This document shows, piece by piece, positions 1 to 64,000 of a stretch of DNA of 64,000 nucleotides. Location of the stretch: positions 124,001-188,000 of the IMG/VR virus record IMGVR_UViG_3300035698_007246, one strand, 5' to 3'. Position numbers and translations under genes: made by a program. How positions within the stretch are numbered: the first letter of the stretch is position 1; the number at the start of each line of letters is the position of its first letter. A model generated the notes under the pieces. That model was not told the origin of the DNA. It did no database searches and saw nothing but the letters and a program-made list of their open reading frames with translations.

Positions 1-18337: not shown

Positions 18338-18639
18338 TATTTATTCCTTTCAAACACTGGGGATGTCATTTCGTGTACTTCACGACTAATCTCAGATTTA
18401 CGTTTAGCGTTCTTAAATTTAGGTATAGCAACAGTAGCCAATATACCAATAATGACAATCAATATCATTAATTCTAATAAAGTGAAACCACCCGAAGGGC
18501 AATTATCATTAAACATTTTTTTATCATCGTCACTGTAACAATCTGGTTCCGATTCAGGCTCTTCATACATCAATGGTCTTCTTGAAGATTGATTATGAGT
18601 TTTTTTTGGTTCATCAAAATAGTCATCGTACACACTCAT
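18337..18639 (-). CDS. type IV pilin/pseudopilin-like protein
   Basis: GFTLLELMILIVIIGILATVAIPKF prepilin N-methyl-Phe motif. Confidence 0.75.
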   Translation of the reverse strand: MSVYDDYFDEPKKTHNQSSRRPLMYEEPESEPDCYSDDDKKMFNDNCPSGGFTLLELMILIVIIGILATVAIPKFKNAKRKSEISREVHEMTSPVFERNK

Positions 18640-18653
18640 CTCCTTTGAAAAAA

Positions 18654-18710
18654 TGGAGCACAGGGAGGGATTTAACCCCCGACTAAAGAGTTAACAGCTC
18701 TTACCCATGC
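18654..18710 (-). tRNA. D-armless tRNA-Asn(GTT)-like
   Basis: GCATGGG/CCTGTGC-T-CCA, 1-nt connector, AAGAG-CTGTTAA-CTCTT, T arm with 6-nt loop. Confidence 0.6.
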
Positions 18711-18718
18711 ATTGTATT

Positions 18719-18795
18719 TGGCTGGCGGTCTGGGGTTCGAACCCAGATACACTTGTTTAACAGACAAGCCGATTACCAACATCTCGCAACCACCA
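18719..18795 (-). tRNA. tRNA-Asn(GTT)
   Basis: Cloverleaf, G73, CCA, loop CTGTTAA. Confidence 0.88.
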
Positions 18796-18801
18796 ATATA
18801 A

Positions 18802-18947
18802 AAAAAGAAGTAAACAAATTGATATTACCATTTGGTAGAAAATGTAAGATTTGAACTTACACATATTGCTTTTGAGGCAATTGCTCAACCATTGAGCTTA
18901 TTTTCCGATAGGAAATTTGCTGTAATCAATCTTCATTACTTCTTTTT
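18802..18947 (-). ncRNA. clamp element C enclosing an intact tRNA
   Basis: 12-bp P1 AAAAAGAAGTAA/TTACTTCTTTTT plus clamp consensus. Confidence 0.78.
18833..18906 (-). tRNA. tRNA with CAA anticodon and short variable loop (type I)
   Basis: GGAAAAT/ATTTTCT-A-CCA; ATTGC-CTCAAAA-GCAAT; 4-nt variable loop. Confidence 0.8.
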
Positions 18948-19228
18948 ATTTCTAAATATTTCTTTCTGATATTTTTATCATCACAATCATACATACCCAC
19001 CAAAAAATTTAAAGCTGGATATTTTTCAAAGTCTAAACTAAATCCAACCCATCGAGAGCCTTTTTGTGGTTTAATTCTTTCAGTGACACATTCTTGTCCC
19101 CATTTATCAACAACTTCAATTTTTGTTTTTTTGGATATTCCTTTTACAAAAACTGAAAAGTCATGAAGATAATGACACGTATCTAAAAACTCATCATATT
19201 CTTTTTGATTATCAAATATTATTTTCAT
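18926..19228 (-). CDS. hypothetical protein
   Basis: Follows early promoter; stop TGA inside clamp C. Confidence 0.6.
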   Translation of the reverse strand: MKIIFDNQKEYDEFLDTCHYLHDFSVFVKGISKKTKIEVVDKWGQECVTERIKPQKGSRWVGFSLDFEKYPALNFLVGMYDCDDKNIRKKYLEIKRSNED

Positions 19229-19234
19229 ATATCT

Positions 19235-19262
19235 AATATAATAAATTTTAAATGAAAGTCAA
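19235..19262 (-). promoter_or_regulatory. sigma70-like early promoter
   Basis: TTGACT-16-TATATT. Confidence 0.7.
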
Positions 19263-19271
19263 TAGTTAAAA

Positions 19272-19311
19272 TTATTTCTCCCAGAAAATAGAGGTATTCT
19301 GGGAGAAATAA
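19272..19311. terminator. inverted repeat/terminator-like hairpin
   Basis: TTATTTCTCCCAGAA...TTCTGGGAGAAATAA. Confidence 0.55.
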
Positions 19312-19357
19312 TCACAAATAACAACATTAACCAAAAAAAAGGATTGTTTTGAATTAG

Positions 19358-19491
19358 ACCGGAGATAATGACCATTATACGACATCACCATAGAATATAT
19401 GTGTTATCTACTAAATACCACAGATAAGCCCCAACATCATTAGTAGTGATATAGGAAAGGTGCGATTGGATTCGAACCAATATCCTCCAGT
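19358..19491 (-). ncRNA. permuted tRNA-like halves without anticodon loop
   Basis: 3' half (CTGGAG-GAT-ATTGG-TTCGAAT-CCAAT-CGCACC) precedes 5' half (GGTGATG-TC-GTATAATGGTCATTAT-CTCCGG). Confidence 0.55.
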
Positions 19492-19495
19492 TGTA

Positions 19496-19570
19496 TGGTA
19501 GCGGAATGCCAGAGTTTAACTAACTTCCACATGGTTATGAGCCATGTTGAGATACGACCTCCCACCCACA
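19496..19570 (-). tRNA. non-canonical CAT tRNA-like element
   Basis: CATGG-CTCATAA-CCATG arm, 3' CCGCT-A-CCA, D arm replaced by a tight hairpin. Confidence 0.5.
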
Positions 19571-19582
19571 GAATTTGAATTG

Positions 19583-19650
19583 TGGTCGGATATGGAGGAA
19601 TTCAACCCCCCTATAGTATACATGTCTACTATCTCACAACCTGATATCCG
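19583..19650 (-). ncRNA. D-armless tRNA-like element with CCA end
   Basis: CGGATAT/ATATCCG-A-CCA, T arm GGGGG-TTGAATT-CCTCC, 8-nt loop GACATGTA. Confidence 0.55.
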
Positions 19651-19659
19651 AGAATTTTT

Positions 19660-19830
19660 GTAGATGAGTTAGGATTTGAACCCAACATGATTTGGCTCTA
19701 ACGCTTATTTACTAATAATGACATTATACAAAAATGCAGAACCCCAATATTAGCCCAAACCTCATCGTCTTGACAATTGAATGCCTTACAGATTTACTCT
19801 GTAGTGTCTACCCATTCCACCATCATCTAC
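19660..19830 (-). ncRNA. Leu-like tRNA with about 90-nt variable-arm insertion
   Basis: GTAGATGA/TCATCTAC acceptor, Leu-type D arm GTGGAATGGGTAGACAC, canonical T loop. Confidence 0.6.
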
Positions 19831-19843
19831 TTGTATTTAAAAG

Positions 19844-19917
19844 TTGCAGGGAGAGGATTCGAACCTCTGACCTCAAGGGTATGAGCCTTGCAAGCTACCA
19901 GACTGCTCCACCCTGCG
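19844..19917 (-). tRNA. initiator tRNA-fMet(CAT)
   Basis: C1:A72 mismatch, fMet-type D arm, loop CTCATAC. Confidence 0.88.
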
Positions 19918-19922
19918 ATGTA

Positions 19923-20153
19923 TTATCCTATTCCATTGACGAAACGTCTTCGCCCTTTGATTGCTTTTTGTTTTTTTGTTTCAGCGTCTTCAACAACAAC
20001 TACACAGTCAGTACAAAGACCTATTTCTTTTCTTGATAAAGGAAGTATTTCTTCACATACCCCACAATAATGAACATCTTTTATCATTTTGTCATAATAT
20101 TGAATTGGTTCATTGGGTATTCCGTAAAAATTATTCATTAACATCCCTTTCAT
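19923..20153 (-). CDS. hypothetical Zn-finger protein
   Basis: CGVC...CTDC. Confidence 0.5.
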   Translation of the reverse strand: MKGMLMNNFYGIPNEPIQYYDKMIKDVHYCGVCEEILPLSRKEIGLCTDCVVVVEDAETKKQKAIKGRRRFVNGIG

Positions 20154-20191
20154 TTTTCTTTATAATTATACTAATATTTTTAAATAAATAT

Positions 20192-20262
20192 CAGGGATAT
20201 CAGGAATTGAACCCAAATTTCGTGGACCAAAACCACGTGTCTTTCCATTAGACCATATCCCT
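20192..20262 (-). tRNA. tRNA-Gln(TTG)
   Basis: AGGGATA/TATCCCT, G73, loop TTTTGGT. Confidence 0.88.
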
Positions 20263-20266
20263 ATAA

Positions 20267-20448
20267 AGGAACAAATACAAATTGAATTTGTGATTTAAAG
20301 TCTCACAGACCTGAGTTATTTAAGCTCTCCAGCTATTTGTCTCGGATTTGAACCAAGTAAAATCAGGTGTTGCCACCAGATTTGTTAACCAGTTGTAGAT
20401 ACTTGCGTATCAGCTTTGTTTGCAGTAACCAATTTTCAATTTGCCCCT
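20267..20448 (-). ncRNA. clamp element D with T-loop/elbow-like domain
   Basis: P1 AGGGGCAAAT/ATTTGTTCCT; variant clamp; CTTGG-TTCAAAT-CCGAG. Confidence 0.68.
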
Positions 20449-20463
20449 GTAATTGTATTTATA

Positions 20464-20814
20464 TTATTTCTTTTTGATTTTATCAATTAATTTTGAATTA
20501 TCTATCATTTTATAAAACATTTCTCTTAATGATTCTGGATTTTTATCAATCAGAACATCAATCGCACGTTTTATAGTTTCTGGTCTACTACATTCATTGT
20601 CGATAAAGAATTCTTTTTTCTTTTTATCAACATAGAAATTGAATTGACCAAATCCATTCCCAGCCAAACTCCAACTCAATTCCATACCAGTGAACAATTC
20701 ATTATCATATACATCAATAGAAGCTGAATTTGGACAACTATCAAAGAATTTTCTAATACCACTTCGTTGGTTGGCACTAATATTACAACCAGTAGCACCT
20801 GTATTTTTTGACAT
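20464..20814 (-). CDS. hypothetical protein
   Basis: Start trimmed to MSKNTG (AAGGA RBS). Confidence 0.55.
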   Translation of the reverse strand: MSKNTGATGCNISANQRSGIRKFFDSCPNSASIDVYDNELFTGMELSWSLAGNGFGQFNFYVDKKKKEFFIDNECSRPETIKRAIDVLIDKNPESLREMFYKMIDNSKLIDKIKKK

Positions 20815-20836
20815 TGTTATTTTTTCCTTTTGAATT

Positions 20837-20913
20837 TGGTACTGGAGGTGGGACTTGAACCCACAGCCGTACACCGTTTAAAGATGCTGCCTATACCATT
20901 AGACCACTCCAGC
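20837..20913 (-). tRNA. tRNA with TAA anticodon and short variable loop (type I)
   Basis: GCTGGAG/CTCCAGT-A-CCA; GCATC-TTTAAAC-GGTGT; no long variable arm. Confidence 0.75.
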
Positions 20914-20928
20914 ATTTATTTTTGATTT

Positions 20929-21018
20929 TGGAGCACGTGAAGGGATTCGAACCCCCATATATCTAAATGATATCCATTGGATTTGCAGTCCACAGCCTAA
21001 CCATTCGGCAACACGTGC
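20929..21018 (-). tRNA. tRNA-Cys(GCA) with long variable arm
   Basis: GCACGTG/CACGTGC, U73, CCA; variable hairpin ATATC-ATTTA-GATAT. Confidence 0.82.
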
Positions 21019-21041
21019 CTAATTAAAATAAATTAAAAATA

Positions 21042-21130
21042 AGGAAGGACAGAGATTTGAACTCTGACGACCATTTTCATGCTCTACGCTGGTTTTCAAA
21101 ACCAGTCTCTTACCATTAGATTACCCTTCC
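21042..21130 (-). tRNA. tRNA-Ser(TGA)
   Basis: Loop TTTGAAA, long variable arm; unusual U73. Confidence 0.82.
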
Positions 21131-21142
21131 ATTATCATGTAA

Positions 21143-21207
21143 GGGTAATAGGCTGGCAATCTTATGTCGCCATTTTTGACTGACGTTCCCTTCAGACCCT
21201 ATCACCC
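21143..21207 (-). ncRNA. candidate hairpin RNA
   Basis: GGGTGATAGG/CCTATTACCC stem with inner hairpin. Confidence 0.4.
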
Positions 21208-21221
21208 GCTCCTTGAATTTA

Positions 21222-21408
21222 AAAAAGAGATACACAGATTGATGTTTTTAAAGTTTATCGTGCTCTCAGCAGACTGAGCTACCTCCCTGCTTAAACATCT
21301 CTCAAGATATCTAAGCAGGGAGGGTGGGATTCCAACCCACGACCACGGCATTATCAGTGCTTTTTAAAAGTTGTATTTTGCAGAAGTCAATCTTCCGTAT
21401 CTCTTTTT
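21222..21408 (-). ncRNA. clamp element E with circularly permuted tRNA-Ile(GAT)
   Basis: 3' half 21316-21360 precedes 5' half 21259-21288; join CG|GCA gives CGGCA-CTGATAA-TGCCG. Confidence 0.82.
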
Positions 21409-21420
21409 ATGTATTTAAAA

Positions 21421-21525
21421 GTAGTCCTCAAATTGTACTTTGCTCCCTGAGCAGTTATCCCCCATCATAGACACTCCTAAGAATGCCGATGGTGGGGGAT
21501 AACGGAATCGAACCGTTGAGTTTTG
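21421..21525 (-). ncRNA. permuted tRNA-like element with internal CCA
   Basis: AACGG-TTCGATT-CCGTT-ATCCCCC-A-CCA, hairpin linker, then GGGGGAT and TGCTC-AGG-GAGCA. Confidence 0.6.
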
Positions 21526-21629
21526 TTTGCTTTAGCTTTCCACAAGTTTGATTTAGTCACACCTGCGTAGTTTGTAATCTTTTCCATTAATCAACATTTC
21601 CTTCAATTAAGTTAAAAATACTTATTTTT

Positions 21630-21794
21630 AATAGTCTTTATGGAGTGATTTACAAATTGATATTATTCGTCGCTCTGCCAACTGAGCTACCCCTGCATAT
21701 TGAGAGCAGGGGACGAGAATCGAACTCGTGACCCACGGCTTGGAATGCTAAGATTGCTGTAATCAATCTTCAAAATCACTCTATAAAGACTATT
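21630..21794 (-). ncRNA. clamp element F with circularly permuted tRNA-Gly(TCC)
   Basis: 22-nt P1; 3' half 21705-21748 precedes 5' half 21668-21696; join ACG|GC gives ACGGC-ATTCCAA-GCCGT; U73. Confidence 0.85.
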
Positions 21795-21804
21795 GTAAAC
21801 GAAT

Positions 21805-21879
21805 TGGTACTCGGTAGGGGAATCGAACCCCTGCGATGTGGTCGAAAACCACATGTCCTTGCCGTTAGACGAACCGAGC
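21805..21879 (-). tRNA. tRNA-Glu(TTC)
   Basis: Canonical, loop TTTTCGA, CCA. Confidence 0.9.
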
Positions 21880-21884
21880 ATATA

Positions 21885-21965
21885 AGGAACACAATTTGAT
21901 TTTTAGCTACCTTTGTATTTAAAACAAATGCTTTTTTTGTTTGCTGAATTCAAACTTCAGTTCCC
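21885..21965 (-). ncRNA. clamp element G (minimal)
   Basis: Compensatory TTTGA/TCAAA; insert TTTGT-TTTAAAT-ACAAA. Confidence 0.72.
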
Positions 21966-21974
21966 ATGATTTAT

Positions 21975-22003
21975 AATATAATAAATGACATTTGAAATGT
22001 CAA
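21975..22003 (-). promoter_or_regulatory. sigma70-like early promoter
   Basis: TTGACA-17-TATATT. Confidence 0.75.
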
Positions 22004-22022
22004 TAGTTATTTTCAAAAAAAT

Positions 22023-22096
22023 ACCTTTGTTCGGACTCGAACCGAAAATCTCACGCATTAAAAGTGCGTTGCTTTAGCCAATTAAGCTACAAAGGC
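22023..22096 (-). tRNA. tRNA-Lys(TTT)
   Basis: Canonical, loop CTTTTAA. Confidence 0.9.
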
Positions 22097-22102
22097 ATAT
22101 AA

Positions 22103-22308
22103 AAGGACTCAGGCTGATATATTATATGGCTGCTCATACACAGGCTCTTTCGAGTTTCTGCCAGCGAGCAGGACATCATTCTTTCGTTTGATTTACCCCA
22201 GACACCGAAATGTCCATCTTGAACAAGACCGTAGCTCACGCCTTAGATATTGTCAACTACCTTAGAACCATTATTCATATAGACTGCTGAATTCAGCCTT
22301 CTGTCCTT
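22103..22308 (-). ncRNA. clamp element H with about 165-nt structured insert
   Basis: Compensatory GGCTGA/TCAGCC; TTCG and GAAA tetraloop hairpins. Confidence 0.7.
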
Positions 22309-22356
22309 ATGAGACTTGTTTGCAAATACGTCAAGGGAATGTTCTTCGTATTAAAA

Positions 22357-22433
22357 TGGTGGAAGTGAGGGGGATTGAACCCCTGACCTTCTGGTTGCAA
22401 ACCAGACGCTCGTCCCAACTGAGCTACACCCCC
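22357..22433 (-). tRNA. tRNA-Ala(TGC)
   Basis: G3:U70, canonical, CCA. Confidence 0.93.
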
Positions 22434-22437
22434 ATAT

Positions 22438-22530
22438 AAATCGCAACTCAGATTGATGTAAAGCGGTTAAACTTTTCAATAGTTTTGGAAACCTTTTTAG
22501 ATTGCTGAAATCAATCTTCAGTTGCGATTT
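22438..22530 (-). ncRNA. clamp element I (minimal)
   Basis: P1 AAATCGCAAC/GTTGCGATTT; insert AAACT-ATTGAAA-AGTTT. Confidence 0.75.
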
Positions 22531-22611
22531 TCTTTTTCAAAGGATTCTTCAAATAATGTATTTATTAAAATGACTACTTAAAGACTAATTTATGTACCCT
22601 ATTAACTTATA

Positions 22612-22934
22612 TAACGATGATAAATTGCCCTGTTTATAATCTACTCCATCCGATAGGTGCATAGCAGCCATAGTGTGGTCGGCACTTTCTTATGATGTCC
22701 ACACCGTGTTATGATGATTGCTCATCGACTGACACCCCAATCATATCATCGCTTATGAATTTAATAGAATTTAATGATGTCAGGAATTGAACCTCACAAC
22801 AACACATCATTAAATTCTATCGGTGTTATCCATCACCCTATTGAATTTTGCCCCGCCATACATTATCCAGAATCAAGTATGCAGGAAAAACATTCCTGTG
22901 ACCATCGCTTGTACTTTACGTGTCAGCCGGGGCA
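22612..22934 (-). ncRNA. cluster of three candidate structured RNA domains
   Basis: Closed stems at 22612-22755, 22764-22820 (T-loop hairpin), 22849-22934. Confidence 0.5.
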
Positions 22935-23104
22935 TTTAATTTATTTTCTTCATTAAATTTCTTAACTTCTTTTTCATAATTTTCACGTGACATATCATTA
23001 AATACTTTTTTATCACGACCATTTATGAATTTCTTTTGCATTAATTCGAAATGTTCTTTAGATTCTCCATATGTTCTTTCATACCATTCTGGTTTTTCAG
23101 TCAA
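22916..23104 (-). CDS. hypothetical protein
   Basis: 62 aa, non-ATG start per track. Confidence 0.45.
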   Translation of the reverse strand: MTEKPEWYERTYGESKEHFELMQKKFINGRDKKVFNDMSRENYEKEVKKFNEENKLNAPADT

Positions 23105-23210
23105 TTCTCTTATAGTGAATGATGAACATACATACCAATCGTTTTTATATATTTCCGATTGTTTGTATATTTTCTAATCCGTTTTGGTAAAATATTTTAT
23201 TTATAAAAAA

Positions 23211-23294
23211 TGGTAGACGCATAGGGACTTGAACCCTAATTTTCAACAACCAATTACGAATATACTGCTTATGAGGCAGTCTCGGTATACGTCT
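23211..23294 (-). tRNA. non-canonical tRNA(CAT): no D arm, D-loop-like variable arm
   Basis: AGACGTA/TGCGTCT-A-CCA; connector TACCGAG; ACTGC-CTCATAA-GCAGT; variable TTCGTAATTGGTTGTTGAA. Confidence 0.75.
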
Positions 23295-23314
23295 ATAAAA
23301 AACAATCCAACATA

Positions 23315-23436
23315 ATAGAAAAGACATCACAGCGACTTGGCACTGCATTTGTTATAACCTACCATACCTATTAACACTCAACATTACACACAACCATAGA
23401 TACTCAAATTAAATTGTGTGTAGGATGTCTATCTAT
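23315..23436 (-). ncRNA. candidate structured RNA
   Basis: ATAGA-TAGACATC/GATGTCT-TTTCTAT closing stem; TACACACAAT/GTTGTGTGTA arm. Confidence 0.45.
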
Positions 23437-23454
23437 TACATCGAAATGAATTAT

Positions 23455-23527
23455 GTCCACCACAACGGACTCGAACCGTAATCTTTACCCCTCCACGGGG
23501 CAACATTCTAATTGAACTAACGGTGGA
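23455..23527 (-). pseudogene. atypical His-like tRNA (C73, GTG in distorted loop)
   Basis: TCCACCG/TGGTGGA-C, T arm intact, anticodon arm extended, D loop lacks GG. Confidence 0.45.
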
Positions 23528-23533
23528 TTGAAT

Positions 23534-23605
23534 TGGAGTCGCAAAACGGAGTTGAACCGTTATCTCTTACTGAAAGTAAGAATTCGAGCATTAAACTATT
23601 GCGAC
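23534..23605 (-). tRNA. atypical tRNA, probable TTC anticodon
   Basis: GTCGCAA/TTGCGAC-T-CCA; TCTTA-CTTTCAG-TAAGA; D loop lacks GG. Confidence 0.55.
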
Positions 23606-24147
23606 ATGTATTTATTTCATATTAATAAGATGGATTTATATAACCATATGGAGAATCTCTTCTGTGCGGTCTACTCTCCAGACCAGAACATTGTTATGCA
23701 TAACTCTGTTCATATTCAAGCACCATCCTTTTGAGATGATTGGGAGCACTCATATCATCATTTATTAAATCCACCTAATTAATATGAAATAAAAGAATTA
23801 TCTCTCCACAAAATGATTTCACAACCACTTCCCTCATCGGGAATAAAGGGATTGAAAATCCTAAAATTCCATATTAATGGATTGTTTGGAAACATCGTGG
23901 AACCTGTCCACCACTCGAATGAAAAGCTATTGTAACCAATATTTAAGATGGGTAACCCCACCACTTTTCTAATAAGCAGATATCTCCAAACAACCCTTAT
24001 ATAAATTCTCCCTAAGAGAGAAATTATTTTCGTTTACACATGATTTTTACATCATGTAATGTGCTTTCTTCATTACCCAAAAATGTCAAAGAACTTTATA
24101 GAGTGCGATGTCATTTGACTTTCGCTTCTCTAATTTAAGACCCCTCT

Positions 24148-24176
24148 AATATAATTAATTGTATTTGAGAAGTCAA
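24148..24176 (-). promoter_or_regulatory. sigma70-like early promoter
   Basis: TTGACT-17-TATATT; boxA-like site downstream at 24084-24094. Confidence 0.75.
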
Positions 24177-24215
24177 TAATTATTTTGAATTAATTTTCAA
24201 TTTTAAAAAAGGAAG

Positions 24216-24305
24216 GTTGTGGGAACAACCGATTTTTCAACCTATCCTGATTTACTACGCTCGTTTAGAGTTTTCAATGTAAATCAGGGTATATGCCCCC
24301 ACAAC
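24216..24305 (-). ncRNA. candidate long hairpin RNA
   Basis: GTTGTGGG/CCCACAAC and CCTGATTTAC/GTAAATCAGG stems. Confidence 0.45.
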
Positions 24306-24404
24306 AGCAATTCCACTCATAAGTAACATAAGTCACTCCTTTGTTAGAGTTTTAAAAACTGTTTATTAATCCAAAAATTTCAAAGAACTTATTTTTACAT
24401 CACT

Positions 24405-24433
24405 AATATAATTAATTGTATTGGTGATGTCAA
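24405..24433 (-). promoter_or_regulatory. sigma70-like early promoter
   Basis: TTGACA-17-TATATT; boxA-like at 24378-24388. Confidence 0.75.
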
Positions 24434-24450
24434 GACTTTATTTTTAAATT

Positions 24451-24585
24451 TATATAGCAAGGGGGACTCGAACACCCAGATAACGCCATTACCACGGAAA
24501 TCACAGCTAATCCTCGACTTTGCTTTCGCTTTCAGCACTTAACCCGCCCTCTGTGTAGGTTCACCTGTGCCAGCATTACTATATA
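24451..24585 (-). ncRNA. T-arm-containing structured RNA
   Basis: TATATAGTAA/TTGCTATATA closing stem; GTTCGAGT T loop; GC-GAAA-GC hairpin. Confidence 0.55.
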
Positions 24586-24611
24586 AATTTAAAATTTCAA
24601 AGAACAATACC

Positions 24612-24640
24612 AATATAATTAATTGTATTAGTGATGTCAA
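24612..24640 (-). promoter_or_regulatory. sigma70-like early promoter
   Basis: TTGACA-17-TATATT; boxA-like at 24595-24605. Confidence 0.75.
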
Positions 24641-24644
24641 TACT

Positions 24645-24974
24645 TTATTTCATTTTTATTTTATTTCTGATAAGAAGCTCACATAATTTATTTCTTAATT
24701 CCTGAATCTGAATCCTATCAAGTTTTTCTTCTGTATAAAATGTCATTGTTGTTTCATGAACAATATTTATTGCAGCCATATCTCGTTGTTGTTGTTGTTG
24801 TTGTTGTTGTTTCACTAACACTGTATTATATTTACAACCACGAAACCTACTATAAAAACAACACCCATCCAAATTTCTTTTACTAAGGCTTTTGTTTTTA
24901 CATTTATCAAATACAGTTAAAGGACATTCCTTTAATTCTGTACCAACAAATATTCTTTTAATATATTTAAACAT
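24645..24974 (-). CDS. hypothetical protein with poly-Gln tract
   Basis: (CAA)8 run at about 24785-24811. Confidence 0.55.
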   Translation of the reverse strand: MFKYIKRIFVGTELKECPLTVFDKCKNKSLSKRNLDGCCFYSRFRGCKYNTVLVKQQQQQQQQRDMAAINIVHETTMTFYTEEKLDRIQIQELRNKLCELLIRNKIKMK

Positions 24975-24991
24975 AAAAACCTTTCAAAATA

Positions 24992-25090
24992 TGTTGGCTG
25001 ATAGATTTGAACTATCATCTGCACCTTTAACGATGCTATCATCCTTAAGGATAAGACACCTTGTCATGTTACTAATTACACCAAGCCAAC
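24992..25090 (-). ncRNA. tRNA-like RNA with extra hairpins
   Basis: GTTGGCT/AGCCAAC acceptor, D and T arms, three internal hairpins. Confidence 0.55.
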
Positions 25091-25097
25091 TTTAAAA

Positions 25098-25173
25098 TGG
25101 AGCCGAAGGAGGGATTTAAACCCCCAACATCCCGATTACAAATCGGGTGCTCTGTCAATTGAGCTACTACGGC
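25098..25173 (-). tRNA. tRNA-Thr(TGT)
   Basis: Cloverleaf, loop TTTGTAA, CCA. Confidence 0.88.
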
Positions 25174-25185
25174 ATAATTTAAATT

Positions 25186-25251
25186 TGGGGTGACCGAGGA
25201 GGCTCGACAGGAACCACAATCCTGTGTTCTACCAGTTGAACTACAGTCACC
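25186..25251 (-). tRNA. T-armless tRNA-His(GTG)
   Basis: G-1, C73, CCA, perfect D and anticodon arms; only TCGAGCCTCCT between anticodon and acceptor stems. Confidence 0.65.
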
Positions 25252-25259
25252 ATATATTA

Positions 25260-25559
25260 CTAAAAGTCATTGTATTCTTCACAATCCCTATCATGGAGTA
25301 TGTTTTCCCATTGTGCTAAAGCATATAATGTACGATTACATTCATCTTCAGTAAATTGTACAGTAATAGAACCTTTATCACCATCAGCAAAATGTTTCAG
25401 GGTGTCATCAACTGTATACTCAACAACAGGACTATTCCCACATTTTTTCATAAGGTCATATCGCCCTTTCCAGTATTTAACTTCTGATTGAAGAGCTTTA
25501 ATTTTAATTTCATCTGTTATAACTATATCTTGTTTTGAGTCATCACTCGATTTTGACAT
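25260..25559 (-). CDS. hypothetical protein
   Basis: Start trimmed to MSKSSDD. Confidence 0.5.
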   Translation of the reverse strand: MSKSSDDSKQDIVITDEIKIKALQSEVKYWKGRYDLMKKCGNSPVVEYTVDDTLKHFADGDKGSITVQFTEDECNRTLYALAQWENILHDRDCEEYNDF

Positions 25560-25599
25560 TTTTCTTTCATAATATCTCCTTAAACAATTTAACACCCTT

Positions 25600-25628
25600 A
25601 ATATAATTTGTGACACTATGGATGTCAA
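25600..25628 (-). promoter_or_regulatory. sigma70-like early promoter
   Basis: TTGACA-17-TATATT. Confidence 0.75.
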
Positions 25629-25651
25629 TAGTTATTTTTTAAAAAAGAATT

Positions 25652-25727
25652 TGGTGCCGCCTCTCGGAATCGAACCGAGTTATTCCGGGCTTCAGCCGGG
25701 TGCATTGACCACAATTGCTTAAACGGC
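25652..25727 (-). tRNA. tRNA-Phe(GAA)
   Basis: Cloverleaf, loop CTGAAGC, CCA. Confidence 0.85.
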
Positions 25728-25737
25728 ATATATTTTA

Positions 25738-25820
25738 TGGTGGAAAGGATAGGAGTCGAACCTACACAGAATTAACGGGTGTTTTACAGACACTTGGGTT
25801 CACCAATACCCAGCCTTTCC
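25738..25820 (-). tRNA. tRNA-Tyr(GTA)
   Basis: Loop CTGTAAA, variable arm, CCA. Confidence 0.9.
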
Positions 25821-25824
25821 ATAT

Positions 25825-26319
25825 TTATTTTTCTACATCACCTAAATTTTCAAAGAACTTTTTTGCATATTTATTAACATCATCTAAAATATGTGTCCTA
25901 TACCTGCTATGCCAATAACTATGATGTGTTGGACATAATGGTATTAAATTTTCTGGTTTATTATTTTTACTATCACCATCATAATGATGAACTTCAACAA
26001 TTTTATCTTCATCACAAATAATACATTTCTTTTTATGATAAACAAAACATGTTGTTCGATATGCACAATCTTTCCAATTTGGATGATTAGTACCAGTTCT
26101 AAAATATGTGTTTGCACAACCACAAGAACATGTTGTGCCAGTTTTAAAATTTTTAATTGGTTTATTACAAACCGGACATAATTTTAAATTTTTTGGATTT
26201 AAATAACAACTCTCTTCATGTCTTGATAAATTAGCAACAACCCGCTCCTCTTTACACCATCGACATTTTTGTTTTTTAGTACTTCCAAGTTTTAAATTTT
26301 GTAATGAATTGCTATGCAT
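25825..26319 (-). CDS. HNH homing endonuclease
   Basis: KKCIICDE..IVEVHHYDG...NLIPLCPTHH. Confidence 0.88.
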   Translation of the reverse strand: MHSNSLQNLKLGSTKKQKCRWCKEERVVANLSRHEESCYLNPKNLKLCPVCNKPIKNFKTGTTCSCGCANTYFRTGTNHPNWKDCAYRTTCFVYHKKKCIICDEDKIVEVHHYDGDSKNNKPENLIPLCPTHHSYWHSRYRTHILDDVNKYAKKFFENLGDVEK

Positions 26320-26398
26320 AATACCTCCTTATAGATTCATATAAAATTATTTATACAAATTCCATGCAAGGTATTTGGAAAACAGCCAAATCACATAA

Positions 26399-26474
26399 TC
26401 GAGCGAGGAGGATTCGAACCTCCGACAACCCTGAATCCAAATCAGGTAGGCTAACCAGACTGCCCCACCGCTCG
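26399..26474 (-). tRNA. tRNA-Pro(TGG)
   Basis: CGAGCGG acceptor, loop TTTGGAT. Confidence 0.9.
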
Positions 26475-26504
26475 TTATATTTAACCAAAAAATTTCAAAG
26501 AACA

Positions 26505-26589
26505 TGGTACTGAAGGTGGGATTTGAACCCACACGCCCAAAGGACACCTGATTCTAAGTCAGGCACGTCTTCCATTTCATCACTCCAGC
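26505..26589 (-). tRNA. tRNA-Leu(TAG)
   Basis: Type II, loop CTTAGAA, CCA. Confidence 0.9.
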
Positions 26590-26668
26590 ATTAAATGAAT
26601 GTTGTTTAACTGGTACAACAATCAAAACCTTGATTGACCCTCACACAAAGGTAAAGGCTCTAAACGAC

Positions 26669-26702
26669 AAAAAGGGCTTCTAAGTTTAGTTAGAAGCCCT
26701 TT
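26669..26702 (-). terminator. rho-independent terminator
   Basis: AAGGGCTTCTAA-loop-TTAGAAGCCCTT followed by T-tract on minus strand. Confidence 0.75.
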
Positions 26703-26934
26703 CATCTATATAATATGAATTTCCTTCTAACTACAAACCACTCCACTCAGGTGTTCTCGCTGAATAATCATTATGGAGTTTAAAAATTGGATACAATATG
26801 CCCATTCCGTTGTTAAGCGTACAATCACATAGTGTTTGTTTAAATGTATTTTGCATAATATTCCCTTCAATTTGTTAAAATTAATTCATCTTATAACTAT
26901 TTATATAAATTATTTTCAAAATAGTCTCTTTTTA

Positions 26935-27111
26935 CTAACTTTTTTTATTACCTACACCATTTCCGGACCCATCTCTACGAGGAGTTTTTCCACACTCACC
27001 TTGAATATGATTAGATGTACGAGAAGTTCCCTTACGATTACCTACACCATTTCCAGACCCATCTCTACGAGGAGTTTTTCCACACTCACCTTGATTTTTT
27101 AAATTATTCAT
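26935..27111 (-). CDS. 58-aa Gly-rich repeat protein (not in ORF track)
   Basis: MNNLKNQGECGKTPRRDGSGNGVGNRKGTSRTSNHIQGECGKTPRRDGSGNGVGNKKS; GGTGG RBS. Confidence 0.65.
   Translation of the reverse strand: MNNLKNQGECGKTPRRDGSGNGVGNRKGTSRTSNHIQGECGKTPRRDGSGNGVGNKKS
26947..27094. repeat. 58-bp direct repeat x2, period 90 bp
   Basis: 26947-27004 and 27037-27094, one mismatch; encodes the repeated peptide. Confidence 0.9.
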
Positions 27112-27216
27112 AATACCACCAATTTTTTTAAATTATTCACATTTATTTATTTCTATCCAATAGATAAAAATCAAATTTTATAACTGTATCATTTCAACTT
27201 TAATAACATCCCCAAC

Positions 27217-27245
27217 AATATAATAAATGTTTCATACGTTGTCAA
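27217..27245 (-). promoter_or_regulatory. sigma70-like early promoter
   Basis: TTGACA-17-TATATT. Confidence 0.72.
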
Positions 27246-27340
27246 GGCCCTTTTTGAAAAACTTTGGTGAACCACACAAATCCACCAAAGTCTTTTTCAA
27301 AGGAGTCATATGACTTTAAAATCATACAACGTATAATAAT

Positions 27341-27368
27341 AATATAATATATTCCCAGAGAAAGTCAA
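27341..27368 (-). promoter_or_regulatory. sigma70-like early promoter
   Basis: TTGACT-16-TATATT. Confidence 0.65.
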
Positions 27369-27371
27369 TAG

Positions 27372-27611
27372 TTATTTTAAAACTTTTTTGAAACATTCCC
27401 CAATATAACTATCATTCCAAAATAAAAAATCTTTTTCATTAGATATAAAATTCATAGTTTTAAGGCTACTCTGTTCATCTTGAAAATTCATAGCAACCAT
27501 CGAATATCGCATACCTAATTTATTATCACATTTAGTCATATAGTACACAATACCGACTGGATGATTAACTTTTTCTTTAATTTTATTTAAAATTTCTTTA
27601 TTAGTTTGCAT
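27372..27611 (-). CDS. hypothetical protein
   Basis: 79 aa ORF. Confidence 0.5.
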   Translation of the reverse strand: MQTNKEILNKIKEKVNHPVGIVYYMTKCDNKLGMRYSMVAMNFQDEQSSLKTMNFISNEKDFLFWNDSYIGECFKKVLK

Positions 27612-27623
27612 AATTTACCCCTT

Positions 27624-28352
27624 TTATAATGGCAAAAACGGTGCATGACCAGTTAAAAAATTATCAATAGGAACATAATTATCATCATTAGGATTAACTA
27701 TTTCTTCCACAACGACACCAGTTGCTTCTTTTAACTCTTCCAATGAACCATCATTATCTATAACATAGAACCATTCTTTAAAATGGTCTAATGCAATTTC
27801 AGATTCATGTTGGTCTACAATACCAGTTTTGCGTTCAACACGTATTGTAATAACTGTTATTTCGTCCATATCAACGTCATTAAAGACATTTATTTCATTA
27901 GGGAACCTTGTGTCTGTTATAACAATAACATTGGCTTCTGACTCTAATACTCGCTCTTTAACTTGTTTTGCCCAATAATCAGAATCAACACGGTTTCTGA
28001 ATATTTCAGTTCCGTATATTTGAAGAAGGGCACGAGTCACACCATTCTTTTTCTCAAAATAGTTTTCATCTTTGACTTTAATCTCGTCTATTGCTGCAAT
28101 TAAAGAATCGAGCATAGTATTTTTGGTCATTACATTAGTAAAAGTATTCACCAATGATTTTAATGACTCTGCATACCCATTAAGATATGTAGCTAACTTT
28201 TTAAAATCATCTTTGCAGTTATTTTTGAGGTCATGTGCAAACAAATCTGTTTCTACGGTTAACCCACGAGATTTCATATTTTCAATAATATAATCTGCCG
28301 TGACATTTTTTCCTGTCTGCATTTTCCCAGACATCAATATTACATATTTCAT
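27624..28352 (-). CDS. deoxynucleoside monophosphate kinase (T4 gp1-like)
   Basis: SGKMQTGKNVTAD P-loop, RALLQIYGTEIFR, ITDTRFPNE, HESE. Confidence 0.88.
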   Translation of the reverse strand: MKYVILMSGKMQTGKNVTADYIIENMKSRGLTVETDLFAHDLKNNCKDDFKKLATYLNGYAESLKSLVNTFTNVMTKNTMLDSLIAAIDEIKVKDENYFEKKNGVTRALLQIYGTEIFRNRVDSDYWAKQVKERVLESEANVIVITDTRFPNEINVFNDVDMDEITVITIRVERKTGIVDQHESEIALDHFKEWFYVIDNDGSLEELKEATGVVVEEIVNPNDDNYVPIDNFLTGHAPFLPL

Positions 28353-28769
28353 TTATTTAAACCTTGGAAAAAAGATTATTTTATATTCTTCACCAGCGAC
28401 TTCACGGGTTTCATTCATAACTTTTGAAACATGTTCTTCTGCTTTAACTCTTGGCATACGTCCACAATCAATGAAAAATACATTTGGATGTTCTTTTGAT
28501 AAAACATAATGATATTTATCATCACCATTTAATATGCTAAGATTCTTTCTTGCTTCTGGATATTTATTAAGAATTCTTTCCCATAATTCATAAGCACGTT
28601 CAACAACTTCATCCCTTTTATCTTTATATACCACTTGCCAAGGAGGTGTTCCAACAACATCTTCAACAATAAGTTTAATTTGGTCATCTGCAAGTTCAAT
28701 ATTAACAACAGGATACCCTAATCGTGTTCTAACATAATCAATAAAATTTTCCATGTTTTCAAGTTTCAT
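28353..28769 (-). CDS. protein with gp13 neck-protein-like N-terminus
   Basis: DYVRTRLGYPVVNIELADDQI resembles gp13 LRRLGAPIINVELTPDQI. Confidence 0.55.
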   Translation of the reverse strand: MKLENMENFIDYVRTRLGYPVVNIELADDQIKLIVEDVVGTPPWQVVYKDKRDEVVERAYELWERILNKYPEARKNLSILNGDDKYHYVLSKEHPNVFFIDCGRMPRVKAEEHVSKVMNETREVAGEEYKIIFFPRFK

Positions 28770-28818
28770 AATATTCTCCTTAAATACAAATGTGGGTTTC
28801 CCCACACTTGATTATTTA

Positions 28819-29505
28819 TTAACAATCTTTTTTAACAGCTTTAAACTTTTCATCAAGATTAACTTCACTTTCTTGACAAAAACTTGCTTTAAGTGAGTCT
28901 GTATCAACACATCTTGCTTGTTTTGAATACATTGATACATTTTGAAATGCACTACGTGTCCCAATATCACTATTAGAATAAGTCACACTGTTGTTTTTAT
29001 CAAATCCCATTGTCCGTCCAACATCAAAAGCGTCTTGGTTTGTTGCAAGATAAATAAACTTCCAATCATGTTCCTTTTCAAAAAAAGAAATTAACTCTTT
29101 AATTCTTGGAGTTGTATATTCTTTACTTGTATTCTCATGACCATCTGTCAATATTGCAACAACAACATTGTCTGGACATTTGTCTTCATCCATTTCAGTA
29201 TGTCTTTTTAATGATTCTGTCAATGTAATACCGATAGCGTCATTAAGAGATGTCATTCCACCCGGAACATATACCGTTTCATCAAGTTCAGGAACTGTAT
29301 TAATATCAATATTTTCATAGATTTTCTCATACCCAGTATCAAATAGAATCAGGCTTACACCAGTATACCCTTCTTCATCTAATTGGTCTTTGATATACGC
29401 ATTATATCCACCGATTGTATCACTTCTCAATCGGTGCATAGAACCAGATTTATCCAAAACACATATTAGTTCAGTTCTTTTTGCTTGGATTTTTTTGACT
29501 TCCAT
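28819..29505 (-). CDS. vWA domain protein
   Basis: VLDKSGSM MIDAS, GMTSLNDAI, ILTDGHEN. Confidence 0.88.
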   Translation of the reverse strand: MEVKKIQAKRTELICVLDKSGSMHRLRSDTIGGYNAYIKDQLDEEGYTGVSLILFDTGYEKIYENIDINTVPELDETVYVPGGMTSLNDAIGITLTESLKRHTEMDEDKCPDNVVVAILTDGHENTSKEYTTPRIKELISFFEKEHDWKFIYLATNQDAFDVGRTMGFDKNNSVTYSNSDIGTRSAFQNVSMYSKQARCVDTDSLKASFCQESEVNLDEKFKAVKKDC

Positions 29506-29810
29506 TCTTTGCCCCCTAATACGTTTCCTTCAGAAACGATAAAATATTCAATACCATCAATAAACATACTAATTTCAGTCATTTTTCTGAAATATATAGT
29601 GTCACCAACTTGAGCTTTTAATGGTCTCAATGTACCATCTTGCAATCTATATCCGTCACCAATTTTTAAAACTATTCCTTCAGAATAGTTTTTGGTAGTA
29701 TCATCATTAACAACAATAATCCCACCCGGTGTTTTTGCCTCACCACCTACTTTTAATATCAACATGTTATCATAGTACGGTGTGAACTCAACTGTTTTCT
29801 GCTTTTTCAT
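29466..29810 (-). CDS. groES: GroES-like co-chaperonin
   Basis: PYYDNMLI...KTPGGIIV...GIVLKIGDG...PLKAQVGDTIYF. Confidence 0.9.
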   Translation of the reverse strand: MKKQKTVEFTPYYDNMLILKVGGEAKTPGGIIVVNDDTTKNYSEGIVLKIGDGYRLQDGTLRPLKAQVGDTIYFRKMTEISMFIDGIEYFIVSEGNVLGGKEWKSKKSKQKELN

Positions 29811-31051
29811 TACGAAGTCCTCTCAATTAACGCTTTATAAATTATTGAATTTCTTTGTCTTTTTACTTTTATGATAGATTTTGCATTGTACTCTTCAAGT
29901 TTTGGGTCAACATCATACATAACACTATCATCATCAACATTTTGTAAATCTATCTTCATACTGTCAACATCACCATTTTCAAAAATAAAATGTATGTTTT
30001 GACTTGCCCTACTAATAAGATTGAGAGCTTTATCGGAATAATCATTAGCCCCAACAAGACTACCACTTCTTAATAAAACATCTTTAATTTTTGCTTCATG
30101 TAAATGTCCACATAAGATATAATCAACTCTGATATTCCTTTGACGGATATAACGAGCCAATGTACCATTAATATCTTTTGCAATTTGTTTTTTAAGAAAA
30201 TTCCCATGACACAACAAAAAGTTAACACCATTTATTGTCAATATTTGTTCTAATGGGTTTCCTTCAACAAATGTAACACCATCATTATGCATGAATAGCA
30301 TTTTTAATCCTTGAAAAATACCGAAATCATAATTATCAGAAGCAAAAAAATCAGAATTACTACTTTCTTCTCTCACTCGTGATTCATTTCCAGAAACGGT
30401 ATATACTTCCACATTCACATGTTCATTTAAATGTCGTATGAACATAGACAATAAATCCATAGCAAGATAAGACGCTTTTGTTCTATTAGTCGCCAGTGAA
30501 ATAATTTCATCAGTTCGTCTATCACTGTTGATTAAATCTCCAGTCATAGCCAATTTGACATTCTTAACATTCATTGAATTTGCATATTGAATAATTTTAG
30601 AAGCAAATCTAAATAATCGTTTACTTGCTATTCTAAAATCATACTTATTCCCATTTTCACCCAAATCAACTAACTCATTAAAATGAGTATCTGTCAAATG
30701 GACTATCATACTTGTTGGTGAATCACAACTTAGATGTTTTTTCATCGGAGAGAATGCTCTCTCTTTTAACAAATCACTAAAACATGTCACATAATCCTGA
30801 AGAAAAATTGTTTCTTTTGTTGGATTTCTCCAGATTCTTCTTTCATATGTGTTAATTGTTTGTAATCGCAAATTCTTTGTTGCAAGTTTAACATTCTGTT
30901 TTACGAGTTCATCATTCTCTATTTCAACCCCAACATCAACATCATTAACTTCAATTGGAATTTCATGAGAACCACATGATTGACACTTTGATTTATTACT
31001 CCGTGTCACAATGCTATTAATTTTACCACACTCGGCACACTTTTTAGCCAT
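29810..31051 (-). CDS. calcineurin-like metallophosphoesterase with N-terminal Zn ribbon
   Basis: LTDTH, GDLI, GNESR, CHG, GHLH motifs. Confidence 0.85.
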   Translation of the reverse strand: MAKKCAECGKINSIVTRSNKSKCQSCGSHEIPIEVNDVDVGVEIENDELVKQNVKLATKNLRLQTINTYERRIWRNPTKETIFLQDYVTCFSDLLKERAFSPMKKHLSCDSPTSMIVHLTDTHFNELVDLGENGNKYDFRIASKRLFRFASKIIQYANSMNVKNVKLAMTGDLINSDRRTDEIISLATNRTKASYLAMDLLSMFIRHLNEHVNVEVYTVSGNESRVREESSNSDFFASDNYDFGIFQGLKMLFMHNDGVTFVEGNPLEQILTINGVNFLLCHGNFLKKQIAKDINGTLARYIRQRNIRVDYILCGHLHEAKIKDVLLRSGSLVGANDYSDKALNLISRASQNIHFIFENGDVDSMKIDLQNVDDDSVMYDVDPKLEEYNAKSIIKVKRQRNSIIYKALIERTS

Positions 31052-31062
31052 ACTAACTCCCT

Positions 31063-31254
31063 TTAACCATTAAGTAATCGTGGTGACACATCAACATAAT
31101 CAGTACCAAGTACTCCTTCTGTTATTACTTCACCAGAAAGACTCACTTTACCACACGTACATTTACGAATACAAACTTGTTCGTTGCACTCTAATGTAGC
31201 ACCACAATGCAAACATTTAACTTTCTTCTGAATTTTCATTTTTTCCTCCATCAT
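31063..31254 (-). CDS. small Zn-finger protein
   Basis: KCLHCG...CTCG. Confidence 0.55.
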   Translation of the reverse strand: MMEEKMKIQKKVKCLHCGATLECNEQVCIRKCTCGKVSLSGEVITEGVLGTDYVDVSPRLLNG

Positions 31255-31762
31255 ATTTAAATTCGAAATCGTTAATTTCTGTATAATCTATTAATATCCT
31301 TTTACAAACTTCACAATGAAATTGTTTATCAGGTATATCTTCATATTTAGACCATGAATAAAATCCATATCCACATGAACACTCAACACTCAACACATCT
31401 TTATAGTTGGTTGTGTTTTCCACATGGTATTCATTCATTATATCTACTTTATTTTGAAACATCCCCAAATAGATTACTTTTTTTTCATCAGGAGACAATT
31501 CATGTTCGCGTCTCCCATCTTCTAACACATCATTAAATCGAGATGAATCTAAATACAAATCAATATTTTTAAAATCAAAATTTATTTTTAAATTGTTAAT
31601 AATATCAGATACCGCCTTCTCTATTATTTTCACACCGCTAAGATATCCAATTAAATAGTCCCTATTTTTAACAACCACAGGAACCCAGTATGGTTGTTTA
31701 TTTCGTATCGGTGAAGTATATCGCATTATTTTCCCCATGTTGTTCATTAAACTTACACCCAT
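31217..31762 (-). CDS. hypothetical protein
   Basis: CSCG...CEVC; operon context. Confidence 0.55.
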   Translation of the reverse strand: MGVSLMNNMGKIMRYTSPIRNKQPYWVPVVVKNRDYLIGYLSGVKIIEKAVSDIINNLKINFDFKNIDLYLDSSRFNDVLEDGRREHELSPDEKKVIYLGMFQNKVDIMNEYHVENTTNYKDVLSVECSCGYGFYSWSKYEDIPDKQFHCEVCKRILIDYTEINDFEFKYDGGKNENSEES

Positions 31763-31770
31763 TTGAATAT

Positions 31771-32184
31771 TTATACTTCAACCATTTGATTATTACCATA
31801 CTTATAAGTTTCTAAAATCTTTTTAATCTCATCATCACTCATCATATCCTTATATAATTCAGCCTCACGACCCCCAACTGCAAAATAATCAGCAATATAT
31901 TTGATTTCTGTTCCAGTCAGTTCTTTATTTAACTTTACAGACTGGTAATCAATTTGTAATTTTTGCTGAGGCAAAACAGCCAACAAAAAATTATAATGCG
32001 TTTGTTTTGTCATCAATTGGCTGTGTTGATTCAACTCATTGATAATAGGTAACAATAATTCAATTGAAGAAAGCCACCTATTAATCATATATGGGTTGTA
32101 ATTAGTACTATTATTAGGGTCAGACATATCAAGCTCTTTCTTATTAACAGACATTGCGTCAATATATTCCCAAGGTTTTTCCAT
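31771..32184 (-). CDS. clamp loader small subunit (gp62-like)
   Basis: NYNPYMINRWLS...NELN...THYNFLL pattern; near gp44/gp45. Confidence 0.8.
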   Translation of the reverse strand: MEKPWEYIDAMSVNKKELDMSDPNNSTNYNPYMINRWLSSIELLLPIINELNQHSQLMTKQTHYNFLLAVLPQQKLQIDYQSVKLNKELTGTEIKYIADYFAVGGREAELYKDMMSDDEIKKILETYKYGNNQMVEV

Positions 32185-32957
32185 TATATTTCAACCCTTA
32201 ACACTTCATCATTTTTAACTTTAATATTATCATGTCGGATTGGAAATTCCAAATCTTTATATTTTTCATTAAATATTTCTTTTGATGTAATCCAATCATC
32301 ACTAATTGTGTTTGGGCGGTGTGACGCATGATAAATTAACACATCAGCAACAGCAACTTTATAGCCTTTAAGTAATGTTTGAACACATAAATCCATTGCA
32401 TACATGTTTCTATCATTTTTAAATGATTCAATATCAAAATTGAGTCCATCTTTTAGTAAAGACCCTCTCACTGCGAAGACACAACCCTTAACAGCAGCAA
32501 TGTTATCATAATAACCAACTGGTCCAAAAATAACATGTTGACCTTTAGTGATATTTTCGCCATCGACACCTTCAAATATCTGACCAATTCTTTCATTTTT
32601 TTCATCAAACCACCACCCGTCTTTAGATATTTGTTTAACACCCGCAACACCAACTATCCCAACATCGGGATGTCGTTCGAATGTTTTTATTAATTTCCAA
32701 TCAAACAAATTATCAGTTATGTTTATATCTTCATGGGAATATACAACAATAGTTTCATCATCAATTTTATTATTCTGAAGTAATATATGTGTCATGCCAT
32801 TATATTTTTCATTAATGCTTTTATTCACGACATTACCGTCTTTATCAGGACTATCACCAATTTGGAAACATTCTACACCAAATCGTTGAGCCGATGGAGC
32901 AAAAAATGTCCCAAAAGTTTTATCAGAATTTCTTCCCACAACAAAAATTATTTTCAT
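32184..32957 (-). CDS. glycosyltransferase family 2-like protein
   Basis: YSHEDI (DxD-like), VGIVGVAG, MYAMDLCVQ. Confidence 0.75.
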   Translation of the reverse strand: MKIIFVVGRNSDKTFGTFFAPSAQRFGVECFQIGDSPDKDGNVVNKSINEKYNGMTHILLQNNKIDDETIVVYSHEDINITDNLFDWKLIKTFERHPDVGIVGVAGVKQISKDGWWFDEKNERIGQIFEGVDGENITKGQHVIFGPVGYYDNIAAVKGCVFAVRGSLLKDGLNFDIESFKNDRNMYAMDLCVQTLLKGYKVAVADVLIYHASHRPNTISDDWITSKEIFNEKYKDLEFPIRHDNIKVKNDEVLRVEI

Positions 32958-32966
32958 TTATCCCCC

Positions 32967-33920
32967 CTATAGTACTTTACACATATCAAAAAGACATGCA
33001 GCAAAATTTAATTCTTTATCTGTAACAAAGGCATGTCTAAAATCAAATTCATTTAATGTACATATCAATTGAGGAATTTTGCTTTTATCTTCAACCATTT
33101 TTCCATCAACCATATTCGTTTTAATCATACCATACACTTCACCGAGATTGATATTATTATCAATAACATATCTACGAGCTTGTGTTACTTTTTTATAAAG
33201 AACCAATTTGTAAAATTCGTCCTTAATATTTTGTAATTTGAAGATTTCGCTATTCACAATACCATATTGCTCATGACAATCACGGAGCAACTTGATTGTT
33301 GTTCTAATATCAGGATAACATTTAGTAACTAACCCCGCAATAGTGTCCATTGTATCAAATTCAATGTTTTCTTGTTTTAGAATCGCTAATACATGACGAC
33401 ATATCTTTGGAATCATGACCTTTTTAGTTTCTATGCCAGTAAAATTAAAATCAACACAATCAACTCTTGATTGAATAGCAGCAATTATTTTGCTAATATT
33501 ATTCGCTGTTAAAATAAAACGACAACAATCTTGATACTCTTCAATTGAGGCTTTCAATGCAAGCTGTAAATCAGGTGTTGCACCATCAAACTCATCAAGG
33601 ATTACCAATTTTTTCTTACCATCAAAAGACATCGCTTCTGCATAACGTGATATTGTACTTCTTAATAAGTCAATACCGCGTTCAAGGGATGTATTGATAT
33701 ATATAAAATCAACATCACATTCATTTGCCAAGGCTTTTGCTGTTGTTGTTTTACCTACACCCGGTGAAACTGAATAAAATAACATATTAGGAATGTCATC
33801 CTTTTCAACAATAACCTTAAATTTACTTTGTAATTGTGGTGGCAATAATATTTGGTCAATTTCAACAGGTCTATACTTCTCATGTAGAAGTGTAAACGTA
33901 TCATTAAAATACACACTCAT
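32967..33920 (-). CDS. clamp loader large subunit (gp44/RFC)
   Basis: EKYRP, PGVGKTT, LDEFD, FILTAN, SR motifs. Confidence 0.93.
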   Translation of the reverse strand: MSVYFNDTFTLLHEKYRPVEIDQILLPPQLQSKFKVIVEKDDIPNMLFYSVSPGVGKTTTAKALANECDVDFIYINTSLERGIDLLRSTISRYAEAMSFDGKKKLVILDEFDGATPDLQLALKASIEEYQDCCRFILTANNISKIIAAIQSRVDCVDFNFTGIETKKVMIPKICRHVLAILKQENIEFDTMDTIAGLVTKCYPDIRTTIKLLRDCHEQYGIVNSEIFKLQNIKDEFYKLVLYKKVTQARRYVIDNNINLGEVYGMIKTNMVDGKMVEDKSKIPQLICTLNEFDFRHAFVTDKELNFAACLFDMCKVL

Positions 33921-33933
33921 CTAACAGTCCCCC

Positions 33934-34341
33934 TTATTTCTTTTTTCTTTTTTCTTTCCATTCACGTCTTTTTTGTTTCTTAACTTGCTTTTCTGCTTGA
34001 CGCTTAAGAAATCTTCTTTCATTTCGTGAAAGTGGACGCATTCTGTTTTCTGCTGCTGTTTGTTCAGCTAATTCTTCACCTTCTACTTTAGGAAAAATAC
34101 AAGCACACGGTACAGGAGCTTTTGTTTTAGCGTCCCTTGCAGTATATCCTCTTCCCCAACATTTCTTACAATTCTTTTTAGGGTCAAGTATTTTAGCACC
34201 TGTTTTTTCAGCAAGTTTACGAATAACATCCATTGGACTAATATCCTCTTGCTTAACAACTTCACCAGACTTCAAATCTACAAATTCATCTCTATCATCT
34301 GGTAGTTGGTAATTATTTCCTACAAATAAATCATTATCCAT
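33934..34341 (-). CDS. hypothetical protein with CxxCxGRG motif
   Basis: NCKKCWGRG...PCAC. Confidence 0.6.
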   Translation of the reverse strand: MDNDLFVGNNYQLPDDRDEFVDLKSGEVVKQEDISPMDVIRKLAEKTGAKILDPKKNCKKCWGRGYTARDAKTKAPVPCACIFPKVEGEELAEQTAAENRMRPLSRNERRFLKRQAEKQVKKQKRREWKEKRKKK

Positions 34342-35057
34342 TATCTACCTGCTCTTTTTTTAATCATTGATGTATAAATGCCCAAGTCAATGTTATCATC
34401 TTTCAATTTGAATTCAACAAATCCCGGTTGTTTAATAGACACAATATAATCTTTACGTGGCGGTAACATCATGAAACATTTTGAAAATATCTTTATTTGT
34501 AAAGGGGTTTCCATAAATTGTTCTGTAAATGGTGTTGCGTCAAATGTTTTATCAAATGTATTGTCAGCATTAGACATAACAATTTTAATGTTGACATTAT
34601 CTCCTAAACAAGTAATTTCACTATGTTTAGAATTCTTTATGAGAACATGCATTTTTACCAATTCTAATAATGCGTCTGACGGCAATTCAAAAGAATAATC
34701 AGGATTCTCAAAATTAATACCATTAGGACCAGTTTTCATACGTGCTGTGTCATTCAACAAATAGGAAACACGTGTTCTATCTTTAGACAGTATAATTTTA
34801 TTGGTGTTAATTTTTACATCCGGTTCGTTGAACGTTCTAAAGAATCTATAAAACTCACTAAATTTATAAAATCCAATATCTGTATCAATACCAAAATATT
34901 CATTTGGTACTTTCAGAATGTATGCTGCTGTCTTTTCGGAGTTCTGTCTTCTAATCTGTGTCACACCATCTTTAGATTCAATGATAATTTTATCATCAAT
35001 AGATGTTAACTGATTAATCAACTCAAAAAACTCCGGCTTATACTTCAAATTTTCCAT
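34341..35057 (-). CDS. sliding clamp (gp45-like)
   Basis: Size, IGFYKFSEF motif, adjacency to clamp loader. Confidence 0.75.
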   Translation of the reverse strand: MENLKYKPEFFELINQLTSIDDKIIIESKDGVTQIRRQNSEKTAAYILKVPNEYFGIDTDIGFYKFSEFYRFFRTFNEPDVKINTNKIILSKDRTRVSYLLNDTARMKTGPNGINFENPDYSFELPSDALLELVKMHVLIKNSKHSEITCLGDNVNIKIVMSNADNTFDKTFDATPFTEQFMETPLQIKIFSKCFMMLPPRKDYIVSIKQPGFVEFKLKDDNIDLGIYTSMIKKRAGR

Positions 35058-35111
35058 TTGTATAAACTCCTTATAAATTACACAATATCGAGTGTTTTTA
35101 ATTCACTACTT

Positions 35112-35139
35112 AATATAATAAATTCTCAAGAAATGTCAA
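35112..35139 (-). promoter_or_regulatory. sigma70-like promoter
   Basis: TTGACA-16-TATATT upstream of gp45. Confidence 0.7.
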
Positions 35140-35170
35140 TATGTATTTCATTTATTTTATTGATTTGTAA

Positions 35171-35212
35171 ACTTTTAAAGTACTTGAAAAATTATCAAGT
35201 ACTTTAAAAAGT
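35171..35212. repeat. AAGTACTT-containing palindrome
   Basis: TTTTAAAGTACTTGA..TCAAGTACTTTAAAA; near-identical copy at 53274-53312. Confidence 0.75.
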
Positions 35213-35217
35213 ATACT

Positions 35218-35733
35218 TTATTTTTTATCAGTGTGACCAAATCCACCTGCACCACGAACCGTATCAGACAGCTCGTCAGCCCATTCAGACTCAATTTTTG
35301 GAACTGGCATAATTACCATCTGTAAAATAGCGTCATCTTCTTTGAACATTTTAATTTGTTCCATATATTCGCTAACAATTTTATCATGGTAATCTGATTG
35401 TATTAAATGTAATTCAACAATAAGTGCTTTAAGCGTATTGAGATAATTAACATAATTAAATCTTGCCATAACTTCACCACGATAGTCGCAATCAATAATA
35501 CCAACTGCATTACATAAACTCAAATCAGTTTTTGATATTGAACTACGTGGAAAAATAAATCCAGCATATCCTTCAGGAAGCTCCATAGCAAATCCAAATT
35601 TATATTCAATAAACTTTTCTTTTACTGTCGGTCCTTCTGTTGGAACCAAATCCATTCCCGCTGAATATTCTGTTCCATAAGCAGGAAGCACGGCTTTCTC
35701 ATGTAGCTTTTTAAACAATACTTTCATTTTCAA
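35218..35733 (-). CDS. dut: dUTPase (trimeric)
   Basis: AGMDL, PRSS, GIIDCDYRGE, RGAGGFGHT. Confidence 0.95.
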   Translation of the reverse strand: MKMKVLFKKLHEKAVLPAYGTEYSAGMDLVPTEGPTVKEKFIEYKFGFAMELPEGYAGFIFPRSSISKTDLSLCNAVGIIDCDYRGEVMARFNYVNYLNTLKALIVELHLIQSDYHDKIVSEYMEQIKMFKEDDAILQMVIMPVPKIESEWADELSDTVRGAGGFGHTDKK

Positions 35734-35919
35734 TCTTTCCTTGTAAATATAGGTTTAATTATTCCAGGTTTTTTAATAAATTGTTCTGTTGTTAATCTTT
35801 TCATAAGAAGACCCCCTGTTAGGTATAAAATAAGTAAGGAATGATAGGTAATTCTTAAAACAGGTAAGAAAAGGATTATAAGCCCCTGTCCCCATCATTA
35901 TACTTATATTTATATATTC

Positions 35920-36468
35920 TTATTTAGATTTTACTATTAACTCAGGATGTTCAATATTTTCCAATAAAAATTTACAAAACTCACGAATAATATATAATTT
36001 ATGATTACTTCGTTGTTTTATAATATTAAAAATATTTTTATAATTAAGTTTCCATATTCTGGTTTGAAGAAATCCTTCAGGTAATTTTCTTTTCAATCTC
36101 TCAAATTCACCAGAATTAATAATCGAATTCAATTCTTTTAAATACCCGTCACTGATATCACCATATTCAAAATTATTTTTTGTAAGTGGTCCTTTCATAA
36201 TAGTATGATTTGTACTTTCGGATTGTTTTGATGTCAATCTATATGTATCAAAATCTTGCCACACATAACGTGGAACATTAACTTCAACCCACACATCAAC
36301 ACTTTCTAAAAATTTATTATGCCCATAATCAAAGAAGGCTAATTTTTTAGCAACTTTTGGCATTTTCTCTTCTGGTTGATTTTTATTAAGAGATATACCT
36401 TTCAATGCTGGTTTGTATCCAGCCTCTTCCAAAATATCAAAATAGACACCATTTTCAAATTTTTTCAT
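35920..36468 (-). CDS. ThyX/Thy1-like protein
   Basis: GHNKFLES, PRYVWQDFDTYR, SEST, LPEGF motifs. Confidence 0.7.
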   Translation of the reverse strand: MKKFENGVYFDILEEAGYKPALKGISLNKNQPEEKMPKVAKKLAFFDYGHNKFLESVDVWVEVNVPRYVWQDFDTYRLTSKQSESTNHTIMKGPLTKNNFEYGDISDGYLKELNSIINSGEFERLKRKLPEGFLQTRIWKLNYKNIFNIIKQRSNHKLYIIREFCKFLLENIEHPELIVKSK

Positions 36469-36484
36469 TATAAACTCCGTTTAA

Positions 36485-36772
36485 TTATTTTATTTTTGTT
36501 CTTTTATCACTTGCTTCATGTTTTATATACCCGTTTGGGAATTCCGGCTTCTCAAGAACTTCGGCATCAATTCCCAAATTTTTAGGATTATCTTTATCTG
36601 GAAATGGCTTACTCATTGCCACAAATACACCATTCCCATTCTTATCAACAACAGGAGTCATATCAGATGGCTCGAATAAACAAAACACATCCCCCACTAC
36701 CAACTCACTAAAAGGAATAGTTCTCCATTGTTTACCCATCAATTTCACTTTAACAATTCTTTTATCATTCAT
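36485..36772 (-). CDS. hypothetical protein
   Basis: 95 aa ORF. Confidence 0.5.
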   Translation of the reverse strand: MNDKRIVKVKLMGKQWRTIPFSELVVGDVFCLFEPSDMTPVVDKNGNGVFVAMSKPFPDKDNPKNLGIDAEVLEKPEFPNGYIKHEASDKRTKIK

Positions 36773-36774
36773 AA

Positions 36775-37248
36775 TTATTCCATTGGTAAAATGTCAATAG
36801 AAGTTAATTGATAATCTGTAATAATATTACCATCTGATATAGTACCAACACCACGACACCCAAATTTAATATCGACACCAGAATTTATTAATGTGTCAAC
36901 TAATCTCCCTTTTGGTGTATCTATTAATCTCCCATCACAAACAATTTGTTTTCCATTATTCCTAATGGCAGTAATTTTATGCGAAACATTTCCAAGATTA
37001 ATATTTTGGTCTCTACCATCCAATTCACCAAGACATCCCCCACAACTAATTTTTTTTCGACACATATCAATAATAGTATCAATGGCTGATTGTGAATATA
37101 TCCTTCCATTGGCACTGGGTTTACCAATTTCAATGATAACTTCATTTTTAAAAACTTTAAGTTTGTATTCAGGAGAAACCGTCTCAATCCTAAATTCAAA
37201 CACAGATTTGATTTTATTCCAAATATTCTTCATAATCATAAACTTCAT
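36775..37248 (-). CDS. prohead protease gp21-like paralog, divergent active site
   Basis: NGRIYS, LGELDG, INLGNVSHKI, DTPKG, FGCRGVG. Confidence 0.75.
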   Translation of the reverse strand: MKFMIMKNIWNKIKSVFEFRIETVSPEYKLKVFKNEVIIEIGKPSANGRIYSQSAIDTIIDMCRKKISCGGCLGELDGRDQNINLGNVSHKITAIRNNGKQIVCDGRLIDTPKGRLVDTLINSGVDIKFGCRGVGTISDGNIITDYQLTSIDILPME

Positions 37249-37894
37249 CTTCCAATTTTTTATTTTTAAACTGTTCCATTACATCTTCGGCTTTAACTGG
37301 CTTTACATTTGTTTTAGTTGGTTCACGGTCAGCTTTTTCTTTTTCAAGCAATAATTTATTCTCATCATATTCATCTGAAGTCATACCAAGTGCAAGAGCA
37401 AGCGATGAACCTTTATGGTCATCACTCAGTTTATCTAAAAATTCATCAATGACTTCATCCGCATTTTTATCAATAACACCATCATCACCAGGAACACAAA
37501 TTTCGGGTTTTACTTTGCCTTTGGTATCGGTTGATTGTAATTGTTGGAAGAATTTATCAAATATTTTGCCTTCTTTACATTCTTGTAGTTTTTCTTTCAA
37601 TGCTCTATTGACAAGTTCATTAAAAGTTATATCATGTTCATGTGCTATTGTAGCAAGATAACTGAATTCATGGTCACTTAATCCAAGTTCAATCTTTTCA
37701 GTACAATTTTCAGAATCATAATCATTTTCGATTCCAACATGGTCATCAAAATTTACAGGATATCCACATGCTTGAAGAAATGATTTAAACATTTCACACA
37801 AGTCATCCATTGTTGCGTCATTATTTTCTGTTGATATCTGAACATCACTTTCAAATACAACACCATCATTTGCAGTCTTTACAAATTTAAACAT
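37214..37894 (-). CDS. hypothetical protein
   Basis: Start trimmed to MFKFVK (GGAGG RBS). Confidence 0.6.
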   Translation of the reverse strand: MFKFVKTANDGVVFESDVQISTENNDATMDDLCEMFKSFLQACGYPVNFDDHVGIENDYDSENCTEKIELGLSDHEFSYLATIAHEHDITFNELVNRALKEKLQECKEGKIFDKFFQQLQSTDTKGKVKPEICVPGDDGVIDKNADEVIDEFLDKLSDDHKGSSLALALGMTSDEYDENKLLLEKEKADREPTKTNVKPVKAEDVMEQFKNKKLEDEVYDYEEYLE

Positions 37895-38162
37895 TTTCTT
37901 TCCTCCACGCGTCATTATTATAATCATTTATTTCACTCATGGTCTCTTCAACCATAAAAATTTCTATTTTATAAACATGTCCATCTGTTGCATATGATTT
38001 TTTGATTTCGGTCACTTTACATGTATCATATGGCAAAGAAGGATGAGAAATATTCTCACCTTCTTTTGGTATAACTGGAAATGAAAAATCAATCATCATA
38101 TTATCTATTTTTGGTTCTGGTGATTCTTGGTTATATTCTTCAATCAGACATACACAATTCAT
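37887..38162 (-). CDS. hypothetical protein
   Basis: Start trimmed to avoid overlap with nrdJ. Confidence 0.5.
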   Translation of the reverse strand: MNCVCLIEEYNQESPEPKIDNMMIDFSFPVIPKEGENISHPSLPYDTCKVTEIKKSYATDGHVYKIEIFMVEETMSEINDYNNDAWRKENV

Positions 38163-38163
38163 A

Positions 38164-41100
38164 TTAAGCCCCACATCCAGAATATCCACAATCATTACAA
38201 ACAAAACATCCACTTTGCATAGCAATACTATCACTTTTACATGTAGGACATATCATTCCGACTATTGTTGTACCATTATCAATTGTTTCAGATACAAATT
38301 TTCTAATTGCAGTTAATAATGTTGATACATTGTCGCCTTCAATACCTTGTAATGAAACAAGAATATCTTGTCGTGCTATGTTATGTCTCAAACAAAGACT
38401 AACCATTCTACCCAATCTATTTGCATTAGTATCACCAAGGCATTTGTCCCAGGTGTCTTCTACAATCTTAACACTAATTCCACAGTCAATAGCAAGCACA
38501 CATAAACTTTTACAAGCCTTAGTACATGCTCTTGTATCATTTTTAGAATTTGTGTTAATCCACAGTGCCATTGGATACTTCATATCAACATCATCAGGGA
38601 AGTAACTGAAATTAATGTAGAATTTCATCCCTTCACGTTTAATCGTCCTTGTAGGGCCGTTAATGAAGGTCTCAGGGAGTTTTACGCCCTTCTTTATGAT
38701 AGTTTTTTCCTCTTCAGCACTTTCAATCTTAGAAAGAACGGATTCCATAGAACCTGTACGGTATGTTGTTACACCAATGAGTCCTTTTTTCCATGCTTCA
38801 AAATATAATTCTTTAAATTTTTCAAATGAATATTTATTTGGTAAATTTATTGTTTTCGAAACAGACTGATTACAGTAATATTGAACTACTTCTTGAATGT
38901 TAAGATGGTCTTCAATTTCCAAATCATCTGTTGTGACCAAGAAATCAGCTTTCTTATGTTCTGGATAATTTTCAAGAATCCAAGCATAACCATAATCACA
39001 AAGCGTATACATTTCACACAAACCTCTATTATGCGGTTCGTAGTAATATTTTGTTCCTTCATAGTATCCCTCCCAGTAAGTAAAATCCTTTTTCTTTTTT
39101 TCTTTAAGGATTGTTTTTACATTATCGGAATTCATGCCTTCAGGAAAAGCACATATCACTTTTCTCTCAGATTTCAAATCAAACACAGGTTCAATTCCAT
39201 TTGATACATTATCACACACCACAGATGAATTACCTAATGGTGGATTGGTTGTGGTTTTAGCATTTCTGAGACCATATTGTTTAATTAATTCTTTTGTTTC
39301 ATCTGTTAATCTATCAGATTTGAAATAAGGTGTCTGACTAAATAAATCATAATTGTATAATGGGAATGACCCTTTTTCTTTAGCCAATAATGCACTTGAT
39401 TGCATTGTAATGTTTTCCTTAAGTTGTTTAATTTTTTTAGTAAACGTAACAGCTTCTTGTGAGTTATATTTAATACCCAACATAACCAATGTAGAACCTA
39501 ATCCATTAATACCCATACCAAACTGTCTTAGATTTTCTACAGCCCATGCATATGATGGTAATGGCAATTCAGTCAAATCACACACATTATCTAACATTCT
39601 TGAGTATGTAACGATGTCTTTTTTATACAATTCCAAATTAAAGTATGGAACATCATTACGGATTTCTACATACATTGTCAAATTAAGTGAACCTAATAGA
39701 CACACAGTAGACATTATTGGATTACCTGGTATCTCACCACATCCTCGACTCACATACCCTTCGGTATTCCAATCATCAGCAGTTGGTTCATGCAAATCAT
39801 AAACATCACCAAATCCAAGAAATTCAATTTCTTTTATTTTAGTTTTCCACTTATTTCCTGTTAATGATGTAGTTTTGATAATTTGTTTTAATTTTTCATT
39901 TTTTTCATCATGACTAAGTTTATGTACAAATTTATAAAAATTTAAAATTGAATCATTATCAATAACACCTTCAAAGATATCATGCCGCCTCACAACATCA
40001 CGTCCATATATTTTTGCTGTCTCACCTTTTTTACCACACAAATATTTCTTATAATCACACCCTGCGGTAAGCATTATATGTTTTACCAATAAATGTAATT
40101 TTTCTGATATATTTTTAAATCTAACTTGTGGATATCGAGAAGTTAAATTCACATTCCCATCAGATGAAATTAACCCATCTATCAATCCAGATAAAAAATC
40201 ATCATTAAAGTTTAACAATTTCATAACATCAAAATTGGATTTATCATTAGCATCAATACCGAAAACATCAAATAATAGTTTAATCTTCCCTTCGGTATTT
40301 ATAGCATAATATCTCTCACAATTTCCATCAGATTTATCGATTCTATAATCAAAACCAAACCTGTTATACAATTCAATTATATAATCATTATTTTCATTTG
40401 AATCTGTTGATATATTAAAGTTTTTATAATTAGAAAAACATCCATCTCCAAAATATAATCCAAATAACATTCCAACATCTCTGATGTCGAATAGTTGCTC
40501 GCCATTTATAGCATCAACAGATATTACGCCATTATCCACACATGATGGATTATACTTAATCATATCATAAGGTTGTTTTCTTACGTTATCACCAACATTT
40601 AAATATTTTAAACGTGTGTTATTGTCCCACCGTTTTCTATTTTCTGATGTTCCATTTTGAGTATGAAAAATATGACCTTCAGTTACACCCTGATAAAACC
40701 CATCTGTGAAATGAACTCTATAAATTGGCTGATTTTCATGAACTTCTATATTATCAACACTACCATGCCCTAACGTTGTTTGAATTTCTTCACCGACTTT
40801 TACATCTTCAACTCGTTTTAGTCCGTGTTTAGTAGCTACTAATGTTCCTTTTACAACACAAGGATTTGTAGCATTACATTCACCCAAATAGAGAATTGGG
40901 TTGTTTTTATTCATGTTATCAACGAATACTATACCCGGTTCAGAGCGATTGTATGTAGATTTCATAATAAGGTCGTAAAGTTTCTTAGCTTTCACACGTT
41001 TTACTACTTTACCATTCCATATTAAGTCCCACATAGCATTATCAGCAACAGCATTCATGAAATCATCACTCACTGCAACACTCATGTTGAATTTAGTTAG

Positions 41101-41835
41101 CTTACCAGACTCTTGTTTTGCTCTAATGAACTCTTCAATGTCAGGGTGCCATACAGAAAGACATCCCATCATAGCACCTTTACGTATATCTTTATCACAT
41201 TCACCAAAATATTCTTTAAGCTCTTCAACAGAAGCATAGTTTTTTAATGAATCAAGGTATCCATCATTGTCACCTTTAACAATACAGTCAGAAACCTTGT
41301 CCCAAATCTCCATATAAGAGATAACTCCGGGGTGTCTAACACCAGTTCCTTTGATTAAACTACCACGAGGTCGTATAAAGTCAAAGTTTATTCCATACCC
41401 ACCCTCGGAAGCAAGAGTTTTTGCTTGTTCCATGATAGATAAGAAGATGTTTACGAGTTCATCTGGTGTATCAGGTGTAGTGATTATTATTTCATTCTTG
41501 AAATGTTCATTCTGTCTTATGTATTTTATAATGGCATTACTAACAGGACCATTAATAAAACAGTTCATTAGTGTAGCATTGTAATAATCAGTTCCTATAT
41601 TGGTTGTAATTCTACCACCCGGTGAACATTTAATACCTAATGGATTCCCCATACTATCAAAACGTATCATTGTTTCAAGAAAAATGGGATACCAATATTC
41701 AGAATCTACTTCATTATTAGCAAGTGCCCTTGCTATTCTTTCAAATGTCCCAAGGGGGGTCTCACCATCATACTGATATTTTCCCTTCCAATTATTATAT
41801 GCAATTTTCGTTTTGAAAAAGTTTTCATCACGCAT
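38164..41835 (-). CDS. nrdJ: class II (B12-dependent) ribonucleotide reductase with intein
   Basis: PGGR, NCF, GGYG.NF..IRPRG, GAMM, NP|CGE, SNGIEP, QSVSKTIN, C-terminal Zn ribbon. Confidence 0.92.
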   Translation of the reverse strand: MRDENFFKTKIAYNNWKGKYQYDGETPLGTFERIARALANNEVDSEYWYPIFLETMIRFDSMGNPLGIKCSPGGRITTNIGTDYYNATLMNCFINGPVSNAIIKYIRQNEHFKNEIIITTPDTPDELVNIFLSIMEQAKTLASEGGYGINFDFIRPRGSLIKGTGVRHPGVISYMEIWDKVSDCIVKGDNDGYLDSLKNYASVEELKEYFGECDKDIRKGAMMGCLSVWHPDIEEFIRAKQESGKLTKFNMSVAVSDDFMNAVADNAMWDLIWNGKVVKRVKAKKLYDLIMKSTYNRSEPGIVFVDNMNKNNPILYLGECNATNPCVVKGTLVATKHGLKRVEDVKVGEEIQTTLGHGSVDNIEVHENQPIYRVHFTDGFYQGVTEGHIFHTQNGTSENRKRWDNNTRLKYLNVGDNVRKQPYDMIKYNPSCVDNGVISVDAINGEQLFDIRDVGMLFGLYFGDGCFSNYKNFNISTDSNENNDYIIELYNRFGFDYRIDKSDGNCERYYAINTEGKIKLLFDVFGIDANDKSNFDVMKLLNFNDDFLSGLIDGLISSDGNVNLTSRYPQVRFKNISEKLHLLVKHIMLTAGCDYKKYLCGKKGETAKIYGRDVVRRHDIFEGVIDNDSILNFYKFVHKLSHDEKNEKLKQIIKTTSLTGNKWKTKIKEIEFLGFGDVYDLHEPTADDWNTEGYVSRGCGEIPGNPIMSTVCLLGSLNLTMYVEIRNDVPYFNLELYKKDIVTYSRMLDNVCDLTELPLPSYAWAVENLRQFGMGINGLGSTLVMLGIKYNSQEAVTFTKKIKQLKENITMQSSALLAKEKGSFPLYNYDLFSQTPYFKSDRLTDETKELIKQYGLRNAKTTTNPPLGNSSVVCDNVSNGIEPVFDLKSERKVICAFPEGMNSDNVKTILKEKKKKDFTYWEGYYEGTKYYYEPHNRGLCEMYTLCDYGYAWILENYPEHKKADFLVTTDDLEIEDHLNIQEVVQYYCNQSVSKTINLPNKYSFEKFKELYFEAWKKGLIGVTTYRTGSMESVLSKIESAEEEKTIIKKGVKLPETFINGPTRTIKREGMKFYINFSYFPDDVDMKYPMALWINTNSKNDTRACTKACKSLCVLAIDCGISVKIVEDTWDKCLGDTNANRLGRMVSLCLRHNIARQDILVSLQGIEGDNVSTLLTAIRKFVSETIDNGTTIVGMICPTCKSDSIAMQSGCFVCNDCGYSGCGA
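39742..40860 (-). mobile_element. LAGLIDADG intein in nrdJ (373 aa) ending in Gly
   Basis: Starts CVVKGTLV after NP; LIDGLISSDG; ends YVSRG before CGE. Confidence 0.85.
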
Positions 41836-41853
41836 TCATCATTCTCCTTTAAC

Positions 41854-42312
41854 TTATTTAAAAATGTGTTTTTCTGTTAGAATTTTAAATTCATAACCAT
41901 GTTTTTTACAATATCGCACGGTGGCAATCCACTTATTATTATTTTTAATCCACCTTACCATTTCATAAGTGTAACGTTCTTGCCGTTTCTTATTCTTATT
42001 CATTGGTTTTTGGGGTGGAAGAGTTTGTTTGTGTGGTTTTATTTCAATTATATATTTTGTCACCTTCCCGGTCTTGTCTCGTATATCAGCGATTACATCC
42101 GGGTAATATCTATGAAATTTATTATCAACTTCAAACAAATAAGGAATTGCTATTGATTCAGAACTCCACCGTAAAATATTTTTATTGAAATCCGCCCAAA
42201 CAAACACTCTTTTTTCATACGAACTTCTATAATATGGGTCACCTTTGCCCATATATTTTGATTTATTCACAGGGATATAAGTTCCCTGCAAATAATTTGT
42301 ATTACTTTTCAT
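41854..42312 (-). CDS. head completion nuclease (gp4-like, TnsA-N fold)
   Basis: YRSSYE, WSSESIAIPY, RYYPD, IEIKP. Confidence 0.85.
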   Translation of the reverse strand: MKSNTNYLQGTYIPVNKSKYMGKGDPYYRSSYEKRVFVWADFNKNILRWSSESIAIPYLFEVDNKFHRYYPDVIADIRDKTGKVTKYIIEIKPHKQTLPPQKPMNKNKKRQERYTYEMVRWIKNNNKWIATVRYCKKHGYEFKILTEKHIFK

Positions 42313-42353
42313 CCTCATCCCCAATAGGAGACAAAGCACTCATCACTTATAAA

Positions 42354-43433
42354 CTAAATCAATTCTTTAAAATACCTTGACACCTGATTCCAGTTAGACA
42401 TATGTTGTGTTAATTGATGTTTCATAAAAAATGACATAATTTCAGAACCATTAGTTGGTTTGAAATTTTCATCTTTATGTGTTGTATATATATTTATGAT
42501 TTCATTTTTTATATCATTTGGAATCTTTTTCAAATCAATCAAGTTTATATTTCTTTTATAATTAATATGCACTTGAGCTTTATCTTTTTTGATAAAATAT
42601 TCAATTTCATCCTTCGTCACCACAGGTCTATTATCTTCAGGTGGTAGACAATCTTCTCCAATAGGAAGAAGACAATACAACAATGTGTCTTCATCAGACA
42701 TCCATTCACGTCTTTTCATTTTACGTGTAATTTTGTATTTAAGATTATCAACAAAGTCATCAAGCCCAGTTTTTATTATTTTTTCAGCAGTCATTTTACC
42801 AACACCATATCTAACACCAGTAATAAAATCAGAGTGATCTCCTGTTAAAATCTTCATCTCTAATTCAATTGCAGGATTCATACATTCAACAATTTCTCTT
42901 GATTTTGGGTCATATTGATGAACATTAGGATTTACCAACAATTGACGCATATCACCATCATTAGAAACAATTGTAATATCATCAGTTTTGAAAATTTCAT
43001 TAGCACACACACCTATAATATCATCACCTTCTGTATGAGGTGCTTTGATAACATATATATTTGTAAATGTTTTTTTAATATCATTAATAAACTCATCAAA
43101 TATTCTAAAAAAGAGTTCCCAATCTATCGGCAATTTACTTTTTGCCTTTGCAGACTTTCTGTGAGCTTTATAATTGGGATATATGTTATATCTCCAACTA
43201 CCCTTCTCATCAAAAGCGAGAACCACGGTATCAGGATTAAATTTTGCAATCACATTAAATATATCATTTAAAAATGCATGTTTCCATAGTGCAAATGTTG
43301 TTATATCATCAGGGTTACGGTAGATGTCAGAATATAAACATCTATACGCTATGTTGTGACCATCCACGATTAAAACTTTTTTCAAACTATTTTCAGAAGT
43401 CTTATCACCAAAAAGTTCACTTAATTTACACAT
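42354..43433 (-). CDS. rnh: T4-like RNase H (5'-3' flap exonuclease)
   Basis: IVDGHN, YKAHR, EGDDII, SNDGD, LTGDHSD. Confidence 0.9.
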   Translation of the reverse strand: MCKLSELFGDKTSENSLKKVLIVDGHNIAYRCLYSDIYRNPDDITTFALWKHAFLNDIFNVIAKFNPDTVVLAFDEKGSWRYNIYPNYKAHRKSAKAKSKLPIDWELFFRIFDEFINDIKKTFTNIYVIKAPHTEGDDIIGVCANEIFKTDDITIVSNDGDMRQLLVNPNVHQYDPKSREIVECMNPAIELEMKILTGDHSDFITGVRYGVGKMTAEKIIKTGLDDFVDNLKYKITRKMKRREWMSDEDTLLYCLLPIGEDCLPPEDNRPVVTKDEIEYFIKKDKAQVHINYKRNINLIDLKKIPNDIKNEIINIYTTHKDENFKPTNGSEIMSFFMKHQLTQHMSNWNQVSRYFKELI

Positions 43434-43434
43434 A

Positions 43435-44088
43435 CTATTCCTTTTCTAAAAATGGTCTAACTAAAATATTCTCTGGATACGCTTTTGTTACACGATTGAA
43501 AATTTGAATCACTTCAGGACCTAAATCCCTAAGTATCAATATACCATTACGTAATTTCAACTCCATTTGTAACAATTTCATTCCAAAATATGCGTCAACA
43601 ATATCCTCGCTCGGTGTTTTGTATGGTGGTAAATGAGAGATGTCTGGTCGAAACTTTTCTTCAACATAAGCGTCACCCATTTGAGTTTTATCGGCATTGC
43701 CTTTACCAGTAGCAAATAATTTAATAACAGTCGGCTCATAAATTCTAAGAGGAATACGTTTGTTATAGACACCTATTTTAGTACATCCAGTTGATTCAGC
43801 AATATCAAATACTTTACCTTTACCAGCCATCGCATATCCTTCAATAGCACAATAATCAACATCACCAATAAACTCAAGGATATTATCTCTCATCCATTGA
43901 GCTTTGGCTAAATCATCAGCAAATGAATTCTTCTTATGGTACAGTAAAACATTTTCATCAGAATTATTAACTTTTTTCACGCTTGTGAATCCACGATATT
44001 TTATTTCAATAGCATGAAAATCATTATCCAATGTAGCTTTTATAACACCGGGTGCATTTTTTGAGTAATCTATTGCAGCAATATTCAT
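43435..44088 (-). CDS. RuvC-like Holliday junction resolvase
   Basis: AIDYS, IEGYA, IAESTG, KGNADK, DIVDAY. Confidence 0.78.
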   Translation of the reverse strand: MNIAAIDYSKNAPGVIKATLDNDFHAIEIKYRGFTSVKKVNNSDENVLLYHKKNSFADDLAKAQWMRDNILEFIGDVDYCAIEGYAMAGKGKVFDIAESTGCTKIGVYNKRIPLRIYEPTVIKLFATGKGNADKTQMGDAYVEEKFRPDISHLPPYKTPSEDIVDAYFGMKLLQMELKLRNGILILRDLGPEVIQIFNRVTKAYPENILVRPFLEKE

Positions 44089-45119
44089 TTCTTTTTATTT
44101 CCAGTTACAAAAAATATTCTATGATGTATATTATTAGTAAAAAACGGTTCAATCAATTCCCATGTTAAAAATCTAATACCAATTTGATTGAATTTTATAA
44201 AATCATTGACATCTTTAACATCTTTAACACATGGATATTTTGTTAAAAACATTTTCCAATTAAAAATATACTGTCCACCCAATAACAATTGTAGAGATTT
44301 CATCTTCCCTGATTTGTCATTATCAAACAAGTACCTTTTGTATTTAAATTTATTTAACAAGTCTGTTTTATCTTTGAGACCCGTTATAGCAACACTGTTT
44401 TCTGTAAATATAGAATCAATCGGACCTTCAATAATAGGAACAGGTAAATCTATATCAACATTATAATAATTGTAGATACAATTTAATTCTTTACCAACAC
44501 GAGATAAATATTTACATTTGCTTTTAGGCTTAAGGTCACGACCTTGGTAGTAATATATCGAATTCATGTTATTGAAGAACGGAATTATAATCCTGTTTCG
44601 ATAAAATCCTTTTTCACAATAATACCATCTTGAATATTCTTCTTCAGGTATTAAACGACCTGCACAATATTGTAACAATTTAGGATAATTTGTCAATGGT
44701 CTAAAATGACTAACTTCTTTTTTCTCATCAAAATCAATCTCATCAACAATTTTAAACTTAATTTTAGATGATTTAAATTTATAGTTGTCAATTATGACTT
44801 CTTTCTTTTTAGAATTTGTCATTTTCAATCTTGCATAATCCCTCAGAACATCTTCATATTCCAAAGGGAAGAAATCTTTTAACCAATATTCAGCAGGATA
44901 ATTCCCATGACAATCACCATTAAAACAATAATAATGCCATGATTCACCGTTTGTGTATATATGTCCACGTTTGTTGAATTTTTTTGAACCATCCCCACAC
45001 ACATTACATCGAAAATTATATTCAACGCCATTGTATGTCACATTTTCAAAATAAGCATTCAGAACGTTTTTGATGGCAAGCTCTAATAGGAGCTGTTTGT
45101 CTAAGTCAATTGACATCAT
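44085..45119 (-). CDS. DNA primase (gp61-like)
   Basis: NFRCNVCGD Zn finger, IIEGPIDS, FDND TOPRIM. Confidence 0.92.
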   Translation of the reverse strand: MMSIDLDKQLLLELAIKNVLNAYFENVTYNGVEYNFRCNVCGDGSKKFNKRGHIYTNGESWHYYCFNGDCHGNYPAEYWLKDFFPLEYEDVLRDYARLKMTNSKKKEVIIDNYKFKSSKIKFKIVDEIDFDEKKEVSHFRPLTNYPKLLQYCAGRLIPEEEYSRWYYCEKGFYRNRIIIPFFNNMNSIYYYQGRDLKPKSKCKYLSRVGKELNCIYNYYNVDIDLPVPIIEGPIDSIFTENSVAITGLKDKTDLLNKFKYKRYLFDNDKSGKMKSLQLLLGGQYIFNWKMFLTKYPCVKDVKDVNDFIKFNQIGIRFLTWELIEPFFTNNIHHRIFFVTGNKKK

Positions 45120-45131
45120 ATACCTACAAAC

Positions 45132-45157
45132 AAGGAAAAGGAGTGCTCCCCTTCCTT
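45132..45157 (-). terminator. hairpin downstream of gp32
   Basis: AAGGAAGGGGAGCACTCCTTTTCCTT imperfect hairpin. Confidence 0.45.
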
Positions 45158-45167
45158 TATTAAATAT

Positions 45168-46064
45168 TTATTTTATATCCATTTTGTCGAAAAAATCTTC
45201 ATCTTCTTTTGATGTGTAAACTTTTTCTTCGTTAAACTTTTCACCAGATGATTTTGCCTCTTCAACAGGAGCAACTGCTTGCCCAACGTTAGGAGTTTGA
45301 GCTGCTACTTGTTGTTCAACAGTTTGAGTTGACTGAACAGTAGTAACATTCTTTTCACCCATAACTGCTGCAAATCTTTTTTGAAGTTCTGCATAAGTTT
45401 TAATTTTTGTTGGGTCAATAAATGGTGCCAATGGAAACATATCTTCCAAATCTTTCTCAATATCACACAAAGAACTTAATTGTGTAACAGCGTCAGAAAA
45501 GTATGAACCAGTATAATCAGGCATATAATGTTTTCCCTTTTTCTCACGTTTAACAACGTAATAGAAATTCATTCCTTTTTCTGGATGAAATGGGAATTTT
45601 TGACGATTAATAACTTCCATTATTTTATCATACACTTGTTTTGGATATCTCAACAAAAATACTTTACCATTGTTAGATGGAGTTACATCATCTTCAATAA
45701 TAAGAACATTTGAATAATAATATGTTTTCTTCAACGTATTACGGTCTCTAACGAGCTGTTCATCCTCATCCCACAATCTACCATTGTCTTCACAAACAGG
45801 ACAATCATTACCTAATGTTTTTGGGCAATTATTGATAAACTGACCACCAGGTCCTTTGAACCAGTGAGTATGTGTTTTTACATAAGGAATATCGACATCA
45901 CCTTCAACAGCAGGTAAAAATCTCATTGTAGTTCTTGCACTTCCACCATTTTCACATGGTGATACATAAATACGTTCGTCTTTCTTAAAAGAACCTTTTT
46001 CTTGTTCTTTCATTTTCTTTGATTGGGCCGAAAAATTTGTTTTAAATTTAGGCATTTTCAACAT
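45168..46064 (-). CDS. ssDNA-binding protein (gp32-like)
   Basis: RFLPA, HWFKGPGG, NCPKTLG..CPVC, YYSNVLIIED. Confidence 0.92.
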   Translation of the reverse strand: MLKMPKFKTNFSAQSKKMKEQEKGSFKKDERIYVSPCENGGSARTTMRFLPAVEGDVDIPYVKTHTHWFKGPGGQFINNCPKTLGNDCPVCEDNGRLWDEDEQLVRDRNTLKKTYYYSNVLIIEDDVTPSNNGKVFLLRYPKQVYDKIMEVINRQKFPFHPEKGMNFYYVVKREKKGKHYMPDYTGSYFSDAVTQLSSLCDIEKDLEDMFPLAPFIDPTKIKTYAELQKRFAAVMGEKNVTTVQSTQTVEQQVAAQTPNVGQAVAPVEEAKSSGEKFNEEKVYTSKEDEDFFDKMDIK

Positions 46065-46071
46065 CCTCCAA

Positions 46072-46803
46072 TTACTTAAAAATAATATTTTTATGATTTT
46101 TTTTAATTATTTCGCATAATCTCCAAAACTGGAGATAATCGACTGTAACTAAGTTAATATTTTCTGGCTTTCGAGTCAAGAGTTTTTTAGAAAAATATAA
46201 ATAAAAATTTGGATGTATGTATTTTTTCTTAATTAAATTAAAAACAATGCTTTCACCGTCTGAATTAATCTTAAAAAAATCTCTAATTTTCAAATCTAAT
46301 TTTTGATTAATATTAAGAATAAATTGTTTATCCAATTCTAATTGTTTTTCAGAATATAATTTTAAGATTTTTTTGATTGATGTGCGATTTAATTTGGAGA
46401 TGTCAACGAGGTAATCCTCTTCAAATAATGCTTCGTGTATATAACATAAAATAAGTTGGGAATGGTCATAAAAACCATTCTCTATTTCATTATATATACG
46501 ACTGACTGCACTCTTGAAAGCCGAACGACTCCTATTCAAACCAAATACATGAATCTTCTTATAAATCTTTTCAAGGTCAAAAAATTCTGAACTAATTTTT
46601 TCTAATTGTTCGTTTCTTGTTTTTATTTTTCCAGTGAGAGCTTTCCGTTCTTTCCTTATTCGTGGAGTGCTCATCTTCTCTATATATTTATACAAATTCT
46701 TCTCAAAATCAGTCTTTTCTCGACCAATTTTTTTCATACCATATATATTTTTTTCTAAATTTCTAATGATAGAATATATTAAAAGAGAAGAGTTTTTTAA
46801 CAC
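46072..46803 (-). CDS. hypothetical protein (position of gp59 helicase loader)
   Basis: Synteny only. Confidence 0.5.
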   Translation of the reverse strand: MLKNSSLLIYSIIRNLEKNIYGMKKIGREKTDFEKNLYKYIEKMSTPRIRKERKALTGKIKTRNEQLEKISSEFFDLEKIYKKIHVFGLNRSRSAFKSAVSRIYNEIENGFYDHSQLILCYIHEALFEEDYLVDISKLNRTSIKKILKLYSEKQLELDKQFILNINQKLDLKIRDFFKINSDGESIVFNLIKKKYIHPNFYLYFSKKLLTRKPENINLVTVDYLQFWRLCEIIKKNHKNIIFK

Positions 46804-47204
46804 AATATTTTCTCCAAAATAGTTGTTTCGATTTCAATATTATATTTTTCTGCTAATTCATTTTTGATAATCCATCTGTTGTCGTTATCAAGAAAATAAA
46901 GTACCTTTTTTATGCGGGTAAATTCTTCAAGGAAGAGAACAATATCACTTATCAAAATACCATGTGATTTTTTAATACGTCTTAATACAATATTCACAGT
47001 ATTCTGCATTTCTGTTGTGTAAAGTTCCCCTTCAAAAATATTCTTCAACACATCATAGGGTAATTCATATGATTCTAACAATTTGAAAAAGTCAGTCTTT
47101 TCAATATCATTAATCAAATTATCTTCCGACTTGGAATTATCAACAATTTCTTTTGTAACAGCGTCCATTTTGTCTGACATTATTTTATCCTTATTCCCAT
47201 TCAA
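46797..47204 (-). CDS. hypothetical protein (possible gp33-like)
   Basis: Synteny only. Confidence 0.45.
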   Translation of the reverse strand: MNGNKDKIMSDKMDAVTKEIVDNSKSEDNLINDIEKTDFFKLLESYELPYDVLKNIFEGELYTTEMQNTVNIVLRRIKKSHGILISDIVLFLEEFTRIKKVLYFLDNDNRWIIKNELAEKYNIEIETTILEKILC

Positions 47205-48597
47205 TTACAGTTTGTTCTTGAGCGTCAACATCATTATCAACAATATTGTTCACCATCGAAATGGCGTCAGAAGCAGTTTGGTTCAATTCTTTTTGTGTTG
47301 GAGGTAATTTACCACCAAATTGTAATTGAACAAGTGCGTCTTTATCATCAAAAACTCTCATTTTTTCATAATTAACATTAACAGTTATACTTTTTTTATT
47401 TTGTCCTTGTCTGTTTTTTAATATTGACCAAACAAATTTCCCTGCTGTTCTCATCTCTTCTGATTGAGTAATAGCAACAACAACATCAGCGGTCTGAACA
47501 AATCCTAATGAGTCACCAGTATTTGTTAAGTCAATCTCTGCTGCTCCAAACCCATCTCTGTTAGTTTGAATAGCCGATACAATAGGAACATTGAAATCAG
47601 TTGCAACACCACGAACTTCTTGAGTAACTTTACCCATTTCGCTGTATGTGTTATCTGACTTTGTTCTATGAACACTATTCATATTTCCAATTTGGTCAAG
47701 ATATATAATATCAGGAACAAATTTCTTTTTCATCTCTAATTCTTTTAACAAACTCCGTACATCATTAGCATTGATACCTTTTGCCGGGTATTCTTTTATG
47801 ATTAATTTATTTGGAAGACTTTCTTTCAATTTACTAATCTTCATTTTAAACATATCTTCGGAAATAACTTTTAAATCATCCATAGGCATGTCAAAAAGAT
47901 TTGCTAACATTCTTTCAGCAGTATTATTTTCAGATAACTCACAAGAAATGTATAATACATTCTTATTTGCCAATACATTACCAACCGCCAACGATGACAT
48001 CACTAATGATTTTCCCATATTTGTTTCAGCCATAAACAGCAACAGCGTTTTGGCAAAACACCCACCACCAATTTGTTTATTCAATTGTTCGATGTTAGTT
48101 GGAACAATATGTTTGTTTTCATGGAAATATTCAAACATTCTGTCACCAGATTCAAACAAATTCAATCCAACATCATTATCAAATGAAAACGCAACGGCTT
48201 CCCTTAGTTGGTCAGGCGTTTTATTTATTTTGTCTTCATCATCCCCATCAATCATCACCATTGTGTCACAACAAACATTCGAAATCATTTTTTTCTTGAT
48301 AAACGATTCAAGATTATCAAATAAAAATTCATCATCATATTTATCAGAGTCTAAATTCATCACGGTATCTTTTAAATGTTCCCGTGGTTCCATTTCCAAT
48401 TGTAATAACGATTCATGTGCTTTAGGAAAAGTATCATACTTCTCCATAAACTTCTGCATATGCATTACAATTTTTCTGTTTTCATCTCTATCAAAAAACC
48501 TAACATCAAGGAAAGGTACTATCCTTTCCCTGACATTGGTCTTTGTATAGAGAAACTTTATCATTAAATCTTCATAAAAAAGATGATTTTCAGACAC
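47191..48597 (-). CDS. replicative helicase (gp41-like)
   Basis: AETNMGKS, SCEL, LIIKEYP, IYLDQI, SAIQTNR. Confidence 0.93.
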   Translation of the reverse strand: MSENHLFYEDLMIKFLYTKTNVRERIVPFLDVRFFDRDENRKIVMHMQKFMEKYDTFPKAHESLLQLEMEPREHLKDTVMNLDSDKYDDEFLFDNLESFIKKKMISNVCCDTMVMIDGDDEDKINKTPDQLREAVAFSFDNDVGLNLFESGDRMFEYFHENKHIVPTNIEQLNKQIGGGCFAKTLLLFMAETNMGKSLVMSSLAVGNVLANKNVLYISCELSENNTAERMLANLFDMPMDDLKVISEDMFKMKISKLKESLPNKLIIKEYPAKGINANDVRSLLKELEMKKKFVPDIIYLDQIGNMNSVHRTKSDNTYSEMGKVTQEVRGVATDFNVPIVSAIQTNRDGFGAAEIDLTNTGDSLGFVQTADVVVAITQSEEMRTAGKFVWSILKNRQGQNKKSITVNVNYEKMRVFDDKDALVQLQFGGKLPPTQKELNQTASDAISMVNNIVDNDVDAQEQTVIEWE

Positions 48598-48606
48598 ACT
48601 TTCTCC

Positions 48607-49686
48607 TTACATCATTATTGCGTCAAGGTCTTCTTGTTCCTTTAAGATATCAGTTGATACATCAAAAGTATATTCATTTTCGAAAAACTTTTTAATGTCT
48701 GTCTCAAGGAATACGGGTTTCCAAAACGCTGAGTTATAAATCTCAGATTCTTTAACGAACTTATCACCTTCAATATGTGCTCGTCTATAACCTTTACTCT
48801 TTCCAGCCATACCTTCAACAATATAACCACCAGCGATTGCGTCTGCCAAAATACCATAGTAAGGGTCAAGTCCACCACTGTGTTTTATTCTAAACTTCAG
48901 TTTCTTCATTTCCTTACAATATCTTGACTTATGAGTACGAGCAGTTATAATATGTCCAGCAATCTCATCATTTTCTTTGTCTTTAGCTCTTGTCATACCA
49001 AGCAATACACAATCACAGTTAAACATAATCTTACGTCCACCCGGAATAGATAATGCGTCACCAAATCCACCAATGTTATCATAAACATGGTTTACGATGA
49101 ACCAAGTACCTCGTGTACTAAGAATAATGTTTGCCAATTTATTCTTTTTCTTGGCTTCTGTCATATCCAATACATCTTTACCCTTTAATCCATCACCAAT
49201 AGTTTTTGAGGTAATCAACGTACCCCATGAATCCATAACAACAAAAGTGTTCTTCCTTTCTTCTTTTGTCATAGGTTCAAAAATATTCAAGATGAAAGTT
49301 ATTAAGTCTTCAATTCCACTTTCTTGGAAAACATATAACTTATTCGGGCTTGTATCAATTCCTAAAGAATCAGCCATAGTCTCACTAAAAGCACGTTCAG
49401 TGTCAATTATCATTACCTGCATACCTTTCTTTTGAGCATTTTTAATAGCAGACATTGCTATAAAAGTTTTACCCAACATACTCGGTGCAGACATCATTGA
49501 CATTTTACCAATCGGGATACCACCATCAACTCTACCACTAAGCAGAAGGTTGATAGCCATCACATTTGTTGAAATGAAATCTGGAATAGTATCTTCATTT
49601 TTAATATCAAGATAACACACCTCCATCATTTCTTTAATCTTTTTGTCCTTCTTAGCCAATTCTAAGATACTTTTTCTTGTTGCCAT
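48607..49686 (-). CDS. uvsX: UvsX/RecA-like recombinase
   Basis: APSMLGKT, IDTERA, VMDSWG, IVNHVY, GGRKI. Confidence 0.92.
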   Translation of the reverse strand: MATRKSILELAKKDKKIKEMMEVCYLDIKNEDTIPDFISTNVMAINLLLSGRVDGGIPIGKMSMMSAPSMLGKTFIAMSAIKNAQKKGMQVMIIDTERAFSETMADSLGIDTSPNKLYVFQESGIEDLITFILNIFEPMTKEERKNTFVVMDSWGTLITSKTIGDGLKGKDVLDMTEAKKKNKLANIILSTRGTWFIVNHVYDNIGGFGDALSIPGGRKIMFNCDCVLLGMTRAKDKENDEIAGHIITARTHKSRYCKEMKKLKFRIKHSGGLDPYYGILADAIAGGYIVEGMAGKSKGYRRAHIEGDKFVKESEIYNSAFWKPVFLETDIKKFFENEYTFDVSTDILKEQEDLDAIMM

Positions 49687-49698
49687 TGTTTTTTTCTC

Positions 49699-52344
49699 CT
49701 ACGAAAAATCAATAAAATCACTGGCACATGTAGTATCCACTTCAACCTCTCCCCAATCAATAACATCATAAAAACGTTGCAGAACTTCTTTGAACTGTTT
49801 TTGCCATTGAGCCTCATAATCAATTTGGAAAATATCATTGAATTCTTTGGGATATTTCCCAATATATCCAATAACTAATGCACCAATTTCATTATTCGGA
49901 TTAACATAAACTAATTTAATGTCGGTTCCGTCTCCAACTGTCTCTAATTCCAAATCATACTTTCCAACCAAATAGTTATAATTCACCGAAGCCTTCACAT
50001 GTTGAGGGCAATGTGGTGGAAAAACTATTTGTTCTTCAGCAATAAACTTACCAATGTTGAATTCATATTTCGAGAAACTCTTCACTGATACATTCTTAGA
50101 GATGTCTTCTACCCCAGCTTCATAAAAATCATCATAAATCCCACCTAATTGATTTGTTATTTTAGTACGGTCTTTATTGACCATAATATCAACCATTAAG
50201 GTTTCGAGATGAATCTTACAAAAAGTTGGTGTTGTGGTTTTAACTGTTTCAATACCCGTGATTGATAGTTTGGGTTTATCAGTATACAATGTACCGTCTT
50301 TATATGCAATTTGTCCTTCATCATCAATAACTAAATCAGCATACTTTTTCTTAGCTAATGTTAGCTTTTTAATAATTATTTTTTCACGTTTAAAATTAAT
50401 CATCTGCTTAATACCAAAAGTGTCAGCATAATTATTTAGAATCTTACTAAAAAATGGTTTGAAAAATCTCTTATCCAAATCATTAGCAAATTGTCTAAAT
50501 TCTTCATTATTATTAAACGTAATTCCCATGTTCTTTATGACTTCATTCAAACAGATGTAATTTGAATCAGTATCGACAAGAACAACAACATCTTCCTTCA
50601 CAGGTTCTATAATCTTACCTTTAAGTTCTGGATAATAATTTTTTGCCACCATATGCCACACACTCTTCATATAATTGTTAATCATGTCAGATAAGAACTT
50701 AATAAGATGCCTACCACCAATAGTGATTGCCATAGCATTGTGTATATTATAAAACGCAAAATGTGGATTACCCAACACACCATACATCGAGTTGATAAGA
50801 ATTTTCATAACCAACTGTTGACTATCATAATAAGCAGAAGAAAACCCCTCTTCTTTTATCTCATTCATCATTGATTGTACAAAATCAAGAGGAAGAGAAA
50901 TGTTTTCAGAAATTTCATCTACAGTATTACTATTCTCCATACCATAAGCAACTTTAGACTTCTGTTTATTATATTTTCTTTTATTAAATATTTCTTCAAC
51001 TATTTCAGGTAAGATACCTTTCTTGTCTTGACGGTAGTAAATACCAGAAACTTCGAAATGTCCATTTGGTGTATCACACTCGTAAAATATAGACGCTGGT
51101 GTTTTAATCAATCCAGTTATATCAGACGGATTAAACACTAAAGTTTCTGGTGAAATATTGTATTGCATTATAATCATTGGATATTCAGATTCAACATCAA
51201 ACGACATAAGATATTCAAATAACCCAGGCATTGCATACACATACGCTCCCGGATACAACTCTTTATGAGTTCCAAGAGGGTCTGGAAACATAATATTCTT
51301 TCGATGTAAATACCGAACAAAATATCCTGTAACCAATGCAATTGTTGAATATATTCTATCAAACGGTATTAATGCCTGATAACAAAAATTTATAATTAAA
51401 GGAATAAATTTCTTTTTATCTTCAATATTTTTTGTTGAATCAACATCTTGAACATTATATTCAACATATCTATTCCAGTTTGTTTTATAAACGTGATTAA
51501 TCTGTCCACCAAGGTCTAACTTACCTTCCCCAGTTTCTATTGTCGCAATGGTGCCTAATTTATAATTTACTCGTTTCTTATAAGTAAATTTACGATAAGA
51601 CTCAACACCATCAAGAATAGATATCCCACAAATATCATAAACATTCTTTGAATTACCAAACTTATCTTTTATTGTTCTTGGTTTATATTCATTAATAGGA
51701 GACATTGAAATTTCAATTTCATGTTTATAACATCTATTAATAATATAAGGCATATCAAACAATTTGATATTCCATCCAGTAACAATATCAACACGTCTTT
51801 TTCTGAAATCAAGAATGAATTTTTCCAACATTCTTTTTTCATCCGGTATATAATGATACTCCTTCACATTTTCACTATTACCAGTGTACTCTTTTGTACC
51901 ATATGTAATCATTTCACCAGTTTTCGAATAATAAACCGAAATACAGTTGATTTCATACGGCACAATTTCCGCAATATTTGAAGGGAATGTTTTCCCCGAC
52001 TTTAATTCAATATCGAGAGTCGCTATTTGAAAATCATCAATGGTCACAGACAATTTTTTATTTCCATAACGCTTTTGTAAAAACTTTAAGTCTTCACCGA
52101 GTGACGCTTCACATGATTTCGTATTCGACATAGACAAAAAATCTTTCATTGCCTTTCTCGTTTTAGAAACCTGAAGTCTCACTGGGTTACCCCAAATGTC
52201 TTTTTTGTCAGACTCACCTGTGGTATCTGGCACATAGTACTCAATATCGGGTTTTGTTTTGATTGTTTTAGTCTTACCATCCACAGTTTCCCAAAGATGA
52301 ATAGTATTACTATAATTATCATAATATATTCTACGAAACCCCAT
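49699..52344 (-). CDS. family B DNA polymerase (gp43-like)
   Basis: DIE exo I, TGWN, FDVESEYP, KILINSMYG, VDTDS, KKKYA. Confidence 0.96.
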   Translation of the reverse strand: MGFRRIYYDNYSNTIHLWETVDGKTKTIKTKPDIEYYVPDTTGESDKKDIWGNPVRLQVSKTRKAMKDFLSMSNTKSCEASLGEDLKFLQKRYGNKKLSVTIDDFQIATLDIELKSGKTFPSNIAEIVPYEINCISVYYSKTGEMITYGTKEYTGNSENVKEYHYIPDEKRMLEKFILDFRKRRVDIVTGWNIKLFDMPYIINRCYKHEIEISMSPINEYKPRTIKDKFGNSKNVYDICGISILDGVESYRKFTYKKRVNYKLGTIATIETGEGKLDLGGQINHVYKTNWNRYVEYNVQDVDSTKNIEDKKKFIPLIINFCYQALIPFDRIYSTIALVTGYFVRYLHRKNIMFPDPLGTHKELYPGAYVYAMPGLFEYLMSFDVESEYPMIIMQYNISPETLVFNPSDITGLIKTPASIFYECDTPNGHFEVSGIYYRQDKKGILPEIVEEIFNKRKYNKQKSKVAYGMENSNTVDEISENISLPLDFVQSMMNEIKEEGFSSAYYDSQQLVMKILINSMYGVLGNPHFAFYNIHNAMAITIGGRHLIKFLSDMINNYMKSVWHMVAKNYYPELKGKIIEPVKEDVVVLVDTDSNYICLNEVIKNMGITFNNNEEFRQFANDLDKRFFKPFFSKILNNYADTFGIKQMINFKREKIIIKKLTLAKKKYADLVIDDEGQIAYKDGTLYTDKPKLSITGIETVKTTTPTFCKIHLETLMVDIMVNKDRTKITNQLGGIYDDFYEAGVEDISKNVSVKSFSKYEFNIGKFIAEEQIVFPPHCPQHVKASVNYNYLVGKYDLELETVGDGTDIKLVYVNPNNEIGALVIGYIGKYPKEFNDIFQIDYEAQWQKQFKEVLQRFYDVIDWGEVEVDTTCASDFIDFS

Positions 52345-52364
52345 TGTTTCTCCTAAAATGTTTC

Positions 52365-53273
52365 TTAATCTTTTCTTATTGTTTCATAATTCGAATGCAA
52401 ATATTCTTCCAGAGTATCCATTTTTCTTGTGAATTCGTCCATAGTTTTTACAAACAAACCAGCACTCTTAGGGTGTCCACCACCCCATCCAAAATCTTCA
52501 AGTATTTGACCTATGTCAATAGAATCATTAGATGTTCTGAGAGAACATCGACCTTTTGTTGGGCTTTTTATCACCACCAAATCATATCCAACCTCCTTTA
52601 TCAAGTTATCAGCAACTTCATTAATAAACTTATCTTCATAAATAACACATGCATTTATCGTGTCTAAATTATAGACATCCATGTCTTCATATGTTTTTAA
52701 AAAGTCTAAATGTAATTCTTCAAGGAATTTTGTCTCTTCAGGTGTGAATTGTGTTCGACCATCAATAAATGCTTCTCTAAATTCGGTCGGTCGGTAATGA
52801 TAAAACATCAAATCATTCATCATCTTACTTTCAGGGTGTTCCAATATCCACATATCATAATCATTGATATATGTCACCAATTTGTCAAGATGGGGGAGTT
52901 TGATATTATATAGTTTTTCAACATAAAATTTTACGAGGGATGTAGCACACACACCTTTATCAGACACAACAAATCTATTCTTTTTTGGATTATTGAATTC
53001 TGATGGATGATGGTCAATCAAAATTATCTTTTCACTTATATCAAGATATCTTTTTTCCGTTGGATGTATATCAGTCATTATAACATAATCGTATTCGTCA
53101 AAATTAATTTCCTCCATTCTTTTATCCAAATTATAGAAAGAGGCAAATATATAGGTGATATTTTTAAAAACATTACCCAATACAATACTACACCCACACC
53201 CATCAAGGTCAACATGTGTGACGTTTAAAATCTTCGAATCCAACGGTATTTTTATCATTTCAACATTCTCCAT
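52365..53273 (-). CDS. DHH-family phosphoesterase
   Basis: THVDLDG, MTDI, IDHH, GGGHPKSAG. Confidence 0.9.
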   Translation of the reverse strand: MENVEMIKIPLDSKILNVTHVDLDGCGCSIVLGNVFKNITYIFASFYNLDKRMEEINFDEYDYVIMTDIHPTEKRYLDISEKIILIDHHPSEFNNPKKNRFVVSDKGVCATSLVKFYVEKLYNIKLPHLDKLVTYINDYDMWILEHPESKMMNDLMFYHYRPTEFREAFIDGRTQFTPEETKFLEELHLDFLKTYEDMDVYNLDTINACVIYEDKFINEVADNLIKEVGYDLVVIKSPTKGRCSLRTSNDSIDIGQILEDFGWGGGHPKSAGLFVKTMDEFTRKMDTLEEYLHSNYETIRKD

Positions 53274-53312
53274 TTTTTAAAGTACTTGAAAATTTTTCAA
53301 GTACTTTAAAAA
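53274..53312. repeat. AAGTACTT-containing palindrome (second copy)
   Basis: Near-identical to 35171-35212. Confidence 0.75.
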
Positions 53313-53340
53313 GTTCACATTCTGTAAATTCATTTATCCC

Positions 53341-53369
53341 AATATGATAAATTCTGGTTAGGTTGTCAA
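53341..53369 (-). promoter_or_regulatory. sigma70-like promoter
   Basis: TTGACA-17-CATATT. Confidence 0.6.
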
Positions 53370-53378
53370 TAGTTTTGT

Positions 53379-64000: not shown

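Follow-up and report, generated by a model that had tools for sequence, protein, structure and literature searches.

The locus considered here raises the question of why a complete tRNA gene should lie inside a pair of long inverted arms, and whether the tRNA is an ordinary decoder flanked by a hairpin or a passenger in some other folded RNA. The preliminary description, made from the sequence alone, held that the arms (clamp C) enclose an intact, non-permuted tRNA with a Leu anticodon but a type I body, that the clamp is independent of permutation, and that the tRNA may be charged with another amino acid or serve as a decoy. We find that what was observed is correct, while the interpretation placed on it is supported only in part. 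Clamp C turns out to be one copy of an undescribed family of folded modules in the tRNA gene arrays of a few T4-like phages. The modules carry nothing, a tRNA look-alike or, here, a whole tRNA whose anticodon differs in the one comparison that exists, so that our reading, held tentatively, is of tRNA-shaped cargo rather than a normal leucine tRNA.

Clamp C and its setting

The window, meaning the whole 64,000-nt stretch analysed, is bases 124001-188000 of a 223,879-bp virus record that is about 91% complete. It has about 30% G+C and nearly all genes lie on the minus strand. It carries a T4-type replication module (UvsX-like recombinase, gp43-like polymerase, DnaB-like helicase, primase and SbcCD-like nuclease), and also encodes a dNMP kinase, a Mom-like protein and a PIF1 helicase. 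Since the polymerase is only 30-33% identical to those of cultured T4-like phages, this is a distant T4-like phage, and a search of cultured phages found no relative of the region and no clamp. All 27 tRNA genes of the genome lie in the window at 1.8-26.6 kb on the minus strand. Identical DNA is present in contigs from four salt-lake samples of 2017-2019, where comparison of contigs showed only strain variation. All 12 sequencing runs that contain the stretch are DNA, from salt-lake metagenomes, so that expression of anything described below is inferred from sequence.

ARAGORN calls a 74-nt tRNA at 18833-18906 (-) with anticodon CAA, a 4-nt variable loop, G1.U72, A73 and an encoded CCA. Rfam tRNA scores it 68.1 bits, the second best in the window, and taken alone it folds as a cloverleaf. 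Position 8 is A, not the near-universal U, a detail absent from the preliminary description. The outer stem is exact, with the 5' arm AAAAAGAAGTAA at 18947-18936 (-) pairing over 12 bp with the 3' arm TTACTTCTTTTT at 18813-18802 (-). Within it the 5' core at 18917-18935 (-) has a bulged U, then GA, then the inner-helix strand AGAUUGA, then the unpaired conserved UUACAGCAA, and the 3' core at 18814-18822 (-) has the 7-bp inner-helix partner UCAAUUU followed by unpaired G-U. Between core and tRNA are a leader AUUUCCUAUC at 18907-18916 (-) and a trailer AAUGGUAAUA at 18823-18832 (-), whose GGUA can pair with the UACC 3' end of the tRNA. The whole 148-nt module, 18801-18948 (-), folds at -40.4 kcal/mol with z = -5.8, and 0 of 200 shuffles were as good.

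A canonical 84-nt type II tRNA-Leu(CAA) is present at 8572-8655 (-), with an Rfam tRNA score of 53.3 bits and a Leu-family acceptor and T arm, which makes the clamp C anticodon redundant. The variable loop of the clamp C tRNA is not the long arm of bacterial tRNA-Leu, but the argument that a type I body excludes leucine is weak in this system. The phage's own Leu-family tRNA(UAA) at 20837-20913 has the acceptor stem and T arm of its type II Leu tRNAs with a shortened variable arm, and E. coli LeuRS is not known to need the long arm, relying on A73 and tertiary features rather than on that arm or the anticodon. The clamp C tRNA has A73 and an A15:U48 pair. It does not, however, show kinship with the three Leu-family tRNAs of the window, since its acceptor is GGAAAAU instead of GCNGGAG and its D arm differs. 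A plain alignment search for its closest paralogue gave no clear parent isotype.

A covarying family of clamps

The 18-mer at the 5' side of clamp C, GAAGATTGATTACAGCAA, occurs 8 times on the minus strand between 17.2 and 22.5 kb with up to 3 mismatches, against 0.14 expected, and nowhere else in the genome. Every copy has the same plan: an outer stem of 8-12 bp whose sequence differs from copy to copy, an internal loop with N-G-A on the 5' side and G-U on the 3' side, a 7-bp inner stem, an unpaired N-U-W-CAGCAA, and a loop. Pattern scans of IMG/VR found the same module in other viral contigs, to which we refer as L007 and L028 (one contig), L011, L014, L018, L021, L022, L032, L040 and L261, always inside or beside tRNA arrays and on the tRNA strand. 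Confinement to a few phage arrays holds as far as these scans reached, and rarity is provisional because they were pattern-based. A wider but not exhaustive viral scan for other clamps with an intact tRNA added only L261, with two permuted-cargo copies. In bacterial genomes at least 120 hits were returned, and none of the 120 had the helices, an absence that is likewise provisional.

To ask whether the helices are maintained, we aligned ten cargo-free copies without reference to a structure (alignment A2). On A2, 85% of cells pair against 62% in shuffles, 15 of 17 pairs carry changes on both sides, and sliding the partner columns drops pairing to 30-45%. A covariance model built only from these ten (R1) finds clamp C full length at 40 bits, E = 1.5e-7, together with three permuted-cargo copies not used to build it. 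Over ten sources, R1 finds 28 copies across nine viral contigs at E < 0.01. On their alignment, which is fitted to the model and so favors pairing, 92.3% of cells pair against 64% in shuffles, again with changes on both sides in 15 of 17 pairs. No shuffle of 500 reaches this and slid controls stay at or below 45%. The inner helix is 98.9% paired with 5 of 7 pairs changed on both sides, its top four pairs switching between GA/UC, GU/AC, GG/CC, AA/UU and CA/UG.

G.U pairs outnumber A.C mismatches 12 to 2 in the fourteen inner pairs, and every copy runs in the same direction as the tRNAs, which together point to an RNA read from the tRNA strand. Covariation alone cannot tell an RNA hairpin from a single-stranded DNA hairpin, and the arrays are plastic and carry HNH endonuclease genes, so a DNA-level element such as a hairpin recombination or transposition site, or the remnant of a mobile cassette that shuffles tRNA genes, has to be considered. 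We regard it as very unlikely, since terminal repeats of mobile DNA keep their sequence whereas these arms differ in every copy, G.U pairs are favored on the tRNA strand only, no flanking direct repeats were seen, and the 120 bacterial hits included no true copy.

The loops of the window copies are of three kinds. Two are empty and A-rich: the clamp at 22435-22533 (-) with a 45-nt loop, directly upstream of tRNA-Ala (R1 78.9 bits; a row of A2), and the clamp at 21878-21972 (-) with a 41-nt loop, directly upstream of tRNA-Glu (R1 72.7 bits). Five have a tRNA-like cargo in which the T arm and 3' acceptor strand precede the 5' acceptor strand and D arm. These are 21639-21785 (-), with variable region, T arm, closed 7-bp acceptor and D arm (R1 38.3 bits); 21221-21409 (-), with a hairpin in the acceptor loop (R1 43.3 bits); 17112-17265 (-) (R1 44.6 bits); 17269-17611 (-), with a long 289-nt cargo that has an insertion in the acceptor loop and only a partial R1 hit; and 20264-20451 (-), a divergent copy (GAAAATTGGTTACTGCAA) whose cargo contains a T arm, which was a pattern hit with 3 mismatches, whose helices were found by script, and which R1 does not reach. 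The remaining copy is clamp C. The independence of the clamp from permutation, as had been claimed, is therefore supported, the same covarying clamp enclosing permuted cargo, an intact tRNA, or only 30-45 nt of A-rich loop.

At the gathering cut-offs, Rfam finds only tRNAs in the window, and no known ribozyme or other family matched the core at E up to 5. With relaxed thresholds, the Y RNA-like family YrlA matches the permuted cargos at 21665-21737 (36.7 bits, E = 2.8e-5), 21243-21369 (30.7 bits, matching the full model) and 17119-17228 (19.3 bits), all below the cut-off of 69 bits. Relatives give 31-43 bits, the best being 43.4 in L011, and clamp C itself gives no YrlA hit. The alignments cover the variable region, T arm, closed acceptor, U8-A9 and D arm, and then only a 3-4 bp stem (ACG/CGU) that leads outward into the clamp. 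Hence these copies are not split tRNA genes, and a reading of them as permuted or split genes that are circularized and re-cut into working tRNAs, with the clamp bringing the ends together, is very unlikely in spite of the order of their halves. Joining the ends restores neither a 5-bp anticodon stem nor a 7-nt loop, there is no bulge-helix-bulge motif, and empty and intact-tRNA copies share the same clamp. No RNA ligase or splicing endonuclease turned up among the proteins examined, in a survey not aimed at them.

Another possibility is that the clamps punctuate the array transcript as processing, stabilizing or terminating hairpins, for example RNase III sites like those of T7 early RNA, with the loop contents incidental. 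The helix is about 20 bp, coaxial, with an internal loop; clamps sit directly next to tRNAs; U-runs follow some 3' arms, that of clamp C among them; and a strong promoter-like site lies directly upstream of the clamp at 21972. But RNase III would not need an invariant unpaired U-W-CAGCAA or the fixed GA/GU loop, cargo when present is always tRNA-shaped, and the clamp C linkers are conserved. A promoter and terminator scan gave counts near those of shuffles and did not call the clamps as terminators. We consider this reading unlikely.

The orthologue of clamp C and the proposed role

Three viral pattern scans and one metagenome scan turned up one orthologue of clamp C, at L007:3378-3525, plus L049, which is the same phage; all other hits were chance matches in coding DNA. 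The L007 copy sits in the same gene order, with tRNA-Met upstream and tRNA-Asn directly downstream, and scores 50.1 bits with R1. The outer stem differs at 6 of 12 pairs and the T stem at 3 of 5, all compensated, and the inner stem has a U-A pair where the window has A-U at its top. The acceptor stem, D arm and anticodon stem are identical. The leader is identical at 9 of 10 positions, or 13 of 14 counting the core, whereas the flanks of eight other orthologous tRNA pairs share only 3-8 of 14. The UACC/GGUA pairing is kept, with the trailer differences falling in the loop between. In both orthologues, the lowest-energy fold of the whole module puts the two acceptor strands into small leader and trailer hairpins, the leader being predicted to pair with the 5' acceptor strand, while each tRNA taken alone can form the cloverleaf, as the lowest-energy fold for the window copy and as the centroid fold for L007. 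This alternative fold is a prediction only.

Against this conservation, the anticodon loop reads CUCAAAA in the window and CUACAAA in L007, that is, CAA against ACA. L007 has U8 where the window has A8, as does a co-occurring related strain from the same lake (sample X1), which shows 6 differences over 18865-18935, the number expected for the L007 type. L007 encodes CCU rather than CCA. At 84% identity, this tRNA is among the better conserved of the orthologous pairs, which range from 70 to 95%. Selection thus keeps the tRNA shape and its attachment to the clamp but, in this single comparison between the only two distinct sequences, does not keep the anticodon.

The suggestion that the tRNA is not an ordinary Leu decoder and may be a decoy therefore gains support, from the anticodon and not from the type I body on which it had been based. 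The competing reading is of a working tRNA, leucine-accepting or otherwise, released by RNase P and 3' trimming, with the clamp only helping to cut it out of the array transcript. The high tRNA score, the encoded CCA, A73, the cloverleaf and the compensated T stem favor it, and the tRNA could still be matured and charged. On the other side are the changed anticodon (and an A34 anticodon is odd for bacteria), A8, the Leu(CAA) already present, an acceptor and D arm unlike the Leu family, the existence of empty clamps, and the other 26 tRNAs of the array, which need no clamp. If LeuRS charged it regardless of anticodon, the ACA orthologue would put leucine at cysteine codons, which again argues against decoding. 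We consider this reading unlikely, though not excluded.

Our preferred explanation, in which we have less than even confidence, is that clamp C is one copy of a multi-copy structured RNA module specific to the tRNA arrays of a small clade of distant T4-like phages, that the invariant core (GA/GU loop, base of the inner stem, U-W-CAGCAA) is a handle bound by an unidentified protein, and that the loop is the cargo. The cargo would be nothing, a tRNA mimic without an anticodon arm, or in clamp C a complete cloverleaf attached through conserved linkers at its acceptor end. In this view clamp C would be a Y RNA-like particle whose effector module is a complete tRNA, and the tRNA is kept for its shape, to engage, sequester or recruit tRNA-binding enzymes, and not to read UUG as leucine. 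What the analysis establishes is the fold, the multi-copy family with its covariation and strand bias, the optional and tRNA-shaped cargo, the evolution of clamp C as a unit with its tRNA, the conservation of the linkers, and the non-conservation of the anticodon within the limit just given. Transcription through the clamps, binding of a protein, engagement of tRNA-binding enzymes and any charging are inferences, as is the fate of the tRNA, which may be freed by RNase P and 3' trimming to leave a nicked clamp, as happens to Mycobacterium smegmatis YrlA (PMC4201824), or may stay tethered by the leader and trailer pairings.

No partner protein emerged from our searches. TROVE/Ro60 (PF05731) was absent from the 224-kb genome, which is about 91% complete, and from five related records, one of them a complete 113-kb phage, although control genomes gave hits. 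RRM_1 was absent from this genome, and a weak VWA hit at 28819-29505 is below the cut-off. By synteny, a 142-aa ORF at 17909-18337 lies beside clamps in three contigs, with no family or fold lead.

The role of tRNA arrays in large phages is debated between codon supply and escape from tRNA-cleaving defenses, and these findings show a group of T4-like phages mixing real tRNAs with a second, undescribed class of predicted folded RNAs that display tRNA shapes on a conserved putative handle. If they are made and bound by a protein, they would be phage-borne tRNA mimics of the Y RNA kind that do not depend on a phage-encoded Ro protein, and clamp C would show that a whole tRNA can serve as cargo. 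They are also a warning for annotation, since an anticodon read by a tRNA finder is not proof of a decoder.

Comparison with known RNAs

Phage T4 rnaC and rnaD (species 1 and 2) are small stable RNAs of unknown function inside the tRNA cluster of a T4-type phage, next to the dNMP kinase region as here, and rnaC carries a T arm. They have no clamp core, R1 with filters off giving nothing better than 13 bits in the T4 region and nothing on rnaC or rnaD. The circularly permuted tRNA genes of Cyanidioschyzon merolae also have the 3' half before the 5' half and flanks that pair, but restore an anticodon loop through a bulge-helix-bulge cut and ligation.

The core most resembles the dictyostelid Class I RNAs (RF01414). 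Two compact empty copies in L028 score 38.2 and 33.1 bits against a cut-off of 41.5 (E = 9e-4 for 49 kb against all families), while the window's own empty copy scores only 18.3. The Rfam consensus reads GaUcuC-CUUACAGCAA-(A/U-rich loop)-GagAuC-UG and the phage copies read GAUUCA-AUUCAGCAA-(loop)-UGAAUC-UG. Kjellin et al. (PMC7919456) describe a 6-bp end-joining stem kept by compensation, an unpaired 11-nt motif next to the 5' stem strand (CCUUACAGCAA, with U, C, C, A, A nearly invariant), a variable loop, and conserved flanks, AAG at the start and CUGU at the end. The phage profile has a compensated stem, an unpaired N-U-W-CAGCAA after it with U, C, G, C, A, A in 27 of 27 copies (some of these positions were fixed by our filter), GAAG before it in 26 of 27, and a YUGU 3' flank in which the U after the G, not fixed by the filter, is present in 25 of 27 and the first base is C in 21 of 27. 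Both are multi-copy per genome. The phage spacer is one base shorter, the stem is 7 bp instead of 6, and the phage copies add an outer stem and may carry about 100 nt of tRNA-like cargo, with cargo of up to 289 nt. Class I RNAs are 42-65 nt with their own DUSE promoter and were reported as not found outside Dictyostelia, while the phage genes lack DUSE. The resemblance is strong feature by feature but sub-threshold, is compatible with descent, transfer or convergence on a similar partner, and does not supply a function, that of Class I RNAs being itself unknown; it does offer a second system in which to ask what the motif binds. A more speculative and unlikely possibility is that the two are the same kind of handle, related by descent or transfer or shaped by the same kind of binding protein. 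This would take Class I RNAs out of their supposed restriction to social amoebae, and clamp C, with its free-to-vary anticodon, would act as a tethered decoy or bait for host tRNA-targeting enzymes such as anticodon nucleases.

The cargo most resembles that of YrlA-type bacterial Y RNAs (RF02553; Chen et al. 2014, PMC4201824), which also occur in phages. Their ends pair into a long stem with a conserved protein-binding site, and the distal module mimics tRNA with a variable region, T arm, closed acceptor stem and D arm but no anticodon arm, as is the case for the sister clamps at 21639-21785, 21221-21409 and 17112-17265. YrlA aligns to the cargo of at least seven clamps, only over the tRNA-like part and at 19-43 bits. 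The stem motif here is UGAAGA...CUGU, which only loosely resembles the Ro-binding GNCGAAN0-1G near the YrlA 5' end, and YrlA is encoded within a few kb of a Ro60 gene, whereas the clamps have none nearby or anywhere in the phage and are set as 8 copies inside a tRNA array. Y RNAs give a precedent for combining a protein-binding stem with a tRNA-like module in either orientation. In Deinococcus radiodurans Yrn1, according to the same paper, the module has a 6-nt "anticodon" loop, no variable arm and a poor D arm, and clamp C holds a full cloverleaf with CCA. The Yrn1 module is joined to its stem in the non-permuted orientation with an anticodon-like arm, and this is the topology of clamp C.

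Unusual tRNA calls

The tRNA called at 9485-9560 on the minus strand has the anticodon CUA, which ARAGORN labels 'Pyl'. This is a tRNA of the amber-suppressor type, and it hints at TAG read-through or recoding in part of this phage's genes. At 20837-20913 (-), there is a 77-nt tRNA(UAA) with the acceptor stem and T arm of the phage's type II Leu tRNAs, but with a shortened variable arm, making it a second 'short' Leu-anticodon tRNA, in this case one that does not sit in a clamp, as we call the paired RNA module. At 20929-21018 (-), there is a 90-nt tRNA-Cys(GCA) with a long, type II-like variable arm and U73, and a similar one is found in the viral contig L011 at 10779-10869.

There are also 3 minus-strand tRNA calls on which the 2 programs disagree. 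Those at 12579-12658 and 23214-23294 are found by Rfam only, at about 35 bits, while the one at 23455-23526 is called by ARAGORN and is borderline in Rfam, scoring 29.2 bits against a cut-off of 29. The related phage, represented by L028 and L007, carries further odd tRNA calls, at L028 3826-3903 and 3914-3994 and at L007 3420-3493: one with a 2-base 'anticodon', Tyr(AUA), and the orthologue of clamp C, the module enclosing an intact tRNA, with the anticodon ACA. A34 anticodons are unusual for bacteria.

Elements without the clamp core

At 21452-21517 (-), there is a T arm, followed by a 3' acceptor strand ending in CCA, a linker, and a 5' acceptor strand. This stretch hits beta_tmRNA with 40.1 bits and permuted tmRNA with 27.2 bits, both below their cut-offs, and it looks like another permuted tRNA-like element, although one without the clamp core. 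Full tmRNA genes are carried by the viral contigs L018 and L032. Other long inverted repeats, with arms of 19-37 nt placed 115-173 nt apart, are found at 22599-22767, 23611-23793, 24394-24640, and 1477-1645, in the 4.5-kb ORF-free stretch at 20.2-24.6 kb and near tRNA-Ser. They lack the clamp core and probably represent further structured RNAs.

Reading frames and a promoter-like site

The best sigma-70-like site of the region, at 21975-22003 (-), consists of TTGACA, a 17-nt spacing, and TATATT, and ends a few bases before the outer stem of the clamp at 21878-21972. A 142-aa ORF at 17909-18337 (-), with no family match, lies next to clamps here, in L007 (4358-4726), and in the viral contig L022 (13648-13986). 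A 100-aa ORF at 18926-19228 (-) has its last seven codons and TGA stop running through the 5' arm and core of clamp C, but since it has no family match and no homolog in L007, it may not be a gene.

At 38164-41835 (-), there is encoded a 1223-aa ribonucleotide reductase large subunit whose matches fall in 2 separated blocks, residues 215-288 and 688-1222, a pattern suggesting an insertion such as an intein. Inside the tRNA array, HNH endonuclease-like ORFs are found at 12049-12429 and 25825-26319 (-), with copies in the arrays of L007 and L011; T4 likewise has the homing endonuclease segB in its tRNA cluster.

What the first reader, a model, noticed from the sequence alone, without database searches (positions are those of the whole stretch)
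21222..21408. Circularly permuted tRNA-Ile(GAU) gene inside clamp E
The 3' half (GCA-CTGATAA-TGCCG-TGGTC-GTGGG-TTGGAAT-CCCAC-CCTCCCT-G) precedes a hairpin linker and the 5' half (AGGGAGG-TA-GCTC...GAGC-A-CG). Joining CG|GCA (28/29) restores a perfect 5-bp anticodon stem. The junction context CG|GC, flanked by A on both sides, is the same as in the permuted Gly gene, which suggests a shared mechanism. No canonical Ile(GAU) tRNA is seen in this window. G73 and G56 are atypical.
Basis: partly seen in the sequence, partly recalled or inferred. Interest (0 to 1): 0.88.

Follow-up and report, generated by a model that had tools for sequence, protein, structure and literature searches.

The report
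Phage Y RNA carrying permuted tRNA-Ile
The sequence is a complete tRNA-Ile written in rotated order inside a long stem, but it is most likely a tRNA-mimicking "Y RNA" for a Ro60-like protein that the phage encodes next to its tRNA cluster, and not a gene for a working tRNA.

Summary
On the minus strand, 21408->21222 reads: stem arm, tRNA 3' half, 27-nt hairpin, tRNA 5' half, stem arm. Joining the halves in silico gives a cloverleaf that ARAGORN calls tRNA-Ile(GAU).

The "clamp" is a conserved module, (G)AAG-helix-UnCAGCAA ... helix'-CUG(U/A). It occurs nine times in this phage's tRNA array and in dozens of other large-phage contigs, including an E. coli Felixounavirus.

Its cargo varies: permuted tRNA-like domains with or without an anticodon arm, bare anticodon hairpins, acceptor-less tRNAs and ordinary tRNAs. 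Rfam's nearest model is YrlA, the tRNA-mimicking bacterial Y RNA, but the score is below its threshold.

A gene starting 385 nt beyond the window's left edge encodes a DUF2828 protein whose predicted fold matches Ro60. RtcB lies about 8 kb further on. In relatives the clamps sit 15-700 nt from this gene, as Y RNAs sit beside rsr.

An orthologue keeps the Ile anticodon arm exactly and shows compensatory changes elsewhere. Related elements with homologous bodies carry other loops, some lacking U33 or 8 nt long.

Best reading: a new variant of Y RNA that displays a whole permuted tRNA-Ile. Maturation into a decoding tRNA by RtcB is not excluded but is unlikely.

The parts
21397..21408 (-). Outer clamp stem, 5' arm (AAAAAGAGATAC)
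   Evidence: 12/12 complementary to 21222-21233 (I9). The outer stem covaries across family members.
21378..21396 (-). Conserved clamp core, 5' strand: bulged G (21396), GAAGATTGA (21395-21387), C, then TTCTGCAA (21385-21378)
   Evidence: The motif occurs 9 times on this strand against 2.8 expected. In 39 members: bulge, G.U, A.G, then a 7-bp helix. UnCAGCAA is near-invariant.
21361..21377 (-). A/U-rich 5' spacer between the clamp core and the tRNA part
   Evidence: Read directly. Its length differs between copies: 5-17 nt.
21348..21360 (-). Anticodon hairpin GCA-CTGATAA-TGC (tRNA positions 29-41, anticodon GAU)
   Evidence: Identical in orthologue L055. The 3-bp stem covaries in the 2+3 lineage.
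21341..21347 (-). CG (positions 42-43) and variable loop TGGTC
   Evidence: The CG pairs with the CG at 21260-21259.
21324..21340 (-). T-arm GTGGG-TTGGAAT-CCCAC, with G56
   Evidence: The stem covaries. G56 is matched by C19, while L055 has C56/G19.
21316..21323 (-). Acceptor 3' strand CCTCCCT plus G73
   Evidence: Pair 7:66 changes from G-C to A-U in L055.
21289..21315 (-). Linker hairpin that extends the acceptor helix by 12 bp (loop TGAG)
   Evidence: The fold shows a continuous 19-bp helix. The helix is kept in L055 despite many substitutions.
21259..21288 (-). tRNA 5' half: AGGGAGG, TA, D-arm (GCTC-AGTCTGCTGA-GAGC), A26, C27 G28
21243..21258 (-). A-rich 3' spacer
   Evidence: Read directly.
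21234..21242 (-). Conserved clamp core, 3' strand TCAATCTGT
   Evidence: Partner of the 5' core. The helix covaries.
21222..21233 (-). Outer clamp stem, 3' arm (GTATCTCTTTTT)
   Evidence: I9.
21644..21780 (-). Sister clamp carrying a permuted tRNA-Gly(UCC), junction 29/30
   Evidence: Hits Rfam YrlA at 36.7 bits.
17117..17260 (-). Clamp with a permuted T-arm / closed acceptor / D-arm domain and no clear anticodon arm
   Evidence: identical copy in L085.
17274..17606 (-). Clamp with a 289-nt cargo: a T-arm, and acceptor strands 171 nt apart
18806..18943 (-). Clamp enclosing an ordinary, unpermuted tRNA (ARAGORN: Leu-CAA, 18833-18906, encoded CCA)
   Evidence: The orthologue in L020 has anticodon ACA.
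20269..20446 (-). Clamp with a 134-nt cargo that contains a T-arm
   Evidence: Orthologues in L020 and L104.
21883..21967 (-). Clamp whose cargo is only a 5-bp/7-nt hairpin, loop UUUAAAU (anticodon-like UAA)
22101..22310 (-). Clamp (GAAGGCUGA / UCAGCCUGA, a fully compensated inner helix) with a 166-nt cargo of unknown fold
   Evidence: Orthologue in L159.
22440..22528 (-). Clamp whose cargo holds a 5-bp/7-nt hairpin, loop AUUGAAA (anticodon-like UGA)

Best explanation
The element is a phage Y RNA of the tRNA-mimic (YrlA-like) kind.

Its 5' and 3' ends pair into a long stem. The conserved part of that stem is a bulged nucleotide, G.U, A.G, a 7-bp helix and the loop UnCAGCAA. This part is the docking site for the phage's Ro60-like ring protein, a DUF2828/DUF7788 protein whose gene starts 385 nt beyond window position 1, on the same strand.

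The far end of the stem displays a complete tRNA-Ile(GAU) body in rotated order. It has the L-shaped core and an authentic anticodon arm, but the acceptor end is closed by a long hairpin.

The RNA stays in one piece, or at most is nicked in the acceptor loop. It works as a mimic: it tethers or decoys a factor that recognises tRNA-Ile, either its anticodon loop or its whole body. It does this within an RNA-repair or counter-defence module that also includes RtcB.

Shown here: the anatomy, the covariation, the family, the Ro60-like predicted fold and the gene-RNA adjacency.
Inferred: that the protein binds the clamp, that the RNA is not rejoined, and what the mimic captures.
For: 1. The topology is that of YrlA. 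Rfam's YrlA model aligns in the order T-arm, closed acceptor hairpin, D-arm inside a terminal stem, at 30.7 bits for Ile and 36.7 bits for Gly.

2. The clamp is a module with interchangeable cargo. It occurs nine times in this array, and there are dozens of members in viral and metagenome contigs. It also occurs in E. coli phage heid.

3. The structure is selected. 97.6% of cells are paired and 26 of 31 pairs have double changes, reached by 0 of 500 shuffles. When partners are slid, only 35-48% pair.

4. The neighbouring DUF2828 protein models with pLDDT 87 and pTM 0.86. Its nine best PDB matches are all Ro60/Rsr, with E down to 1.4e-9 and TM about 0.6 for eight of the nine (0.38 for D. radiodurans Rsr). 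The MIDAS residues D-x-S-x-S are invariant. Mycobacteriophage homologues are annotated 'Ro-like RNA binding protein'.

5. Adjacency:
- 19 loci fetched only by the RNA pattern encode the protein, with clamps 15-700 nt away on the same strand in 17 of them.
- Four homologues chosen by protein alone all have 2-4 clamps in the flanking intergenic DNA.

6. RtcB lies about 8 kb beyond the window, as in the rsr-yrlA-rtcB operon (PMC7790460).

7. Orthologue L055 keeps GCA-CUGAUAA-UGC-CG exactly, with compensated changes at 7:66 and 19:56 and in the acceptor extension.

8. The same CUGAUAA loop is displayed alone on clamps in L156 and L159.

9. Bas63 gp130, a Ro60-like protein encoded just upstream of that phage's tRNA genes, counters the ppl defence system. 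Its authors guessed that some of the 'tRNAs' are Y RNAs (PMC11482910).
Against: - No binding data exist. The link between protein and clamp rests on adjacency alone.
- The stem lacks the GNCGAAN0-1G / CGAA motif of known Y RNAs (PMC4201824, PMC12135203).
- The Rfam score is far below YrlA's threshold of 69.
- In this phage the Ile copy lies 21.6 kb from the Ro-like gene.
- A perfect, conserved anticodon arm and the absence of a canonical tRNA-Ile(GAU) in the array would also fit a real tRNA precursor.
- RtcB could in principle join the halves.
- Some relatives encode CCA after the acceptor strand (L059, L071, L130).
- Members used for the covariation counts were partly chosen by pairing criteria, which inflates the percentage paired.
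Confidence: 0.66

Rival explanations
1. It is a true circularly permuted tRNA gene. An endonuclease cuts at both ends of the tRNA part and RtcB joins G28 to G29, giving a circle. RNase P and 3' trimming then open the linker, CCA is added, and the product decodes AUC/AUU.
For: - The joined sequence is a canonical tRNA-Ile(GAU).
- The anticodon arm is identical in an orthologue.
- No canonical Ile(GAU) is found in a 27-tRNA array.
- RtcB is encoded about 8 kb beyond the window.
- The split anticodon stem is kept by covariation in two lineages.
Against: - There is no bulge-helix-bulge and no known bacterial or phage enzyme for such cuts.
- The spacers between clamp core and junction vary from 5 to 17 nt, and the junction context is not conserved.
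- The acceptor helix is extended by a conserved 12-bp hairpin with G73 paired.
- G73 replaces the A73 that I recall E. coli IleRS requiring; this was not tested here.
- The same clamp carries cargo that cannot form a tRNA.
- Related elements with homologous bodies have A33 in place of U33, an 8-nt loop, or another anticodon on the same acceptor stem.
- A separate Ile-type tRNA-like gene with an ACCA end exists at 12658->12576.
Confidence: 0.1
2. It is a two-piece tRNA-like molecule. RNase P and 3' processing open the acceptor loop, as in M. smegmatis YrlA or two-piece tmRNA, and CCA is added. The RNA is aminoacylated while still held together by the clamp, and serves something other than ordinary decoding.
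For: - M. smegmatis YrlA is cut by RNase P and receives CCA in vivo (PMC4201824).
- All acceptor stems in the permuted members are 7 bp.
- Several relatives encode (N)CCA right after the acceptor strand.
- A permuted tRNA-like domain with ACCA lies between the Gly and Ile clamps.
Against: This particular element has no CCA, and its acceptor helix runs on for 12 more pairs. That makes it a poor RNase P substrate. A roughly 25-bp helix projecting from the anticodon stem would not fit a ribosomal tRNA site; both points are inference from established tRNA-ribosome geometry.
Confidence: 0.12
3. The clamps are only processing or stabilising stems for a polycistronic tRNA transcript, for example double-strand RNase sites. 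They have no relation to the Ro60-like protein, and the permuted tRNAs are decaying gene remnants.
For: One clamp encloses an ordinary tRNA. Long terminal stems are classic RNase III substrates (established knowledge).
Against: - The conserved non-Watson-Crick core and the UnCAGCAA loop point to a specific ligand.
- Clamps flank the Ro-like gene even where no tRNA array is near.
- The tRNA-like parts show compensatory change, including the tertiary 19:56 pair. That is the opposite of decay.
Confidence: 0.08
4. It is a chance resemblance.
For: None beyond the AT-rich flanks.
Against: Shuffle null of 0.8%; folding z-scores of -6 to -8; an orthologue; covariation.
Confidence: 0.01

Closest known systems
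YrlA, the tRNA-mimicking bacterial/phage Y RNA (Rfam RF02553; Chen et al. 2014, PMC4201824)
   Same: - A terminal stem made by the 5' and 3' ends.
- Above the stem, a tRNA-like domain in the order T-arm, closed acceptor-like hairpin, D-arm.
- Encoded with a Ro60-type protein and near RtcB.
- Several copies per genome.
   Different: - The stem motif is (G)AAG-helix-UnCAGCAA / helix'-CUG, not GNCGAAN0-1G.
- The score is 30.7 bits against a threshold of 69.
- This element adds a full anticodon arm with an authentic Ile loop, so the whole tRNA is present.
- The partner protein is filed in Pfam as DUF2828/DUF7788, not TROVE.
- The cargo is modular: anticodon hairpin only, acceptor-less tRNA, or ordinary tRNA.
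M. smegmatis YrlA (cut by RNase P, CCA added)
   Same: A 7-bp acceptor stem in a permuted tRNA-like domain. Relatives of this element encode CCA.
   Different: Here the acceptor helix is lengthened by 12 bp and there is no CCA. Whether it is processed is unknown.
Circularly permuted tRNA genes of Cyanidioschyzon merolae, some green algae and Thermofilum
   Same: The 3' half lies upstream of the 5' half with a short linker, and the flanks pair. Rotating the sequence restores a canonical cloverleaf.
   Different: - Those use a bulge-helix-bulge cut by the splicing endonuclease and a circular intermediate, in eukaryotes and archaea.
- Here there is no such motif.
- The setting is a T4-like phage.
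- The junction lies inside the anticodon stem (28/29).
- Sister elements cannot give tRNAs.
Two-piece (permuted) tmRNA
   Same: The gene order is T-arm / acceptor 3' strand, then spacer, then acceptor 5' strand. A long helix takes the place where the anticodon stem leaves the body.
   Different: This element has no CCA, no G3.U70 and no tag reading frame. It has a real D-arm and a real anticodon arm.
Felixounavirus Bas63 gp130 (Ro60-like protein that counters the ppl defence system; PMC11482910) and Thermus phage phiLo Ro60 with Yrl1/2 (PMC12135203)
   Same: A phage Ro60-type protein encoded next to small structured RNAs or a tRNA array. The E. coli Felixounavirus heid has the same clamps in its tRNA array.
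   Different: The Bas63 authors only guessed that Y RNAs hide among the tRNAs. The phiLo Yrls carry the CGAA motif and no tRNA-like domain was reported for them.

Membership tests
Circularly permuted tRNA gene (C. merolae type) | 3' half upstream of 5' half, joined by a linker | tested here: met
Circularly permuted tRNA gene (C. merolae type) | Rotation gives a canonical cloverleaf with a 7-nt anticodon loop | tested here: met
   ARAGORN calls tRNA-Ile(gat) on the joined halves.
Circularly permuted tRNA gene (C. merolae type) | Bulge-helix-bulge at the junction, for the splicing endonuclease | tested here: not met
   The flanks are 17- and 16-nt A/U-rich spacers leading into a bulged helix. 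No 3-4-3 motif is present. No endonuclease domain was found in the 40 window ORFs scanned.
Circularly permuted tRNA gene (C. merolae type) | Anticodon and identity elements conserved, as in a decoding tRNA | tested here: inconclusive
   The anticodon arm is identical in L055. However, the same acceptor stem carries GUU in L071. The Gly lineage shows A33 in place of U33 in L159 and L104, and an 8-nt loop in L162. G73 replaces A73.
Circularly permuted tRNA gene (C. merolae type) | Circular intermediate and mature joined tRNA | not testable with these tools
   Needs RNA from infected cells.
Y RNA / YrlA (RF02553) | Encoded beside a Ro60 orthologue | tested here: met
   A gene with a Ro60-like predicted fold starts 385 nt beyond window position 1. 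Clamps lie 15-700 nt from homologues in 17 of 19 loci, and in 4 of 4 independently chosen loci. This copy itself is 21.6 kb away.
Y RNA / YrlA (RF02553) | Long stem formed by the 5' and 3' ends, with a bulged conserved helix | tested here: met
Y RNA / YrlA (RF02553) | GNCGAAN0-1G (CGAA) motif in the stem | tested here: not met
   The core reads (U)GAAG...; none of the nine window copies has CGAA there.
Y RNA / YrlA (RF02553) | tRNA-like domain: T-arm, closed acceptor hairpin, D-arm | tested here: met
   Rfam alignment; covariation.
Y RNA / YrlA (RF02553) | Reaches Rfam's gathering score | tested here: not met
   30.7 bits (Ile) and 36.7 bits (Gly) against 69. Nothing was found in coliphage heid either.
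Y RNA / YrlA (RF02553) | Bound by the Ro60 protein | not testable with these tools
   Needs EMSA or CLIP.
Ro60/TROVE protein (the presumed partner) | Ring of helical repeats plus a vWA domain with a MIDAS site | tested here: met
   The top nine Foldseek matches are Ro60/Rsr. D275, S277 and S279 are invariant.
Ro60/TROVE protein (the presumed partner) | Matches Pfam TROVE, or a solved Ro60 by sequence | tested here: not met
   Pfam gives DUF2828 + DUF7788 only. phmmer against PDB sequences finds nothing.
Two-piece tmRNA | Encoded CCA, G3.U70 and a tag reading frame | tested here: not met
   No CCA after G73, and position 3:70 is G-C. ARAGORN finds no tmRNA in the window.

The most novel reading that the evidence does not exclude
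The Ro60-like particle and RtcB mature this clamp-held, permuted precursor into a working tRNA-Ile, or into a charged two-piece tRNA. That would be the first permuted or split tRNA gene in a bacterial virus, with the Y-RNA stem playing the part that the bulge-helix-bulge plays in archaea and algae.
Probability: 0.12. Interest if true: 0.92.

Novelty: new variant of a known kind. Interest (0 to 1): 0.68.

Why it matters
Y RNAs that mimic tRNA are known, but what the mimicry is for is an open question. Several findings here bear on it.

- **A complete mimic.** The L-shaped core is kept by compensatory change, including the 19:56 tertiary pair. It carries an authentic, conserved Ile anticodon loop.
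- **A modular stem.** In relatives the same protein-docking stem displays bare anticodon hairpins, acceptor-less tRNAs or ordinary tRNAs. This suggests the particle presents chosen tRNA parts to something that reads anticodon loops, such as an enzyme, a nuclease or a defence system.
- **A candidate RNA partner for a widespread protein family.** The DUF2828 "RNA-binding / vWFA / Ro-like" proteins occur in 692 cultured-phage records, among them Felix O1-like, T4-like, Listeria, Staphylococcus and mycobacteriophages. The RNA motif proposed as their partner has no Rfam model.
- **A testable system.** The same clamps occur in an E. coli K-12 phage. A homologous protein was reported to counter a defence system (PMC11482910). 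The question can therefore be tested in a laboratory strain.
- **An annotation warning.** tRNA counts and "missing" isoacceptors in phage arrays can mislead, because some tRNA-like genes there are probably not tRNAs.

Tried and rejected
**Searches that found nothing useful**
- Near and distant BLAST of the locus and of a 14-kb gene block against cultured phages gave no match.
- Pfam on 40 window ORFs found no TROVE domain, RNA ligase or endonuclease inside the window. The relevant genes lie just outside it.
- A sequence search of the DUF2828 protein against PDB found nothing. Only the predicted fold revealed Ro60.
- A literature search for DUF2828 gave nothing relevant.
- The supplements of Chen et al. 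2014 are not held. I therefore could not check which phages they had already listed.

**Methods that were too noisy**
- The first pattern scan with the 18-mer motif returned mostly chance hits, 51 where about 46 were expected by my own rough estimate (no tool gave an expectation for this scan).
- My first ungapped partner finder was too noisy.
- The genome-contig scan gave 20 hits. None had a partner strand or a Ro-like gene.

**Ideas considered and dropped**
- Self-cleaving ribozymes in the flanks: no Rfam hit at E <= 10.
- A K-turn or box C/D reading of GAAG/CUGA: the position opposite the G is U in 30 of 39 members and the bulge is only one nucleotide.
- A bulge-helix-bulge: absent.
- Halves of a group I intron: the arms are far too short.
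- A mobile inverted-repeat element: the outer stems differ between copies yet are always compensated.

Full report
**What is there**

The window is part of a T4-like phage genome. It encodes a family B polymerase, the gp44 clamp loader, gp32, a UvsX-like RecA, RNase H and ribonucleotide reductase. Almost all genes lie on the minus strand. A tRNA array holds 27 ARAGORN calls between 1.8 and 26.6 kb.

Read on the minus strand, the finding is exactly as described. A 12-nt arm (21408-21397) is perfectly complementary to 21233-21222. Between the arms lie, in order:
- GCA-CTGATAA-TGC-CG, the variable loop, the T-arm, CCTCCCT and G;
- a 27-nt hairpin;
- AGGGAGG-TA-D-arm-A-CG.

ARAGORN calls the rotated sequence tRNA-Ile(gat), and the neighbouring element (21780-21644) tRNA-Gly(tcc). 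The piece folds far better than shuffles do (z = -7.6). When the spacers of such elements are shuffled, an anticodon arm can be reconstituted in only 17 of 2016 trials.

**The clamp is a repeated module**

The 5' arm ends in GAAGATTGA-n-T-n-C-n-GCAA. This motif occurs nine times on the minus strand, all inside the tRNA array, against 2.8 expected. Each copy has a downstream partner TCAAT(C/T)TG(T/A). Each also has outer arms that differ between copies but are always complementary.

The cargo of the nine copies differs:
- three permuted tRNA-like domains (17251, Ile, Gly);
- one ordinary tRNA (18833-18906);
- two bare 5-bp/7-nt hairpins with anticodon-like loops (UUUAAAU, AUUGAAA);
- three longer RNAs.

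**The family outside the window**

Pattern scans of viral and metagenome contigs recovered the window's own 224-kb contig and dozens of true members in other large-phage contigs. A scan of 185,579 bacterial and archaeal genomes gave only chance hits.

In 39 confident members the core has these features:
- a one-nucleotide bulge, U in 29;
- a G.U pair in 30;
- an A.G mismatch in 38;
- a 7-bp helix whose variable positions covary;
- the loop U-n-CAGCAA.

In more distant relatives the helix sequence is entirely different but fully compensated.

RNAalifold on eight members predicted the two clamp helices, the T-arm, the acceptor stem and the D-arm unaided. 26 of 31 pairs had double changes. 97.6% of cells are paired, against 72.6% in shuffles and 35-48% when the partners are slid.

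One caveat applies. I chose members partly by pairing criteria, so the percentage paired is inflated. The compensatory changes are not affected by this.

**What it resembles, and the neighbouring genes**

The only Rfam model that aligns to the permuted part is YrlA, the tRNA-mimicking Y RNA. Scores are 30.7 bits (Ile) and 36.7 bits (Gly), below the threshold of 69. The aligned order is T-arm, closed acceptor hairpin, D-arm within a terminal stem.

Y RNAs are defined by their Ro60 partner, and no such gene lies inside the window. A look-up of a window protein returned a contig that is 100% identical over 3310 nt and runs past window position 1.
- 385 nt beyond the edge, on the same strand, starts a 485-aa DUF2828/DUF7788 protein.
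- About 8 kb further lies RtcB (E = 2.8e-95).
- A SpoU-type methylase lies beyond that.

The DUF2828 protein has no sequence match among solved structures. Its AlphaFold model (pLDDT 87, pTM 0.86) matches Ro60/Rsr in all nine top Foldseek hits, with E down to 1.4e-9 and TM about 0.6 over the full length for eight of them. The MIDAS D-x-S-x-S residues are invariant. Homologues in mycobacteriophages are annotated "Ro-like RNA binding protein".

**Gene-RNA association**

- Of the loci fetched only by the RNA pattern, 19 encode this protein. In 17 of them clamps lie 15-700 nt from the gene on the same strand, often on both sides.
- In the reverse direction, I picked four homologues by protein similarity alone (48-56% identity; contigs of 22 to 524 kb). 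All four have two to four clamps in the flanking intergenic DNA.
- The E. coli K-12 Felixounavirus heid has the gene directly upstream of its tRNA array, and two clamps inside the array. One of these carries a permuted tRNA-like domain. Rfam has no model for them.

This is the arrangement by which bacterial Y RNAs were recognised (PMC4201824).

**What relatives say about the Ile element**

L055:13394-13557 is an orthologue, 81% identical. Comparing it with the window element:
- the anticodon hairpin and the CG/CG pairs are identical;
- pair 7:66 changes from G-C to A-U;
- the 12-bp extension of the acceptor helix is kept through many substitutions;
- G73 is kept.

The fold and the Ile loop are therefore under selection, and so is the closure of the acceptor end.

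A "2+3" lineage shares the junction (A-CG | ... | NNN-loop-N'N'N'-CG). Its 3-bp stem covaries and its loops differ:

| Locus | Loop | Note |
|---|---|---|
| window, L055 | CUGAUAA | Ile |
| L071 | AUGUUAA | same acceptor stem as L055; encoded GCCA |
| L111 | AAUGGGA | |
| L169 | UUUGGGA | |
| L059 | CUUGAAA | encoded ACCA |

The "3+2" lineage of the Gly element keeps ACG|GC...GC-CGU. Its loops read AUUCCAA (window), AAUCCAA (L159), CAUUUAA (L104) and the 8-nt AUUGAUAA (L162).

Other members have the whole anticodon arm on the 5' side (L031, L081, L087) or on the 3' side (L054). In a stringent sample, half of the permuted domains have no anticodon arm (12 of 24). The CUGAUAA loop is also shown alone on clamps in L156 and L159.

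This pattern does not look like the evolution of decoding tRNAs. It looks like a scaffold that presents tRNA parts.

**Most likely mechanism**

The RNA is a Y RNA. The Ro60-like ring binds the conserved bulged helix and loop. The rotated tRNA-Ile body, closed at the acceptor end, mimics tRNA-Ile. It tethers or decoys a factor that reads the Ile anticodon loop or the whole tRNA shape, within an RNA-repair or counter-defence module that includes RtcB.

Two published results fit this:
- the rsr-yrlA-rtcB operon (PMC7790460);
- the report that a Ro60-like protein of Felixounavirus Bas63, encoded just upstream of its tRNA genes, counters the ppl defence system (PMC11482910).

Still inferred: the binding itself, the absence of rejoining, and the identity of the captured factor.

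**Rivals**

- A true permuted tRNA matured by RtcB remains possible, at about 0.1. The product would be canonical, the arm is conserved and the array has no canonical Ile(GAU).
  - Against it: no cutting signal; variable spacers; a junction context that is not conserved; a closed and extended acceptor helix; G73; and sister cargo that cannot become tRNA.
  - In addition, a separate Ile-type tRNA-like gene with an ACCA end sits at 12658->12576.
- A two-piece, CCA-tailed form, as in M. smegmatis YrlA, is plausible for relatives that encode CCA. It is less plausible for this copy.
- A mere processing stem does not explain the conserved non-canonical core or the clamps beside the Ro-like gene.

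**Novelty**

Phage Ro60 homologues and YrlA-like RNAs are known (PMC4201824, PMC12135203, PMC7824862). What I did not find described:
- this stem motif;
- its pairing with the DUF2828 clade;
- the modular cargo;
- a Y RNA that contains an entire permuted tRNA with an authentic anticodon arm.

I file it as a new variant of a known kind.

Noticed in passing
window 21440-21517 (minus strand), between the Gly and Ile clamps: A third permuted tRNA-like domain: T-arm, ATCCCCC-A-CCA, a 25-nt spacer, then GGGGGAT. It has an encoded CCA. Its best Rfam matches are to the tRNA-like domain of permuted tmRNAs (beta_tmRNA 40.1 bits, tmRNA_permuted 27.2 bits, both below threshold). No tag reading frame and no clear clamp were seen. 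L058 carries a similar domain inside a clamp.
   Followed up: partly
window 12576-12658 and 23211-23294 (minus strand): Two tRNA-like genes found only by Rfam (34.7 and 35.2 bits) share an odd, rearranged layout. The order is acceptor, UA, CCGA, then directly a 5-bp/7-nt anticodon arm (CUGAUAA = Ile-GAU; CUCAUAA = CAU), then UCG, then UAAUUGGU-n-GUUGA-n-AAU, T-arm, acceptor and ACCA. The D-loop-like sequence sits after the anticodon arm instead of before it. Both are of the Ile/Met type.
   Followed up: partly
window 18806-18943 and L020:3376-3520: An ordinary tRNA with an encoded CCA sits inside a clamp. Its anticodon is CAA in the window and ACA in the orthologue, on an otherwise very similar body.
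   Followed up: partly
window 22101-22310; L159:~840-1020 (minus strand): A clamp with a conserved 166-nt cargo of unknown structure. Its inner helix is fully compensated (GGCUGA/UCAGCC). Two other clamps also carry long cargoes: 17274-17606 (289 nt) and 20269-20446 (134 nt).
   Followed up: no
window 9485-9560: ARAGORN reports a tRNA with anticodon CTA (labelled Pyl), that is, a possible amber suppressor in the phage array.
   Followed up: no
window 38164-41835: The large subunit of ribonucleotide reductase is interrupted by a LAGLIDADG domain and is probably intein-containing. Several HNH endonuclease ORFs lie among the tRNA genes (844-1440, 5811-6527, 25828-26319).
   Followed up: no
L198 (Escherichia phage heid, MN850577.1) about 9260-9560: Two clamps of the same design lie in the tRNA array of a cultured E. 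coli K-12 phage, 0.9-1.2 kb downstream of its Ro60-like 'vWFA protein' gene. One carries a permuted T-arm / acceptor / D-arm domain. Neither is annotated, and Rfam has no model for them.
   Followed up: partly
family-wide: The loops displayed on clamps are often anticodon loops with U34 (UGA, UAA, UUU, UCU, UUG, UCC), besides GAU and GUU. These are the tRNA classes whose wobble base is heavily modified and which known anticodon nucleases attack. The last point is from my own recollection and was not tested.
   Followed up: no

What the first reader, a model, noticed from the sequence alone, without database searches (positions are those of the whole stretch)
21421..21525. Permuted T-arm/acceptor module with internal CCA between clamps E and F
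A perfect T arm and ATCCCCC-A-CCA precede a hairpin linker and then GGGGGAT, a perfect 7-bp acceptor partner. The layout recalls two-piece tmRNA but there is no G3:U70. It ends in AATTTGA, resembling a clamp 3' arm, although I found no matching 5' P1.
Basis: partly seen in the sequence, partly recalled or inferred. Interest (0 to 1): 0.6.

Follow-up and report, generated by a model that had tools for sequence, protein, structure and literature searches.

The report
Orphan tRNA-mimic among phage Y-like RNAs
The element is a real, circularly permuted tRNA-like module on the minus strand of a salt-lake jumbo phage. It is best read as a diverged, clamp-less copy of a multi-copy family of Y-RNA-like tRNA mimics that travel with a phage Ro60-like protein, and it is not a tmRNA.

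Summary
A perfect T arm (21517-21501) is followed by ATCCCCC, A and CCA, then a 26-nt hairpin linker, GGGGGAT and a small D-like hairpin.

The module sits between two stronger relatives, C (21644-21780) and A (21226-21404). These belong to a family I modelled as R1: a tRNA-like body in YrlA topology (T arm, closed acceptor, D arm) held inside a long clamp helix with conserved 5' and 3' motifs. Covariation is strong (91% of cells paired, 25 of 31 pairs with double changes, 0 of 500 shuffles as good).

The family occurs many times per genome in tRNA arrays of several otherwise unrelated phages. The only protein that this phage shares with all four fully compared clamp phages is a 485-aa DUF2828/DUF7788 protein. 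Its predicted fold matches Ro60 best, and in the other phages its gene lies directly beside the clamp RNAs. The phage also encodes RtcB.

An internal N-CCA is a family trait (6 of 22 cores; NCC in 10 of 22). M. smegmatis YrlA is a precedent for RNase P cleavage and a CCA end.

B has lost the clamp motifs (22 bits against 95-120) but keeps an intact core. The tmRNA and decoding-tRNA readings fail their membership tests. No RNA data exist.

The parts
21541..21551 (-). Candidate 5' arm of a B-specific closing helix (TCAAA-C-TTGTG)
   Evidence: Used in the MFE fold, but the duplex with 21428-21437 is no better than shuffled flanks. Weak.
21525..21531 (-). AGCAAAC, remnant of the family's conserved single-stranded NCAGCAA motif
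   Evidence: Best local alignment of B is to a canonical family member, L033:2708-2827, 38 of 45 identical from this motif through the acceptor. The CM alignment places it on the motif.
21501..21517 (-). T arm, 5-bp stem and TTCGATT loop
   Evidence: Sequence. Matched by Rfam beta_tmRNA and by R1. Two double (compensatory) changes in the stem relative to the closest homologue.
21490..21500 (-). Acceptor 3' strand ATCCCCC, discriminator A, CCA
   Evidence: Sequence. N-CCA recurs in 6 of 22 distinct family cores and NCC in 10 of 22.
21464..21489 (-). Linker forming a 7-bp hairpin that extends the acceptor helix
   Evidence: Fold. Similar extension hairpins occur in element A and in L053:1501-1700.
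21457..21463 (-). Acceptor 5' strand GGGGGAT; predicted RNase P +1 at 21463
   Evidence: 7/7 Watson-Crick pairs with 21494-21500. Cleavage is inferred only.
21438..21454 (-). Shortened D-like arm (GCUC-AGG-GAGC, or a 3-bp stem with a 7-nt GG loop)
   Evidence: CM alignment and MFE.
21428..21437 (-). TACAATTTGA, diverged copy of the family 3' clamp motif TCAATYTGT
21644..21780 (-). Neighbour C: canonical clamp-enclosed tRNA-like RNA
   Evidence: R1 120.6 bits. Rfam YrlA 36.7 bits, below the threshold of 69.
21226..21404 (-). Neighbour A: canonical clamp-enclosed tRNA-like RNA with a long acceptor hairpin
   Evidence: R1 95.5 bits. Rfam YrlA 30.7 bits over the full model.
17117..17260 (-). Element D: a further canonical family member
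   Evidence: R1 112.4 bits.

Best explanation
B is a diverged paralogue of a phage family of Y-RNA-like tRNA mimics.

In canonical members, a tRNA body lacking an anticodon loop (T arm, acceptor stem closed by a loop, D arm) sits inside a long helix made by the two flanks. That helix has a conserved inner segment and an adjacent NCAGCAA motif. I infer that this helix is the docking site of the phage's Ro60-like DUF2828 protein, by analogy with the way Y RNA stems dock Ro60.

B is co-transcribed with the minus-strand tRNA array (inferred). It keeps the tRNA-like body, has lost the docking helix, and carries a 7-bp acceptor followed by A-CCA and a hairpin linker.

The most likely fate is recognition by tRNA enzymes: RNase P at G21463 and 3' trimming back to CCA. 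That would give either a two-piece tRNA mimic held together by the acceptor helix or simply a processing point between elements C and A. Whether B still acts with the Ro-like protein is doubtful.
For: Shown:
- The permuted tRNA-like anatomy.
- B lies between two high-scoring family members.
- B's 5' half is 38/45 identical to a canonical member of a related phage fragment, with two compensatory T-stem changes.
- The family structure has strong covariation.
- The family recurs in G001-G005, G008 and G010, and next to DUF2828 genes in three more contigs.
- The only G000 ORF with homologues in all of G002-G005 is the DUF2828/DUF7788 protein, and those homologues abut the clamp RNAs.
- Its model (pLDDT 88) matches Ro60 structures first: E 1e-9, TM about 0.6, top 13 hits all Ro60/TROVE.
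- PHROG 850 is annotated 'RNA-binding protein'.
- RtcB is present in the phage.
- N-CC(A) is enriched after the acceptor across the family.

From the literature:
- YrlA has this topology and lies beside rsr; M. smegmatis YrlA is cut by RNase P and gains CCA (PMC4201824).
- A Listeria phage shows abundant ncRNAs within 2 kb upstream of an Rsr-like gene (PMC12282133).
Against: - B scores only 21-22 bits with the family model, and its inner-helix positions are unpaired.
- Its alternative closing helix is no better than chance.
- No orthologue of B was found elsewhere.
- The D loop is truncated.
- A73 and part of the CCA are predicted to pair with the leader, which may hinder RNase P.
- In this phage the Ro-like gene is about 23 kb from B, not adjacent.
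- No RNA data exist: only DNA runs were found.
- Binding of any clamp RNA to the DUF2828 protein is inferred, not shown.
Confidence: 0.55

Rival explanations
1. B is a decaying, functionless copy of the family (a pseudogene of a Y-like RNA) that merely still looks like a tRNA.
For: Loss of both clamp motifs and of the inner helix. Truncated D loop. No orthologue found. Closing helix at chance level.
Against: The T arm and 7-bp acceptor are perfect while the flanks have diverged. There are two compensatory changes in the T stem versus the closest homologue. The inserted linker is itself a well-formed hairpin.
Confidence: 0.25
2. B is a tRNA-like punctuation signal. RNase P and 3' processing at this module separate the transcripts of elements C and A, and the module has no role of its own.
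For: It sits exactly between C and A in a region with a promoter-like site upstream (22003-21975, minus strand) and no minus-strand terminator. It has a 7-bp acceptor, N-CCA and a leader ending in U, as tRNA genes do here.
Against: Other adjacent family members are separated without such a module (e.g. three in tandem in G003). Nothing shows that cleavage occurs.
Confidence: 0.1
3. B is a true permuted tRNA gene. The ends are joined (for instance by the phage RtcB) and the acceptor is opened by RNase P to give a decoding tRNA.
For: The 3' half lies before the 5' half with CCA encoded. RtcB is in the genome. One family member in G003 has a complete anticodon arm after the D arm (L035:1342-1486).
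Against: B has no anticodon stem-loop halves and no bulge-helix-bulge-like junction. Most family members keep only about 3 bp of the anticodon stem. ARAGORN and the Rfam tRNA model do not call it.
Confidence: 0.05
4. B is the acceptor region of a two-piece (permuted) tmRNA.
For: Rfam beta_tmRNA matches positions 86-153 at 40.1 bits, including parts of the linker; tmRNA_permuted gives 27.2 bits.
Against: Both scores are far below their gathering scores. There is G3-C70. No tag frame or pseudoknots fit in the ~55 nt before element A. ARAGORN finds no tmRNA. No SmpB in the phage. Similar linkers occur in clamp-family members.
Confidence: 0.02

Closest known systems
YrlA, the tRNA-like bacterial Y RNA (Rfam RF02553; Chen et al. 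2014, PMC4201824)
   Same: Same permuted topology: T arm, acceptor-like stem closed by a loop, D arm, with the two RNA ends on the anticodon side. The neighbours A and C hit the YrlA model on exactly this core. There is genomic linkage to a Ro60-fold protein and to RtcB. M. smegmatis YrlA has a 7-bp acceptor, is cut by RNase P and carries CCA.
   Different: All scores are below Rfam's threshold and B gives no YrlA hit. The stem motif differs (family: UGAAG...CUGU helix plus NCAGCAA, versus GNCGAAN0-1G). The partner protein is DUF2828/DUF7788 rather than a Pfam TROVE match (none found). There are many copies per genome embedded in a tRNA array. B itself lacks the stem.
Two-piece tmRNA of beta- and alphaproteobacteria and cyanobacteria (RF01850, RF04321)
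   Same: Gene order: T arm, acceptor 3' strand, CCA, intervening segment, acceptor 5' strand.
   Different: No G3:U70, no tag reading frame, no pseudoknots, no SmpB gene, and scores below threshold.
Circularly permuted tRNA genes of Cyanidioschyzon merolae and some archaea (own knowledge)
   Same: The 3' half is encoded upstream of the 5' half. The likely origin is a tandem tRNA duplication, as suggested by the N-CC(A) and the UAU leader kept in the acceptor loop.
   Different: No anticodon arm and no bulge-helix-bulge junction. No evidence for a circular intermediate.
Putative Y RNAs of Listeria phage CKA15 (PMC12282133)
   Same: Highly transcribed non-coding regions lie just upstream of an Rsr-like gene in a phage. 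Listeria phage A511, another Listeria phage, carries a homologue of the DUF2828 protein.
   Different: R1 finds only a weak partial match in A511, so the RNA motif is not the same family at the sequence level.

Membership tests
YrlA / bacterial Y RNA | tRNA-like domain: T arm, loop-closed acceptor-like stem and D arm in permuted order | tested here: met
   The D arm is shortened in B.
YrlA / bacterial Y RNA | Match to RF02553 at its gathering score (69 bits) | tested here: not met
   B gives no YrlA hit. A scores 30.7 and C 36.7 bits.
YrlA / bacterial Y RNA | Stem formed by the 5' and 3' ends carrying the GNCGAAN0-1G Ro-binding motif | tested here: not met
   The motif is absent. B's closing helix is at chance level. 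The family has a different conserved helix.
YrlA / bacterial Y RNA | Encoded near a Ro60 orthologue | tested here: inconclusive
   No Pfam TROVE match. A Ro60-fold DUF2828 protein is present at G000:122159-123616, about 23 kb from B on the same strand. It is directly adjacent to family members in seven other contigs.
YrlA / bacterial Y RNA | Bound by Ro60/Rsr in vivo | not testable with these tools
   Needs immunoprecipitation or gel shift.
   B scores 21-22 bits against 95-120 for canonical members, and the inner-helix pairs are flagged non-canonical.
   38/45 identity to L033:2708-2827 from the AGCAAAC motif through the acceptor.
Two-piece tmRNA | G3:U70 alanine identity pair | tested here: not met
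   G3-C70.
Two-piece tmRNA | Coding piece with resume codon, tag frame and pseudoknots | tested here: not met
   Only ~55 nt lie before element A. ARAGORN calls none. Rfam 40.1 of 84 bits, local to positions 86-153.
Two-piece tmRNA | SmpB partner | tested here: inconclusive
   None in the phage. A host SmpB cannot be excluded.
Permuted tRNA gene | Both halves of an anticodon arm and a processing junction that restores a 7-nt anticodon loop | tested here: not met
   No anticodon stem halves flank the core.

The most novel reading that the evidence does not exclude
The CCA-bearing subset of this family, B included, is cut by host RNase P and trimmed to CCA. That would give two-piece, possibly aminoacylatable, anticodon-less tRNA mimics. 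With the phage Ro60-like protein and RtcB they would form a phage-encoded tRNA surveillance, repair or decoy system directed against host tRNA-targeting defences.
Probability: 0.12. Interest if true: 0.85.

Novelty: new variant of a known kind. Interest (0 to 1): 0.6.

Why it matters
Bacterial Y RNAs that mimic tRNA are known from a handful of species, and their function is still unclear.

Here a distinct Y-like RNA family appears in many copies inside phage tRNA arrays. It has strong covariation. It is linked across otherwise unrelated phages to one protein: a DUF2828/DUF7788 protein with a Ro60 fold that is present in about 690 cultured phage records.

This assigns a likely RNA partner to a widespread protein of unknown function. 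It also gives tractable systems, namely Vibrio, Listeria, Escherichia, Salmonella and Mycobacterium phages, in which to ask what Ro-Y RNA particles do during infection.

B itself matters as a natural variant. It keeps the tRNA body and an encoded CCA but has lost the presumed protein-docking helix. That makes it useful for separating the two functions.

Tried and rejected
- DNA similarity search of the 681-bp region against cultured phages: no match.
- Pattern search for B-like modules in viral contigs: none.
- BLAST of B in five relatives' records: only a 14-nt chance match.
- Sequencing runs: only salt-lake DNA assemblies, identical in sequence, so there is no expression, processing or microdiversity information.
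- Pfam TROVE, SmpB and CCA-adding enzyme: absent from the phage.
- B's own closing helix: rejected as significant. In the same test element D's clamp was also not distinguished from shuffles (236 of 500), so this test is weak for AU-rich helices.
- Hammerhead, hairpin and other self-cleaving ribozymes for the clamp: considered and dropped. The motif does not fit by eye, and no Rfam family other than YrlA matched at E up to 1.
- T4 rnaC/rnaD: inspected as possible relatives. rnaC ends in a T arm but is not permuted and has no clamp.
- Literature searches for permuted tRNA in phage, DUF2828, and tRNA-like RNAs in tRNA arrays: no description of this family.
- Complex prediction: not used, because it does not handle RNA partners.

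Full report
**Setting.** The window is G000:C1:124001-188000 of a 223,879-bp IMG/VR virus record, about 91% complete. It is a distant T4-like jumbo phage: family B DNA polymerase about 30-33% identical to cyanomyovirus gp43, ribonucleotide reductase with an intein, and a Rad50-like ATPase. Near-identical DNA occurs in a dozen salt-lake metagenome runs, and no RNA run holds it. Twenty-seven tRNA genes lie on the minus strand between 1.8 and 26.6 kb.

**The observation.** The finding must be read on the minus strand.
- T arm AACGG-TTCGATT-CCGTT at 21517-21501.
- ATCCCCC at 21500-21494, A at 21493, CCA at 21492-21490.
- A 26-nt linker at 21489-21464 that folds into a 7-bp hairpin.
- GGGGGAT at 21463-21457.
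- A short D-like hairpin at 21452-21442.
- TACAATTTGA at 21437-21428.

All stated features are present, and G3 pairs with C70. A genome-wide scan for T arm plus 7/7 acceptor plus D arm finds only this element (B) and its neighbour C. The region folds with z = -4.0. Independent assemblies agree base for base.

**What surrounds it.** B lies between two elements with the same permuted order that Rfam's YrlA model matches below threshold: C at 21665-21737 (36.7 bits) and A at 21243-21369 (30.7 bits over the full model). D at 17119-17228 is weaker.

- The outer 8 bp or more differ completely between copies but stay complementary.
- Then comes a small asymmetric internal loop and a 7-bp inner helix (typically AGAUUGA with UCAAUCU).
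- This is followed on the 5' side by a conserved single-stranded NCAGCAA, and closed on the 3' side by CUGU.

Pattern searches found the same architecture in other viral contigs. On an alignment of 12 copies from five phages, 91% of cells pair and 25 of 31 pairs show changes on both sides. No shuffle out of 500 reaches any measure, and slid controls give 38-48% pairing.

The covariance model R1 built from this alignment finds the following in the window:
- C (120.6 bits), D (112.4) and A (95.5).
- A clamp around an ordinary cloverleaf tRNA at 18806-18943 (51.8).
- An 'empty' clamp at 22440-22528 (48.3).
- Weaker copies at 21883-21966, 20269-20446 and 17475-17606.

It finds 10 to 29 matches in each of five other phage records, often in tandem, and further matches in G008 and G010.

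**Where B stands in the family.** R1 scores B at only 21-22 bits. The core aligns, but the inner-helix positions are flagged as non-pairs. The best local alignment of B is to a canonical member from a fragment that probably belongs to a related phage, L033:2708-2827. Identity is 38 of 45, running from the AGCAAAC remnant of the conserved motif through the A-rich spacer, the T arm (two compensatory double changes) and the identical ATCCCCC.

So B is homologous to the family but has lost the clamp motifs. A substitute helix (21551-21541 with 21437-21428) is used in the MFE fold, but it is no better than shuffled flanks. No orthologue of B was found.

**The internal CCA is a family trait.** There are 22 distinct cores. 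In 6 of them the four bases after the acceptor 3' strand are N-CCA: B, plus members in G002, G003, G004 (two) and G005. In 10 they are N-CC. Expectations are about 0.3 and 1.4. The bases before G1 are most often UAU, like tRNA leaders here.

This fits an origin from tandem tRNA duplicates. It also makes the CCA-bearing members plausible RNase P and 3'-trimming substrates. Members with 4-nt loops cannot be processed in this way. Chen et al. showed that M. smegmatis YrlA, the one with a 7-bp acceptor, is cut by RNase P and carries CCA in vivo (PMC4201824).

**A protein partner.** I fetched the records G001-G005 and G008 (G008 only its first 40 kb of 46.8 kb) and compared all ORFs. Exactly one G000 ORF has homologues in all four otherwise unrelated clamp phages G002-G005: G000:122159-123616 (minus strand, 485 aa), just outside the window. 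In each of those phages the homologue abuts clamp RNAs:
- G002: gene 4134-5591, RNAs 3711-4140.
- G003: gene 190401-191894, RNAs 191917-192376.
- G004: gene 54079-55491, RNAs 53490-54013.
- G005: gene 24970-26430, RNAs 26403-26851.

The protein is DUF2828 plus DUF7788 and belongs to PHROG 850, 'RNA-binding protein'. It has a DxSxS motif. Its AlphaFold model (pLDDT 88, pTM 0.87) matches Ro60 structures first: Xenopus, human, Thermus phage phiLo and Deinococcus Rsr, with E down to 1e-9, TM about 0.6 and full length. Isolated vWA domains rank below these.

Three further homologues, chosen only for their long contigs, each have R1 matches in the non-coding gap directly upstream on the same strand. 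The phage also encodes RtcB at G000:114404-115531. This recalls the Salmonella rsr-yrlBA-rtcBA operon (PMC4201824, PMC7790460). Pfam's TROVE model itself finds nothing, which may explain why the link is not obvious from annotation.

Homologues of the protein occur in 693 cultured phage records. In Listeria phage CKA15, three very abundant non-coding transcripts lie within 2 kb upstream of an Rsr-like gene, and the authors suggested they may be Y RNAs (PMC12282133). R1 gives modest hits in Vibrio phage ValKK3 and only a partial one in Listeria phage A511, so the RNA motif diverges between lineages.

**Interpretation.**

Shown:
- The anatomy of B.
- Its homology to a covarying RNA family.
- The family's linkage to a Ro60-fold protein.

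Inferred:
- The clamp docks that protein.
- B is transcribed with the array. A sigma-70-like site lies at 22003-21975 on the minus strand, and there is no minus-strand terminator nearby.
- B is processed at G21463 and at the CCA.

I rank the readings as follows:
- Diverged Y-like tRNA mimic, likely processed: 0.55.
- Decaying copy: 0.25.
- Mere processing signal between C and A: 0.10.
- True permuted tRNA matured by RtcB: 0.05.
- tmRNA piece: 0.02.

**Known families.** B works like the tRNA-like domain of YrlA but fails the formal membership tests (score, stem motif). It is homologous to the new clamp family but lacks that family's defining clamp. It is not a tmRNA: no G3:U70, no coding piece, no SmpB, and sub-threshold Rfam scores. 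It is not a decoding permuted tRNA: no anticodon arm.

Noticed in passing
G000:C1:122159-123616 (minus strand; 384-1841 bases before the window start) = L179:4159-5616: A 485-aa DUF2828/DUF7788 protein with a predicted Ro60 fold. It is the only ORF shared with all four unrelated clamp-RNA phages, and in those phages it lies adjacent to the RNAs.
   Followed up: yes
G000:C1:114404-115531 (minus strand): An intact RtcB RNA ligase gene (404 aa) about 7 kb beyond the Ro-like gene. Together with the Y-like RNAs this resembles the bacterial rsr-yrl-rtcBA arrangement.
   Followed up: partly
window 18806-18943 (minus strand): A full clamp encloses an ordinary cloverleaf tRNA (18836-18906): anticodon CAA, short variable arm unlike a normal tRNA-Leu, G1-U72, encoded CCA. 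A counterpart with the same acceptor end occurs in G001 (L053:124-261).
   Followed up: partly
window 22440-22528, 21883-21966, 20269-20446, 17475-17606 (minus strand): Further clamp elements with no insert or a degenerate insert (R1 35-48 bits). 'Empty' clamps also occur in L024:4246-4322 and L017:7970-8050.
   Followed up: partly
L035:1342-1486 (= L028:2623-2763, G003): A family member that has, after the D arm, a complete 5-bp/7-nt anticodon-like arm (loop CUACAAA). It is a tRNA permuted at the variable region rather than lacking the anticodon arm.
   Followed up: no
window 9485-9560 (minus strand): A tRNA with anticodon CTA (amber suppressor, labelled Pyl by ARAGORN). Long ORFs are open under table 11, so general TAG recoding is not evident.
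   Followed up: no
window 38164-41835 (minus strand): The ribonucleotide reductase large subunit is interrupted by an intein (LAGLIDADG and Hint matches).
   Followed up: no
L024:2960-3024 (minus strand): In another phage contig a tRNA is followed 14 nt later by a sequence resembling a standard tmRNA 5' end (GGGGAT...GGTTTCGAC). ARAGORN placed the position in a called gene.
   Followed up: no
L187:1501-1619 and L189:1501-1657 (Vibrio phage ValKK3, NC_028829 195766-198037): Weak R1 matches (30-34 bits), one with a permuted T arm then D arm order. They lie 12-14 kb upstream of the phage's DUF2828 gene on the same strand.
   Followed up: partly
L032:1409-1547 (phage T4 rnaC): T4 stable RNA species 1 ends in a canonical T arm (CCGGG-TTCGAAT-CCCGG), so it has a tRNA-like 3' end. 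It is not permuted and has no clamp.
   Followed up: partly

What the first reader, a model, noticed from the sequence alone, without database searches (positions are those of the whole stretch)
21630..21794. Circularly permuted tRNA-Gly(UCC) gene inside clamp F
In transcript order the 3' half (GC-ATTCCAA-GCCGT-GGGTC-ACGAG-TTCGATT-CTCGT-CCCCTGC-T) comes first. An 8-nt linker follows, then the 5' half (GCAGGGG-TA-GCTC-AGTTGGCA-GAGC-G-ACG). Joining ACG|GC (positions 29/30) gives a fully paired tRNA-Gly with U73, the bacterial Gly determinant. Permuted tRNA genes are known from red and green algae and some archaea, where BHB processing is used. I know of no such case in a bacteriophage, and no BHB motif is evident here. 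Standard tRNA finders would miss it.
Basis: partly seen in the sequence, partly recalled or inferred. Interest (0 to 1): 0.92.

Follow-up and report, generated by a model that had tools for sequence, protein, structure and literature searches.

The report
Phage Y-RNA-like permuted tRNA mimic
The sequence really is a complete tRNA written in circularly permuted order, but it is most likely not a tRNA gene: it belongs to a large, unannotated family of phage tRNA-shaped RNAs carrying a conserved handle that travels with a phage Ro60-like RNA-binding protein, that is, a phage Y RNA.

Summary
Observation confirmed. On the minus strand, 21794-21630 holds a 22-bp terminal clamp enclosing anticodon hairpin, T arm, loop-capped 7-bp acceptor and D arm. 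Rejoining at 29|30 gives an ARAGORN-accepted tRNA-Gly(UCC).

Interpretation not supported. The element is one of at least six units in the window that share a module: a stem followed by single-stranded AC-N-GCAA. I found 161 non-redundant units in other phages, 49 permuted and 112 standard-order tRNAs carrying the module as a 40-49-nt insertion at the same anticodon-stem position.

In 77 protein-anchored loci, ACAGCAA occurs 127 times in the 500 nt upstream of a DUF2828 gene on the gene's strand and 0 times on the other strand. This phage encodes that protein 385 nt beyond the window edge. Its model matches Ro60 structures over full length.

Against a decoding role:
- The units' anticodons show no avoidance of ordinary tRNAs, whereas ordinary tRNAs do avoid each other.
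- About 40% lack a canonical anticodon arm.
- Many acceptors are capped by 3-6-nt loops or continuous helices.

The layout parallels YrlA and phage Yrl RNAs (stem + CGAA), with a different motif and sub-threshold Rfam scores. Verdict: a new variant of the Y-RNA tRNA-mimic class. Function is inferred, not shown.

The parts
21773..21794 (-). Element A, outer clamp 5' strand (AAUAGUCUUUAU-A-GAGUGAUUU)
   Evidence: Inverted repeat I7; paired in the MFE and centroid folds.
21762..21768 (-). Element A, inner stem 5' strand GAUUGAU, which pairs with AUCAAUU at 21655-21661
   Evidence: Read from the sequence. The equivalent stem covaries across the family: 44 of 49 permuted units have at least 6 bp, against 25.8 +/- 3.2 when shuffled, with 40 distinct sequences. 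A local hairpin (21770-21750) predicted competes with it.
21754..21760 (-). Conserved single-stranded handle motif ACAGCAA (family consensus AC-N-GCAA followed by a U-rich tract)
   Evidence: It occurs 127 times in the 500 nt upstream of Ro60-like genes on the gene's strand and 0 times on the other strand. About 66 of 68 insertion-bearing tRNAs found without using the motif carry it.
21738..21748 (-). Anticodon-like mini-hairpin GC-AUUCCAA-GC (tRNA positions 30-40; U33, UCC, A37)
   Evidence: The same kind of hairpin with a YU-NNN-RA loop recurs in about 60% of family members.
21735..21737 (-). CGU (positions 41-43), pairing long-range with ACG at 21668-21670 (positions 27-29)
   Evidence: All three pairs form in 73 of 161 units, against 22.9 +/- 3.9 when shuffled, with more than 25 pair combinations.
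21713..21734 (-). Variable loop GGGUC plus T arm ACGAG-UUCGAUU-CUCGU
21690..21712 (-). Acceptor-like 7-bp stem CCCCUGC/GCAGGGG capped by the 9-nt loop UCUCAAUAU
21668..21689 (-). UA + D arm GCUC-AGUUGGCA-GAGC + G + ACG
21630..21667 (-). 3' linker AAUAAU, inner stem 3' strand AUCAAUU, UGU, then outer clamp 3' strand
21226..21404 (-). Element 1, a permuted paralogue. It has clamp AGAGAUAC/GUAUCUCU, inner stem AGAUUGA/UCAAUCU, motif UCUGCAA, hairpin GCA-CUGAUAA-UGC, a T arm, a 19-bp continuous acceptor hairpin and a D arm.
   Evidence: YrlA 30.7 bits; rejoins to tRNA-Ile gat.
21425..21555 (-). Element 2, a probable third tandem member. It has a T arm plus a long acceptor hairpin containing ...CCACCA, resembling the tRNA-like domain of a two-piece tmRNA. 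Its motif variant is AAAGCAA, and there is no room for a tag reading frame.
   Evidence: (beta_tmRNA 40.1 bits, tmRNA_permuted 27.2 bits, both below gathering).
18807..18942 (-). Module unit W6: the stem (GAAGUAA..GAUUGAU / AUCAAUU..UUACUUC) plus ACAGCAA clamps the leader and trailer of an otherwise ordinary tRNA (18833-18906, anticodon CAA, encoded CCA)
17283..17600 (-). Module unit W4: a permuted unit whose acceptor is extended by the roughly 170-nt I18 hairpin
   Evidence: The parse is by eye and less certain.
17117..17260 (-). Module unit W5: a permuted unit with no anticodon hairpin and an atypical D arm, so YrlA-like in the strict sense

Best explanation
Element A is a phage Y-RNA-like non-coding RNA of the YrlA type: a tRNA mimic, not a tRNA gene.

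Shown by sequence and comparison:
- It is built from two parts. The first is a handle: terminal clamp, 7-bp inner stem and single-stranded ACAGCAA. The second is a complete tRNA-shaped domain whose acceptor end is closed by a loop.
- In the tRNA-shaped domain, the chain enters and leaves through the 5' strand of the anticodon stem.
- The same handle occurs in many phages in three topologies. In the permuted form, as here, the stem strands are the 5' and 3' ends of the RNA. In the second form it is a closed hairpin inserted at 28/29-29/30 of a standard-order tRNA. In the third it clamps the leader and trailer of an ordinary tRNA.
- The handle tracks genes for a DUF2828-type Ro60 homologue, and this phage encodes one.

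Inferred:
- The RNA is transcribed with the minus-strand tRNA array.
- It is released by cleavage in or near the clamp.
- It folds into an L shape.
- The Ro60-like protein binds it through the stem + AC-N-GCAA, the counterpart of the stem + CGAA site of known Y RNAs.
- The tRNA-shaped part then engages a host protein that recognises the tRNA body and anticodon arm but does not need a free CCA end. Candidates are an anticodon nuclease or another tRNA-directed defence or processing factor.
- It would act either as a decoy or as a tether that brings that factor, or an exonuclease such as PNPase, to the Ro60-like protein.
- The likely role is protection of phage translation or counter-defence.
For: Anatomy. 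Rfam's only non-tRNA hit on the element is YrlA, aligned over the closing stem, T arm, AS and D arm (36.7 bits).

Family size and shape:
- 161 non-redundant units, 49 permuted and 112 standard-order, with the break or insertion at the same position.
- The closing helix and the inner stem both covary.

Linkage to the protein:
- RNA-anchored: units lie 60-700 nt from, and on the same strand as, a TROVE+vWA_Ro60 or a DUF2828+DUF7788 gene.
- Protein-anchored and unbiased: ACAGCAA counts are 127, 48 and 35 in successive 500-nt bins upstream and 41 downstream on the gene's strand, against 0-4 on the other strand. 70 of 77 loci have at least one copy.

This phage:
- L321 is 100% identical to window 1-3310.
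- It carries a DUF2828+DUF7788 gene 385 nt beyond the window edge, on the array's strand.
- It also carries RtcB.

The protein is Ro60-like:
- It falls in phrog_850 together with bona fide TROVE proteins.
- hhalign gives 94.8% probability over the vWA domain.
- The AlphaFold model has pLDDT 88.5, and its top seven PDB matches are all Ro60/Rsr over full length.

Cultured phages have the same RNAs beside the gene: Felix O1 and mycobacteriophage Rumpelstiltskin, whose gene is annotated 'Ro-like RNA binding protein'.

The units do not behave as decoders.

Literature:
- YrlA architecture, and RNase P/CCA processing of the M. smegmatis form (PMC4201824).
- Phage phiLo Ro60 binds Yrl RNAs through a stem + CGAA and engages host PNPase (PMC12135203).
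- Bas63 Ro60-like gp130, upstream of tRNA genes, counters the ppl defence (PMC11482910).
Against: - No binding, expression or processing data exist for this RNA or this protein.
- In this phage the Ro60-like gene is about 22 kb from the element rather than adjacent, and no module RNA lies directly beside it.
- The canonical Ro60-binding motif GNCGAAN0-1G is absent.
- The Rfam YrlA score is about half the gathering score (36.7 against 69).
- Canonical 7-nt anticodon loops with many different anticodons are not obviously needed by a Ro60 tether.
- Standard-order members have open, processable acceptor ends, and unit W6 encloses what looks like a normal tRNA. The handle could therefore act on genuine tRNA precursors rather than define a separate class of mimics.
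- The host-side partner is pure inference.
Confidence: 0.68

Rival explanations
1. This is the reader's model: a true permuted tRNA-Gly(UCC) gene. The handle is an intron-like segment. An endonuclease cuts before position 30 and after position 29, a ligase joins the ends into a circle, and RNase P plus 3' trimming and CCA addition open the acceptor loop to give a working tRNA. Standard-order members would be spliced in the same way.
For: - The rejoined sequence is a flawless cloverleaf with a canonical anticodon loop.
- The 7-bp acceptor plus 9-nt loop resembles M. smegmatis YrlA, which RNase P cuts and which receives CCA in vivo (PMC4201824).
- The same phage encodes an RtcB ligase.
- The permuted and insertion forms share one break position, as expected if a single splicing activity served both.
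- Element 1 carries GAU, an anticodon that the 27 ARAGORN tRNAs of the window lack.
Against: - A normal tRNA-Gly(UCC) is already present at 6477-6549.
- At the family level there is no avoidance of anticodon redundancy, unlike ordinary tRNAs.
- About 40% of units lack a canonical anticodon arm.
- Some acceptors are capped by 3-4-nt loops or continuous helices.
- The distance from the motif to the junction varies from 5 to about 25 nt, so the motif cannot position a cut.
- No BHB is present, and no splicing-endonuclease family turned up in the proteins scanned.
- The handle also encloses short non-tRNA cargo in Felix O1 and Rumpelstiltskin, which an intron would not do.
Confidence: 0.08
2. A two-piece, possibly chargeable mimic. 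RNase P and 3' processing open the acceptor loop of element A but nothing is ligated. The clamp and acceptor helix hold the two pieces together, as in two-piece tmRNA, giving a CCA-ended tRNA-like RNP component.
For: - The 7-bp acceptor with a 9-nt loop and a U at position 73 is the feature that makes M. smegmatis YrlA an RNase P and CCA-adding substrate (PMC4201824).
- The neighbouring element 2 encodes ...CCACCA and resembles the processed region of two-piece tmRNA.
Against: This is not a general property of the family: 15 of 49 caps are 6 nt or shorter, and some acceptors are long continuous helices. S. Typhimurium YrlA is not cleaved (PMC4201824). There is no direct evidence either way for element A.
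Confidence: 0.14
3. The module is only a processing or stability signal for the long tRNA-array transcript, for example an RNase III or RNase E site or a protective clamp. Its linkage to the Ro60-like gene would then merely reflect both living in tRNA arrays.
For: The 22-bp clamp with one mismatch looks like an RNase III substrate. Unit W6 clamps an ordinary pre-tRNA. Other clamp-enclosed RNAs without the motif occur in the same array.
Against: - ACAGCAA is essentially invariant from actinophages to enterobacterial phages to this phage, while the stems vary freely. That pattern indicates a sequence-specific reader rather than a generic nuclease site.
- In Rumpelstiltskin the module RNAs directly follow the Ro-like gene, and no tRNA gene is annotated or detected in the 6.4-kb region.
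- The strand-specific pile-up within 500 nt of the gene (127 against 0) is far stronger than general co-residence in arrays would give.
Confidence: 0.1

Closest known systems
YrlA / bacterial Y RNAs (Rfam RF02553; Chen et al. 2014, PMC4201824; structure preprint 10.1101/312249)
   Same: - A terminal 5'/3' stem.
- A conserved single-stranded motif just inside the stem.
- A T arm, a loop-capped acceptor stem-loop (AS) and a D arm in permuted order.
- A fourth stem-loop upstream of T.
- The gene is linked to a Ro60 homologue and, in Salmonella as in this phage, to RtcB.
- Reported in phages as well as bacteria.
   Different: - The motif is AC-N-GCAA, not GNCGAAN0-1G.
- The protein partner is the DUF2828 subfamily rather than Pfam TROVE.
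- Rfam scores are 31-39 bits against a gathering score of 69.
- The fourth stem-loop, called 'V' in YrlA, is here a true anticodon-arm equivalent. It has a 7-nt YU-NNN-RA loop and stacks on a 2-3-bp closing helix, so the whole cloverleaf is present.
- The same handle also occurs as an insertion in standard-order tRNAs and as a leader/trailer clamp.
Yrl1/Yrl2 of Thermus phage phiLo with phiRo60 (PMC12135203; PDB 9L5Y)
   Same: Phage-encoded RNAs beside a phage Ro60 gene, with a 5'-3' stem flanking a short motif that is needed for binding. A counter-defence role by hijacking PNPase has been proposed. The phiLo Ro60 structure is among the top matches to this phage's protein.
   Different: The phiLo RNAs use CGAA and are not described there as tRNA-shaped. 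Binding has been demonstrated for phiLo but not here.
Circularly permuted tRNA genes of Cyanidioschyzon and other algae and some archaea
   Same: The 3' half precedes the 5' half, a short linker joins the acceptor ends, and rejoining gives a full cloverleaf.
   Different: Those genes have a BHB at the junction, are processed by the splicing endonuclease and ligase through a circle, and supply otherwise missing tRNAs. Here there is no BHB, no such enzyme was detected, the anticodon is redundant, and the flanks form a conserved protein-linked handle.
Two-piece (permuted) tmRNA (Rfam RF01850, RF04321)
   Same: A permuted tRNA-like domain with T arm and acceptor. Element 2 even encodes CCACCA and matches the inter-piece region of the model.
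   Different: There is no pseudoknot or tag reading frame. This comparison applies only to the neighbouring element 2, not to the finding itself.

Membership tests
Circularly permuted tRNA gene (algal/archaeal type) | The 3' half lies upstream of the 5' half, and rejoining restores a complete cloverleaf | tested here: met
   ARAGORN calls the rejoined sequence tRNA-Gly(tcc) and makes no call on the native order.
Circularly permuted tRNA gene (algal/archaeal type) | A bulge-helix-bulge motif at the junction of the transcript's termini | tested here: not met
   By inspection of the sequence and folds. The junction is flanked by A/U-rich single strands (UCUUA| and |AAUAAU) leading into the inner stem. 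There is no 4-bp helix between two 3-nt bulges.
Circularly permuted tRNA gene (algal/archaeal type) | A splicing endonuclease and a ligase are available | tested here: inconclusive
   RtcB is encoded in the same phage. No tRNA-intron endonuclease family appeared in the 30 proteins scanned. Most small ORFs and about 150 kb of the genome were not scanned.
Circularly permuted tRNA gene (algal/archaeal type) | The product serves decoding, that is, it supplies a needed anticodon | tested here: not met
   An ordinary tRNA-Gly(UCC) lies at 6477-6549. At family level, redundancy is 19 of 98 against 20.0 +/- 3.2 by chance, while ordinary tRNAs show 70 of 600 against 183 +/- 12.
YrlA-type Y RNA | A tRNA-like domain with T arm, loop-capped acceptor stem and D arm, closed by a helix at the anticodon-stem position | tested here: met
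   The cmscan alignment to RF02553 covers model positions 23-88; see also the folds.
YrlA-type Y RNA | The 5' and 3' ends pair in a long terminal stem | tested here: met
   The inner stem covaries across the family.
YrlA-type Y RNA | Encoded with a Ro60 orthologue | tested here: met
   The gene is in the same genome and on the same strand, though about 22 kb away. The protein is confirmed as a Ro60 fold. In relatives the RNAs lie within 500 nt of the gene.
YrlA-type Y RNA | The GNCGAAN0-1G (CGAA) motif near the 5' end | tested here: not met
   Absent from element A. The equivalent position carries ACAGCAA, which is conserved across the family.
YrlA-type Y RNA | Reaches the Rfam RF02553 gathering score | tested here: not met
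   36.7 bits against 69. Relatives score 33-39 bits or are not detected at all.
YrlA-type Y RNA | Physically bound by the Ro60 protein | not testable with these tools
   This needs RIP/CLIP or EMSA.
Two-piece tmRNA (considered for the neighbouring element 2 only) | A tag reading frame and pseudoknots downstream of the 5' acceptor strand | tested here: not met
   Only about 40 nt separate it from the next element. ARAGORN finds no tmRNA. Rfam scores are below gathering.

The most novel reading that the evidence does not exclude
The handle-bearing RNAs are genuine tRNA precursors, and phages possess a protein-guided tRNA splicing and permutation pathway that does not use a BHB. In this reading the Ro60-like protein recognises the stem + AC-N-GCAA module. 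A nuclease and RtcB excise the module from standard-order pre-tRNAs. They also circularise permuted ones such as element A, which RNase P and CCA addition then open. This would be the first permuted or split tRNA maturation system outside archaea and eukaryotes.
Probability: 0.07. Interest if true: 0.95.

Novelty: new variant of a known kind. Interest (0 to 1): 0.62.

Why it matters
Ro60-like genes sit in or beside the tRNA arrays of hundreds of cultured phages, including Felix O1-like coliphages and phages of Mycobacterium, Listeria, Staphylococcus, Vibrio and Campylobacter. One of them, Bas63 gp130, is already known to defeat a bacterial defence system. Their RNA partners are unannotated.

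This finding leads to a simple, searchable signature: a stem followed by AC-N-GCAA. It marks those RNAs and shows that many are whole tRNAs, anticodon arm included, presented in three topologies.

That has three practical consequences:
- It gives a concrete, testable RNA component for phage Ro60 biology in laboratory phage-host pairs.
- It explains a class of odd tRNA calls in phage genomes: over-long 'tRNAs' and spurious small ORFs laid over these RNAs.
- It suggests that the less-conserved 'V' stem-loop of YrlA may be a vestigial anticodon arm.

It also warns against annotating such elements as permuted tRNA genes.

Tried and rejected
- Megablast of 20000-24000 against cultured phages found nothing. 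The polymerase is only about 30-33% identical to cyanomyovirus polymerases, so no close annotated relative could be used.
- blastn of the element against phages gave only two partial tRNA-like hits.
- The first collection scan (T-loop, gap, D-arm) returned mostly tandem tRNAs and needed a structural filter.
- A literature search containing the word 'TROVE' was swamped by the ordinary word.
- 'DUF2828' returned only unrelated plant and tardigrade papers.
- The Burroughs & Aravind RNA-repair paper and the 2020 Ro60 review are not held, and the supplements of Chen et al. 2014 are not held. I therefore cannot say which phage YrlAs they listed.
- One anchor protein was not on record.
- A loose motif-plus-stem scan of the window was too noisy in this AT-rich genome. 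I kept only hits sharing the exact 20-nt box.
- The 'UGU' tail after the inner stem is seen in the window's units and some others, but my automatic parse recovered it in only 7 of 44 units. Felix O1 has GGU and Rumpelstiltskin AGU, so I do not claim it as conserved.
- I considered a tmRNA-style resume codon at the GCA of ACAGCAA and a T4 MotA-box or promoter reading of the motif. I rejected both because the reading frame runs through the tRNA-like domain and because the adjoining stems covary at the RNA level.
- No self-cleaving ribozyme or other Rfam family matched the flanks at E up to 10.
- I did not build a covariance model. Family statistics come from my own positional parses with shuffled controls.
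Full report
**1. What is there**

The window is part of a 31% GC, distantly T4-like jumbo phage. It encodes a clamp loader, PolB, a UvsX-like protein, gp46/47-like proteins and an intein-containing ribonucleotide reductase. ARAGORN finds 27 tRNA genes, all on the minus strand between 1.8 and 26.6 kb.

The finding lies in that array, also on the minus strand. Reading 21794 to 21630, the parts in order are:
- a clamp strand (21794-21773);
- UGAA, then GAUUGAU, U, ACAGCAA and UCUUA;
- GC-AUUCCAA-GC, CGU and GGGUC;
- the T arm ACGAG-UUCGAUU-CUCGU;
- CCCCUGC and the 9-nt loop UCUCAAUAU, then GCAGGGG;
- UA, the D arm GCUC-AGUUGGCA-GAGC, G and ACG;
- AAUAAU, AUCAAUU and UGU;
- the second clamp strand (21651-21630).

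The clamp arms are inverted repeat I7. The region folds far better than shuffles (z = -6.4). Joining ...ACG to GC... gives a 73-nt sequence that ARAGORN accepts as tRNA-Gly(tcc), with every stem fully paired. The native order gives no call.

**2. It is not alone in the window**

About 390 nt downstream, 21404-21226 has the same plan. It rejoins to tRNA-Ile(gat), but its acceptor is a continuous 19-bp hairpin.

Between the two, about 21555-21425 holds a T arm plus a long acceptor hairpin containing CCACCA. It matches the inter-piece region of two-piece tmRNA models at sub-threshold scores.

The two rejoined sequences resemble each other much more than either resembles any of the phage's own AT-rich tRNAs. 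They share the D arm and the anticodon stem ACGGC(A)/(U)GCCGU. The real tRNA-Gly(UCC) at 6477-6549 is unrelated.

Three further units start with the same 20-nt box UGAAGAUUGAWUACAGCAA:
- 17600-17283 is permuted, with the acceptor extended by a hairpin of about 170 nt.
- 17260-17117 is permuted, with no anticodon hairpin.
- 18942-18807 has the stem clamping the leader and trailer of an ordinary tRNA.

**3. Rfam's only lead**

Apart from tRNA, the only family that aligns to the element is YrlA (RF02553). It covers the closing helix, T arm, capped acceptor and D arm, at 36.7 bits against a gathering score of 69.

YrlA RNAs are bacterial and phage Y RNAs. They have a terminal stem with a GNCGAAN0-1G motif that is thought to bind the Ro60 orthologue Rsr, plus a permuted tRNA-like domain (T, AS, D, and a less-conserved 'V' stem-loop upstream of T). 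They are encoded next to rsr. The M. smegmatis form has a 7-bp acceptor, is cut by RNase P and receives CCA (PMC4201824).

**4. A family in other phages**

They gave dozens of elements with the same order of parts:
- an inner stem of free sequence, for example GGAAAC/GUUUCC or GGAUAC/GUAUCC;
- single-stranded (U)ACAGCAA and an A/U linker;
- a 2-5-bp hairpin with a 7-nt YU-NNN-RA loop;
- a 2-3-nt closing strand, V loop, T arm, capped acceptor, D arm and closing strand;
- a linker and the 3' strand of the inner stem.

All sit in phage tRNA or tmRNA arrays. They score 33-39 bits on YrlA.

**5. The protein partner**

I clustered ORFs in these loci. The commonest neighbour is a 480-600-aa protein with Pfam DUF2828 + DUF7788 and a weak Ro60-type vWA hit. 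Three loci whose elements lack the ACAGCAA motif have a bona fide TROVE + vWA_Ro60 gene instead. Where both are present, the RNA lies 60-700 nt from the gene on the same strand.

PHROGs places both protein types in phrog_850 'RNA-binding protein'. A profile-profile comparison gives 94.8% probability over the vWA domain.

Those loci had been selected by RNA pattern, so I repeated the test starting from the protein. At least 511 viral contigs encode a relative, and the best 80 were fetched. In the 77 non-redundant loci, ACAGCAA counts on the gene's strand were:
- 127 in the 500 nt immediately upstream;
- 48 and 35 in the next two bins;
- 41 in the 500 nt downstream.

The other strand had 0-4 per bin. 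70 of 77 loci have at least one copy within 1.5 kb, and 16 have six or more.

**6. This phage has the protein**

No ORF in the window matches either protein HMM. The window is positions 124001-188000 of a 223,879-bp IMG/VR contig. An independent 67.6-kb assembly, L321, is 100% identical to window 1-3310. It continues into a 485-aa DUF2828 + DUF7788 gene that starts 385 nt beyond window position 1, on the array's strand, with an RtcB ligase gene about 8 kb further on.

An AlphaFold model of this protein is confident (pLDDT 88.5, pTM 0.89). Its top seven PDB matches are all Ro60/Rsr, from Xenopus, human, D. radiodurans and Thermus phage phiLo. They align over the full length with probability 1.00 and TM 0.56-0.61.

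**7. The permuted form is one of several topologies**

Just upstream of the Ro60-like genes, Rfam reports tRNAs of 114-143 nt. The alignments and sequence show standard-order tRNAs with open acceptor ends. They carry a 40-49-nt insertion in the 5' strand of the anticodon stem. The insertion is a closed 6-8-bp hairpin, 1-3 nt, ACAGCAA and a linker. An example is L242:3586-3702, a tRNA-Asn(GUU) with the insertion at 28/29.

Element A is the exact circular permutation of this design. The insertion hairpin is opened into the 5'/3' clamp, and the acceptor is closed by a loop.

In all I collected 161 non-redundant units, 112 standard-order and 49 permuted. The break or insertion is mostly at 28/29 or 29/30 in both. 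A search that did not use the motif found that about 66 of 68 genuine insertion-bearing tRNAs beside Ro60-like genes carry AC[A/U/C]GCAA followed by a U-rich tract.

Both long-range helices covary:
- The 27-29:41-43 closing helix forms fully in 73 of 161 units, against 22.9 +/- 3.9 when shuffled, with more than 25 pair combinations.
- The inner stem has at least 6 bp in 44 of 49 permuted units, against 25.8 +/- 3.2 when shuffled, with 40 distinct sequences.

**8. tRNA gene or mimic?**

Four observations argue against a decoding role:
- **Redundancy.** Within a locus, ordinary tRNAs strongly avoid repeating an anticodon: 70 of 600 share one, against 183 +/- 12 expected. Module-bearing units show no avoidance of the ordinary set: 19 of 98, against 20.0 +/- 3.2.
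- **Anticodon arms.** Only about 60% of units keep a canonical arm.
- **Closed acceptors.** Among permuted units, 15 of 49 acceptor caps are 6 nt or shorter, and some acceptors are long continuous helices.
- **Non-tRNA cargo.** The handle also encloses short cargo with no tRNA-like part in Felix O1 and mycobacteriophage Rumpelstiltskin.

Some observations point the other way:
- The anticodon loops that are canonical are very tRNA-like.
- Standard-order members have processable ends.
- The phage has RtcB.
- Element A itself is flawless and has the 7-bp acceptor that allows RNase P cleavage in M. smegmatis YrlA.

I therefore keep the permuted-precursor reading at about 0.08 and a two-piece processed form at about 0.14.

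**9. Cultured phages and the literature**

The protein is encoded in 693 cultured-phage records.

In Felix O1, four unannotated module RNAs (AGAAGACC-N3-4-ACAGCAA ... GGUCU-GGU) lie in the tRNA array just downstream of ORF86. One encloses a permuted T/acceptor/D domain.

In Rumpelstiltskin, three tandem module RNAs directly follow gp54 'Ro-like RNA binding protein'. The middle one is a permuted tRNA-Asn(GUU)-like unit with the same architecture as element A. Rfam detects none of them.

Published work shows three relevant things:
- The Ro60-like gp130 of coliphage Bas63 sits directly upstream of tRNA genes and counters the ppl defence. Its authors speculate that some annotated tRNAs may be Y RNAs (PMC11482910).
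- Salmonella Rsr-YrlA is co-operonic with RtcB and responds to tRNA damage (PMC7790460, seen through only).

In the library I could search, I found no description of the AC-N-GCAA handle, of handle-inserted standard-order tRNAs, or of the anticodon-arm reading of the fourth stem-loop. The supplements of the 2014 paper and two reviews were not available, so part of this may already be recorded.

**10. Verdict**

The interpretation as a functional permuted tRNA-Gly gene is not supported.

The element is best described as a YrlA-class, Y-RNA-like tRNA mimic. It carries a variant handle for a DUF2828-type Ro60 homologue that this phage encodes. What the ribonucleoprotein does is inferred from analogy, not shown; a decoy or tether for a tRNA-recognising host factor is the most likely role.

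Noticed in passing
window 9485-9560 (-): ARAGORN calls a tRNA with anticodon CUA ('Pyl'), that is, an amber-suppressor-type tRNA in the phage array. This may indicate TAG read-through or recoding in this phage or its host.
   Followed up: no
window 23611-23793, 24394-24640 (nested 24442-24594), 22599-22767, 23872-24003, 24139-24431 (-): Several other structured RNAs of about 120-250 nt are enclosed by long terminal inverted repeats ('clamps') in the same array. They have strongly negative folding energies, no AC-N-GCAA motif and no Rfam match. Their nature is unknown.
   Followed up: partly
window 21425-21555 (-): A tRNA-like domain resembling the acceptor/T-arm region of two-piece (permuted) tmRNA, with encoded CCACCA buried in a long hairpin. 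There is no tag reading frame or pseudoknots (beta_tmRNA 40.1 bits against a gathering score of 84).
   Followed up: partly
window 24992-25090, 23214-23294, 25189-25250 (-): Rfam tRNA hits that ARAGORN missed: a 99-nt hit with an insertion of about 25 nt, an 81-nt hit, and a 62-nt truncated-looking tRNA. None carries the handle motif.
   Followed up: no
window 38164-41835 (-): A ribonucleotide reductase large subunit interrupted by an intein (LAGLIDADG_3 and Hint hits inside the barrel domain).
   Followed up: no
window 14599-16711 (-): A Mom-family protein and an R2K-clade ATP-grasp protein are encoded side by side inside the tRNA array. Several HNH endonuclease genes are interspersed among the tRNAs (841-1440, 5808-6527, 25825-26319).
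   Followed up: no
L321 11699-12789 (about 8.4 kb left of window position 1, window minus strand): An RtcB RNA ligase gene lies in the same phage, downstream of the Ro60-like gene. This echoes the rsr-yrlA-rtcBA arrangement of Salmonella.
   Followed up: partly
L325 (Salmonella phage Felix O1, AF320576.1 about 23870-24760): The module RNAs are unannotated, and the record instead carries small ORFs of unknown function (for example ORF91, ORF92 and ORF94) overlapping the RNA genes. A 'pseudo' tRNA-Tyr is annotated there as well.
   Followed up: partly
L054, L075, L112 (viral contigs): Permuted tRNA-like elements lie 66-103 nt upstream of bona fide TROVE+vWA_Ro60 genes. They lack the ACAGCAA motif, but two of them also have an anticodon-like hairpin (CGC-CUUGGGA-GCG and CC-AUGCUAA-GG). 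The anticodon-arm feature is therefore not confined to the DUF2828 subfamily.
   Followed up: partly
Family-wide: The anticodon-like loops are skewed towards GUU (19 of 98), UGU (11) and GUC (7). This could reflect related phages in the sample or a preference for mimicking Asn, Thr and Asp tRNAs. I did not correct for phylogeny.
   Followed up: no
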